DNA of 63,654 nt, filler included, from Reticulomyxa filosa (Eukaryota > Protista > Foraminifera): assembly GCA_000512085.1 (NCBI GenBank). It is 16 parts of 16 records of this genome, joined end to end, with 100 filler letters (N's around TTAATTAATTAA, not from the genome) between each part and the next. Parts side by side here need not be neighbours in the genome. Positions count along the whole stretch, not along the records: positions 1 to 6,390 come from ASPP01012705.1; 15 more parts are not named here. One strand, written 5' to 3'. The position numbers and the translations under genes were made by a program. Of this stretch, positions 1 to 63,654 are shown piece after piece. The notes beneath the pieces are model-generated. The model worked only from the letters and a program-made list of their open reading frames with translations, was not told the origin of the DNA and ran no database searches. Each line of letters begins with the position of its first letter. The first letter of the stretch is position 1.

Positions 1-35
<35 letters not shown>

Positions 36-3000
36 TAAAACGATTAAAGCTCCTCCAATACAAATGATAGCCAATGCAGCGTATTGGTCATGATCCCCAG
101 TAAAGACATCCTGGGAGACACTCAAAACGAAGATCCAGTCCAACTTGGTCCATTCCTCGTATTTTCTGTACTCATTCTGTATGTTATCCAATGTGTCTTT
201 GTACACGTACGCGGCAATGTCGGGATAGGCAAAGATCTGCTTCAAGAACTTCAACTGGTTGGGCTCGGGGATTTGGTTCGGTGAGGGCTGGATCAAGTAC
301 TGCGTGACGGCGGAGACGGCCGGGTCTTGCGACAAGGCGCCCTGGGTGACGTAGAGCGAGTCGTCATCGTAAGGGGATAGCGTGTTGGTAGTCAAGTTCT
401 GTGACGTGGATTCGATTAGATACCATTCGGACGTATTGGAATAGCGAGAGTTATTGTGACCATTGGTCAACGCGAACACGGAAAAGTTCAGCGACAACAT
501 GCCCGAAGAGTTCTGCGGCGATATGTGCAAGTTTGTGTGGTTTTTTTTTCGCAATGTGGGTAGGCCACTGGTGCTCCATATGTTCCAGAAGGCAACGTCG
601 GAGACATATTGAAAGGTCAGCAAAGCGCCGGCATACAATTTGTCTTCCATGGCGGATTTGTATATTCCCAAATAGCATACACTCCAGCCGCCGAAGCACG
701 AATAAGGTTTGGACCAGGCCCTATTATAACTGTACTTCATGTGATTTAATAACTCTTGGGCGGCGATATGTGTACTGCAATCTCGAATGATGTTATCGTT
801 GCTATTATCATTATTGGCACTACTCCCGCTCAACTCTTGCCAATACAAGCAATTGTTTTCATCAATCATGCTCGAATTGACTGATAACACGGAGGAATTG
901 ACCGACGCAAATCCGGCCTGGACATTGGCAGAAGCATTCACTATGATCATCCCCAATACATTGTATCCTTCCCAATATGTTTGCAACTGCTCTTGATTCA
1001 TGGTATAGTTAAAATTTTGCAACATCAAACGCGCTTTGAAGTACTCGTATTCCATCGACAGCTCTCCGATGCACGTCGATATCGACAGAAAGTTTTGTCT
1101 CATTTCGTCGATGGCACTGGAGACCAAAGATCGACATCCCGCGTAAGCCAGGCCCACGCACAACAGTATTGAGATGAACAACACAGTCTGCACGCGACCG
1201 GCAATGGACCCCCAATTCGTTTGCCAATTCGATATCCCGCGATTGAAAATCGATCGCATCAGCTGTGTCTTGATATTCGATTGCACCTGCTTCTTCTGCT
1301 CCTCTTTCCTCCAACTTATAATCTGCATGCGCGCCTGCTCGGCAGACAAGCTGTCCAGACCCATCATCACGTTCTTTGATGAGTGCGTGCCCACAGTGCG
1401 TGCACGTACCAAGCGTGCAGGCATGTCATTCACATTCTTCTTACTAAGTCTGGCCCATCCTTTTTCTTTCGTCGACAGCGTGATCGTCATTTCCGGTTCT
1501 TTTATTTTATTTTTTTTTTTGGAAGAAGAGTGATTGCTGCTACGTAATATATCGACGTCCTCATTATCATGATCATGATCATGATCATTGTCATTGTCAT
1601 CATCTGCAGCCAGTCCTGTATCTGCTGCTTCAACATCCCCATTTCTATGTCCATCTCTATTTGTATCTGTGTCAGCGCCGACGTCCACACTCACATGAGC
1701 CCCGGTGTCGGTGGTGTCGCCATGGCTTGGAGGATTGAGATCCAACAGCATATTTAACCGAGGGTTCTTTTCTATATTTTTCAGCACTTCATTTTTTTTT
1801 TTGCTCAGTTCCGACGGGTGCAAGCTGCCCAGTGAGTGTCTCCGTTGAATGGCCCTGGAGGCGGTACGTGTCTTGGAATTGCTTGTGCCATCGAGCAAGT
1901 CGATGGAGCCCATGCCTTTGAGAGTGACATCATTGGATTGTTTTTTGCCGAGTTGTATTTTCTTGAAGCCCAACGACTGTTTCAAGGTTCTGTCCTGTCC
2001 ACCAGACATATCAGCAGCGGCGGCATTCGTAGAGACAGCGTAATCGTCTGGATTGTTGACTTTGATGCCACGAATTTGATCGAGGATTTGTTCTTTGATG
2101 TTGTGCAGCTTGCTCGAGCTGGCATCTTCTTTGTCGTGCACTTGAGTAAAGCGATGGATGTTGGTGAAGAAGGGATGCAATCGATAGCGTTCGTCGGACG
2201 GGATGATAGGGACAGCTTGACCGATAAATCCTAAGGCGATAGCGAAAATGCATCCCAAACACGTAAGTACGATGACAACGTTGAGTGCGTCGTTGCCACT
2301 CTGATTCACTTCGCTCATGGGATACACGACCACACACCAAAAGTACATGGGTGAGACCGAGTGAAACGTGACTCGCTGTGTGTATACGTAGTACTCCTTA
2401 TGAGTATAAAGATAGCCCATGGAATAATTGATGTTGCTTCTCCATTTGTGCAGCTCGTCAACTGTTTTGGAAACCGCGTCCGAATGTGGAGTTACAATAC
2501 CGCCACTGGAACTGCCATTGCTCGTCAGAGCAATGCTGCTGTCGATATTCCCTCCGTGTAACGAAATGTTATAGTCTTTGAATCCTTGCGAACTCACAAA
2601 TACATCTCCGTAGTCATCGTCGCTGACCCAGTAGACGACCGCCTTCAAGTGCAGCTGCAATGATTGATACTTGGAATCGATTCGCGATGATCGTACAATG
2701 ACAGCCACCAGCTGCTCCTTCAATGAATTGTATTGCAGCTGCGCCATCCACACGCTTGGATTGATTCCTTTGAGCTTTGTGTCGTTGAACCAATACAATC
2801 TCTGATTGTTCTTTGTATCACTGCTATCATGGTTGCCATTTCTCCACATATCCAACAGCACATCATTCAAACACGCCGTGTTGAATTGCGTTATTACATT
2901 GACCATTTTCTTCGATGAATTATACTGTTGACAGAACAACTCGTCGGTTGAGTTTTTCAGGCTCAATGTCCCATCGCAAATTATCAGAGCACTGTTTTCC

Positions 3001-3452
3001 AGCATAATCCCTTGCACTTGCAGCTTATCCGTCGACAATTTCTTCATGGTAAATGCCCCATCTAAACCGGGATCCACAATGGTGGGAACAAAGTAATTAT
3101 TGTAGAAATTCTCCAATATCGTACTATTATTGATCGGCAAAGACATGTTGTACGCAATATCCAAAAATCTCTCTCTCGCGAAAAACGACTGACCTGCAAT
3201 CAACGATGTGGAATTACCCAGGATTTTGTCTCCCATTTTCATCACGCCTTTCACAGTTGCTTCCAAAGGCATGTTCAGCACGTTCCACGAAATGTATCCA
3301 CTAATAGCCACCACGCCGCAAAGCAGTATGGCCATGGCCAACATTATCATTCGAAACTCGCACTTGTAACAAAACAAAAAGTGTCCAACTTTGTTCTTCT
3401 TCTCCTCGTCTTCGTCTATGTCCCTGTCATCTTTGTCTTCGTCACTGTCGTC

Positions 3453-3484
<32 letters not shown>

Positions 3485-6350
3485 CTTCCACGCTGTCTTC
3501 CGCTTTCCTGACTCCTTTCGATTTGTGCGTGTCTTTCGTCTCCACTTCCGGCATCTTTTCTTCAAAGAGGAACACAGGTCGCAGCTGCCTCACTACGTCA
3601 CTCAACCAGGCGACCTTTGTATAAATAAGCAAGCAAAGAATAAGTATACAAATATAAATATAAGTAAAATAAATATATAAATATAAATATAAATATAAAT
3701 AAATAAATATATACAAATATATACATATATATATATATATATACAAATATATACATATATATATATATAATATTTATGTTATATTTATATTTATATATTT
3801 CAGTAACAACAAACCAACCATATTTCTTTCAATAATTTTGGACACATATTCTTCGGTGCCCAATAACAACTCTTCCTTTTGAAAGGCCTTGACTAGCTCT
3901 CTTTGAACGTCCGTGGCGGTAAAGTTTCCGTGCTGAGTGTTGTCGTAATTGGACAGGATATGAAAGGACTCATTCATTTCCGTGTACGGCGTCTGCGTGT
4001 TGGTGCGCATCGTGTCTGGTGCGTGGATGCCCTCGAGGGGCAGACTGGGGATATAGTTGTCGTAGAGATAGACCTTGAGTTCGCTGGGCTTGGCTTCGAG
4101 CAAACGGAAGCCGACAGACTTGTTGCGAGCGTAGTTTTGAAACATAGGAGAAAAGGATCTGCGATCCAAGATATGTTTGGACAAGTTGTGGGCGATAATT
4201 TGGAACAGCAGTTGAGGTTTATTGCGATAGACGCGCTGTGTGTCATCCACGCAGATGCCAAAGGTCAAATGGACGCGTTTGGGAATGCGCAAGCAGCCCA
4301 TGTCATACCAATTGGAGAGCAGGGTTTTATCGCGAAGGACTATATCTTTAGGAAAGATTTCGGGTGCTTCCTCTTCGCTCGTCAATGACGGGATCCCATT
4401 GTAGCCTTTGACGATCGCTCGTTTGATATGTGTCAGCACGCTGCGCTGCTCCAGATCTCGTATCGTCTTCGTCGCATCCAACTCGAGAGTGAAACTCAAT
4501 TGCAACTCTCCCACCAAGTTCGTACGATAATGCGTAAACACGTCTCGATACAATAGCACCGACAGAATGTTGTCAATTGCAAATATCCAACCACGATTGT
4601 CATGCGCAATCGCGTTGTCCTCTTTGCGCAACAATATCATTGCCGTTAACAATGTCGTCATCCCTGTCACGCCGAGCGTGTTACGCGTGTCGTTCTCGTC
4701 AAACGCCACCGTCAATAGCTGCTCATAGCAGTGCATTTCGTCGGCTGTTGGCGTCAGCTCAAATATTTGCTGGAACACACGCGGGTTATTCCAATAGTGC
4801 ACTGATTCGAAGTATGTTTCCGATTGCTGCAGTTGCTCGTCTTCGCGCGGCGTCCGCAACGACTTTGGCGTTAACGCGTCGTTTTCTATCACGGCTTGAG
4901 GCAAAGGGGTTGAGATGTCGCGTTCCGCCGGGGGCTTTTTTTTTTATTTTTAAAAAAAAAAAACAAAACTACTCTTCACAAAAGTTGTTTGCAAAAAAAA
5001 AATAAAATATATATATATATATATATTTATTTATATCACTGAACAATGTGAGACAGTTCTTTTTCAGTGATTTGACAAAGTCGATCTTTGCTCCATTCGT
5101 AAAGACCATTCGAGTCAAATTTATCAACACTGTTTAATAAACAACATTTTTTTTTTTTTTTTTAGAAAGGGAGACTATCTTCAAAAAAAAAAAAAAGAGG
5201 GTATTACAACATACAACGTACAGATCAAACAAAATATACAGAAACATAAAAGTATAAGGAATAAATATATAACGTAACAATCGTTTTAATTCAGCGTTTG
5301 GAGAAGTACCTCTCCTGAATATCTATTGTTTGGAGGGGAGGGGGAAAAAAAAAAAAAAAAAAACAAAGATTTGAGTTGTGTGTTGGATCACTATGCAATA
5401 TAAATGAACTAGCCACATTAGGAAGAAAAAAAACAAAACAAAACAAAAAATATCAATCATTTTTCTCCTTCTCCATCCCCTTTTTTTTTTTGTTGTCATT
5501 GTTATTGCTGTGTTGTTGTAAATTAGTGATTAACATTGTCTCTACTGCCGTGCTGAGTGAATTTGCGAAATAAAAATTGAATGTGTGCAGTGTGAATGAT
5601 AGCATCTTTGCGTTTGGGATGATTGAATGGATACATTGACGGGACATTTTTGATGTGTTCTTCCAATTCTTTTTTTATTACAATCGACGATGTCAGTTGT
5701 GCAGCTTTTCCAAGACATCGAACTTGGTGATATAAATAATCGGGTAGTGTTTCAAAGATATTGTACTCTGATTGTATTATTTATTATTATTAAGTGATAC
5801 ATGCATATACATATATATATATTTATATATATATATATATGTATATGTATATCAGTGTGCAGTTTATATATGTATATACACATATAATAACCTTGTTGCA
5901 AAAAATGTAAAACACAAAATAATCGTCGAATTTCGCCCATAATTTCTCCAATATCTGCGTCGTAGGCAAGCTTTTCCATGAAAACGTTGTTGAACACGGG
6001 CTTGGAAACATACTTGGCGGCGTACTCTTTTTGCTCGAATGTGTCGTGGAAAAGAGAGAGCGTTCGATTATCTCGCGCAAACTGGTCCGGATTTCTGGCG
6101 TTGATTCCAGAGATCAGATTCGCCTGTGGAGAATTCAATCCGTTTTCTATCTCCTCATCTTCAGTCTCTTTTTTTTCATCCTCTTTTTCGTCTTCTTCAT
6201 TCTCATTCTCCCCCTTTTCTTCCACATTGCTGTCGGGTATCATGTTTTTGTGCTTTCCATTGATATTGAATGACACTGTTTTTTTACTGCTTTTGGATTT
6301 TTTGTCTTCTACCTATCCAAGAATTTGTGAGGAATTCAAAAACAAAAACG
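1..6350 (-). CDS. Large multi-exon membrane protein, partial at both ends: unknown N-terminal cytoplasmic region followed by two TM-dCache-like-TM modules
   Basis: Manual minus-strand translation gives a continuous frame from 3614 to the window edge with no stop. It is joined by a phase-0 GT-AG intron (3615-3818; ERNM|VAWL) to the exon 3819-4934 and to further exons near 5040-5130, 5535-5770 and 5890-6350. Four hydrophobic helices; motifs AWSKPYSC, FWCVVVYPMSEV, DWIFVLSVSQDVF. Confidence 0.8.
3615..3818 (-). repeat. Intron filled with (TA)n and ATATAA microsatellite plus a short direct duplication
   Basis: GT..AG on minus strand; atacaaatatatacatatatatatata occurs twice. Confidence 0.75.
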
Positions 6351-6351
6351 T

Positions 6352-6390
<39 letters not shown>

Positions 6391-6490
6391 NNNNNNNNNN
6401 NNNNNNNNNNNNNNNNNNNNNNNNNNNNNNNNNNTTAATTAATTAANNNNNNNNNNNNNNNNNNNNNNNNNNNNNNNNNNNNNNNNNNNN
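6391..6490. other. Artificial contig spacer N44-TTAATTAATTAA-N44 (first of 15; others start at 14814, 15971, 18494, 20395, 21871, 24420, 33668, 39493, 41975, 43844, 48481, 52669, 60284, 61464)
   Basis: Identical 100-nt blocks with a six-frame stop cassette. Confidence 0.98.
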
Positions 6491-6534
6491 GAAAAAGAAG
6501 TGGAAAAAGGTATTAAATTGAAAAGGTAAGAGAA

Positions 6535-7110
6535 TTATTTAATAACCAATTCTTTTTCAGCAACTGGATTGGAATGAATAGTAACAGATAAGATATGAAT
6601 AGGATCAACAGGTCTATTTTTTTCATCAGTATCAATTTTTTCCATAGCATCTAAAGTATGCATTCCATAAATAACTTTTCCAAAAATGGTACAAGTATTA
6701 TTTAAATGAGAAGCTTCTTTGTAAGTAATAAAAAATTGTGAAGTATTTGTATTAGGACCTTGATTAGCCATTGCTACAACACCTTTACGATCAAATTTTA
6801 ATGTTTCAATAATTTCATCTTCAAAATATTCACCATTATATATTGATTTTCCTCCTCTATAATTTTTTGAATTTTTTGGAGCACCACCTTGAATCATAAA
6901 TCCTTTTATATTTCGATGAAATATTGTACCATCATAAAATCCACTTGCAGATAATCCTAAAAAATTCTATTTATAATCATATCTTTTTTTAAAAAAAATA
7001 ACAACAAAAAAAACAACAATAAGATTAAGCACTTTCGCCGCTTTTGGTGTTAATTCACAAAATAATTCCAGCTTTAGCTCTCCAAGGGTTGTTTGTAAGG
7101 TCAAGGACAT
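6535..7110 (-). CDS. PPIL3: Cyclophilin-type peptidyl-prolyl isomerase, PPIL3-like (exons 7033-7110, 6535-6966)
   Basis: Spliced product MSLTLQTTLGELKLELFCELTPKAAK|NFLGLSASGFYDGTIFHRNIKGFMIQGG...MANQGPNTNTSQFFITY...VTIHSNP; 66-nt GT-AG intron. Confidence 0.9.
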
Positions 7111-7376
7111 TTTTATTTACCAATTGTCTTCAAAAAAAAACGAGTTCAACTTTAACTTTAAAACCAACCTTTTTTATCCTCACTTTTCAGGTAAACATAC
7201 TCATCGAAAGTAACAATAATCCTCTTACGCATTGCTTACTTTGTAATTTTTTTAAAGCAACATTTGTAATTAATTAGTTAAGCGCATATACATCAAAACT
7301 GTCGTTGGTCACACTACAAAAAGTTCAAAAAAATTATCGATATCAGTTCTGACAATAGACATTCCTAAAAGTGACC
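7111..7376. promoter_or_regulatory. Probable bidirectional promoter between head-to-head PPIL3 and TMEM147
   Basis: Divergent start codons only 266 bp apart; no motif identified. Confidence 0.5.
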
Positions 7377-8112
7377 ATGACGTATTTTCACTTTTTAAAT
7401 TGCCTCACGTTGGCGGTTGTACCTCCGATGCTTTTATATAGGACTCATAAATTGCATGAATATAACGGCTATCCGGTCTTGCTGTTCTGTTTGTTGCCGT
7501 TTTCTGCTGTGCAATTGCTCAAGTTTCTGATGTTGGCCCAATTGCCTACACACACAGAGTGGACAAACCCTTTTCACCACTTCATCACTCAGTTATTGGA
7601 AGTTGTATTTCTTGCGTTAAATTACTGGGCGATGAAATTTACATATGCACAAGCTCCAAGTCTTGCGAAGATGCCTTCTCCAAACCTGAAAATCTTAGCA
7701 GTCGGTTTGGGATGGACAACTGCCCACATCATTACCACATGTCTGATTCCGATCTGGAACGCGCGAAGCCAATTTGTGTGGACTTATATGTTGTTGGCAA
7801 TCCGCGCGAATTTGCATTGTTTCTTGTTTCAGCATTTGTCAGCTCTGGTTTTTCATCAAAATTACACTTACAATTGCTTCGTGTTTGTGCTCATATCATG
7901 TGTTTTCCCGCTTTGTAAGTTAAGTGAACTCTGCGCTATCTGGTCTCTGACTGGTCCTTGAGACTCTCGGATTTTGTTTGTCTTGTCACAGGACGCTTCG
8001 TCAAGTATTTCTATTTGAGGATGGACTTGCCATGACAGTCGCCGAAGGGGCCATTTTGTTCATCTTTGCACTTTTGTGTCCAATAAAAGCCAACAAAAAT
8101 AAAACGACCTAA
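7377..8112 (+). CDS. TMEM147: TMEM147 (DUF2053, BOS complex subunit); exons 7377-7918 and 7992-8112
   Basis: MTYFHFLNCLTLAVVPPMLLY..LHEY..VQLLK and KILAVGLGW..AH motifs; multi-TM; a phase-2 intron restores a final TM helix. Confidence 0.85.
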
Positions 8113-9561
8113 ACGCCATTTGAATGCCTTGCCTCCGAAGAAGTGGTCTTTCTTTTTCTACACGTTGTGGGCCATTTTGTGGAATGTCACAGTTGTGTTG
8201 TCTTTGTGCAAAGTCTACATGATTTAAATGGTTTTTTTATGGGTCGGTTTCCCAAACAAATTCACAAATCAGCTTTTTAATACATTCGTTTATTCACTTT
8301 CCTGTTATTTGCATATCCTGTGGTTACACATTAACCTAACTTAATCTGCAATTTTTTTGTACTTCAACAGAGTTTGCTCAATTTATTTGGAATTTGCGGC
8401 CATTTACCAGAACTGACCTAAATATAAGATTTAAACTTGACTTTTTTTAGAGTAAAATTTTTTAATGAACGTGTAACAAAATACTAAAATAAAAAAAGTT
8501 ATAAAACAAGTTACATACATTGTACACATGATTTCTTTCGATTTGAAAATATGAAAGTGTTATTTTAGCTTAAACTCAAAAAAAAGTGCGATGTAAGTAC
8601 TAGGAATAATTCCCTTTATAAACAGAGTAATTTTTCAAATAATTTAGTGTTTTAAACATTATTTAAAAATTATACAAATGTTTTATAAATTTAGCAATAA
8701 ATTTATTGCTAGGCAAGGCATATGACAAAACAACTAATAAAGGTGGAAAAAACAATCATTTAATATTCAATGTGAACTTATAAGACACAATGCACCAGAC
8801 TACTTTAAATACTTAAACGTATCAGATAACAGTATTAACTAATGAAATAAACATTAACCGAATTTCGTATAATATATAAACATAGGTAATTATATATCAT
8901 TCTTAAAAAATATGTCACATAGCAACTTATTGCACAAGATTATTAGTTTTGTTGTTTTGGCTGTTTGTTTTTCGGCTAGGAAGCATCTTATATGCATGAA
9001 TCTTGGAATGGATAATCGAGCACTCACATGTTGTTACTATTTTTGTTGTATTTTGTCATTCGAAATTTTTTGGCCGCGAAAGGTTAAGTCCATGTTGTTG
9101 TAGATCATGACAGCCTTTCTGATGTTACAAGTCTTTTGAAGTAACTAATAATGAATAAATAATTTTTTTAAATCACATCTATTGGCACTACTTTAAACAA
9201 AAACCGGATTAAAAAATTAATGAAAAAATAGTGCAAAAAAATAAAAATATTTATAATGCCAACATCTTTGGAAAAACCTTGTTAAAAGTTTGTAATTTTT
9301 CTTTGAGAAAAGCGTGTCATTATAAAATGCTAGTTTATGTATACGTATTTTACATGTGTAAGAAAAGGTCACCCGCAAAGGTAGAAATTTTCTCCAGGAA
9401 AGATAAGTTTTGTACTAGTCTCAAAAAAATCAAAAAATTCCTATTTTTAATCACTAGGCCATGTGTTTTGTTTACGTTGTGAAGCGTGCAGGGAAAAAGA
9501 AAAATTATTAGTGAACTTTTTGTCATTGAAATATCCAAGACCTCAGCGTAAAGGTGAATTG

Positions 9562-9960
9562 ATGCGGAGCATTACACAAAAGTTGAACATATGTAGCTGT
9601 GGAAAGTTTTGGATTTTGCCGTTATTGTGTCAACTGGCAATTTTCTTTTTGGTGATAACATTTCACGCAGTCCCAACACTATTCCATGAATTGGACGCAA
9701 GCAACAGATCGCCGAACGCAGGCAGCAGATTGTTGAACACAAGCAACAGTTCGTTGGACGCAAGCAACACATCGTTGGACGCAAACAACAAAACGTTGGA
9801 TGCAAGCGACACACAGTCAGAATTAGTTCACATCTACAGCCTGGACGCCTCAAAGAAAACACTGTACTTTTGTATGGACTGGAATGAAGTCGTGACGTAT
9901 CGAACAGTGCGAGGAGTGGGGAACAAGTTGGATACGTATTGGCTTGGTAAGACTTGTGTA

Positions 9961-9995
<35 letters not shown>

Positions 9996-11409
9996 CACAA
10001 GTCTTGTGTTGTCTTTGGCTTTGCGCATATGTGTGTATGTGTGTGTGAGAGAGAGAGAGAGAGACACAAGTGCACACGCGCAGAGATGAACACTACGATG
10101 GAACAATAAAAAAACTGCAAAAGGCCGTGCGATTGCATTCTGGATAAATTACAGCTTCGTGATGGACATGAGTTGCGTGTGCAACCGCAATCGCAAACTC
10201 GTGGACTCGTACTTTTGTCCAAGCGTCGCAAATGCGGAGCAGCACTTTACGCACGAGTTGCCCACGCACTCGCGCTTGACGTTGTCAATGTTGGAGAAGT
10301 TTGTGGAGGAGAAGGAGGATAATAATAAGGATGAAAAGGAATTACGAGAACGAGAAGAAGAAGAAGAAGAAGAAGAAAAAGAAGGAGATGTCTCGGAAGC
10401 AATTCACAAATGTCAGTCATTGTTAGACTATTGGTTCCAAGGCCAAGACAACACGACACTATCAAATCTCATGCGTTCGGACAAGTTGCTGCGACGCGTA
10501 TGTGCGACAGTGCGACAACGCCTGCGTGCGCATCTTGCACTGCTGCGACGTAACAACAAGAATAGCGACACGAGCGCGTGGGCGACGCTGCTCAAGTACA
10601 AATGGAATGGCAAGTCCTTGGACGACAATATGCTACTCACGCCTCACTCGCATTTCATTTTCACACTTACCACAAATGTAATGTTTCTTGACGTGATTCG
10701 TTTGGAAACGGCAATGGCCTTTGCGAAATTCTTTTCACGACATCCCAATACATTGGAGAAGCTGCAGCACAATGTGGCTCTACACGACGTGGACTTGTAC
10801 ACCACGACTCAGCGTCCTTCGCTAGCCATTCACTTTCGCTGCGGAGATCTGCTCGGCACTTACAAGGGACACTATAGCTTCCCTTCCTTTCTTTGGTATC
10901 GTACTGCGTTCAAACAGCTGCGTCTTACGTTCGGATTCGACCTTGTCAACAATACCAATACTCACTCGACTCATATTCGAACCGTGTTTTGGCTCATCAA
11001 TCTCGACCCGTCCAAAATGCGCGGCATCGACTTGACCGGACAAAAACACTGTGTGCGTCTCATGAGTCTGCTCACACCTCATCTCACCGCCGAACTATTC
11101 CCCGGCGCCACGCTCGTTGTGCTTTCCGAAAACACAGTCGATGCCGACTACTACATCTTGACTATCGCGCGACATATCATATGCGGACACAGCACCTTCT
11201 GCGAGAGCGCTACCAGGGCTAATGCCCACGGCTTTGCCGTTCAGAGGCATCAATCCTCCGCCAGCCCTATGTTCAATGACGCTTCGTATCTACTCTCTGA
11301 TAACATTCACTTTGTCAATTATACCGATCAATTTCGCTTATCTGGCTCTATTATTCTCCAACAAGACCTTACTGTTGAACAGATTGCTCAATTTTTAGTT
11401 TCACACTAA
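9562..11409 (+). CDS. Type II membrane glycosyltransferase, GT11/alpha-1,2-fucosyltransferase-like superfamily (exons 9562-9946, 10124-11409)
   Basis: N-terminal TM anchor and stem, then GVGNKLDTYWLG|RAIAF, LAIHFRCGDL and DADYYILTIARHIICGHSTF, the three GDP-fucose transferase motifs. Confidence 0.7.
9688..9852 (+). repeat. 21-nt tandem coding repeat (LDASNxS/T heptads)
   Basis: ttggacgcaagcaac units repeated with 21-nt spacing. Confidence 0.85.
9955..10072 (+). repeat. Intronic duplicated (TG)n(AG)n-ACACAAGT compound microsatellite
   Basis: Two copies of tgtgtatgtgtgtgtg-(ag)n-acacaagt. Confidence 0.85.
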
Positions 11410-11673
11410 CTTTTTTTTTACAAACCTCTTTTTTTCTTTCCCTCTTCTAATCAAGGCTATTCAGTATCTTGTGACTTTGCATGCTCTTTGCTTTCTATTG
11501 GAACGCCAAATCCCAATCCAAAGTTTATCTCCTAGATCCCGAGAACAATCCGCTTCTAAAAATATTTTGTCCAATTTTATATCATTTCACGTTTCCTAAA
11601 GTTTTTGTAAGTCAAGCAAAAAAAAAAAGTTCGCTCAACTTTCGTTTCGAACAAACGTCTCCCCTCCTTGCAT

Positions 11674-12717
11674 ATGAAGCCATTGCTGTCCCTTTGCCGT
11701 TGGCACAGACCATCTCTCTCGATTTCTTTGTGTTCTCGTGGCATGGCGCTAAAGTCTTTCTGGAAAGCGGATGTCTCGCCAAAGAACAAGAAAAAACTTG
11801 TCGAAACAGACAACGAGGACGAGTATACAGGAAATACAGCCACGCAAGCAAAAATGAAAGACGACAACGCAAATGAGGCAGTTTCCTCAATCTCTAATAA
11901 AAATATTATAAGCCTGACAAAGGAAGAAATCAACAGAATGGAGGCATTGAATTGGAAAATGAATGAAAAACAGTTGTCCGAGAATTCGGACGACACACAA
12001 GACGCGACAACCGAAGTCCCAACTCTCGAAGAGGTAAGGTATACCTCACCACAGCTAGAAGCGCAGCAATCAGAGAATATATACTACTCGAAATGGGAGA
12101 GGGCTATCCAAGTTGGCCAGGTTAAGTAATTTTTTTATTTATTTATGAAATGCATCAAAACGCACAAACAAATGCAAATCTGCAGATATTGACGCTTACA
12201 CCATTGGTGATTGGACCTTTCTTGATCACAAAGATCCTCTTTTTTGTCAAATTTGGGAGTATTCACATCATCACTGATTGCAATAACATGTATTGACTAT
12301 CTCGTGTGAACATGCGCCCTTTTCTTTTTTCTTGTGACAAACACTCGTTTGCAAAACACACGGATTTCTATGATAGATGTCGCAATTGGTGCAATCCCAC
12401 CAGTGCTAACCTATTATCTGACGCAAAGCTTGATCAGTCGGGTATATTTGCTTCCCAATCGAAGACAGCTCGTCATTGAGAAAATGTCACTATTCTGGCG
12501 GTTCAAAACGAAAACATACGACATCAAACACATTCAATGTTTACCTGTCACTGCGAATCGTCGGAATATATGGCTAGAATGCGCAATGACAAAAGATAAG
12601 TTTCAATTACAAAGTAGTCAAATGCATCATCCTGTTTGGCTAGAAATTTTGGGTGTCAATTATGCTGATATTCGCAAAACTTCTTTTGATGTCTTGTTTG
12701 ATGAAAAGAAGAAATAA
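11674..12717 (+). CDS. Mitochondrial TMEM70/TMEM186/TMEM223-family inner membrane protein (about 3 exons)
   Basis: Arg/Ser-rich presequence-like start; IYYSKWERAI, two TM helices, then PPVLTYYLTQSLISRVYLL..LVIEKMSLFWRFKTKTYDIKHI resembling TMEM70. Confidence 0.55.
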
Positions 12718-14521
12718 CACTTCTGATTCCAGCGTTTCAACATTTGACATAATGAGCTTCACACTTGGTGACGCATTTTCAGTTAGCAGCAACGTTGAGT
12801 TCAAATACAAAAATTTACAATTATTTAATAATAATTGTTAACAAGTTAATGACAAACAGAAATCAGTTAGTAAAATTTGAAAAATGTGATAATATTGTGT
12901 TTTGACTTTTCATTAACAGGGTCACAATATCACAAAGGTTAATCTACTGATTGATGAAATCATTTTTTTTTGCAAATTTTTTTAAATCAGATATATTAGA
13001 ATCAATCATTTTATTATGTTTATGAAATTATTTAATAACTGAGAGCTGATTGGATTAGTACATTTTGATATATTTTCACACATTTTAGGATATTGATATA
13101 AAGTATAAACATAAATAAATATGTAAATTTTTTGGATTGCTGAATTATACTTGATAATTTGTGAATGTGATAAGCAAATTTGAATTAATACAAATACAAG
13201 ATAAGTGAAATTATAACAAAGTATGTTAGATGGAGAAATAAACAGTTATCAAAATTTACCAATAGAATATCAATTAAAAGACTATTTAAAGAATACGAAA
13301 TATTTTGTTAGAATGTGAAGTTGTAGATAATATACAATGAATATATTCAATATGCATTCTAACTGCAAAGTATATAAATAAAATATTTCAATAAACTACA
13401 AAAATAAATATAAATGATAATGTGTACAATAGATTATCAATTTGATAGATCGAATGAACTAACACAAAAAGATATACTAACATTTGGATGACAACATAAT
13501 TGTGATATTTGTGAATGAAAGTAACAAACTAGAACTAGAAATTGGTAGAACTGAATTTGTTTTCAAGATAAATAACTATTTTTAGAATTAATATTTCATA
13601 TAAAAGATATAACAATGATTGAAAGACAAACATTATAATAATTCAAGAATAATACATTATAGTATTCAAGTAAATGAAAGATTATATTGTTGCAAAAATA
13701 GCAAATTTAAAGCTGAAGTGGATCAAACTAAATCATTTCGGAAAATATATAGAAATGTTACATTAATGAATTTCTATTAATTTAATATATTCTTGAAAAG
13801 TATAACATAAAATATTATTTTTTTAAAATAGGAAATATGAATGTCAAATTCAAACAGAAAATACTGAATAAAGGTAAATAAATCATATATGCATAAAGTC
13901 AAATATAAAAATACATTAATTTTTTTTAGATTGTAGAATACTATAATATTGAAATTCTAAAAAAAAAGAAAATGACAAATAGTAAACCAGAAACTCACTA
14001 ACAAGGAATACAATACTAAAATTATAATTTATTAAAAAGTAATCAATAAACAACATTGTGTATATTCCATGTAAGATAAAAAAAAATTCATATTACAAAT
14101 TTATTATTAATATTAACTTAAAAAGTTTTATTTTGAAAGAGATTGTGCTTGGAAGTGTAAAGATAATTTGACATTATTAAATTTTGAAAGTTAAATCAAG
14201 CATTTTCAACGTCATTTCGTCTAAGAAAGTTTCCAAGATTTTTCAGGCTAAGATAGAATAAGTAATTTTTTGACTAGTAAAATTTTTTTTATAGTGATCT
14301 AAAGATTTTTATAGTATTTGAATTTTTGTGATATTATAACGTTTTCACTTTTGGCAATGTTTTGTTGTAATTCATTTTTGAGGCTCAGTCGGTTCATAAC
14401 TGTAATATGTGACTGTGATAAGTGGAAGTAGTACGAAACACACTAGATGATAAAAAGGCTTGTGAAGGCGATTGACTGTTGAAGCAAGGTATCTTTACCA
14501 TAATAAGCTATACTGCAAGCA

Positions 14522-14813
14522 ATGCTGGGACAAAATACCACAATGTTAACTGCACTTTCGAACCTATCTGGTGGCATTGGAAATGGATATGGATATGGAG
14601 TTGGAAATGGATCCAAAATAACGTCGGATAATGATATAGACGTCGACACAAATGGCACAAGGCGAATAGCCATAAAATTAAAGACGTCAGATGACGCATT
14701 AACGGATGATATCGCGAAGAAAGCAAAGCATCAATATTTGACGTTTCAAGTTGTATTACACAGCTTATGTATGCAACAAAACGATGAAAAAAAGGTTGAT
14801 GAAATCACATTTG
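14522..14813 (+). CDS. Hypothetical protein fragment truncated by contig end
   Basis: Open frame with Gly/Asn-rich start; no family recognised; stops lie just upstream. Confidence 0.3.
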
Positions 14814-15029
14814 NNNNNNNNNNNNNNNNNNNNNNNNNNNNNNNNNNNNNNNNNNNNTTAATTAATTAANNNNNNNNNNNNNNNNNNNNNNNNNNNNNNN
14901 NNNNNNNNNNNNNGCTGATGTGCTATTGCTTGAAAAACTTTTAGATATCATGCCTTGAAAACATTTAATGAAGGATTTAAAACATAAGAAATTAAGTGTT
15001 CAAATAGTTATTTGTTTGATTATTTTTTC

Positions 15030-15110
15030 CAATAATATGTACATATTGAGAATGGCAAAGGGAATGGGCAACTCCTTCAAAGTTTGAAAAGGGTGTCATA
15101 AGGTGCTGAA
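15030..15110 (-). pseudogene. Kelch-like family 5' remnant
   Basis: Frameshifted PFQTLKELPIP..SQYV, same family start as at 22680. Confidence 0.45.
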
Positions 15111-18100
15111 TTTTGTTTAGTTTGTTCAGATTCTCTTTTAGGAGAGTTTTGTGTTGTATTTCGGTTGCACATGTTGTTAATGTACTGAATTTTTTAAAGT
15201 TTTTATTTTTTGTTAAAAAAAAGGTGAACGTGACGGCCTCTTTGAGAAAATAAAAAACTAACAAAAGAGAAATTTTAAACTTTCGGCCGTGTAGGTAATA
15301 AGAAGTAATAATTATTTTGTTCTTTTATGTATTAAAAATATCCATTATGTAACTCTATCCTTAAAGTGTTAAATGGTGTTTATTTGTGCAAAAAATAAAA
15401 ATAATTAAGACCAAAGTCCAGATATTAAACGAAAGATAGTTAAATAATAAAACATTAGCTTTGTTATACTACTTTTCCAACTCTTGCTTTTCCATAGATA
15501 CTAATATAGAGCAGTTAACAAAAAGTAGCCGTGTTGTACGTGTCAGAGATTACGGACTGATTTATTGCGTCCTTTCAAAGGCAATGCAAGCTGTGAAGTC
15601 CTTACAATAAAAAATATAATACTTTCTGACTTGTAGTTTCAAGACAGAAAAAGAGGACGTTGCATCAAAACAGATACAAATTTATTCAAGTTGTACAAAA
15701 GGCATATTGCAAAATATGGAAGAATATATTTTTTGCATAATTTCGATAATTCAATTGATTAAATTACAACAGGATGTAGATTTAAGATATTTGAAAGTTC
15801 ATTTAATGTTGTGTACAATTCACACTTTGCTTATTATGTCATTGTGGAAATAAAATAACATAGAAAAGTGGAGACATTTACAAATACGGTAGATTGCAAA
15901 AAAAACTGCTATACCTAAATGGCACTAATGAAGAGAATCGATTTTCTCATAGAAAAATAAAGATTTAAACNNNNNNNNNNNNNNNNNNNNNNNNNNNNNN
16001 NNNNNNNNNNNNNNTTAATTAATTAANNNNNNNNNNNNNNNNNNNNNNNNNNNNNNNNNNNNNNNNNNNNATCGAAGTACAGTTTTATTTATCAAGGTCG
16101 TGCTTCTAGCTGAATTACATACCAATAAAATCACGTGTTTAATAAATTGAAATTGACCTAATTAAAATACATCAACATTGCCAATAGGAGAAGTAATAAA
16201 TGACAAATGATTATTGCTTTCACTTACTTTATATTTTGTTATCAATGTGTGATTTTTTTTGACAGATCAAATTTAATTTGTTCAATACTCACTTCAAACA
16301 AAGTTATTATTTGCCTTGGGTAATTGCATCGATCTTATATCTGATGATGATACAACTCCAATTCCCAAATAATTTTGAGCAAAAGATAATATTGTTGTTA
16401 AAAAAACAAAAGAAATTATTTTAATTTTGAATTTTATTTACTAATACCTTCTAAGTAGCCAAATTGAATAACTTTTTTTTCCATTCTGCATCAATATTTT
16501 ATCTTTGGATTGCTTCATGTCCAATTTCCTTTTATTTTTTCCATAAGATGGTCAGCTGCACGGTTATTCACTTTAGGTGCAACTAATGACTGGCTCAGTA
16601 CGCAAATACAAAGATAATTGTATTAGATCAAAAGATTATGAAGCTATCAATTAACGATTATCCAAAAATTAATATTGATCCTATGAAAAAATATTCACAT
16701 AAATTCAAGTAAAATGTATGCAAAAAACATTGCCAATAAGTTATATCGTTTTTATACGTCATTTGGTGCAAAAAGATTGAGAAACAGTTGATTTTACAAT
16801 TGATCATGTTAAACAAAACAATATGGTGAATTCAATGAAAAAACTATCAACATGTGACAATAAGTAGATCAAGGAAGGAAGATTTTGTCATATTCAATGT
16901 CGAAAGTTGGTGAATTGGGCAAAAGATACATTACAAAGACTGTACTGAACAACGTGAGATTGCTATAATGACTATGCAAAAGTATTGATAGATTTGCAAA
17001 GATTTGTGGCGTAGGTGCACCAATTTCTGTATTTGAATATCATGCTCTTGCACTCTTCGTAGGGGAATGCGACAGAGAGAAAAGACTGCTTATTTGCTTA
17101 TTGAAATGGCGGCACAGTTATTTCGATTTCTCCAAATTTCAAACAAAAATAAAGTCAAGAAATTGTGTGTTGTGCACCATATGTAATTTTGATATTTTAA
17201 TGACATTGACATAGCGAACGGATGCAAAGGTTTTGTCACTACATTACATGACCAGGCAATGACGCAATCTCCACGATATGCATTACAAACTTGATCGTAT
17301 GAAAGATAAAGCATTTTCCCATGCCCGGCAGCTACGGAACACTTGTTCTTTCTTTTGTTGAAATTTACTGTGATCCTACTTTTTCCATTTTTTGTTTTTT
17401 AATTGGAGCTTATTTTTGTTTTTATCTGTTAGCCTTTTTATTTGAGCAGGCTGAGATTAACTTGAAAAGAGTTTTGAAATGGAAAAACACCAACTTTTTT
17501 TATGCTTTAGCTATTGTGAATATATAAAACAAATTGCAACAAATTACATTTTCCAATTAACTCGGCATTGCTACAAATCATTTGCCACAAACTTTTTCTT
17601 AAAGTAGCTTTATTGCTCGTTTGATATCCTTCTGTTCAGCGTGTCCAGTAGGAACGGAGGGGGCAAACTGAGCAAAAAAAATTGATTGAAGACTTTTAGT
17701 TGTGACAGCAGCGTGAAATCCACCTTGGCGTTGGTGATTCCACATTTATTAAATGTGTTCACGGTTGTATAGTGCAAAAAATGAAAATGTGCAATTCAGC
17801 TGGAAGCGGACAAACACGTTTGTATCATTACGACAATATAAATGTATTTACAACATCAAGGAGCAACTCTATCAGCCACGTGTAGAATTTATAACATGTA
17901 AACTTGAGCAATATTCACAAACCAATAGCTTGATAACCGTATCGTTAGTGCAAATTTTCAATAAGTTCATGTCATCAAAGAACGAAAATATACGTATTCC
18001 TGGAACAAGCTACCAATCAACCCAAAGAAGTCCAATAAGAGCCTACATAACAAAATGCAGTCCATAAATATGTTCTCATCTACGTCGACAATCTCCTCAA

Positions 18101-19989
18101 CGTTCTATGAATTGGCCTTCAAATCAATATTATACAGGTAACTAACAGTGAGTAAAGGAAAAAAAAAATGTTCATTAAAAAAAAAAAGGTTACGTTTACG
18201 TATATCAGAGATAACAAGGAAGAGTATGTATTGCACAGATGATGAATTTGATTCAAAAGAGATTAAAAAAAAAAATTAACAAAAACAATAGTGCACTTGC
18301 AAATGACGAAGTGGAAGTGATGACGACACCACCATCGAATGAAGTATGCAAACGGTGTCAACAGTCATGAATGAGTAGGATATTCAAGACATTGTTTGCA
18401 ATCAATCGTTCCGGGTACCACATCGACGCGAGCGCAGGACTCAGCTGCAAATACTGTCTATTGTCGCAGCAAATTTGCCATTGCAACGTATCGNNNNNNN
18501 NNNNNNNNNNNNNNNNNNNNNNNNNNNNNNNNNNNNNTTAATTAATTAANNNNNNNNNNNNNNNNNNNNNNNNNNNNNNNNNNNNNNNNNNNNAAATGTA
18601 CGAAAAAGGTTTCCAAAATTTCCAATTCAGCAAAAAATTTTTGAATTGGGTGCGAATCATGACACCACAGCAACAGTGTCCATTATTTTTGCCTTTTTTT
18701 TTAAAAAAAAAAATTTATAGTCGAACTGTCTCTAGTTCAAAAAAAGAGGAGTTAGAATTTTTTTTTTAATGTTTCAAAACTTGTGGTGGAAACCCTGTTC
18801 GATGATCCATCAGAACCCACGATATTGACGTCCATTGTATATCATCAGTATTCAAATAGATTGGGACGGTGTTGTGATGTGTAATTTTGAAAAATTGAAT
18901 CCACCGTTTTCGTAACATACAGCAAATGATTCATTTTCAACAATAATCATCCAATACTGGAGATTGCCCGTCATATCGCATATGTAAAACGTTTCGTAGT
19001 GATTCAAATAGTCCAAATTCTCCTTATCTATTGCTACCTCACGGATCATTCGCAAGTACGAAGAAAGTTGTAATGGTATTAATCTGTATCGTCATCAGGT
19101 CACATCAAATGTGATATCAAAACTATATTTCAATTAAAGTAGTTTGCAGGAGGAAAAAAAATAGCACAATAATAATAACTTTTTTTAATAAATATTTCTA
19201 TCCACAATTTTCATGAAAATAATTTCCGTTCCAATCATATTTATATACGTTTACATCAGAATCAAGCAATAATTTTTCAAATTGTAGTCCCAACATTTAG
19301 AAACTTTTTTTCGATAAAAAACGTTTGCAATCAAGTGTGTCACAATCAATGGAGCAACTCATCGATTTTTTTTTACTTCCTTCAAAGACTTTACAATGAT
19401 GATTGACATATTTCGCCAATCGATTTCAAAATGTTCCAATCTTGAAAACTGATTTCTTTTCTTCTTGGTGTCGCGTGATATATGCATATATATATATATT
19501 TTCGGTACGCTTGATTTTCCATTGCCGTCTATTCGGATCATTCGTTTTTTATATGTTTATCTGGAGTATTTCTTTTTTTAGTTTCTCTCCAGTGGTCATT
19601 GACCACGCTAAAATGCGATCGACGACATGCACATGGATTGGTATACGTGACTCGACTCAAATTTTGAAATGTAGTTCATAAATACGATATGTGTGCTCAA
19701 ATAAATCATATTCACTAATCCAACGCAAATAATACTGAAAATTCTTTGTAGTTGTACATTGTGTTGGTCTTTTTCACATCTTAATCATTCCCAAGCAAAA
19801 CAAAAGATATATACGTTGTGTGATGGACAACAAAAAAAAATATAAAATAATTCAATATTTTTGAGAAAGTGTTTAACTCGTTGCTATAAATCTCTTCATT
19901 AGCATGTTGTAAGAGATGTCGCAAATAGTTTGCAATGCTAGTTATAACTGACCTTGTCATCATGGAAAAAAAGAGTGTTTCTTATGTGG

Positions 19990-20394
19990 TGGTGTTTGGA
20001 TGGCAAATCAGAATACATTCCAGGCGCCGCAAAGCATTGCGTGTCATCCACAGTTTTGTTGTGACCGTTAAGCGACCAATTATTCAACAAAATGAGAAAA
20101 ATTTCTCAGGTCGCCAAAGCTGACTGACTCCACAAACACAATTTTGCCAATGTCGCCGGTGTCAAGAATGACTCTATCACCGGCTTTCATGACCGTCACA
20201 GATGGCACATTCGAGAGGGGGAAGAACCTTTGCATACAGGCTAAGTTTGGATAATTACGTGAACACTTTGTGAGTGTATTTCGCCGTTACAAACAGTCCG
20301 TTGCCATGTCCCGTCAAAAACTTGTCTTTGCCATCATAGCCTTGAGCGAGTGGTTTATCCAACTTGATTTCAATGCTCTCATTTATATTGATTC
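19990..20394 (-). pseudogene. Tandem CAP-Gly domain gene remnant (frameshifted)
   Basis: IKLDKPLAQGYDGKDKFLTGHGNGLFV, then MKAGDRVILDTGDIGKIVFVESVSFG and LNNWSLNGHNKTVDDTQCFAAPG in different frames. Confidence 0.6.
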
Positions 20395-20669
20395 NNNNNN
20401 NNNNNNNNNNNNNNNNNNNNNNNNNNNNNNNNNNNNNNTTAATTAATTAANNNNNNNNNNNNNNNNNNNNNNNNNNNNNNNNNNNNNNNNNNNNCCCCCC
20501 CCTTTCCCTCTTTTTAATACTTGATGTATGCGAAAAAGACCAGATTTTTTGAGCACTAGTCGCTTTTTTTTTTTTTTGTTTAAAAAAAAAAAAGGAAGGA
20601 GGAAAAAAAAGAGTGCTGTAAGGGAGAGGACCGGGACAAAGGCCTGGGAAACTTGCTTGTGGTGATCCT

Positions 20670-20806
20670 ACCTCTTTGCTCTCGCGCAGTGAGTGGACTA
20701 GGCTCAAATTATTGGTGACGTCGGCTGCTACCCCTTTTTTTGGATTCTCGGTTCTGTCTTGCAACGGAACTTGAGCTTCACGCTGGTTTGGATGAGCTAG
20801 ATTCAT
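20670..20806 (-). CDS. Probable first exon of a gene running into the contig end
   Basis: MNLAHPNQREAQVPLQDRTENPKK...ESKE followed by a GTAGGA donor and a T-rich intron-like tract. Confidence 0.35.
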
Positions 20807-21331
20807 TCAAGACCAAAATGTCAAGCTTCGACGAAAAGCTGAAATTTTTGTTTTCCCGAGGAAGGAAAAATCACAAGGGAAAACAAACAAAAAAATGACA
20901 ATTAAAAGGGGGTTTTTAAAAAAAACTTTGTTTTTGTGGTTATGCTTCACATTTTCTCGTGTTGCGATTTAAATAGTAAGGATTGCCCTACGCTGTTTTT
21001 TTCAACTAAAAAAAGCAATTTTTAAAAACAAAATCCAACCAAATACGAATCACGCATTTTATCAACATTTTTTCGAATTCAGTTTTATTACTTAAAAATA
21101 CCAAAAAAAGGTAAAACAGAAGTGAAATCAGTAATTACGCTGGAAAATATAACTAGTAGATTAGCGAACAAAAGCAAAGTGTATCACAATCTCAAAAACC
21201 TGGCTGCAGAAGAAGGGGCTACTGTAGGAAAAGGGACGTAGCCAAAGAGATAAAAATATATGGCCATGTTTGCATCTTTGATATTTTTCATAACATGGTG
21301 TCTTTGTCTAACTTTAGGATTAGGTTTGGAA

Positions 21332-21804
21332 ATGCTCAACGTCGAGTCTAAGCTTCGTAGTGTTACTGGCTTTCAGTCAAAGTTTGGTTTTGTGGCGTTG
21401 GTTTGGATCTACAACATTCTCACACTGCAGTGGATGGGTCTCCGAGTTTTGTTACAAAAAAGGAGATACGCAAAAAGACAAAAAAAAAAAAAAAGAAAAG
21501 CTCACCACCTATACTCTTTTTTTCAATTTTGTCCAAATGTAAATAGGTTGGCAGTGCAAGAAAAGTATTTAAAGTAGAATGTTTCGTTACTCCTCTATTT
21601 CCTTATCACAGAAGCAAAAGGATGAGAAGAGGAGGGTCTGTGTCTCAACATATACATATGTGTGACACGAGAACAAATTTTCAAAGGTGTCTTCCTCTTC
21701 ACAACAAAACGCAACAGACCCTGAGGCATATGCGAACAAGCAAGAGAACAAATATGCAAAGGAGTTCAATTGTTTCCAAAGGGCACACCAAAACACATTA
21801 GAGC
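21332..21804 (+). CDS. MGST3: Microsomal glutathione S-transferase 3 (MAPEG family), partial; exons 21332-21445, 21547-21580, 21718-21804
   Basis: Spliced: FGFVALVWIYNILTLQWMGLR|VGSARKVFKVEY|PEAYANKQENKYAKEFNCFQRAHQNTLE, the MAPEG signature FNCxQRAHQNTLE. Confidence 0.88.
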
Positions 21805-21829
21805 GTACGTAATTTCAAAAAAATTCTAC

Positions 21830-21870
<41 letters not shown>

Positions 21871-22674
21871 NNNNNNNNNNNNNNNNNNNNNNNNNNNNNN
21901 NNNNNNNNNNNNNNTTAATTAATTAANNNNNNNNNNNNNNNNNNNNNNNNNNNNNNNNNNNNNNNNNNNNTTGAGCAGACATGTCAGAGGTGCTTTTTTT
22001 TTTTGAAGTGTTCTCGCAACCCCTTTTTTTTAGAACGAATATTTGGATACAAAAAATGGACATCCACTTGAAAATGATTGAATATTTTCATTTTCGACAA
22101 ATAGCCATAATTTTGAAATTGTTTAAAAATTCATTTGTTAAAATCTTGTTTGATTAGATGAATAATGATTTGCAGATTTGTTGGTTATTCCATCGAAATA
22201 TGGTCTTTTTAAGTTTGAGCTATAATTTCAATACGTATTACGTAAAAGTGTGATTAAAAATGTGTTTTTATGGAATTTATTCTGAGTTGATCAAGTTTTT
22301 AAGACAGCTCAGATTTGTTGATTTTGACACGACGAAAAAGTAAAAAAATAGACAGTTTAGCATTGTGCATGCTACATAATAATGTATTCGCAAATTAATT
22401 TCTCTAAAAAAGGGATTTACAAAAAAACTGGTGTGATATAGAATTTTTTTTATGTTTAAAGAACCAAAAAAATTTTACTCCAATCCTTTATTTTAAAATT
22501 GATGAAATTGTTTGAGTTTGTTTAATTTTAATTTAAATTTTCATTTATCCTTTTAAAAGTGATTTACAACTCATTTTTTAAAAACAAAATTAAATCTCTT
22601 TTTTTTTAAGACCATTCAAGGGATCATCTCACCCCTTTTTTAAACTTCTTCATAGCACGAGTAAGCAAAACACA

Positions 22675-22935
22675 ACTCTTTTTCAAAGTTTGAAGGAGTT
22701 GCCCACTTTATTTAAACAGTTCAATGTGTACTCCTCATTTGTGGAGGTTATTGTCAAAGAGTCTGTTGTTCTTGTCGTACTCTTAAAAATGAATACAAGT
22801 TGATCTGTGAATATCCAAGTGATGTTTATTAGATGGGCACTGTATAATGAAGTTGGTAGATAACAATAACAGCAAAGGTAGAAATGAAATCACTTTGTTG
22901 CCTTTTAATGGAGATACATATGATTGAGCTTTCTT
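22675..22935 (+). pseudogene. Kelch-like repeat family pseudogene
   Basis: FQSLKELPT..LLICGGYCQR..TLKNEYKLICEYPSDV..GHCIMKLVDNNNSKGRNEITLL with frameshifts and stops. Confidence 0.65.
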
Positions 22936-23399
22936 TTCCTGTCAAGAACGATGAAAGAGGTTCAATATGCAAAATAGAGTTAACAATACATATGATTTCT
23001 TTTCAATGAAGAAAAGGAATTTTTAATTTTTTGTAGTTTTAAGAATGTCTGAAAACAAAAAGATAACTCAATATTGAACTAAAAAGTTTTAACAAATGTT
23101 GAAATCTTAAGTCACATTGTTTTTTTATTGTAAAGAGGGAGTGAATTAATGAATCCCTCGATATATATGAAGAATGTTGCAACAATAAAAACACATTTGG
23201 CATCAAAAATATATAAAAGAAATAAATTTGAGAACTTAAACGAACAAATTCATTCAAAGACAAATTCTTTTCTATATCTTTTTCACAGAACAATAATTGT
23301 TTTGAATACCAAAAAATAGTAAGCTATTTGTTTTTTTTTTTTTTTTTAAATGAATGAATTATTTCATTCAAACAAATCACTTAAACATATTTTTTATGT

Positions 23400-23990
23400 T
23401 TGGAAAAATAATATCATCCCCAAATACAAATACGATTATTGTTTGGATCATAACACAAGTTAACACTATCTTTTTTAATTGCAGAAATGTAAGACATGAT
23501 ATTTAACTATCTTCTTTAATTGTATGCAATTCATTTTTATTTGATCAAATATATCAAAAACAAATTGTTTTATCAATTGATCCAGAACATATTACATTTG
23601 AATTACCACCAAATTCATTATTCTTTATTACAAATGGTGAATATTCAACACCCCATACAACATCTATATGTCCACTAAACACTTGAATTTGTTGACCTGA
23701 TCGAATATCTCATAAACGAACACTTTTTTCATATGATCCAGACAATATTGTATTTATTAATTCATTTAACAACAAGTTTGTCAAAAGCATGAATTCATCC
23801 AAATTGAACATGTGATACTCGAATCCAATGTTAGATAATGACTTGAATATTTTCTTCTAACTAATTGTATCACAAACAAGATATAACAAAAACTAGCTTT
23901 CTGAAAGATTGAAATGTAGTTTGAAGTTTGCTTTTTGTTACTAACAGTAGTCAGTCTTTTAAGTTCTCTTCTTTTCTCCTGATATCGTTA
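23400..23990 (-). pseudogene. WD40-repeat pseudogene
   Basis: NTILSGSYEKSVRL*DIRSGQQIQVFSGHIDVVWGVEYSPF..NVICSGSIDKTICF*; premature stops. Confidence 0.8.
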
Positions 23991-24519
23991 TTAGATGTTG
24001 CAAGAAGAAAAACTAGTTTGTGATATATAACCTAGTGCAGTTAGAGTATTATTTGCTTTCATTTTTTATAAAATAACAAAATAGTTTAAACATTATGGCA
24101 TTATAAATGCAAAAAAATATTTATTTTTATTAAGAAAATCGTTTTGTTTTTTTTGACGAAAGAGATAATACATTTTATCGTGGCGATTAAATAAAATATG
24201 CTACAAACAAAAAAGACTATCCTGAAACAAAAGTAATACTATAATTTTTTACTTACTAATGCGTGAGATGTTTATAAAACGAAGAAATGATATCAATAAT
24301 TTATATCCAATTTAATTGTATTTTTGTTATGAAAAAGTATTGACGAAGATATGGTTATGATATAAATCTGCAGTTTACATAATAAACAAAAAATATGCGC
24401 AAGTATTTTCACTTCTGCANNNNNNNNNNNNNNNNNNNNNNNNNNNNNNNNNNNNNNNNNNNNTTAATTAATTAANNNNNNNNNNNNNNNNNNNNNNNNN
24501 NNNNNNNNNNNNNNNNNNN

Positions 24520-24735
24520 GTGCCATTTAGGTATGGCAGTTTTTTTTGCAATCTACTGTAGTAGAAAATTTGATAATACTACAGAAAATAACGAAGACGG
24601 AGGCATAAGATGTATTGAATTTGTGGCATTTAATGGTAATGTAAAAAATAAAAAACAAGATATTGATGACATAATCATTATTTGTGCTATGGAACATTGA
24701 ATGGTCCGTTTGTATGAGAAGATAAAAATCTTCTG
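24520..24735 (+). pseudogene. 3' remnant of a WD40-family gene
   Basis: NEDGGIRCIEFVAF...; resembles the C-terminal blade of the same family; disrupted. Confidence 0.4.
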
Positions 24736-25562
24736 AAGTGAATTAAGATAGCAAATATCATTTTCACTTTGATTTACTCTTACCTTATTACTCTCAAAGG
24801 TACTCTTAACAAACTTGTTCATCAATTATTAATGAGATTTGGTATGATTGAGATATCCTTTTTTAAAAACAAAATAAAATAGTGTATATTTCAAAAAAAG
24901 GAATATTTCCAATATCTATTTCTATAGGTTAATATCATAATATTTCCTACTTTCAAATTATATCATCTACGACTACACGTTTTTAAGCCAGCACTGTTAT
25001 GATTTGAACTTACTAAACATTTTCATACGAGCAAAACCCAAAGAAAACAAGCAAATACATTTTGTTTCAAGTGTTTTGGTTATCTTGTATGATCAATAAA
25101 AGATTATCAGCAAAAAAAAAGGAGAAAAAAACTGGAGAGAACTAGAATTGGAATGGCTCCATTTTCTCTTAACCTCATGATGATCGATTGTAGAAAATAA
25201 GAGAAATGAAAACGACATTTGGTTCACATATGCACTCTCATTTGTCGCACTATTGAAGCAGATACAATTGAGATTGTTTTTTAAATTTTATAATCGATAT
25301 AACTTTTATTGTTGTCACTCAATACTTGAACAGACATCTGATAGAGTTTCTTTGTAAGTGGTAAATAACAACATCATATGAAAAATTTATATTAAAATTG
25401 ATCGTGATAAAAATTTATTTACCATTTATCATTTATCGACATTAACTAATTGGAAGAAATATTGGTCAATTGTCTCTTTCAAAATATTACTTGTATAGGA
25501 AGGAGAAGCAGTGCAAGCTCTTCGAATTTAGTGTGAAGAGATTTATCAAAAGTTTTAAAGCG

Positions 25563-26436
25563 TTAAAGTTTTGTGTGTAGTAAGAGTTTCTTGTGCTGTA
25601 AATATTGAAAAATGGACTGTCCATCAACAACAAGAACGCCATTATTGTTTGGATGCCTCCAACATTTAATTGCAGGTTTTAAAAAGTCCCTCATAAACAG
25701 TATCAAATATTCTTGATTCATTCTTTTACCTGTGGCACTGCCTAGACCACATTCAGTAACCACTCTTAAATCCCTTGGCCTCTGAAGTTCATGATCATAA
25801 ACGTACTCCATATACTCTTTATCAATTACATACTCCAAGGCAACTGCGCAAGTTCCCAAGTCAAATGAATGGACATCGACAAGCACATCTATCCAGATAA
25901 AAAAAAATTTTTTTTTTTAAAAAAAACAGACAAAAAAACAAAAAAAACATAACAAGGATCAAAGCTAAGATTATTGTCGATTGACACTTGCGAAGACGAC
26001 TCATCACGAGCCCAATGAGTGAACAAAGCAAGAGTGTGATAACAATAGTGATAATACTCCCTCGCTCGATCGGTTTGATTGAACTCGAACAAGTGTCGAA
26101 TGATGCGCTGGGCGAAAGCAAATGTGATTGGAGTGGTCTGTGCAAAGATGGATGGGGGTAATGGCTCTTGCCCACTTTTGAACCGTTGCCACTGGTCCGT
26201 GTCGTCTAACGACAAAGGAGAAGAGACAGTCCGGTCAGAGCGTGCACAATAATCATAATAATACATTTGAAAAAGAAACCGACTCCATAGTGTCACACTT
26301 CCAATCGTGGCGCAGCCTTGCAACAGCGACATCCACGTCCATACATTGGGTACGCTGCACTGTGCCTTTCGCATTTCATTGCGAACCCACTTGACACAAT
26401 CCATCCAGATTTTCTATATTTCAAATGGATAGTACG

Positions 26437-26472
<36 letters not shown>

Positions 26473-27597
26473 CAAAGATACCTCCAAAGATTGATCGGTT
26501 TTCTGCTGAGCAATGTCCCGACTCAGTTCAGCATTTGCACATAGCAACAATTGATTGAATACATCAATCGTAGGTTGAATTGATGTGTGAACACGATCGG
26601 AAGAAGAAGAAGAAGAAGAAGAAGAAATAAGGATGAGGATGACAATGGAGTTGTATCGCTGGAGCAAAATTGGTGTAAATATCGACGGCTTTGCTCCACT
26701 TGCCAAGACGTGTACAGATTTGTAGCAAAAGCAAGACGGTGGTGGCGTGCATCGAGGCGGAGGGGACGCCGACGACCAGTTGGTTCCATTGCTGCAAATA
26801 TTGCAAGGCCATGTCCAAGTCCCACGCCGACCGGCAAGCCCGGAGGAGGGAGTTGATGTGTGAAGGCCTCGCCGTCATGCGCATCGCTTCGTTGTCTTTC
26901 ATTCTCGCCATCATGCGGTCAAATAACCCGCAGCAGTCTAGCAGATCATATCGTGACAAACAATAGTCTTTGTGATTGTCCATAAAATTCAAATGCAATC
27001 CACTTAAAATTATATATATATATAATTATATATACATATATATAAAGTTGTGTTGTTAAACAGACTTTTTCAAAAAAAAAAAAAAAAAAAAAATTAGGAA
27101 AAAATAAAGTCATTGCCAAGACTCAACTAAAATTGAAAGTTTTGAAATGATCGCAATTCCTTTTTCAAAAACATGGCGGTTTGGCTCTTCCAATCACTGG
27201 GATAAAGGACGAACCTTTGATTCAAACAGTTGAGCAAGTGCAAAAGTGATTGCAATTGGGCGCGATTCCGAACTTGCTGCTCATGTTCTCAAAGATTGCC
27301 AGAGCTTGCGAATACTTGGGCGGATGGCTGCGACTGCAGCATTGCAGCACTAGCTCCAACATGACGTCATTCGGTTTCAACCCAATCAAAAACCGTTCTC
27401 TTCTCTCCATCTCCTTCTCCGCTGTTTCCGTCGACACGTACTTGAAATATCTGTCAAGATGCTCCCAATCTCCTGCCTCTGCACAGGCACGCATCACACT
27501 ACAAAACATTTCCAATCGTATTACACTTTCATCTTTGATGTCAATCACATTCAACTGTTTTTCATTTTGCTGAGTAAGATTATTATTATTATTATTG

Positions 27598-27650
<53 letters not shown>

Positions 27651-28409
27651 AACTTGTAAATAGTCTTCAAACAGTTGTAAAATGTAATGATAAGAATGTT
27701 TATGTTGGTGGACATGCAGGCTTTGGAGGGTTGCCAGTACGATAGCATTGTACATGATGAGCATACCATCATTTTTGAGAATATCACTTGGATGTGATTG
27801 GAACAGCATGTGCACATCCTTATACAAAAGCAGCATTTCGTCAATGCATCCCAGTCTGCCATATCCGTAAATCAACATGCCGTGAATGGGCACAAACATC
27901 ATTGGTGTTTGTGTGGACATTGTTGCTGCAAGGTTGCTCGTTTGATTGTGTCCTCGCGTCGCTTGTGACAACACTTGGTTGATAGCCTCGTGTAAATGTC
28001 GCAATGTTGACACTTTGTTGGACTCCACGCAGTCTATTACCATCTCATGCCACGAAGATAGTGTCTCCATTGGTATCACGTCCTTCGTCAATTGGTTCCA
28101 ATTGCCTTTGGTCATATAGTACTCAAAGGATTGCTCGGACCATATCTTTTTCAAGTTCTCTGAAAATGTCACTCTGCTACCTTCTTCTTCTTCTTCTTCT
28201 TCTTTGTTTAGTGTTGCATTTCCTCTATCTTTTTGCTCTGCAGAGCTCACGCTTGGTCTCACATTTTTCGGTGTCAACCGTTGTTTTGCTACACCTCCTA
28301 TCCCATGCAATGCTCGTACACAAGGAGCAGAGCGGAGTGGTCCACGCAAACAAAGTTGCTGGGGAAGAGAGCGATATGATCTTGACAACAGTGCGCCCAG
28401 GAAACCCAT
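25563..28409 (-). CDS. Mitochondrial-type pentatricopeptide repeat protein with C-terminal SMR-like domain (about 4 exons)
   Basis: Presequence MGFLGALLSRSYRSL; PPR motifs (HGMLIYGYGRLGCIDEM, FCSVMRACAEAGDW, PNVWTWMSLLQGCATIG); C-terminus VDVHSF..LRVVTECGLGS..NNGVLVV. Confidence 0.8.
27579..27652 (-). repeat. Coding (AAT)n poly-Asn tract
   Basis: Direct read. Confidence 0.9.
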
Positions 28410-28844
28410 CCAAAAAACTTTTCTAAAGCTTCAAAAGTGGGAAGGCACAAGATTATCAATGGGGGCCTGACAATTCTTTAGAACATACAAGATTATTGTC
28501 AAGCAGTTCTTTTCAACACTGTATGTATTCTCAACCTAGTTCTAAATTTGCTCGACACTTTCAGTTCTGTAGTACGCTTGTATTTGAAACATGTGATCTT
28601 TAATTTTTCATTTTTTGTTTAAGTCCTATTTTTGATATTTTTTGGAATTTTGCTACTTGGAATTTATATTCATACCATTTTTTTATCTGATGCTATCTTT
28701 GCTTCCGCTGACAAGCAAAAAATGTCAAAAAATCGGAATTTGATAATTTTCATGTTTACAATAAAATAAAATGCTGTAAAAACGGATATTTGATTTGTGT
28801 TGGCCCTTTACTCTTTGGCGTATTTTCCTCAACTCTAAAATACA

Positions 28845-30773
28845 ATGACATCTACCTCTAAATCATCGTACATGTATGATTATGTGGTAAAGTTGATAGA
28901 TAATGCAGTAGATCAAAAAGATCTCTTAGTACTGCTAAATGAGCTGGTGGAATTGGACGAGTTGAAGTCGCTTTTGAAGCAAAAGCTGAGCAAAATCAAC
29001 GAGCGCATTGAGCAAGAAAGCGAGAAGAAATCACAATCAGAAGAAAAGATGCGCACGGTATATTTGCGAACTTCTTCTATCGACCAAATTCTGTCAAGTA
29101 ATGTGCAGGTGCACATTGTGTCGTATTTGGGGTCGAAGTCATATTCCAGTCTGTCCATCTTGTCTCACGCATTTTACAAACTATTTACTTCCTATCCTCT
29201 CCTGTACAAAACAGTTTAAGCGGATTGAGAGGGGGGGGGTGGATTAATTAGAGAAGAAAAGAAAATTTTTATTACTTTTTTTTTTAAAAAAAAAAATAAA
29301 TAAATAAATAAAAAAAAAGTATACATTACGATTGTCAAGTTTCGTGCCCGACAGAAGTATGAAAGAAGACGTAAAGTTGTGTTTAGAAGTGGACCACACG
29401 CAAGAGACAATTAAGATGTTTTTCAGCAACAAACAAAATTTAGTTCAGATCAACAAATCGTCGGTTTTCACATCTCAATTCCCTTGGGGTTCCATTCGTC
29501 GATGGCAACTCGTTGGCACTGGTTATGTATACATATGTACATATATATATAAATATATATACATATATAATTTATTTTGTTTTGTTTTAAATGTGTAGCA
29601 ATAATATAAGATTTCAATTCTTAAATGAAGTTTGTAAAGCACAGATGTTTGCTTAGTCAGCAAAAAAAAAAAGTGTTTTTCTAACCTCTTTTTTTTTTTA
29701 TCATTTTTTTTAAAAAAAAAAAGGAATATCGGATTGGATGAGCAGATTGACCGAAAAACCAATGTTTCAATTCGTTCCTCCGCTGGTTTCATCTCTGGGC
29801 ATGAAGAGGACAGAGAAGTGGGACGAAGTAGAAAGCTTGGTGACGTCAGCGGACACACAGCTTGAGATGGGTGCGAACCATGGACTGATCTATTACCACC
29901 GAAAAAATGAGGACGGCAGAGCGTACGAGAATAGAGGCAATTACAGAAGAGCAAAGGGGAGTCCGTTGTTTGTTCGAAGGATGGGCCAGAAAAGAAGAGC
30001 AGGAGAAGAAGAAGAAGCAAGAGAAAGAAGAAGAAGGAAAAGTGAAACGAATAGCGACAACGAATCCAGCGAAGTGGAGGAAAGAAAGACAAACGATCAC
30101 CAAGCATTGTCTGGAATCTTAAATCTCGAAATCAGCGAGACGAGCACGTCCAATGCGGGCACCAGCCTATATACTACATATCGCGGCAATGCGAAGACGG
30201 AAAAGAGAGAAGATTTGACCATGAATGGCGATGGATACTTCCTGGTCGACAACTGTCTGCAAGACAAGGAGCTGCTCTTGCACGCAGTCGACAGTCTGTC
30301 GTTTGCGACGGCGGTGGAAGAGATCTTTGGTAGTGACTACAATCGAAGATATGTCAATAGGAACTCGTATGAGTACAATAACGTCTTTATGCATCATAAC
30401 TATCACTACAACAACAATAACAATAATAACAATAACAACTACAATTATAATTATAACTATAACTATAATAACTATAGTCAGCACTATACCAGCTTTGACG
30501 ACAACAACAACGACAACAACAACGACAACAACGACAACAACAACGACAATAATAACACAACAACAATAACAATAAATAATAACAATAACAACAACATCTA
30601 CGATAACTACAACGGTTATGACTACAACTACGACGTTTACGGTTATAATAACGATTACGACGATTTCAGTTATAACGATTACACTTATAATACCCGCGAT
30701 TACAGTCACAGCAATGACAGCAACAATATCAATCGTGTCAATACTATTGGTTCTATCACCATCAACGCTATCA

Positions 30774-30857
<84 letters not shown>

Positions 30858-33667
30858 TTTTGAATGAAACAAACAACAAACACAATACAAAAAATGCAAA
30901 CAACAATGGTTCTACTTCTGGTGTTACAAACGGACATTCAGAAAACAAAAAGGAACCTTTGTCAAAAGTGGAAACCAAAAAGAAAACAATAGAAACCAAG
31001 GAAAACAAGAAAAATGAGACAAATATCCCGCCCAAGACGCTAAAGCCTCGAGCGAATGACACTCCAACAAATACAAAGACCACGACCACTCCGAAGCCTG
31101 CAGCCAAGCAAGAAGCGGAAGCGGTGAACACGGCCATGTTGGAACGCTTTTTCCAGCAAGTGGAAGAACTTACGCAAGAAATCCATGCGTCGTTGTCAAA
31201 ACTGGATGCATATGGCAATGGCACGTTGGACCCAACGGACTTTGCGGAGAGCGTGCGTGAGTACCTGCCTTGGGTCGACCCGAACAAATGTCAGATTTTG
31301 CATGAGTACTTTAGCGACTTGAGTGATGAAAAAGTAGCCAACGCAGAAAGCAAAAACAGTGATATTCTCGCCACTCTGACTATCTCCAATGACAACAATG
31401 GTCATTCCACTACCCATACTGCCTCCAATTCGATCAGTCAAACCATTGTGAAACGTTCAATCGGGTTATTGAATGATCCTTCGTCCAAAGTTCGAAATAC
31501 TGGTAATCACAATCACAATACGAGCAGTGTTACCACTATCAACACCAGCATTAATACAAATACAAATACAAATACAAATACGAATGCAAATACAAATGCA
31601 AATGCAAATACAAATACTAATATCAATACAAATACAACAACCACTGGCAATGGCAAAACAAACAACCCCAAATTGTTACATAGCAAAAGTGGCAACAGCG
31701 GATATTCAATAAGCAAGTCGCACACGAAAAGTGTGGATGACCAATCTCACAGCAGCAGTGGGATGCAGCTGATTGGGGCGACCAAGCCCCCTCGACAATC
31801 GTTTCAAAAGCATGACAACTCCGACCACACGTATGGAACGACGCTGGAAGAACTAGTTATATCCGATGGCAGCAACTTGTATATGTCTTCGTTGAATCTA
31901 AAGCTGCTCGAAATGAGCATTGACAAGTTTATCAAAGTACTGCGAATCGTCGCGTTATCACGCCAGCCGTCCAATTTGTGGGATGGATATGCCAATGCTA
32001 CTGAGCTTTTGAAAGATTCATTGGAGCAATTGTTTCCATTAGCTGTCAAACATTTTGTGCGTATATACATATACATACATATATAAATGTATATGTATAT
32101 ATGTACCTATCAAATGAAAAAAGGAAGAGGAGGGGGGGAGATCATACAATACATATATACAACATATAAATATAAATAAATATATTTACATTTATATATA
32201 TATACATATATATGTATATTTTAAATAGTATCCAAAACTCTTGAATCGCATTCGACATGACTTGGAAAGCGTAAACGAACGCAAAAACGGCAATTTGGGG
32301 TTGGAAGACTTGCTCAACGCATTTCACAAATTGAATTCGTCGGAAAATGCCAACTTCCCATCAATGGACTTTTCGTCCAACTCGTCGAGTAAGACGGGCG
32401 CGACGAGGCTGTCCGTGGGCCAAAAAGAGCAGCAGGAGCTGGTAAACACAAAGGCGTTGGAGCATTTGGCTCGACAGGTCATGCAGATCAGTAAGTACTA
32501 TTATCATAAAGAAAATGATCAGACGAGTCACATCGTTATGAAAGAGACAAGTGTGAGCATATCGGAGTTGATGAAACGATTGGAATACGAAGCCTCAATG
32601 ATCGAAACATCAGTAGACGAGATGACCAAGCAATTGGGTGAAGTGAAGCATTCTCGTAATCGTGATCGTGGTCATGATCCCTCTTCCCCTTCTCCTTCCA
32701 ATGACAATACAAAAAAACTATTGGAAGATAATCCATCACGTCTGCTGTCCAATGAAATCGACACTCCCGGAGATTGGTTCCCATTTTTCCAAGTCGTGTT
32801 TGAGCCAAACAAATACGCCGAAAAAAGGCCATCATTTGTCGCAGATCAATAGTCAAAACTCGTCGCCCAAAAGCTATCACGGTCATAGAGCCAACAACCA
32901 TGTTGCTGTTGGCAATCCCAATTCCAAGTCCGATGGCGTTTCTCTTGACAAAATGGACTCTATCAAATTGAAGCCCTCTGTGGTTACGTTGTGTTGTGTT
33001 GTATTGTATAATAACTCATTACTTCATTATTCATTTGTATGTCTGCTGGAAACAATAACCAAAGAGCGAAGTCGGACCCGATTTCGCGACCGAAGTGAGA
33101 GAGGACAACCAAGGCGCAAAGCGCTTGACTGTGCCCAATGCGCTGCACAAGCAGGGTCACGAGGCTTATGCGAGCGAAGAAGAGCGCTTCGGAGAGCCCT
33201 CGTATGAGGACAAAATCAATGACGGCGACAGCGACAACTCCGTGCAAAATGACGAGGAAGAGGAAGAGGAAGAGGAAGATGTGATAGATGACGACGATAA
33301 CGACAATAATGACGACGATAATGACGATGATAATGATGATGACAATGGAAACAGAAAAGAGCAGCAGCAACAGCAGCAGCAGCATAAAAAGCAGATGCAG
33401 GTCCAAGAGAACAAAGGTGTGGTTAAGCATTCGAAGGCCGACGAAGAAGAGGACGAAGATGAAGAAGAAGAACAAAATAGTGGAAACGGAGACGATGACG
33501 ACGAAGAAAACAATGAAGAGCAAGGCAATGACGATAATGGCAATAAAGAAGAAGAGGATGAAGATGAAGATGAGGATGAGGATGAAGAAGTGAGAGATGA
33601 AAATGGGGGCAATGGAGACGAAGACAATGACGATGATGATGATGATGATGATGATGAAGAAGAAGAA
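28845..33667 (+). CDS. Large multi-exon protein with F-box-like motif, EF-hand-like motifs and long Asn/Asp/Glu low-complexity tracts; 3' truncated
   Basis: SIDQILSSNVQVHIVSYLGSKSYSSLSILSHAFYKL (F-box-like); LDAYGNGTLDPTDF (EF-hand loop); exons follow ORFs 28845, 29332, 29738, 32241 and 33095 separated by T/A-rich introns. Confidence 0.6.
30779..30856 (+). repeat. Coding (AAT)n poly-Asn tract
   Basis: Direct read. Confidence 0.9.
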
Positions 33668-33767
33668 NNNNNNNNNNNNNNNNNNNNNNNNNNNNNNNNN
33701 NNNNNNNNNNNTTAATTAATTAANNNNNNNNNNNNNNNNNNNNNNNNNNNNNNNNNNNNNNNNNNNN

Positions 33768-34718
33768 TTTGTATTTGTATTTGTATTTGTATTTATATTT
33801 ATATTTATATTTGTATTTGTATTTATATTTGTGCTTGTACTGATATTGGTGTTCGCTGTGTTTGTTGGCGCTTGAATTGTCAATTGTTCTTCATTTCTAC
33901 CTCCGTTGTCTGATGCCTTCTTCGCATCCAAGGTTTTTGCCGCTTTCTGCAATTCCACATTTTCATTGTCCCATATTTCTTCATTCATATTCTGTCGTAT
34001 GTATATACATTTATATGCATATACACATATATGTATGTGTGTACATATATATTTTTATTATCATTTGTTTGTCTATTTATTTATTTTGTTATACTGTATT
34101 TCAAATACAGCTTTGTTCATTTATACACTTTAACAAATCCTATTTGCAATACTTTTTCTTTTTTTTTTTTTTGAATTGCATTGGACTGTACCAAGGATGA
34201 AGTGGAAAGAAAAGGGGAAACAACACTTCAAAAAAAAAAAATGCCATTCAGATTGTTTGATTGTTAACTTAACTGCGAAGTGCACATAAGGCGAATAATT
34301 TATGTATGACTGCGATGTGATGACAGAAGAAGTAAGGGCTATTTTGGACAAGACATTTCTTTTGTCTTATTTTTTCACTTTTCTTCCTCTCTATCCCCCC
34401 CCCCCTTTTTTTTTTACTCCTCCGTTATACCAAAAGAGCATATGTACCATTTGTTCTTTTTTCAAATCGATTCATTAAAAGCTTTGCAACGTGGCTGTCC
34501 AAATCGAACTGCTCCAATAAATCAAATAAACTGACAGACATTTTGTTGCATAATTCTTTGGTGATGAATAACTCGGCCGCTTCCAAAACCCTCTTGACAT
34601 ATATGCCAAAAAAAAAGGACGCGTTCGAGTAAAAAGAAACAAAAATATTGACAAAAACATACAACCTAACTTCATCGACTCTCAACTCACGTGCAAGCGA
34701 ATGGAATGGAGAAGACAT
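33768..34718 (-). CDS. Hypothetical multi-exon protein, 5' part
   Basis: MSSPFHSLARELRVDE|..VLEAAELFITKELCNK..|..NEEIWDNENVELQ with intervening GT-AG introns. Confidence 0.45.
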
Positions 34719-37700
34719 TTTAATAAAACAAGTTTGACTATGATTTACAATTTGGTTAATGTAAAAGTGACGCCCTCCCGGCACGTTGTCATTAACGACT
34801 CGTTCAAAGTTACAATATTTTTCATTAGTAAAATCTTTACATAGCTATATTATTATTCTGCTGTTCTAGTGTTTTGACGTACAAGTGCTATACTATTTTT
34901 GTTTTTGTGCTTAGCAGCATTGCGTTTAATCGAAACTACGAAAAGTAGCACAAAAATAGAAAAAATATATTCGTCAAAGCTTTGATTTTGTTTTTATTAT
35001 TTGAAGAAATGTTTACGATAAATTGAATTAAATGCCGAGACATGACGAAGAAACCAAAACTGTAAAACGACAAAATTTTAGAAAAATGACTGCAGCTGAA
35101 AGAGAAACAAATTAAGTTGATTTGTCAACGCCAATCAATAAATCAATAAATAATATTGTCGAAAGATACTTATTGAAGTGTTGTGATATTAACGAAATTT
35201 ATGACAGTCCTGTGCTTAAGTAGCTTACTTTTAGATACGGAAATCGTATATTGCCTGAAGACAAAGCGAGTATTTAGACACGAAACACACGTTATTACTA
35301 GGTACCACAGCATCAATGGCAGAACTGCAGATACAAATATGTACAATGCAAACAAGTAGCGATTCGCTTAATCATATGTCTAATAGTAACGTTTTCAGCA
35401 ACGTTTCAAAACAACAGTCGTAACAACCCAGAAACGGAAACACTTAAAAATCAATTTCATTAAGTGTAAGTTTTTGTTTTCGAAACAATGAAAATATTAT
35501 TATGTGCAACCGTACTGGTCAAATTTCAGTCTTTCCTCAAGGAGCCTGGACCCTGATATATATAAACTTTTATTCTTTTGATTATCATTAATCTCCTAGT
35601 TTGATAAAAAGAGTTATAATTGAAAGTGTAACTTGCCGCAAGATTAAAGCACCAGATCAGACTAGCAAAGACTCAGAAAGGAAATATAGAAAAACATAAA
35701 TTTAAGAAAACACGATTTATTACAAAATCAAAACGCTGATGATAACAATGTGCAAATAAAACACGACAAACAGAAATAAGACATACAAATGTGGGATAAA
35801 GATGATCAAGCACAATATAACAAAAATTATAGCAACATATGAGAACGATTATCAAAATAATAATGCAAATATGAATACATATATAAATGATAAAAATAAT
35901 ATATTACAAAGAATCAATATAATAACATTGTTAAATTAGTATTTATATGTACAAATAACATTACGAGAGTTCCCCAATATTGTCAAAACAGCAAAAATAA
36001 GCAGTAATTGAACTAAAAAGATTGAAGAGATAGCACAAACTGCAATAAAGAAACTAAATAGAACAAAATTTGTAACAGTTGAACAAAAAAGTACTTATTC
36101 ACACAATAAAATACAATAATGGAGACATAAAATATGAAAGCAAATAATTTACAACATAATAACAAGATACTTGAAAACAAATATTTAATTTGCAAACGAA
36201 ATCAATGAACATAAATGCGAACACACGATTTGCAACACTGAACCAAAAGCAATGTTATATACAACTGGAAATAGCAATGACAAAAAATAATAAATTAACA
36301 CGAAATTGTCAAATGGGACAATAGCGCATAATTAAGAACACGATTGGCAATGCTAAATAAAAGGCAACTAAGCAAATACGCAATCAACAAAAACATAGTT
36401 AAATGACAAAGAAGTATATACACAATTGCAATGCGAAAACGAATATGCAGTTAGCAAGCTAAACAATAGAATCGATCATAAAGTGTGCAGAAACATAATT
36501 GAAAAATTCTAAAATAAAATCTAGTAATGTGCATATAACTATTATAATTGAATCAGAAGATTTAACTGATTATTGAAGAACAATCTATTTATTATCATTT
36601 CAATTACATCAATCAAAGAACCAGATGACACAATTGATTCATGTATGACAATAACATATTGCAATACTATTTCAAGAAGATAGTAAATGAATTGAATAGA
36701 ATTGCTGTTTTCATCATATTTAACTGATGATCGTACCTTTAACTAAACAATAGTATTATTTGTTTTCCTTCGTTTTAATCATTTCTTGTTAATTTTCTGA
36801 TTGTAATACAAGACATCTAATTATCAGTTGATAAACATCATGTTTAATAAGTTAGACTAAAAAGTTTCGGGGCACATTTAAAAATTCTATTATTGCAATT
36901 ACGTTTTACAAAAGGACAAGTTTTGGTTTTGCAAAAAAAATAAAGTTCATACAAAGTAATATTTTATTAAAGTTTAAAAAACAGTTAAGTTTTAACACAA
37001 ATGACTATACTTGGTAATACATGAACAAAATTTTTCAATTATTGCTTTTATAATATGCTATGCTGATAGCTTAATTGTGTATTTAATTCTTAACTAACCT
37101 TTTTCACTTCAATAAGTTTTTGTCTGACGATGAGTGAAATGTTTAGTTCTATTGCTATATCGTGACTTGAACTAATTTTAAAAAATGTTCTTCATTTGGA
37201 TGCTATACTACACTGCTGTTGCTAACTTCAGTCGATTGGCTTAAAAATAATGCACAAAATACGTAATCGAATTCGTTCAATAATAACGTCTTTGCTCATT
37301 TTCCTAAATCATATAATATTAATTTTAAAAAAAGGCACATTGTCAATAATCTGCCATCCTCATTTAAAACTTCTTAAAGCGCAAGTACAATTAATGCAAA
37401 TCGTTCACTAGCGAATATATAACTACTATGCAATTACTCCTTCAAAAAAAAAGAAAAACATAAGTATATCTAACTTTGTCACATAACAATATTTTTCACC
37501 AGAATTTCACCAATCGATATATAAAAGTTTTTCCTAACTCAATGACTTTGTTTGGACGCTTCAATTATATTTTCCATTTTTAATGTTTGAAATTAGTAGT
37601 TATTTTTAGTATGTTTTGACATGTAACAATTATTCTCTTTCCAATGTGAAAATGATATTTGACAAATAATTTTTCTTTTCGTTTTTTTTTTTTTTTTTGC

Positions 37701-38254
37701 ATTTTTTTTTTTTTAATATTTGTCATTTTTTTTGACAGCATTGTAATTTTTAGAAATTACTCAATTGCATCAAACTATTTATTTTACTACATACCAAAAC
37801 AAAATTAAAATACATAACATATTGAGTTTGTTAAAGATATAATCGCAAAAGCTTTTTTAAGTCAATCAAATTTTTTAAATTTGGTGAAATATACAAGATG
37901 GATTGTTTATGTTTACTTATTGCAATTGTTGCAAATGGTTTTGTTGTTTTTGTTAGTGTTACCGGTTGTTGAAATGATTCCAAACAATTTTAAATGTGTA
38001 TTCACTTTTTTAAAATTTTAAAAACAAATTATGTTCAAAAGTTTCATTTTTTTCTATATAAGAAGGGAGCAGGTGCAACATTGGAATAGAAAGGTAAAAA
38101 AGAGTGATTTGTTTTGAATAAAGAGTGTATGAATTAATTGCAAGGCCATCAAATAATTGAAAGAAGGAAGCGAATGAGATGCAATATTGTCTTTATAGAT
38201 CAACCAATACTTTTAATTTTTACAATAAAAAAAAAAACACAAAAAAGAGAATTT

Positions 38255-39085
38255 TTAAAAATCCAGTCGTTGGAATCGAATTTTAAACAAAAATCCATCA
38301 CAGTGTTTGACAAAATATGGAACTGCATCAATTGATAAAGAGTACTGTCGCTTCTCTTTGATTATAACAGCATCTTTAATTTCTTGCAATTGATTTCTGG
38401 TCGGCAGTGGGCCCTTTTGTGTTATCTGATATTTTTGTTCATAATCCGAAATTAAGCATGCACAGCACTCCATTGTATTCACACAGGCATTTTGATTTAA
38501 CAAACATGCGACTTTGTTTAGATGAATATGTGGATCGAAATCGAATAAAGAGAACTCTAAATGAAAAAATCCAATTGAATGGCGAGTTATGTATTCTATG
38601 AAAGGTACCCACATGCTACCAGTATCCCAACGTGCACTATACAGTTTTACAAGCACGTACACAAATAACATGCCCTTCAAAAAATAAATAAAATAAATAT
38701 ATATATAAAAAAAAAGAAGAAGAGCAAAGTATCGAACTTTAATTGCATTTTAGTGACACACAAATTGAATCGTAGATTATTGGAATAGCTATCGTAAGTG
38801 TAGCTCAAAGCAAAAGATAAAATAAGTTTGACAATATTAACATCAAGGAGATGTTCTGTCCAATTGATAGACAACTTTTGGATTATAGTTTCAATATATT
38901 CATCCAGACATGTTTTGTGATGCCCATGCAATGCCTCCAAAAATTTGTTCCAAGTGTTTTTTTCAACCACCCTTTCAGGCGAAGTATTAGAAACTGGCAG
39001 AACAAGCTCTGTATCAGTTTTGTTTGCATTGTTGCTATTGTCATTGTTATTGTGTTTATCATTATCTTTATCGTTATTGTTGTCA

Positions 39086-39123
<38 letters not shown>

Positions 39124-39354
39124 GTTGTTACTATTGTCATTGTTATCATTATCAATATCATCAATTGATTTATAACGCTTTTCAGGACAAGGAACAGTCA
39201 AAAACAAATAAGACGGCAATAATACATTAAAGCGAATCAAATTGCCATTGACAGTTAAAAAGTGATTTAAATGTGTAAACAATTCCATCCGACGCTGTGC
39301 AAATGTGTTGTCATCTGCAAAGTCTCTATCTTTTTCAAATTGCAAGTGTGACAT
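38255..39354 (-). CDS. Hypothetical protein with poly-Asn insert (at least 2 exons; upstream part truncated)
   Basis: ORFs 38677-39354 and 38255-38680 separated by a short T-rich intron; no family recognised. Confidence 0.55.
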
Positions 39355-39669
39355 GTGTATAGTATGTATGTAATGTGTTTGTTTGCATAGACAAAAGCAA
39401 TAATAAGTTATGTATTATCATAATTATTGCAATTGTCATCACTTTTTTTTTTTTTTTTTTTTTTTAAGCAAAAAAAAAAAAAAAAAAAAAAANNNNNNNN
39501 NNNNNNNNNNNNNNNNNNNNNNNNNNNNNNNNNNNNTTAATTAATTAANNNNNNNNNNNNNNNNNNNNNNNNNNNNNNNNNNNNNNNNNNNNCCTTTTCT
39601 TTCAGTTTTGTTTTTTTTTTTTTTTTTTTTTTTTTGGTTGTTATTGTTTGGTGTCCTCATGTTTTCTCT

Positions 39670-41960
39670 TCTTTTTCGCTGCAAGTATATATGTACTCGG
39701 ATACGCAAGGTCGGCTGGTTGGGAACCACATTCTCGCTTATTGGTTCTAAATGATGGACCTCGCTTTGTGTTTTTTTTCGAAAAATATTCTTCCACTGCA
39801 TGGCACAATTTCGGGGAAAAAAAAAAAAAAGGTTTTTTTCCCTCAACTACAAAAAAGTTTATGTTGAAGTTCACTTTTCTTCTTCGTTTCAAAAAAATTG
39901 AGACAAAGGTGTAATCAGGTATGAATTTGCAAGTTGCCAGATATATGTACCACGTAAGTTGGTTTTTAAAGTGGTTAACGTCTTTTTTTTTAAAAGACAT
40001 GGATTTATCAATCAAAATTTTGGAAGGAAATGTATGGCTTGACGACAAAAAAAGACGTACAGAATTTAAGTTTATTCGATCATAAAAGGGAAAAAAGATG
40101 ATATTCTCAAAATATTAAAACAGGTAAGCAAGGCAAAACAAAACAAACACAAAAAATTCACAAACGCGGGCAATATTGGCAAATGTTTCAGTAAGAAAGA
40201 ACAGACTGATATTTGAAGCAGTTTGATCAAGTAACTTGTTATGGTTTGTAAGTTTATTGCAAGCCAGCTGCTTGAATAAGAATTGGTGTGTAGATATTTA
40301 TACTTTAAACATAAGAAGAAGCAAAAAAAAAAAGGGAGGACATCTTCAATATTAACTTTGTGTAAGATAATAGAAAATAATTTCACAACAAAAAATTCTT
40401 TTTATTTTTATTTATTTATTTTTTTTGACTCGGTAATTATTATTTTGAGGGGTTGGTGTTACTCTTTTTATCCAAAACTTGTAAAAGATCATGATTAGTA
40501 TCAGTGTCAGCGTGTTCGATATGTTCGTTGATGTCATGAACTTGAGGAGACGCCTTAGCGAGGGAAGACGCGCGGCTGAGATTGGCGTCCTCCGTGTTGT
40601 TGAGATTGAGATCGATATTAGCGATATTGAGCTCAGCGGAATCTCGGTTCACCTTTTGTTTTTTTTTGTTGGGATTGAGATCAATGACAATGCCATCGTT
40701 GTCACTTTTGGTGATTGCCTTCTTTGGTTTGTCAGACTGGCTGTTCTCGTCATTTTCATTTTCTTGTGCATCAATAATATCCGGCAAGCTATCTAGATGG
40801 AACGGGGATCGTCTTTTTTCTAAAGGATCGCTCATGTATCCGTCAGGATCATACAGTTCGGCATTGTATCTCCGTGGAATCGTGTTGTCGTCACGTGCCA
40901 ATTCATCCAACGACTTCCAATCATAGTCGTCCACGGTAATGCGATTACGACTGTTGCGATCTGTTTCTGTACGTGTATACGTGTTCGCACGTACACTGAT
41001 CGTATCGGTCGAAACGTATGCATTCACTTGCGTCTGGTTTACATTCGCCAACAATTGCTGTGCCGTTGGCTTCAATTCATTCCACGACGCACTTCCTTCG
41101 CTGTGCGATAAATATAAGTTGCTCGATTGCAAGTTCAACAGTAATCGAGAGTTATCGTACATGTCGTCCGCTGCATCGGTGGTTTTCGACAACGTCTCGG
41201 TTGTCTTTTGGCTCAGTTGTTTCACCAGCTCTCCTTGGTCCTTGTTTTTTTTTAAAGTTAAGTTATAAACAAAAAAAACTTTATAGTTTTTTTTAACATT
41301 TCAATTTATATTTGTATTCTAAGTATATAAATCTTGCTCCCTCTCTGTCCCACCCTTCCCCCAAAAAAAATGTGAGCTCTCAAGTTTTCAATCCAAAAAT
41401 AACATACAAAACAGGGGGGAAAAGAAAAAATCGACAAAACTTGGATATTACTGGAAAATGCACTTTGAAGCGCATTTACCCACCGACGACGACAATTCTC
41501 TGAATCCACCGCTGCTTCTATTTGTACATTGGATGACGAAACGCGTACCGTAAATCTATTCGTTTCACCCCCCAAAAAAAACAGTTATTTCGTTCGTATA
41601 CGTATTTGGATATACGGATGTATATACACCCACAGAGCATGAAAGGGACACAAGAGGGGGGGGGGGAGGGAAACAAAGCAAAAAAGAATTATAATTATAC
41701 ATACCCAAAGGAATATTTGGTATCTCCACGCTTGCCCCAGTTTTCCCAAATGCTTGTCTTTCCAAATGGTAACAAAACACCTTTATAAGCTCTTGTATCA
41801 GAGCGTCGACTTTCTAATCAAACATCGTCCAAGTATTTTACCAATGTATTGTTTCACAAAAAAATTAAAAGGGAAAGAAAGAAGTAAAAAAAAAAAAAAA
41901 ATGACCCAACTTTCAAACATCAAACCATCATCCACTAACACTAATCTCCAATATCTGTTC
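39670..41960 (-). CDS. PH-domain-containing multi-exon protein, partial
   Basis: Exons give YWRLVLVDDGLMFE..RAYKGVLL..KYSFG|FTVRVSS..EAAVDSENCRRRWVNALQSAF (PH terminal helix with Trp), then a disordered exon at 40490-41235. Confidence 0.6.
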
Positions 41961-42315
41961 ATTCAACAAAAATTNNNNNNNNNNNNNNNNNNNNNNNNNN
42001 NNNNNNNNNNNNNNNNNNTTAATTAATTAANNNNNNNNNNNNNNNNNNNNNNNNNNNNNNNNNNNNNNNNNNNNGATATTTATATATATTTATATACATA
42101 CATATATTATATATTATGTATGCATATATAATTGTTTCATATACTTAACATATTTTGTCACAATTTTATCAAAATCATTAATCCATCCTACTTTGATATC
42201 CAAAATTCGCAACCAATTTTTAATTATCAATTTTATCAATTGTTTAGACTGTTTTTTTAATAAAAATATCTTAACGAATAATTAATATCTTTTTTTTCCA
42301 AAGACAAGGACTTAC

Positions 42316-42480
42316 CAACTGTGGTGTTGTAATCTCTTCTTCGTTGCTAGTAATAGAGGTAATAGGAACAATACCAACAGGAGGAGCGGTAACAGGAGCT
42401 GGAGCGGCAACAAAAGCAGAAGCAGTAATAAGAGGAGTAGGAGCAGTATTAGGGGTAGTCATTTCTTCCACTGGTTCTTT
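42316..42480 (-). CDS. Pro/Thr/Ala-rich exon of a hypothetical gene divergent from ERV1
   Basis: Open frame ending at a GTAAG donor; strong T-ending codon bias. Confidence 0.4.
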
Positions 42481-42960
42481 TTTGCGGCAAGCAAAAGATG
42501 ATCAATCACAAACTTTTAAAGGATAAATTTTTTGAACTTTCTGGGCCTCCTTGCTGAACAGTTTTGGAAAACAAAGTTTTTTTTCGTTGAATTCTTTTTA
42601 AAAAAAAACAAACTAAAATGAACCTACGAGAGCTTTTAAGAGAGGGGATAAAGGTAAGCAACAAAATTTTTTTAAAAAACATATGCCAAAATGGTCTCAC
42701 GGCAATAAGAACCAATGAAAAAGTTACAAAAACCCGTGGTTGTATTTTTTAAAAATTAAAACAATTGTGATTAATCCACTCAACGCTAAAAGTGCAAAAC
42801 TAACTTTGAAAAATGAAAAAATAAAACTGTATCATTACAATATAATAACCAATTGTCTAAAAAAAATTTTTTTGTTGGTGTTGTTGGAAAAAATGGTCGG
42901 TACTTTAATTGGAACATTCATCAATCAATCCAATCCGAATTGGCAACCGTCGTGACAGCC

Positions 42961-43548
42961 ATGAATGTCTTCACAGAATATTTTTCAAGATTGACCTCGC
43001 ATTTTAGTCCAAAAACAGTGAAGGAGTGTTCGGTATGCCTAGGGGACGAGAAAATTCAAGAAAAATCTGTCGAAGCGATGACAACAACAGAAAGTGTGAC
43101 AGAAGACAAAAAAGTGGTTGACCCTTCGAATTCGAAGGTATTTGCGTACATGCATAGTGAATGTCCATTAAACCGACGAGAGTTAGGCCGAGCATCGTGG
43201 GCCTACTTACACACACTAGCAAACTATTATTCGGACAAGCCTAGCCGCGAGGAGCAAGAAGAAATGCGTCAATTGGTCTGGCTATTTGTCGGAAAATATC
43301 CTTGCGGATATTGTGCCGATATGAGTCTTCAAGAAATGATTCGAAACCCACCACGGATTAAAAATAGACACGAGTTTTCACTTTGGATGTGTGAACTTCA
43401 CAACGAAGTGAATCAAAGGTTAGGCAAACCTATCTTTGATTGTCGAAATGTCGAAAAGCGCTGGAGAACAGGTCCCTCGGATGGCTCTTGTCACACTCCG
43501 AAAAACACTACTTTGAAGACTACCTCTGTTTCTGACCCTGAACAATAA
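42961..43548 (+). CDS. ERV1: FAD-linked sulfhydryl oxidase Erv1/ALR (intronless)
   Basis: N-terminal CSVC shuttle; ELGRASWAYLHT, YPCGYCA, WMCELHNEVNQRLGKPIFDC, RWRTG. Confidence 0.93.
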   Translation: MNVFTEYFSRLTSHFSPKTVKECSVCLGDEKIQEKSVEAMTTTESVTEDKKVVDPSNSKVFAYMHSECPLNRRELGRASWAYLHTLANYYSDKPSREEQEEMRQLVWLFVGKYPCGYCADMSLQEMIRNPPRIKNRHEFSLWMCELHNEVNQRLGKPIFDCRNVEKRWRTGPSDGSCHTPKNTTLKTTSVSDPEQ

Positions 43549-43803
43549 AAACCCCCTCCCCTTTTGCTCTGATCATATATGCTTGGACATCATTTTTATT
43601 TAACTGTGCTCCAAATCTGTATTGTGTCTGTGTCTCTTTTTCATTATTTTGCCAGCTCCATTTTCAACTCTGTTTGTTTATTTTGCTTTGCTAATTTTTC
43701 TCGTGCAATTTCGATCTTTCAAAAGTAAACATTATCCAAATGTAATTCGTTACAAATGTTCTGATTTTGTGTCTATCCATGTCCAGCGACAGAGAAGAGA
43801 ATT

Positions 43804-43843
<40 letters not shown>

Positions 43844-43943
43844 NNNNNNNNNNNNNNNNNNNNNNNNNNNNNNNNNNNNNNNNNNNNTTAATTAATTAAN
43901 NNNNNNNNNNNNNNNNNNNNNNNNNNNNNNNNNNNNNNNNNNN

Positions 43944-43976
<33 letters not shown>

Positions 43977-44565
43977 TATTAACAACAGCATAGTCACAGC
44001 CACTTCCATCGACACGCAAAAGCGAAAGAGTGGCACTTCAACTCGTCGATTGACGGACGACACCTCCGACGGCATGGAAGCAAACGACAGCCTGCACGCG
44101 AAGCCGACGCTAAAGCCGAAGGAAAAGGAAGGGAGTGAAGCCACCACGGTGAACTCGAGCGAAATGTCGGGCACCAAGTCGACGAGCACGAATTATAACT
44201 CTTTGTCGTCTCGTCAGTACCAATATCAATACCAACAACAAGGCCACGGCCAAAGCGATATCGCCAAAGACGGCGACAAACCAAAAACAAAAGGCAAAGA
44301 AGAAAAAGGAACCCAGGAAAGTGACAACGACGAAGATAGCAACGGCAGCGAAAGTGGTAGTGACAGTAGTGAGAACAGCAAAAGTGCAAGTGAAAGCGAA
44401 AGTGCGCAATCGAATACTTCTTCGTCGTCGGTATCATCGACCGACTTGGAAGAGAAGCGTCCTAATTTGCAAAATGTGACAGCGCAACAAAACGAGCCGG
44501 CAAAGCCGTTACGTAAAGAAAGAGATCAACCCAAACAGAGAGCAGTCAACACCACAGCAGCAGCG

Positions 44566-44596
<31 letters not shown>

Positions 44597-47183
44597 CTAA
44601 GGAGACCGAGATGAAGCAACAACGACTGGTCCTGCGGGAGAAAGAAGAACCCGAACAAAAGAAAAACAAAGACAAAAAACACGACCAAAACCAAAGTTAA
44701 AGCCAAAGCCAAAACTCAAGCCCGAGCCCAAACCCAAACAAAAGGTGCAGTTGCAATCTCAATTAATCATGAAGCCTATATTGCCTATATTGCGAAGAGA
44801 GTATGACGAGGCCACTCTTATGTCTCTCTCTAACCAAATCGACAGCAGCAATTCCAATGGTCGTGATTTCTTTGATCCTATTGCATTCAAAGTTATTCTC
44901 ATCTTTGTGCAACATTGACCTCCTCCTCCTCTTCCCTCCCCCCCCTTCTTCTTCTTCTCTTATACCTAACACAATGTACATACACATATCAATTGAACAT
45001 ATTTGCAATGAATGATAGGCCAAAGAAAACGAGGAATTACAGTTGTTACCGCAGTCCGGAAGTGACACTGCTGACAGCAACACACGCAGTACAGTGATGA
45101 GTCTGCATGACAGCAACACACAAAACGGACGAAGCAACAGAGATACTGACACTGAACATGAACGTGACATGTCCAGCAAAAAGGAAAGAGTCGAGTCGTT
45201 TGACGAGCCTAAGGATGGACACGAAGAGGAAGAAGAAGAAGAAGAAGAAGAAGAAAAAGAAGTAGACAAAATGTCACGTGCGAAAACAAACGACAAACCC
45301 ACTCCATCCATTCGTCCCAGCGCAGACACAAATAGCAGTGATTGGAATAGCGATCAGTCCAATACCCATCCTGCAAATCCCAAACATCAACAGAAACTGT
45401 CACATGTTAATCAACCCAATCTTAGTAATCCCTATTCCGTTTCCACTACCGCCACGATGGATCGCATGAATTCTGCGGAAATAGCTGTTTGTCACACTCT
45501 CTCCATTTTTATTTCTAGCTTTGCGTTTATCTACGCATACATTATTTACATATGTACACATATATACATATATATATAAAAAAAAACATCTGTTAACCCA
45601 TTCAACAAAACAGCGTCTAAAATTGAGGAAAGACGGGGAACATTCTGTCCAATACGATAGTGACAGCTACGCGGGAAGTGTTCAAGCAAGTCAGGTTGCG
45701 CCCTCACACAACTTGATACACTCGCCTGCTGTAGAATCCAATCTGTCTCAAACTTTGCAAGATCAAAACTCAGAAAAAGTCCTTTTCTGTCATCCAGTTT
45801 TGTTTTGTTTTTTTTTTTTGTTTTTCATTGCTTCGAAGTCACTTTTCTGCTTGTTTGTTTATTTGTTCATTTGTTTCGTAGTCCCATTCCATTTCTAGTA
45901 ATAATGGTATCCGTGAAGACTTCCGGCCAGAATTGGGTGACAAAGACTCAGTTTGCAATATATATTTCTTCTGTTGCTTGTTATCAATATATATATATAT
46001 ATATATATATTGCAATCACATACATATAATATATATGTACACATAAATAATAAAGGCCACATCTGTTGATTCAAACTTTGTGATGGTCGATATCGATGGC
46101 ACGACACAAGCCTCCAACAAACCAAGCAATATTGCAACTGTTCGGAATTCGTGGACAGTCCAAAGCAACAGCGTGGTATCCAATCCAGCGGGGTTAATGC
46201 TTCGTCAAGACTCTTTGGGTACCACCACGAGTGGGCACAACGCAAACCCGCCGAACAATCACAACAAAGTCTCGGCAGACAATTCCAATGGCATCGCTTA
46301 CAATCAACACGTGAAAAACAATCATACGCCTGCTTCTCTGGTGGGCACAGTTACCACAACCAAGAAACCGAACATCAAAATGACTAATCCTAGCACAACC
46401 GCAAAGCACAGGCATGTGAATGTGGCCGAGGCGGCTGATAATGAAAAACAAGACCAAGAGTCGATCGCATCTCCCAAAATTCGAGAACCACTTTCATTGT
46501 ATCAGCTCTCTCAATTGGCAATTGTCCAAGATGACAAGAAAGGCAATGAGCAGAGAAATGAGTGTTGAGTGTCAAATCTCTTTTCCAAAAAAAAAAAGAA
46601 GAACAATGTAATCCCTACTCTTATCAGTCATGTCATGACGTAAATATATATTTATGCGTATGTATGGACTCCATTTTTATAGCATTGAAATCACTTGATG
46701 TCGCTCCATCTCAAAGAGGAACTTCCTTTGGGGCTGTGGATAGCAACGAGAGCAATACAACATCTGTACAGTCACACACTGTGAACAGGCTCGCCGTGTC
46801 AAGTGATGTGACCAGTCACAATAATGATCAAAATGGAAATCGTGTTGCTATGGCCTCCGAAACAAACAAAATATATGGAAAAACAGCCGAGTCGGGCAAT
46901 CCTTCTTCTAATATTGTTCCAAATGAGAAAAAAAAAAAAAAAGAAGAAGCTTAAACAACGTACAGTCGAAAAAGAAATGCTTGGGATAGAAGAAGCAGAT
47001 AAAGGGCCATCTTTGCAAACAAACACTGAAATGACAAAAACACATAAACATAAAAAAAAAGAAAAGAGAAAAAGCAAAAACAAAAAACATTCAACAAATG
47101 ATTATCCGCTAATTCCAGAAATCAATGACTCCAGTACAACAGCTTCACATGTGACCGATCACAGCATTGTCATGATCGGTTGA
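43944..47183 (+). CDS. Low-complexity Ser/Asn/Lys/Glu-rich multi-exon protein, 5' truncated
   Basis: Successive exon-like ORFs (44050, 45043, 45610, 46080, 46680) with microsatellite introns; probable poly-A frameshift near 46930. Confidence 0.5.
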
Positions 47184-47931
47184 GATCTCGCAAGAGAAAA
47201 ACACAATTCACTTTCGTTTTGATGATATTTTTTTGTTAATAGTTTTTTTTTAGCATTGTTTGTTGTCTTTTTTTTCTTTACTATACGACAACATTTCTTA
47301 TCGATGGTTGGTGATAATTGCATTTGTATTGACCAAACTCAGTAGAAATTGGCAAGGTTATAATATTCATGACATATCCGCAATGCATTTTCAACCGTAT
47401 ATGGGATAACTCCTAAAAAGGAATTGATGTTAATAAGATCTGTAAGAAAGATAGTTTTGAATCCATCTATCTCTCCTCACATAAAGAATTGCCTTTTTTT
47501 CTTTTTTCTATTTTTTGCAATTTTCTCAAGATCCATATCAAGTTTTTAGATATATAATCTAACTTTTTGAAAGCAATATGAAAAATTATTGACACAAATG
47601 AATTTATTTGCAAAAATATTCTAATGTTTCGTTCGGAAAATATAAGTGTATTCATAACAGTACAGTGCGAAAAAATTAAATAGCACTTTGGAACAGACTT
47701 TAAACATGGCTTAGGTATTTAAAAAAGTAAATCAGATCAAGTCAACATTTGATCTGTATAAGAGAATCGTCCTCAATGTTCGATTTTTAAACAAAATGGA
47801 GTTTCTAGTTATGTCTTAAAAGATAAAAAAAAAAGAAAAAAATTACATCACAGCGAACCATGTGATGTTAAAAAAAAGGCAGTAGGAGTAGGTCTGGTGT
47901 ATGTCCTTGGCTTATTTGTTTGGGCTCTCCT

Positions 47932-48480
47932 TTATATATGTTTTTCTCTAACAATATTATATCCAAGAGTGACACAAAAATCAGAAGGAACTTTGAGATG
48001 TTTTTCATCTTTGCAGAGCAGGTCCAAATCGCGTTTGCGCAAAACCATTTGTTCTTTGTTTTGAACAAAATGAGAGTGTATCCAAAAAGTGCAAATATTT
48101 TTGTAACTATAGTTGTATTTCTGTGGGCCATCATCATTCATCTCTTTGCTTTCTTCGAGATGTTGTTTTTCAATTTTTACGATAACAAACTCAATGTTTC
48201 CACGTAAAAGCATTCCTTCGTGTTGCTCAACGCGGAAGACATGATCTCGTTCTGAACGCGTCCATTTGTCACCAAACGACAAAACGGTCTCAGAAGCGAG
48301 TTCGCTTTCACTGCGAGATACCTTTGAAGCGACTGGTTTTTCTTTGCAATCGACAGATGAACGTTCTGAGGTATCATGTTCTACGAAATCTGCAATGCAT
48401 TTGGTGATAACCTTGAAACGGATATCTCTCAATTGTACATATTGTCGATTTCTTCGTGTTGTGATTAAATTCGGATAAAA
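47932..48480 (-). CDS. Hypothetical protein, 3' part
   Basis: Open frame from the contig edge; no family recognised. Confidence 0.4.
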   Translation of the reverse strand, partial: FYPNLITTRRNRQYVQLRDIRFKVITKCIADFVEHDTSERSSVDCKEKPVASKVSRSESELASETVLSFGDKWTRSERDHVFRVEQHEGMLLRGNIEFVIVKIEKQHLEESKEMNDDGPQKYNYSYKNICTFWIHSHFVQNKEQMVLRKRDLDLLCKDEKHLKVPSDFCVTLGYNIVREKHI

Positions 48481-48582
48481 NNNNNNNNNNNNNNNNNNNN
48501 NNNNNNNNNNNNNNNNNNNNNNNNTTAATTAATTAANNNNNNNNNNNNNNNNNNNNNNNNNNNNNNNNNNNNNNNNNNNNAA

Positions 48583-49017
48583 AAGAGCACAGCTCGACGT
48601 CCTCAACCAACAGGATCAGCAAAAATTCCTACGCGTGGACCAAGACCTCAAACAAATTCAATTGTATTAGACCCACCTCGTCATGATTCGCAAAGCAGTG
48701 AAGATGAAAAGACAGAAGCAAAGAAACAAGACACAGTTGTGGATATGACAGCTTGCATTATTGAAAATGAATTTAATAAGAGATGGTTCGCTGCTTCTGA
48801 ATTTTATTCTGTTTTTTCCAAATTATATTTAGATCAAGTGTCTTCCGATTGTCCAAAAGAGTTGGCTACTTGTGAAAGAATTATGCGCACTGCTAGACAT
48901 CTCAACTCCAAATTCAAAATGTTTCACAGAAAAAAGAAAACTAATGGGCGTGTTTTCAATGTTTACTACTTTTATTGTTTTCCTATTCAACAATGTCAAG
49001 TTTGCAATACCTATTAA
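48583..49017 (+). CDS. 3' fragment of a protein ending in a possible winged-helix DNA-binding domain
   Basis: Frame open from contig start; WFAASEFYSVF...FHRKKKTNGRVFNVYYF. Confidence 0.4.
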   Translation, partial: KSTARRPQPTGSAKIPTRGPRPQTNSIVLDPPRHDSQSSEDEKTEAKKQDTVVDMTACIIENEFNKRWFAASEFYSVFSKLYLDQVSSDCPKELATCERIMRTARHLNSKFKMFHRKKKTNGRVFNVYYFYCFPIQQCQVCNTY

Positions 49018-52000
49018 ATTTTGATCCAATCCTTTTTGGATTTTTTTACTTTTGCTCCTTTTCATTTCATACAATTTTGCCACTTCAATTGTTAAAGTAT
49101 TTAAGCCCTTTTTAGGGCAGAACAAAGGCGATTCTTTTATATCTGATTAATTGAATTGTATTATCTTTGTTCGCATGGGATGAACATGAAGATGATGGAT
49201 ATAATTTTTATTGTTATTCTTTTGTGAGAAAAGAAACATAAACTAATCATTTTTCCAAATGCATATTGCATGTATGGAAATGTTGCACAAAGTAGTTTGG
49301 ATGATGTATTAACAAGATTGGCTTTGTAATCAGCAAACAATTTCGATTATTTTTAGATGCTAGTAAAACAGTCAGACTTTCGATGATACATTAATGCAAG
49401 CGTTATTAAATTCATTAAGAGGAATATTGTGCAAATTGGTATTAAATGATACAATATATCTTTGAGTAAATAGAAGTTAACTTTTAAGACTTAAAAAGAT
49501 ATCAAGAAAAAACGAAGAAAAGTGCGTTCATTAAAAGTACTAGAACGAATTCAACTTATTGTTACACTATGTTACATTTGAAGAAATTAAAAGATTACTG
49601 GAAATAGAATGTTAAAATTTTATTTCATGTGAAATAATAACCAGGATGCTTATTGACAGTATAATAAAAATATTCTTATTAAATGATGAAAAATTGGTAA
49701 AATATATAGAAAAAAACATAATGTAGAATCAAGTAGTTAGTGATAGAAACACTAAATCAATTATTTGAAATAAAAGCTTTGCAAGAAGCCCAAGATAAGG
49801 ATATATAAAAATGCATTAAACAGAAACCGAATATAAAGTATTTGTACAATGGACGATTTTCTAAGTCAAAAATCAATATTTTTTCAAATTTTTTTTCTTA
49901 AAAAATATCTTCAATTGTTTCAAATTTATTTCATTTTTTTCTACAATTTTTGTCAATTAAAAATATTTTAATGTTTTTTATAATTATTTTAAGAAATTGA
50001 ACAAATTACTCAAGTTAAAAAAAATAATATCAGAAAAATATTATAATTAATTTTTTTTTATTATGACTTGTAGCTTTCTTGTGATTTCTAAGTCTAATAT
50101 CCTTTGTTTTATTGTATTTATTAATTTAATGCATAACTTCGAGATACTGTTCCATAATGTTTGAATTTTTCACGTATATTTCCTTTATTTGATATTTTTC
50201 ATTGCATATTTCATCATACAAATGTTATATAAGATTTAAATCATGTGATTGTGAATGCCAATCAAATCGATCTTGTTTTTTTGAATAATGTATTTGTTAG
50301 TTTTGCCTTATATTTGGGTAATTATCTTGCCGGAAGATAAAATTTTTTTTTCATTACATAATATTCAATTGTCAATCCGACATAAATTGCTAACACATTT
50401 GCTAGTCATGCATACCAACACTATCAAATGCATACACCACAATTGACTGTTTTTTTACATTTGATTCTTTAAGTTTTTCATTTTGATTTTTCCAATACTA
50501 TTCACAAAAGTTAGTTTCAAATAGATAAAATTTACTTTCATCTGACCGTATTACTTTGTGTCGATCATCATAGCTCAATCATTTGTATTTCTAGGCAAAT
50601 ACCAAACTTGTACAAATATGACTAGATTTTAAATAAGGATAACAAATCTTGATCGTTATAATACACCGCGCAAAGTTTTCGTTGATATTTTAATTTTAAC
50701 ATTATTTTTTATAGAATTACAAATAGACTTTGCAGTAGAATATTTGACCTAGACACCATTCTAACAATTCTTCTTTGTGACCTAGAATAATACGACAAAG
50801 GATACATGATCTTATCAATGCGAAAGAGATAAGCCAAATTTTTCTCTTTTTTCAATCTATACACAGTTAATCGGCTGACATTTTCCTTCGCAGCGATATA
50901 ACTAATAGAAAATCCGTGATAATGTCACCAGATGGTATCTTAAACCAAAGATAATAATAAAATGAAAATAGATATTTTGAAAAAAAAATGTATATAAAAG
51001 TAAAAAAACAAAAAAAGGAAAAAGCAATTATAAAAAACATTAAAATGTTTGTAATTAAAAAAATATCTACGAACTTTCAATTGTTTCGAAATGCATTTCA
51101 TTTTTTTCTACAATTTTGCCAAAGAAAAAAAATTTTGAAAAAATATAATGTTTGGCTTAGAAAATCGATCATTTTTATAAGGTGACATTGCCATTTTAGT
51201 GTGTTAAGATTTTCGTCACTACTTGTATATTAACCTGTATGTACAAAGATATTAAAAAAATTTTCAATTAATGTTTTACACATCAAGTGTCAAGAAGCAA
51301 ATTAGATCCAAAGTAGGATAAATACAACACTTTTCCACAAGACCTTTTCAAAAAGTAGCATTATATATTATGTGTCTTCTTCCAGAAACTGATTGATATC
51401 GGTTATGATGGATCGATTTACAAGATATGCTGCAGCCATTCTATTAAAAGTTAAATCAGCGAAAGGATCTGTTTGTCGTTTTGAATGAATGTACACATAG
51501 ACATGGTCACCTGAAACCGTTTTGTCTGATATGCATTGCAATTTTTAGTAAAACCACTTTAATGTCAAAAATTTTACGGATAATACAATTTTTAAATTAA
51601 CTTATCATCCACAAATGAAATGATAGATTCCATAGATATTTAAAGTAAACATTGCTAACTCGTAGCTGATAAAAATTTAAATTTCAACAAAGTGTACTCA
51701 TTTGATGCTTTTATACAAGCGATCGCTGCATATTACACCAAATCATATAAGCCATCACGAGTTAATGTATGAAACAAAATTTACAACATTCGCAGACATT
51801 AAATTAACAATACGCAACGAAATCAATGACAAATCATAACATTTGTATGATAAAAAATCCACTCATTAAGTTTTGAAATTTTCATGATTTAAAAATATAT
51901 CATGTTTTGAGCTATTTCCGCTTATCTTCTATGTCATTACTTTATTATTAAAATGATTAGATCTAGATTTTAAAAAATTGTATAAATATGCAATGCACTG

Positions 52001-52072
52001 TGCAAACATATTCTCAACTTCCTACGTCCAACAAAACAAAAATTCTAGAGAGAAATCGTCTTTTTTTTTAAC

Positions 52073-52668
52073 ATGACAGCATATCAGACTTCCTTAGAAG
52101 AAAAATCCAAAGATCAAACAGTTGTTACTAGGCCGTATTATGAGCTTGGCAACGACCTTGTGAACAGTTTACTGGACAAACACAGAGAAACATCATATTA
52201 CGACAAAAAAAGCCCATTTTCATGTATTTATGGAGTGACATTATCTGGATGTGTGCAAAAACAACTTGTCATTCCTGATATATCTTGTGGACATTTGGTA
52301 TTCCTACATCACTTAAAGGAAAGGCAGTTAGATCATAACAATATCGATTTACTCCAAAAAAGACAAAGTGATATTCTCAAATGGATTAAACAAAGCGTCG
52401 ACAAAATAAGAAGAGAACTTTGCACAGATAAAATAAAAATATTAAGACATTCGAAATCGGCATTAAAAATCAAGTGGAAGGGATTGGAATATCATATTGT
52501 AATAGCTTGGACTTTTTCGAAAAGACAATATTGTTCATTTAAATACATTCAAGACAATGTTCACGTGTATTCCTTTTCTCCAGATCAATTACAAACGACA
52601 ATCAATGATCTAATTGAGGAAGCGCCAATACATCAAAGACACATGGAAAAAGTGGATAAAATAAGTAA
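52073..52668 (+). CDS. OAS/CD-NTase-like pol-beta nucleotidyltransferase fold with altered active site; 3' truncated
   Basis: GVTLSGCVQKQLVIPDISCGHLVFL ... helix ... SALKIKWKGLEYHIVIAW aligns by eye with OAS KGGSxGKGTxLxGRSDADLVVFL ... RALSF...VEFDVLPAF. Confidence 0.55.
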
Positions 52669-52768
52669 NNNNNNNNNNNNNNNNNNNNNNNNNNNNNNNN
52701 NNNNNNNNNNNNTTAATTAATTAANNNNNNNNNNNNNNNNNNNNNNNNNNNNNNNNNNNNNNNNNNNN

Positions 52769-52805
<37 letters not shown>

Positions 52806-54048
52806 AAACCTTGAAATCCTTTGATCTTGCCTTTTCTAACCCAGTAATCGAAACTTCGACATAAAGACACTCCTGTCTTCTGCTTTCCGCTGTTCACGTC
52901 GGCGTCGTTTGGCTTTACAAATCCATACTTTGTTAAATCATAACCGAATTTGGACAAGCGCTTTTTTGTTAAGCTGAAGTCAGAAAACTTTCGCGACGTC
53001 TGCTCAAAGGGAGTTCCGTCTGGCATCCACAATGACACGTACCAACGTGGATTACGGTACACACATGTGACGTCCTTGATTCCACTCAAGCACGACAGCT
53101 CCATTACATCGACGGCCGAGATGCTGTTCCCGACCACGACCAGTCTCTTGTTTTCAAAATTTGTATTTTTCACGTCTGTCAATATCTTCACTTCACCATC
53201 AAATTTTCCAGGCTGTTGTCACAATCACATTACACATCCCATTTTATGCTTTGGTGCTTTTTTTTTTTTTTTTTTTTTTTTTGCAATGGATTCACTCACA
53301 GATATAAGTTTCCAAAGACAATTAACAAATTTTTTTTTTTAGTTTGGTCTCAACTAAAGGTGGTAGTCTTGGCTGACCAAATCTTCCAGTGCACACCACC
53401 ACTCGGTCAAACGTTTCTACAACCTCTTTTTATTACCGTCGACGGTGCTTACATATCGCACATTCCATTTGGATGACTGTATATTGATTAGTATGTATAC
53501 GTTTCTATTTTTTGTCAAACGGAGAACAGGGGGGGAGGGGGGGGGTGGGAAAAAAAAAAGCGGACCGAGCGGTTACTAGTATCAACAGGTTCGATTGATC
53601 GCACTGCGGAATTGAATTGAATATGCGGTGCTAGTCCAAATGCTTCACTGTAATCTAACAAATATTGATGCAATTCATGAATGGTCGAGTGCAGTGGTTC
53701 CTTGGCATTAATTGGATAAGGAAAATCTGGATAATGCATGTTCATTTTACTGATATTCGCACGCACATGTGACCATGTTTGTGCACTTGGATTTTTCAAA
53801 TCCCATTGGCCTCCAATATTTGAACTCGCTTCCAACAGTCGCACATTGCGAAATCCATACGCTTTCAATTCTTTCAATGCCACTAATCCACTCCAACCCC
53901 CTCCGATTACAAGCACTTTGTCATTGACGCCTTGTCCTGCTTTGGTGTTAGTTGCTTGCTCTTCCTTCACAACGGGACTGGTTACCGTGAGCGCAACACA
54001 TATACGCCCACAATTTGCAATTAATACTCCCAAATATCTAGCAAACAT
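52806..54048 (-). CDS. Flavin-containing monooxygenase (class B FMO), multi-exon, 3' truncated
   Basis: VLVIGGGWSG FAD motif, EASSNIGGQW, YLLDYSEAFGLAPHIQFNSAV, second Rossmann KRLVVVGNSISAVDV. Confidence 0.88.
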
Positions 54049-55049
54049 GTAGATAACTTAGTTATTATAGCTTGATTTGCAAAGATCTTTCGGCCTGCAC
54101 GACCTGCTGGTTAGTTACAAGGGGACTAAAACAAAACTTTTGCACTATAAAACAGACTAACGGAAACATATTTCTTTAACTTATTTTGTAATTTGTTAAT
54201 CTTCAAAATTACACTAAAAATTATTTTTTAACGTATGATTACTTAATTTTTAAAAAATATGACAACTGCAATGAAAAGCACTTTCGGCACATTGTTACAA
54301 ATAAAAAAATAACCAGTGTAGGAGAAGCTCATACTATATAGAAAATCGTTAAAGGGACTGACGAACTCCCGGTGGGTTAAACTTTTACTAACACTTTTCA
54401 CCCACCAGTATTTTCTTTTCTCGTTTTTAATCTGGTGTTTCGGTGTACACATTTCCACACATTTGTTTTTTTGTAAGTGTTCGTCTTTTAGTTTACGTTT
54501 TTTGCTTGTGTGATGATATTGTTAGGTTGAAATAATGATAATTGTAAGACCGTTACCTGATATAAAATATCATAATAAACATTTAAAAATCTTTTTTCTT
54601 TTCCACAATTTTGGTTTTGTGTTGTAACAAATAGGTGGTAATGTGCAATTGGAAATTTGAAACGCGAAATTTCGCGACTTGAAAAGTAGGAAAAATTGTG
54701 TTGTGTGTTTTTGCAAATCGCTCTTCATGTTTTTAGCAGAGCGGTTGTCTTTGTTGCTTTTTTTTGTTTTTTAGTTTTTCTTTTTGGTTTGGAAAAAAAT
54801 TCTAATTTAACAAAACTTGAACTATTTCATACATTGACTTCGACACCAATTGATTTTTGCAATATAGTTATTATTTCGTAATTTTTGAAAAGCTTAAAGC
54901 AAATCTATTGTAAATACAAAGATAAAAAAATGACAAAATTGAACGAAAATGACTTAAAATGTTTTAGTAAACGTACAAGAAACCCTTTTTTTTTTGAAGA
55001 TGAACCATAATTTTGTTCCCCCAAGACAACTAATTCAGCTCAGCTAGTT

Positions 55050-55604
55050 ATGAACAATAATACTGAACAAAATCAATTTGATGATGATGACATAATGTCA
55101 GACGAACAGTTTTCTCAGTTGCAACAGCGCTATTTTCAAAGCCGTCGTTTTTACACACCAAGACAGAATGTTCGGTCGAATATAAATGCAGTGGATGATT
55201 TTCAATCTTTTCAAACACCCAGTATCAAAAATCCTGTGCAGATACCATTGAAAACATCTCAATCACAAAACATACAAACATCGAATTCTCAACCACAATC
55301 CGAACAAAACTTAGACCAACACTCACAACATTGCAAAAGTAATGTGTTGTCACCAGACAATCTTAACTCCACCGTTAAAGAAAATTCAGCGACATTTGCA
55401 CAAAAAAGCTCCGAGAATACGACTAACAGCGCCACTGGAGACAATAACGCCATGGCAAATGATGCCAACGACACCAAGTCATCACAAATTGAAAAGAGCG
55501 GTGCGATGTTGGTAAAGAAAGATGATTCATCAAACACACAAAATTTTTATTCTCAGCTTGCTTCAGACGTAAAATACAAAAGTCAAAATAAGGAAAAATG
55601 TTGA
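55050..55604 (+). CDS. Hypothetical Gln/Ser/Asn-rich disordered protein or first exon
   Basis: 184-codon ORF in AT-rich surroundings. Confidence 0.4.
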   Translation: MNNNTEQNQFDDDDIMSDEQFSQLQQRYFQSRRFYTPRQNVRSNINAVDDFQSFQTPSIKNPVQIPLKTSQSQNIQTSNSQPQSEQNLDQHSQHCKSNVLSPDNLNSTVKENSATFAQKSSENTTNSATGDNNAMANDANDTKSSQIEKSGAMLVKKDDSSNTQNFYSQLASDVKYKSQNKEKC

Positions 55605-56510
55605 AAAATAGGTGTTTTTGAAGCGAAAATTTAACAAATATGCAATACGAAATAACTTCTAAAGATAAAAGTGTTGAGTTGTGATTTCAATTAATTTTAT
55701 TTGAAATGCTCGAAATAAGAGTAATTTATTGCCTTAGATCTACAGTATTTGAAATGTAAACAAATATCATTTCTATGTTGCTTCAGATAATAATGATTAA
55801 AGTGTGCTTCTAAACATTGTCAAACATTAGGAAAAAAAAAAATTTAAAAAAATTGAGAATTGAAGACAACAATTCATATAACGCATTTCTAATAGTGCGC
55901 GATTGATAGTGCATTGTCTAAAGTGTCTTGCTATTAGAAGAAAGCAATTAGACATTTTCAATAACAAGTCAATCAATTGTATTGCTATGATTTGAGTTGT
56001 TTTGCCTTTTTTTTGTATTATTTAATCATTTTGTAATGTTTTCTTCAACTTAGAAAGCCCAATTTCGTAATCATTGTCATTTTCACCAAAAAATTGACAA
56101 ATGTAAGAAAATTTCGTCCTCTTTGTTTCCCTTTATCATTTTGTTTTGTTTGTTCAAAAAGCGCGTTTGTATTACACTTATGCTTGTCTTTCAGCAGCAG
56201 TTTTTTCTCAACCTGTTTCTTTTTGCATATAATTATCTTATTGAGTACAAACACTCAAACAAAAGTACTTCTAAGATAACTCTTCTGGAAATAAGACACC
56301 ACAGATTTTGGTTTTGTTAATACAAAAACAAACGCAGTTGAAGCAGCAATTAATTGATATTATGATATAATTTTTAAAAATGTATTTGATCAAAACTAAA
56401 CCAATAAACAAATTTTAATAATTTATGAAAAAGGCCAAGAATTATATAATTATAACAACACGTCCAAAGTTTAACTAACCCCAACTTTGTTGTAACAAAT
56501 AATTCTTGGT

Positions 56511-59235
56511 ATGAATGAACTTACATATGCTCCCCGACAGGACTCACAAATTGCAACTGAGTCAGGCTTCACAACGAGTATTACGTCAACTTGCCAACAC
56601 AATCCCACAGATCTCGCAAAGGACAAAAATAAGTACGCAGCTGCGCACAATGTAGAAGCTAGCAAGAGTTGGAATGACAGCAATGAGAACGAAAGAAGCG
56701 CAATTGAAGTGAATGACAAAAAAAAAGTGGAAAGAGAGCAGCGTAAAGAAGTATTATATGGGAAAAGAAGTGCATTTGAGAAACGAAAGCAAAGCAGTGG
56801 TCGACTATTGTCGGCGAATTCAGTGGGTTACACATTAAAAGAGCAGGCAGAGTTGTTATACTTTGAATATGACTTGGCACCGTCCACAAGCGAGCAGACA
56901 ATAGGACCGAAAGCCGACGAGAGCGTCAATGTAAATCCAAGTGAGGAGCAGCAAGTGCATCCCAGCACAGCGAATAAGGACGAGCATCCAACGCAGCCAA
57001 CAGATATGAAGAGCGAAAAAAAAAAGATGACGAAGCGAATTCAAAAACAGATGCAAACGCTACAAGCACAGCAACGGGATCAACCCACCCTATTGTCGCA
57101 GCTGCACAAGGCGAAAGCGAAGACAAAAAAGCGCAAGCTGAGACTATCACCAATGACGCGAACAGTAGCGAAAATGAGGAGCCCATTGCGTTGAATTTGC
57201 CGAGCGAAGAAGAGCTGCTGAAGATGATCAATCCCACTGGAAAATTCTTGGCACCGGCAATCAAGCGCAAATTACTCGATGACATGATCGACCAGTTGAT
57301 TCCACCCGATATCAAACAGAAGATAGAAGAACAAAAGGCGAAATCTCGCAAAAAAATGGCAAGACCGCCCGAATATGATTTGTTACGTATCAATCTTATC
57401 CACTACGTTTTATCCTAATTGTATTCGCATTTTCTATAACATTCGCACCACATATTGTGTATGCGTATATAAATATATATATGTATATGTATATACATAT
57501 ATGTTTATACATATGTATATGTATAAATATATACATATATATATATATATATATATTTACATTGTTTGTTTGTTTGTTTATTTGAATGATAGGTTTCGAA
57601 CTTTTTATGAAACCAAGTTTGCAAACAAATGCTTTTCATTTGTTCAATTTGTTTGTTTCTTTGTTTGTTGTTGGTTAAGTTTATTTATGAATTAGGGCTT
57701 TTCATTTGATCTTTTAACCCCCCCTTTTTTGCCGTGCTGTTTTCTTTCAGTGAAACATTTCGACAATTGCAACAACAGCGTCGTGATGGATATGAAAATG
57801 AACATGTGGAGAGGTTCTTTGACTTAAAGTATCGCAACCAAGACAATTCCAATCGAAGCAGTGACCAAAATGTGGTCCAACTGTTTCGACGATTCTATCG
57901 CTACGCTATTGATATCGACAATGGGTGTCACTACGTCGAATGGATGGTCAAATGCGCAAAGGCCAAACAAGTGTCCTACTTTTTGGACATTGGCTTTGCG
58001 CCGGGAGGCATGTCCAAGCTCTTGTTGGATGGATGCAATGGGATTCGAGGGATGGGAATTACATTGCCTCCAGAGTCCAAAGGCAACGCTATCATCCGCG
58101 AGTTGTATCGACACAAAAAGTTTTTTTGTCGTGAGTTTGATATTGTTTCGCTTGCGAAGCAAATTAATCGTAGAATTGACTTTATGAAATTGTGTAAGTT
58201 TGAGAATGAGCAAATGTTTCCTGGATTCGATTTGGTTATTTTTTTTTTAAACTTTTTTTTTTTTGAATGGATTTTAAACAACGACATTTTACAAAAATAG
58301 GTGATCATTGGTATAACCATTCATCAAGAGTTCGACGAAGCCGGATATCAACGACTGGATCATCAAATACTCCTAAGCGAGTTGTACGTCGCATTTCAGA
58401 CATTGGCCCGTGGAGGCGCCATTTTAATGAGACATAAAATATCATTAGATTTAATCCATCAACATATTCTATATATGATGCTCACTTGCTTCAGCTCCTT
58501 CAAATGCCACAAACCAATGACGGAATTTGCCATTCGAAAAACATTTTGGATTTTATGGACCGGTTTTGACAGCTTGAAAGCGCAACCTTTTATTCAAAAT
58601 TTAAGACATTTGGTTCATGTCGATAAAGAAAAGCCGCCTTATGCCATCAATCGTGAAACGGGCAAGTTTTTCGATCCGGCCATGGTCAAAGTTTGGTCTG
58701 TATATTCGGATGTTCTTTGTTTATTTTTTTTTTTTATTATTATTTTATTTATGTTTGGAACACACGTACACATATGCCACTCTCCCTCTGTTCATATCAG
58801 AAATCTGGAGAAGAAATTATAGCCGAACAAGGGGACAAAATGCTTCAAGTAATGGTCCCAATGTTTCACGTGCAGCTGCAATGCATTGAGGATTACTGCC
58901 AAGGAAAGAAAGATCGCTTGTGCAAACACAAGGATAGATGCTCGGACTCGGGTTGTATGAAAGCTCACAAATATGACGATCTCTTGCGTGGTGTTCAAGA
59001 AGCTCAAGACGAAGTAGACAAAACAATGTTTGCACAAATTGAACTGCATAAACATTCTTCTCCTATTTTGTATGAATTGTCAAAATTACCACTTGGAAAC
59101 AAAGCGGATTCACAAAAAAGACCCAGAAATCGTCGCTATGCAAATCCGAATCCCCACAACCGCAAGTTTTCTGCAAAGCATTCTGCTGAAAAACATTACT
59201 CGTCGTTTAATCAGTACGACGATATGGATGACTAA
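56511..59235 (+). CDS. FtsJ/RrmJ-fold SAM-dependent methyltransferase with C-terminal CCCH-type zinc finger (multi-exon)
   Basis: FLDIGFAPGGMS, GMGITLP, FDLVI, LARGGAILM; C-terminal CKHKDRCSDSGCMKAH; frameshift in the A-run near 57016-57025. Confidence 0.75.
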
Positions 59236-59591
59236 ACTCTTTTTTTTTTTTTTTGAGAAAAATATCATATAAACGATTAGAGAAAAAACGGATTGTTGTT
59301 TTTGCTATTGCAGCCGAGATGAGTGGGATGACACTTAAACAAAATGCAATAAAGGGTTTTTTCCGATTAAATTGAAAAATGTTTCATTGACCACTACAAA
59401 CTATCTGTCGAATGCTAAAGTCCTTCTTTATGCGGAATTTTGAATTTGTCCTAGAACCGAAATGTCCAACGAACGTAACAGGAGAGCTTCTAACGGGGGG
59501 GTTTTTTATTGGATGAACGTACTTGTCGTAAATTCAAATATTTAAATCCACGAAGCATTTGATTCATTATTTTTTTAACTTTTTTTTTGTT

Positions 59592-60283
59592 ATGTCCTCG
59601 AATTTGCTTTTCTCCAGTCAAGGGAAAAAATTAGGTCCTTCCTCATTGAAAAAAAGAAAGCCAACAGAACCAGTAGACTCGAGCTCAGAGGACGAGGCTG
59701 CTAATTCAATTGAGCCCACACATGATAGTGGATCAACACGTACAGAATCAAGTCAGAACAATGCAAATGACAATGAAGTGCGAAAATTTTGTGACATAAA
59801 TTCTTCGAGCCTTTTGTTCAGAAAAGCATTTTTTGTAAAGTGCAAGAAAAAAAAATGGTATAGTTTTAGACATAAGATTTGAATGATACTGTACAGATTC
59901 ACGATAGGCCACAAACCCGAATTGTATCTGCTGGCCTACGTAAACGATTGAGAGAAGAAACAGTGAGCGGTGATGGCAGCGCAGGGGCGTTCGATACATC
60001 ACGAAAACGCCATCGCAAAAATAGTGACACCAAAAGTCCAAATGTGGTAACGAAACAAAAGTCAATAATGGTGAAAAAGCCAAAGAAAGAAAAAATCATC
60101 CGTTATTGCGCGTTTTGTAACAAAGAGTTGAACGAGGACATTGGAGGAAAATACTGTAGCGAAGCATGTAAATCGGAGGCCATCAAGCTCAAGTTCTTTT
60201 GTTTTCCATGGTCACACATTTTTTTTTTTTGTTTTTTTATTTTTTTGTTTTTTTCAAAAAACACAGACGCAGCTGCGCGTATA
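59592..60283 (+). CDS. Partial protein with FCS/TRASH-like zinc finger
   Basis: YCAFCNKELNEDIGGKYCSEAC after basic NLS-like segments. Confidence 0.5.
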
Positions 60284-60383
60284 NNNNNNNNNNNNNNNNN
60301 NNNNNNNNNNNNNNNNNNNNNNNNNNNTTAATTAATTAANNNNNNNNNNNNNNNNNNNNNNNNNNNNNNNNNNNNNNNNNNNN

Positions 60384-61422
60384 AATTGTTTGAAATTTTT
60401 TAAATCTTCTTCTTTCACATTTGGAAGGTTAGGCCATTCTTTGTTATCATTATATTCACTAATTGCAATCATCACTACCAAAGCATTTTTAATTGTTTTT
60501 GTTTTTCCAATCATTATTGGTTGAAATGGAGTCCAAATTATTTTAAATGAAGGTCTGTTCTTTTTGAATTCTCTTTTCAAATCTCTGTCTGATTCAATAA
60601 TATTATCTTTCATATTGGTCAAATCGAGCTTTACATGCTCATTTCTCATTTTTTGAATATCTTTCCGTTCCAAACAACTATGACTTTGACGAAAAAGTTC
60701 TTCAAATGTCAATTCTTTCATTTTTATCAATGTTTTTCTTTTATCCACTATCACATATGCTGTCAACTATTTTGAATTTTATTATTGTAATTCAGAGGAA
60801 AAAAAAAAACAAGAATAAAAGAATTTACAATTCATTAACTTCCTTCTCTTCTTTGTTATCTTCATTAATCGTAGTTAAGTTAAGGTAAACGTCAATTGAA
60901 AAAAGAATAGAATCAATATCATCTTCTGTAATATCATTTTTCCATTTGCGCTCATTCAATAACCATAGTTTAAATTGTTCATTTGACAATGTTTTACATT
61001 TTTCAATTATTTCTGTTTTATCACTTTGTTTTCTTTCATTCCACCATTTCATCAATTTGTTATACTTTTTCTGGGTTTTTTTTATTTATTTTGGATATGT
61101 ATCAAATGCAACAACACAAAAAATACATTCTAACATTTACATTCTTCGTTTTTGTCACGCCATCATCTTTTTCCCCAGTTTTCTATTTAAAAAAGACTGT
61201 TTTTCATTCATCCTCTTTATATCAGGTAAAAAAAACAAAATATCAATACTTAACTTTTGCATCCTTTTCTTTTACTATTTTTCTTGTTTTACTCTCATTC
61301 TCCTTTTCTTCTTTCTCCACTTCTTCATCTTCTTCATCCTCATCATCATCTTCTTCATCATTATCATCATCTTCTTCATCATTGTCATCATCATCATCAT
61401 TATCATCATCTTCTTCATCATT

Positions 61423-61455
<33 letters not shown>

Positions 61456-61463
61456 TTCTTCTT
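60384..61463 (-). CDS. Caspase-like (peptidase C14 fold) lineage-expanded family member, partial
   Basis: Acidic tract and helical exon, then KNALVVMIAISEY..WPNLPNVKEEDLKNF (first strand and helix of the caspase/metacaspase fold); the catalytic dyad is not in the contig. Confidence 0.6.
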
Positions 61464-62464
61464 NNNNNNNNNNNNNNNNNNNNNNNNNNNNNNNNNNNNN
61501 NNNNNNNTTAATTAATTAANNNNNNNNNNNNNNNNNNNNNNNNNNNNNNNNNNNNNNNNNNNNATAATTAAACAAGACAAAGATCTAATGAAAAATATCA
61601 TTTATATTTGCTTAATTAGATGTAAAAAATACTTTTGAATTCATCTTGTTGTCTTCAGAATAACTTAAATTACAAAAAAATCAATATTTCTGTTTGCAAA
61701 GAATGAAAACGAATTTTTTATGAAATAGTTATTAACTATGATAATAACAATATAATTAAATGATCAACGCAATATTTTTGAATTTACAATTTTGATTTTT
61801 TTTAAATTGATTGCACAGTAATTGATGAGAATTGATTTTAAAGCAAGGATTGAGCAATTCGTTGAATTTTTTCCAATTTTTTTTTATGCGATTCAGCAAC
61901 GCCATTACAGAATGCAAATGTACTATTTTTCTTGAAGTTTTTCCATATACATAATTAACATGTTCTTTGTATGTTAACTGTAAATCAATATTAATCACTG
62001 CTATTTGTTTCAGGAATTTTTGTATCTTAAGACGAAGATATAATGTAAGATAATTTTTTTTTTATTACAGAATGTAATGCTTTGCGATTATAATAACAAC
62101 TTCTATACACATTAACACTTTGATTGTAAATTCCTTTGATGCTGCTTATTTACTCTCAATGAAACTTCAAAAAAATAAAACTTCTTGAATTTTAACTGAA
62201 ATTGAACGTGTTTGAATTAGCTAAAAAGCAAATTAAATAGACAATATTTTTTCGAACAAAATTATCGGCCATTCGAGATAAAGAAAATTTTGATAAAGTT
62301 ATTTGCAAAAGATTGAATGCTATGATTGTATTGAGATATCAAAGATTAAGATCACCGATTAGTATGATGCATATTTTTTACACAATTTCAAAATTATTCA
62401 AAAGGAACATGAACAAAAAAGCATTTTCAATATTCACTTATTGTATGACTTGTTTGTATAAATT

Positions 62465-62870
62465 TTATAATCCCCAAATTCGAATCTTACAATCTGTAGA
62501 ATCTGACGCAATTGTATTATTATTTTGAGAAACATCTACACATATCATAGACACATGTTGAACATCCTTTCAATGTTTTCCATTCTCTTCCTGTTTTAAT
62601 GTCCCATATTCGAATTGTATTATTAGAACAGAATACAATAGATTTACCATCTGGAGAAAATTTTGCACGTGTTACAAGAATGTTCCTTGAATTGTTTCAA
62701 CCTTTTACCAGATTCTACATTCCACAGACTAATTGTTGTATCAATTGATGATGATATAATCATTTTACCATCTGGTCCCATATTCGAACAGTGTGATCAT
62801 CTGATGCTGAAACAATCTTGCGACTATCTGCAGAAAATCTTACACTGTTCACTGTATTGCCTTGCGCTGT
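62465..62870 (-). pseudogene. WD40-repeat pseudogene
   Basis: FSADSRKIVSASDDHTVRIWD, AKFSPDGKSIV..TIRIWDIKTGRE..LKG, TIASDSTDCKIRIWG with frameshifts and stops. Confidence 0.8.
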
Positions 62871-63279
62871 AGAACTATTAACGATTGAAAATCTCTTATC
62901 TATTTAAAATATGATGTATATAATAACAATCATTTATATTTTCAAAAAAAAAAATCTTAACATATTTCAAAATAATTTTGCTAAAATCATCAATCCATCC
63001 AAATTTTATTTTTAAAATTCAAATCAAATGTTGAATGACAAATTTGATTTCACTATTTGACTGTTTATAAATCATCTATTTACTTCTTGCATCTTGCTTT
63101 AGTTTACACTTTTGGAATTTGAATGTAATTGAATTTTTTAAAATTAGTTATTAAGTTTTTTCAATTTGTGTTATTTTTAAATGTGTAAGTGTATGTTAAT
63201 ATTTTTTTGTTTTCGTTTTGCAAAATTGAAATAAAAGTTACTGAAACAAAATTATTTAATTTATAAGCAATTTTTTTTT

Positions 63280-63654
63280 TTATAAATTTAGCATATTTTG
63301 TTTCATTAATGTGCTATCTCTTTTAACGAATGGCATGCCGTTGTTAATTGTATATAATACTGCACCTTCAACGGCTATTTTTTTGTATTTTTCAGAAAGA
63401 AACATGCAAAATAAATTGATATTGTGATTGCAACAGCGTTTTTCCAAAAACTCGTTTATTCTGTTTTTGTATTTTTGTTTATTATTATCTTGGCATTTCC
63501 ATTGTCCAAATTTAAATAATAATTCCATCGTCTCATTGATATTTCCTTTACACCAATCATTAAGTGCAACATAAACAAGATTTAAATCAATGGAGTGATT
63601 CCACATTGCACTTATTTGCATAATTTGTTGGATATACTGATCATATCTTGTCCA
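63280..63654 (-). CDS. C-terminal part of a lineage-specific expanded-family protein
   Basis: Frame open from window end: WTRYDQYIQQIMQISAMWNHSIDLNL...NNGMPFVKRD; recalled as a multi-copy Reticulomyxa family, not verified. Confidence 0.55.
   Translation of the reverse strand, partial: WTRYDQYIQQIMQISAMWNHSIDLNLVYVALNDWCKGNINETMELLFKFGQWKCQDNNKQKYKNRINEFLEKRCCNHNINLFCMFLSEKYKKIAVEGAVLYTINNGMPFVKRDSTLMKQNMLNL

What the first reader, a model, noticed from the sequence alone, without database searches (positions are those of the whole stretch)
35..3614. Hidden ~1,190-codon exon encoding a four-TM receptor with two tandem dCache-like sensor modules
Seen: the minus-strand frame from 3614 to the window edge has no stop, so the ORF track misses it. 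Layout is TM1 (about 3290-3350), an extracellular segment of roughly 330 aa rich in N-x-S/T sequons ending YYVYTQRV..FWCVVVYPMSEV, TM2 (about 2215-2285), a disordered cytoplasmic loop, TM3 (about 1130-1200), a second segment of roughly 350 aa with AWSKPYSCFGG..YAGALL and DWIFVLSVSQDVF, then TM4 (about 40-85). Known: W[ST]xPY and the terminal W-hhhh-P-x-x-E/D strand are hallmarks of dCache_1 ligand-binding domains of bacterial chemoreceptors and histidine kinases, also present in alpha2-delta subunits and some protist cyclases. Inference: a bacterial-style small-molecule sensor duplicated within one eukaryotic polypeptide, possibly an intramolecular pseudo-dimer chemoreceptor.
Basis: partly seen in the sequence, partly recalled or inferred. 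Interest (0 to 1): 0.85.

Follow-up and report, generated by a model that had tools for sequence, protein, structure and literature searches.

The report
Cache-sensor half of a giant calcium-type channel
The long hidden reading frame is real and encodes two bacterial-style "double Cache" sensor domains, but it is the front part of a giant foraminiferal ion channel with a calcium-channel-like pore rather than a stand-alone receptor, and I found no published description of such a fusion.

Summary
Window 3614..42 (minus strand) is one open 1191-codon exon of Reticulomyxa filosa (GenBank partial model RFI_16871). Both segments fold as double-Cache (dCache) sensors: VIA-align Z 13.7 and 14.9, with nearly all top hits being bacterial dCache ligand-binding domains. 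No Pfam Cache model matches either one, and the two segments show no detectable similarity to each other.

The interpretation needs correcting. The exon is not a complete four-TM chemoreceptor. It has introns on both sides, and "TM4" is only half a helix cut by a conserved phase-0 intron at the contig edge. Three paralog loci continue on the same strand, 30-130 bp later, into a two-repeat 6-TM cation channel (Ion_trans, weak EF-hand linker, Glu-bearing Cav-like pores). Transcript-derived proteins of the foraminifera Nonionella stella (2886 aa) and Bolivina argentea carry the sensor and the channel in one polypeptide. An unrelated eukaryotic contig encodes a compact version that passes Pfam's dCache_1 cutoff.

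Best reading: the sensor half of a dual-dCache, two-repeat Cav/TPC-like channel. Its other half is probably on contig C5331 (RFI_06370). I found no paper describing this architecture.

The parts
1..41 (-). Start of the intron that splits TM4. The donor GT is at 41-40, followed by a 31-nt homopolymer at which the contig ends.
   Evidence: The same ...GGALI|GT donor occurs in paralogs C6412 and C20344, and the matching AG acceptor stands before the channel exon in C6412, C7367 and C5331.
42..3614 (-). Large exon of 1191 codons with no stop. It encodes an acidic cytosolic stretch, TM1, ECD1, TM2, a cytosolic loop, TM3, ECD2 and the first half of TM4.
42..83 (-). N-terminal half of TM4 (14 hydrophobic residues), completed by the next exon on another contig.
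86..1130 (-). ECD2, an extracellular double-Cache (dCache) fold of 348 aa with 10 sequons, conserved Cys residues and the W-S-x-P-Y/F motif.
   Evidence: AF2 pLDDT 72, pTM 0.76. Foldseek top hit is TlpC dCache, E 1e-4. VIA-align Z 14.9 to Tlp1 over 231 aa at 3.7 A, and the top 32 hits are all dCache. Atlas TM 0.58-0.65. Conservation.
1137..1193 (-). TM3.
1203..2213 (-). Cytosolic loop of 337 aa: low-complexity and charged, with 1 sequon. It has conserved juxtamembrane segments after TM2 (2166-2216) and before TM3 (1209-1265).
2220..2288 (-). TM2.
2289..3290 (-). ECD1, an extracellular double-Cache fold of about 335 aa with 11 sequons.
   Evidence: AF2 pLDDT 59, pTM 0.61. The Foldseek top 50 are almost all dCache LBDs, E from 2e-5. 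VIA-align Z 13.7 to the Mlp24 LBD over 229 aa at 3.6 A, and the top 30 are all dCache.
3291..3350 (-). TM1.
3351..3614 (-). Cytosolic acidic low-complexity stretch before TM1. It includes the ATG at 3554-3552 used by the GenBank partial model. The codons upstream of that ATG are conserved in the paralogs.
3615..3818 (-). Intron of 204 nt, GT...AG, 11% GC, (AT)n-rich, phase 0. Its position is conserved in three paralogs.
3819..4930 (-). Exon encoding a conserved cytosolic N-terminal domain of unknown fold, about 365 aa. The 5' boundary is approximate.
   Evidence: 56% identity to the N-terminus of paralog RFI_08245. 32% identity, E 2e-34, to Nonionella P0007 residues 429-706. No Pfam or Atlas hit.
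5039..5150 (-). Small conserved upstream exon block. Boundaries are approximate.
   Evidence: tblastx to paralog C20344.
5529..5771 (-). Conserved upstream exon block. Boundaries are approximate.
   Evidence: 69% identity over 83 aa to C20344.
5887..6243 (-). First conserved exon block, with a candidate start ATG at 6243-6241. It is separated from the next block by an intron of about 110 nt that paralog C20344 lacks.
   Evidence: 45% identity over 75 aa to P0007 residues 180-252, E 1e-12. ORF layout.

Best explanation
The whole 6.39-kb contig lies inside one Reticulomyxa filosa gene. Its product, about 2800-2900 aa, is a polytopic channel built in this order: a cytosolic N-terminal region, TM1-dCache-TM2, a disordered loop of about 340 aa, TM3-dCache-TM4, a cytosolic linker, 6-TM repeat I, an EF-hand-like linker and 6-TM repeat II. 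The finding's exon is the sensor half. The channel half lies on another contig, most likely C5331, annotated separately as RFI_06370.

Shown: the open exon and its splice sites; the dCache fold of both outside segments; physical linkage of the sensor and channel modules in three paralogs; their presence in single transcript-derived ORFs in two other foraminifera; and Cav-like pores whose Glu aligns with the selectivity-filter Glu of Cav channels.

Inferred: the protein assembles as a dimer, as two-pore channels do, giving a four-repeat pore with a ring of acidic residues that favours Ca2+. Small molecules binding the dCache modules shift TM2 and TM4, as in bacterial receptors. Through the conserved juxtamembrane segments this modulates gating, while the Arg-bearing S4 of repeat II and the EF-hands add voltage and Ca2+ feedback. 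On this reading it is a chemosensory Ca2+-entry channel.
For: - Exon and splice sites: the exon is open, and the intron sites are conserved and phase 0.
- Copy numbers: there are five sensor modules and five channel modules in the genome. Three pairs are linked on one strand with gaps of 30-130 bp. Two sensors end, and two channels begin, at contig edges.
- Channel half: Ion_trans scores E about 1e-22, with weak EF-hand hits, downstream in the paralogs. Each repeat has 6 TM.
- Independent transcripts: Nonionella P0007 (2886 aa) is collinear with every part of the window and continues into the channel. Bolivina P0006 does likewise.
- Sensor fold: with language-model features agreeing.
- Channel class: closest solved sequences are Cav alpha1, E about 1e-23 to 1e-25, and the 'SEGW' Glu aligns to the Cav3.2 filter Glu. 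Pore motifs are conserved across the family.
- A second example: P0016 has Pfam-significant dCache_1 (52.5 bits, cutoff 45) plus two Ion_trans repeats in the same order.
- Annotation artefact: RFI_06370 starts at an internal ATG, with 17 conserved codons and an AG acceptor just upstream.
- Pairing: distance congruence pairs the window with C5331.
Against: - No RNA data could be found for R. filosa, so splicing of TM4 to the channel exon is inferred from homology, not observed.
- The GenBank models end the sensor protein at an in-frame stop after TM4 and annotate the channel separately.
- The window's own channel half is not physically linked. The C5331 assignment rests on five-taxon distance congruence alone.
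- The ECD1 model is of low confidence (pLDDT 59).
- No Pfam Cache HMM or PDB sequence profile hit supports homology, as opposed to shared fold.
- Ligand binding, gating coupling, dimerisation and ion selectivity are all untested.
- The EF-hand hits are below Pfam's cutoffs.
Confidence: 0.7

Rival explanations
1. This is a stand-alone four-TM dual-dCache membrane receptor, as GenBank annotates it. The channel is a separate, tightly linked neighbouring gene that it may regulate in trans, as alpha2-delta does with alpha1.
For: GenBank model RFI_08245 ends at a stop 16 codons after ...GGALI, and the channel is annotated separately as 'cation transporter' or RFI_06370. In-frame stops follow TM4 in the paralogs. 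No RNA evidence was available.
Against: The read-through tails after ...GGALI are not conserved between paralogs, whereas the AG-preceded I-L/F-x-Y-I-Y-x-x-G-R/K-R-N-F exon is. The gaps are only 30-130 bp with no room for a promoter. Two foraminiferal transcriptomes give sensor and channel in one ORF. RFI_06370 starts at an internal ATG with conserved codons upstream.
Confidence: 0.08
2. The fusion protein is as described, but the dCache modules are not ligand sensors. They act as a built-in alpha2-delta-like structural or trafficking module, or as an adhesion or matrix-contact module, and gating is by voltage and Ca2+ alone.
For: The amino-acid-binding motif of dCache_1AA is absent. No Pfam Cache hit indicates strong divergence. 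Heavy predicted glycosylation and conserved cysteines fit a structural ectodomain. Alpha2-delta and CACHD1 appear among the structural hits at Z 6-9. Repeat II keeps an Arg-bearing S4.
Against: The most conserved residues across foraminifera cluster in the membrane-distal module around W-S-x-P-Y/F, where dCache ligands usually bind. The closest folds are ligand-binding domains of chemoreceptors and kinases, at Z 12-15, well above alpha2-delta. There is no VWA/MIDAS domain of the kind alpha2-delta uses to contact alpha1.
Confidence: 0.2
3. This is a decaying pseudogene copy or an assembly chimera, so the long frame has no present function.
For: The contig is short and ends in homopolymers at both ends. 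Some paralogs show frame breaks inside the ECDs.
Against: The window has 1191 codons without a stop, intact conserved splice sites, conserved motifs and cysteines, and collinearity with expressed orthologs.
Confidence: 0.02

Closest known systems
Bacterial dCache_1 ligand-binding domains (e.g. C. jejuni Tlp1 4wy9, V. cholerae Mlp24 6iop, H. pylori TlpC 5wbf, P. aeruginosa PctA/PctD/TlpQ)
   Same: The same predicted fold: a long N-terminal helix followed by membrane-distal and membrane-proximal PDC modules. The same placement between two TM helices, the S-x-P-Y-like motif, and a final W-hydrophobic strand entering the membrane.
   Different: Sequence identity is 6-12% and no Pfam or profile hit is found. 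The protein is eukaryotic and, by prediction, glycosylated. Two copies sit in one chain. The output is an ion channel, not a kinase, MCP, cyclase or GGDEF domain.
Voltage-gated Ca2+ channel alpha2-delta subunits and CACHD1
   Same: These are extracellular dCache domains functionally tied to a Cav-type pore, and they appear as structural matches (8x90_B Z 7.0 and 8.7; 8s7c Z 6.3 and 6.8).
   Different: Alpha2-delta is a separate polypeptide that is GPI-anchored or single-pass, with a VWA domain inserted in one dCache nested in another. Gumerov et al. 2022 (PMC8915833) state that all eukaryotic dCache_1 proteins they found have the VWA insertion. Here there is no VWA, the dCache domains are sequential and each flanked by TMs, and they are covalently joined to the pore-forming chain.
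Two-pore channels (TPC1/TPC2), especially plant TPC1 with EF-hands in the inter-repeat linker
   Same: Two 6-TM Shaker-like repeats in one chain and an EF-hand-like pair between the repeats. Only the second repeat has an Arg-bearing S4. Repeat I matches TPC2 at E 5e-7.
   Different: By sequence the repeats are closer to Cav alpha1 repeats (E about 1e-23 to 1e-25) than to TPCs. The pores carry Cav-like Glu rather than TPC filters. There is an extra N-terminal module of about 1800 aa with four TMs and two ectodomains.
P0016, an unnamed 1475-aa protein from Logan assembly SRR24392501 (L027)
   Same: The same order of parts: dCache, TM, TM, dCache, TM, then two 6-TM repeats. The channel half is 34% identical to the foraminiferal one, and the pore I motif is related.
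   Different: It is compact, with a short inter-sensor loop and no large N-terminal domain seen. Its sensors keep canonical RPWY and S-P-Y motifs and pass Pfam's dCache_1 cutoff. The organism is unknown, and the search of the clustered protein database found no relatives.
Protist Cache-cyclases (e.g. the heterolobosean guanylate cyclase cluster in the ESM Atlas)
   Same: A eukaryotic protein with a bacterial-type dCache ectodomain that Pfam does not recognise. It is the best structural match in the Atlas (TM 0.65).
   Different: The output is a cyclase, not a channel.

Membership tests
Pfam dCache_1 (PF02743) / Cache clan CL0165 | Sequence match to a Cache-clan HMM at or above the gathering score. 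| tested here: not met
   There was no Cache-clan hit at E <= 10 for the whole exon, ECD1, ECD2 or any of the 12 family members. The relative P0016 does pass (52.5 bits against a cutoff of 45).
dCache structural class (double PDC sensor) | A long N-terminal helix plus two stacked PAS-like alpha/beta modules, lying outside the membrane between two TM helices. | tested here: met
   ECD1 Z 13.7 and ECD2 Z 14.9. The top 30 and top 32 hits respectively are dCache, aligned end to end. Foldseek probability is 1.0. Atlas TM is 0.58-0.65. These are predicted models only, with pLDDT 59 and 72.
dCache_1AA (amino-acid-sensing subclass) | The Y-x4-R-x-W-Y ... Y ... D motif in the distal module. | tested here: not met
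   A regex search found no Y....R.W[YF] and no R.W[YF] in the exon. The only near match is 'RLYW' in ECD1.
Alpha2-delta / CACHD1 | A VWA domain inserted into a dCache domain, with nested dCache domains. | tested here: not met
   There are no VWA, VWA_N or VGCC_alpha2 hits. Each ECD of 335-348 aa is fully accounted for by a single dCache fold.
Voltage-gated-like cation channel superfamily (Pfam Ion_trans PF00520) | A 6-TM repeat with a pore loop in the same polypeptide. | not testable with these tools
   The window's contig ends inside the intron after TM4, so this cannot be tested on the window's own gene. It is met in the three linked paralogs (E about 1e-22), in Nonionella and Bolivina single ORFs and in the probable other half, RFI_06370.
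Two-pore channel (TPC) family | Two 6-TM repeats per chain, with TPC-type sequence and filter. | tested here: inconclusive
   The two-repeat layout and EF-hand-like linker are present in the family. However, the best sequence matches are Cav alpha1 repeats rather than TPCs, and the filters carry Cav-like Glu. No phylogeny was made.
Methyl-accepting chemoreceptor / sensor kinase | A cytoplasmic HAMP, MCPsignal, HisKA or HATPase output domain. | tested here: not met
   No such Pfam hit occurs in the window, the paralogs or the full-length orthologs.

The most novel reading that the evidence does not exclude
Foraminifera, and at least one other eukaryote, possess a previously undescribed class of ligand-gated Ca2+ channel built on the voltage-gated-channel scaffold. 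Two bacterial-type dCache small-molecule sensors are covalently wired to a two-repeat Cav-like pore. This would be a cis counterpart, possibly an evolutionary relative, of the alpha2-delta/alpha1 partnership of animal Ca2+ channels, and it would give these amoeboid cells direct chemical control of Ca2+ entry.
Probability: 0.35. Interest if true: 0.85.

Novelty: new variant of a known kind. Interest (0 to 1): 0.72.

Why it matters
Cache domains were named for Ca2+ channels and chemotaxis receptors. In eukaryotes they are so far described only in trans-acting alpha2-delta/CACHD1 proteins, always with a VWA insertion, and in a few kinases and cyclases (PMC8915833, PMC4822843).

A protein that joins bacterial-type dCache sensors directly to a Cav/TPC-like pore would be a new output class for the largest family of extracellular sensors. 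It would also be a new gating module for the voltage-gated channel superfamily.

It offers a tractable system for asking what Cache domains do to Ca2+ channels, and whether the alpha2-delta/alpha1 partnership has an ancient cis form. It is also a candidate for chemosensory Ca2+ signalling in foraminifera, which are major marine calcifiers. On the practical side, it shows that several R. filosa GenBank models (RFI_16871, RFI_08245, RFI_06370, 'cation transporter') are fragments of larger genes.

Tried and rejected
- Pfam scans of the whole exon, each ECD, the loop and the N-terminal domain gave nothing apart from a low-complexity CRA hit at E 4.3.
- BLASTP and hhalign of ECD1 against ECD2 found no similarity, so an internal duplication cannot be shown by sequence.
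- A PDB sequence-profile search with ECD2 found nothing relevant.
- An exhaustive profile search of 1.84 billion representatives gave only 9 hits, none of them a bacterial Cache protein.
- hhalign of the ECD2 profile against P0016 gave only a weak match of the last strand plus TM, at probability below 1%.
- No RNA run was listed for the window.
- The look-up of encoding contigs found no record for P0002 or P0003.
- Atlas features for the N-terminal domain gave no usable hit.
- A homology search with P0016 returned only itself.
It is evidence neither for nor against.
- The GenBank name 'HECT domain-containing family protein' for P0003 is rejected, because no HECT domain is found.
Exons were searched and aligned one by one by reference.

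Full report
**1. The observation.** The reverse complement of window 1-3614 translates without a stop for 1204 codons. The frame is absent from the ORF list only because it runs off the piece. A database search identifies the piece as the whole of a 6390-bp contig of the freshwater foraminiferan Reticulomyxa filosa. The frame is GenBank's "hypothetical protein RFI_16871, partial" (P0001, 99% identity).

The two segments between the TM pairs carry 11 and 10 N-x-S/T sequons, against 1 in the 337-aa segment between TM2 and TM3. This fits an out-in-out topology. All quoted motifs are present.

**2. Exon boundaries.** The stretch 3818-3615 is a 204-nt, 11%-GC, (AT)n-rich GT...AG intron in phase 0. 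Upstream of it, the minus-strand ORF ending at 3819 is 56% identical to the N-terminus of paralog RFI_08245, whose model splices at the same place. The same donor and acceptor positions occur in paralogs C6412, C10848 and C20344.

At the other end, the hydrophobic stretch called TM4 has only 14 residues (42-83). It is followed by GT at 41-40 and then a 31-nt homopolymer at which the contig stops. In paralogs C6412 and C20344 the same ...GGALI|GT donor is seen, and the sequences diverge immediately after it. The downstream exon in C6412, C7367 and C5331 is preceded by AG and begins with a conserved I-L/F-x-Y-I-Y-x-x-G-R/K-R-N-F. That would complete a normal TM helix followed by basic residues.

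Further upstream the window holds three more conserved minus-strand exon blocks, at about 5039-5150, 5529-5771 and 5887-6243. One of them matches residues 180-252 of a Nonionella protein. The whole contig therefore lies within one gene.

**3. What follows TM4.** The genome holds five copies of the sensor module: C12705 (the window), C20344, C6412, C10848 and C22100. In C6412, C22100 and C10848 the TM4 exon is followed on the same strand, after about 30-130 bp or with overlap, by two more ORFs. The first is about 480-507 aa and contains six hydrophobic segments and a pore-like "SGENY" loop. The second carries weak EF-hand hits and a clear Ion_trans domain (PF00520, E about 1e-22).

A search with the first of these ORFs finds exactly five copies. 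Two of them (C7367, C5331) begin at a contig edge inside an intron, mirroring the two sensor contigs that end at an edge.

**4. Independent evidence for one polypeptide.** I searched a profile of ECD2 exhaustively against 1.84 billion representative proteins. It found only nine proteins, among them two EukProt proteins from other foraminifera: Nonionella stella P0007 (2886 aa) and Bolivina argentea P0006 (1609 aa).

P0007 is collinear with everything in the window:
- N-terminal domain, residues 429-706: 32% identity, E 2e-34.
- TM1-ECD1-TM2, residues 854-1303: E 2e-29.
- TM3-ECD2-TM4, residues 1482-1907: E 3e-27.

It then continues without a break into 6-TM repeat I, an EF-hand-like region and Ion_trans repeat II. 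The Reticulomyxa downstream ORF aligns to P0007 directly after TM4 at 43% identity, E 1e-85. I compared exons one at a time by reference and built no joined sequence. GenBank splits these genes: P0014 "cation transporter" and P0013 RFI_06370 are channel halves.

**5. The window's own other half.** In both ECDs, C20344 is closest to C10848 (64%), while the window copy is among the most divergent (with C22100). In the channel ORF, C7367 is closest to C10848 (79-81%), while C5331 is the most divergent. This congruence pairs the window with C5331.

C5331 is the 6170-bp contig that encodes RFI_06370 (P0013, 100% identity). The P0013 model begins at an ATG inside the conserved exon, with 17 conserved codons and an AG acceptor just upstream. 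The pairing is an inference of moderate strength.

**6. Fold of the extracellular segments.** Pfam finds no Cache domain in any segment or any family member, and a PDB sequence profile finds nothing.

- ECD1, predicted with a 5-sequence alignment: pLDDT 59, pTM 0.61.
- ECD2, predicted with 12 sequences: pLDDT 72, pTM 0.76.

Both models show a 40-residue N-terminal helix followed by two alpha/beta modules. In Foldseek against the PDB, the top hits of both models are almost all dCache ligand-binding domains of bacterial chemoreceptors, kinases and cyclases, at E 2e-5 to 1e-3, probability 1.0, with full-length alignments.

An aligner that does not depend on Foldseek gives Z 13.7 for ECD1 (Mlp24 LBD, 229 residues, 3.6 A) and Z 14.9 for ECD2 (Tlp1, 231 residues, 3.7 A). 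The top 30 and top 32 hits respectively are all double-Cache or double-PDC sensors, and alpha2-delta and CACHD1 appear at Z 6-9.

The ESM Atlas shape search gives TM 0.58-0.65 to dCache_1-bearing proteins and to a heterolobosean cyclase cluster. Language-model features agree. The fold claim is thus well supported for predicted models.

ECD1 and ECD2 show no mutual sequence similarity by BLASTP or hhalign. "Duplication" is therefore possible but not shown. The amino-acid-sensor motif of dCache_1AA is absent.

**7. A link to bona fide dCache_1.** A search with the channel half of P0007 recovered P0016, a 1475-aa protein from a Logan assembly (L027, an uninterrupted ORF, 51-58% GC, organism unknown). 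Pfam scores it above cutoff for dCache_1 (52.5 bits against 45) and MCP-like_PDC_1, plus two Ion_trans stretches.

Its layout is dCache, TM, TM, dCache, TM, then 2 x 6 TM, with canonical RPWY, S-P-Y and "LDW-hydrophobic-P" motifs in both sensors. Its channel half is 34% identical to P0007, including a related pore I. The dual-dCache-plus-channel architecture therefore exists outside foraminifera in a form Pfam recognises. This makes true homology of the foraminiferal ECDs to dCache_1 likely, though it is not demonstrated.

**8. The channel.** Against PDB sequences, the channel half is closest to Cav alpha1 repeats: Cav1.3, Cav3.2 and Cav1.2 at E about 1e-23 to 1e-25. Bacterial Nav, CatSper and TPC2/TPC1 follow at E 1e-5 to 1e-7.

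The repeat II pore "V-S-E-G-W" aligns its Glu with the filter Glu of Cav3.2 repeats I and II. Repeat I has "S-G-E-N-Y", conserved across the family. Only repeat II has an Arg-bearing S4. Two 6-TM repeats with EF-hands in the linker is the plant TPC1 layout (established knowledge). Dimerisation and Ca2+ preference are inferences from these analogies.

**9. Mechanism.** The domain order and folds are shown. The function is inferred. In bacterial dCache receptors, ligand binding displaces the C-terminal TM helix (established knowledge). Here TM2 and TM4 lead into cytosolic segments that are conserved from Reticulomyxa to Nonionella: the A-V-P-I/L-I-P-S/A-D motif after TM2, the M-R-S-I-F-N-R helix before TM3, and the R-R-N-F...W-E-D-E-Y stretch after TM4. 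These are the likely couplers to the channel.

The main functional rival is that the ectodomains serve as a built-in alpha2-delta-like structural module. The complex test of an ECD1-ECD2 pseudo-dimer gave no verdict.

**10. Novelty.** Full-text searches found no paper combining:
- Cache with two-pore channels;
- dCache with eukaryotic channels other than alpha2-delta;
- dCache_1 with Ion_trans;
- foraminifera with such channels.

Gumerov et al. 2022 state that all eukaryotic dCache_1 proteins they found carry a VWA insertion. Upadhyay et al. 2016 list only VWA_N and VGCC_alpha2 as the ion-channel context of Cache. The sequences are public but split and unnamed. I rate the architecture a new variant of known kinds.

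The main caveats are the absence of RNA evidence in R. filosa, the moderate model confidence, and the fact that the window's own channel half is unlinked.

Noticed in passing
window 720-752 (minus strand): GenBank model RFI_16871 removes 11 codons just before A-W-S-K-P-Y as a mini-intron. All paralogs keep residues at this place in the alignment, so that intron call is probably spurious.
   Followed up: partly
window 1-31 and 6354-6390: The contig ends in homopolymers at both ends (A x31 and T x37). The assembly evidently broke at homopolymer runs inside an intron and upstream of the gene.
   Followed up: no
window ~5778-5886 vs L016 5024-5443: The window has an intron of about 110 nt, containing (AT)n, between two exon blocks that are one continuous ORF in paralog C20344. 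This is intron presence/absence variation between paralogs.
   Followed up: partly
L013 8014-9050; L015 4790-4800; L014 7496-7553: Paralogs C6412, C10848 and C22100 each show a frame break inside ECD1 or ECD2, and C10848 has one TGA. These could be sequencing errors, tiny introns or decay of some copies. The GenBank model of RFI_08245 is garbled at this point.
   Followed up: no
L013 3-500 (minus strand): Downstream of the C6412 paralog lies an ORF that looks like a retrotransposon polymerase or integrase fragment, judged by eye only.
   Followed up: no
P0003 (C22100): GenBank names this paralog fragment 'HECT domain-containing family protein', but Pfam finds no HECT domain in it.
   Followed up: yes
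L027 2-358: On the P0016 contig, a 118-codon ORF in another frame abuts the start of the gene. It may be the missing N-terminal part (TM1 and the start of the first dCache) displaced by a frameshift. The organism behind SRR24392501 is unknown.
   Followed up: no
window 3819-4930 (minus strand): The conserved cytosolic N-terminal domain of about 365 aa is shared with Nonionella. It has no Pfam, Atlas or other annotation, and its fold and role are unknown.
   Followed up: partly
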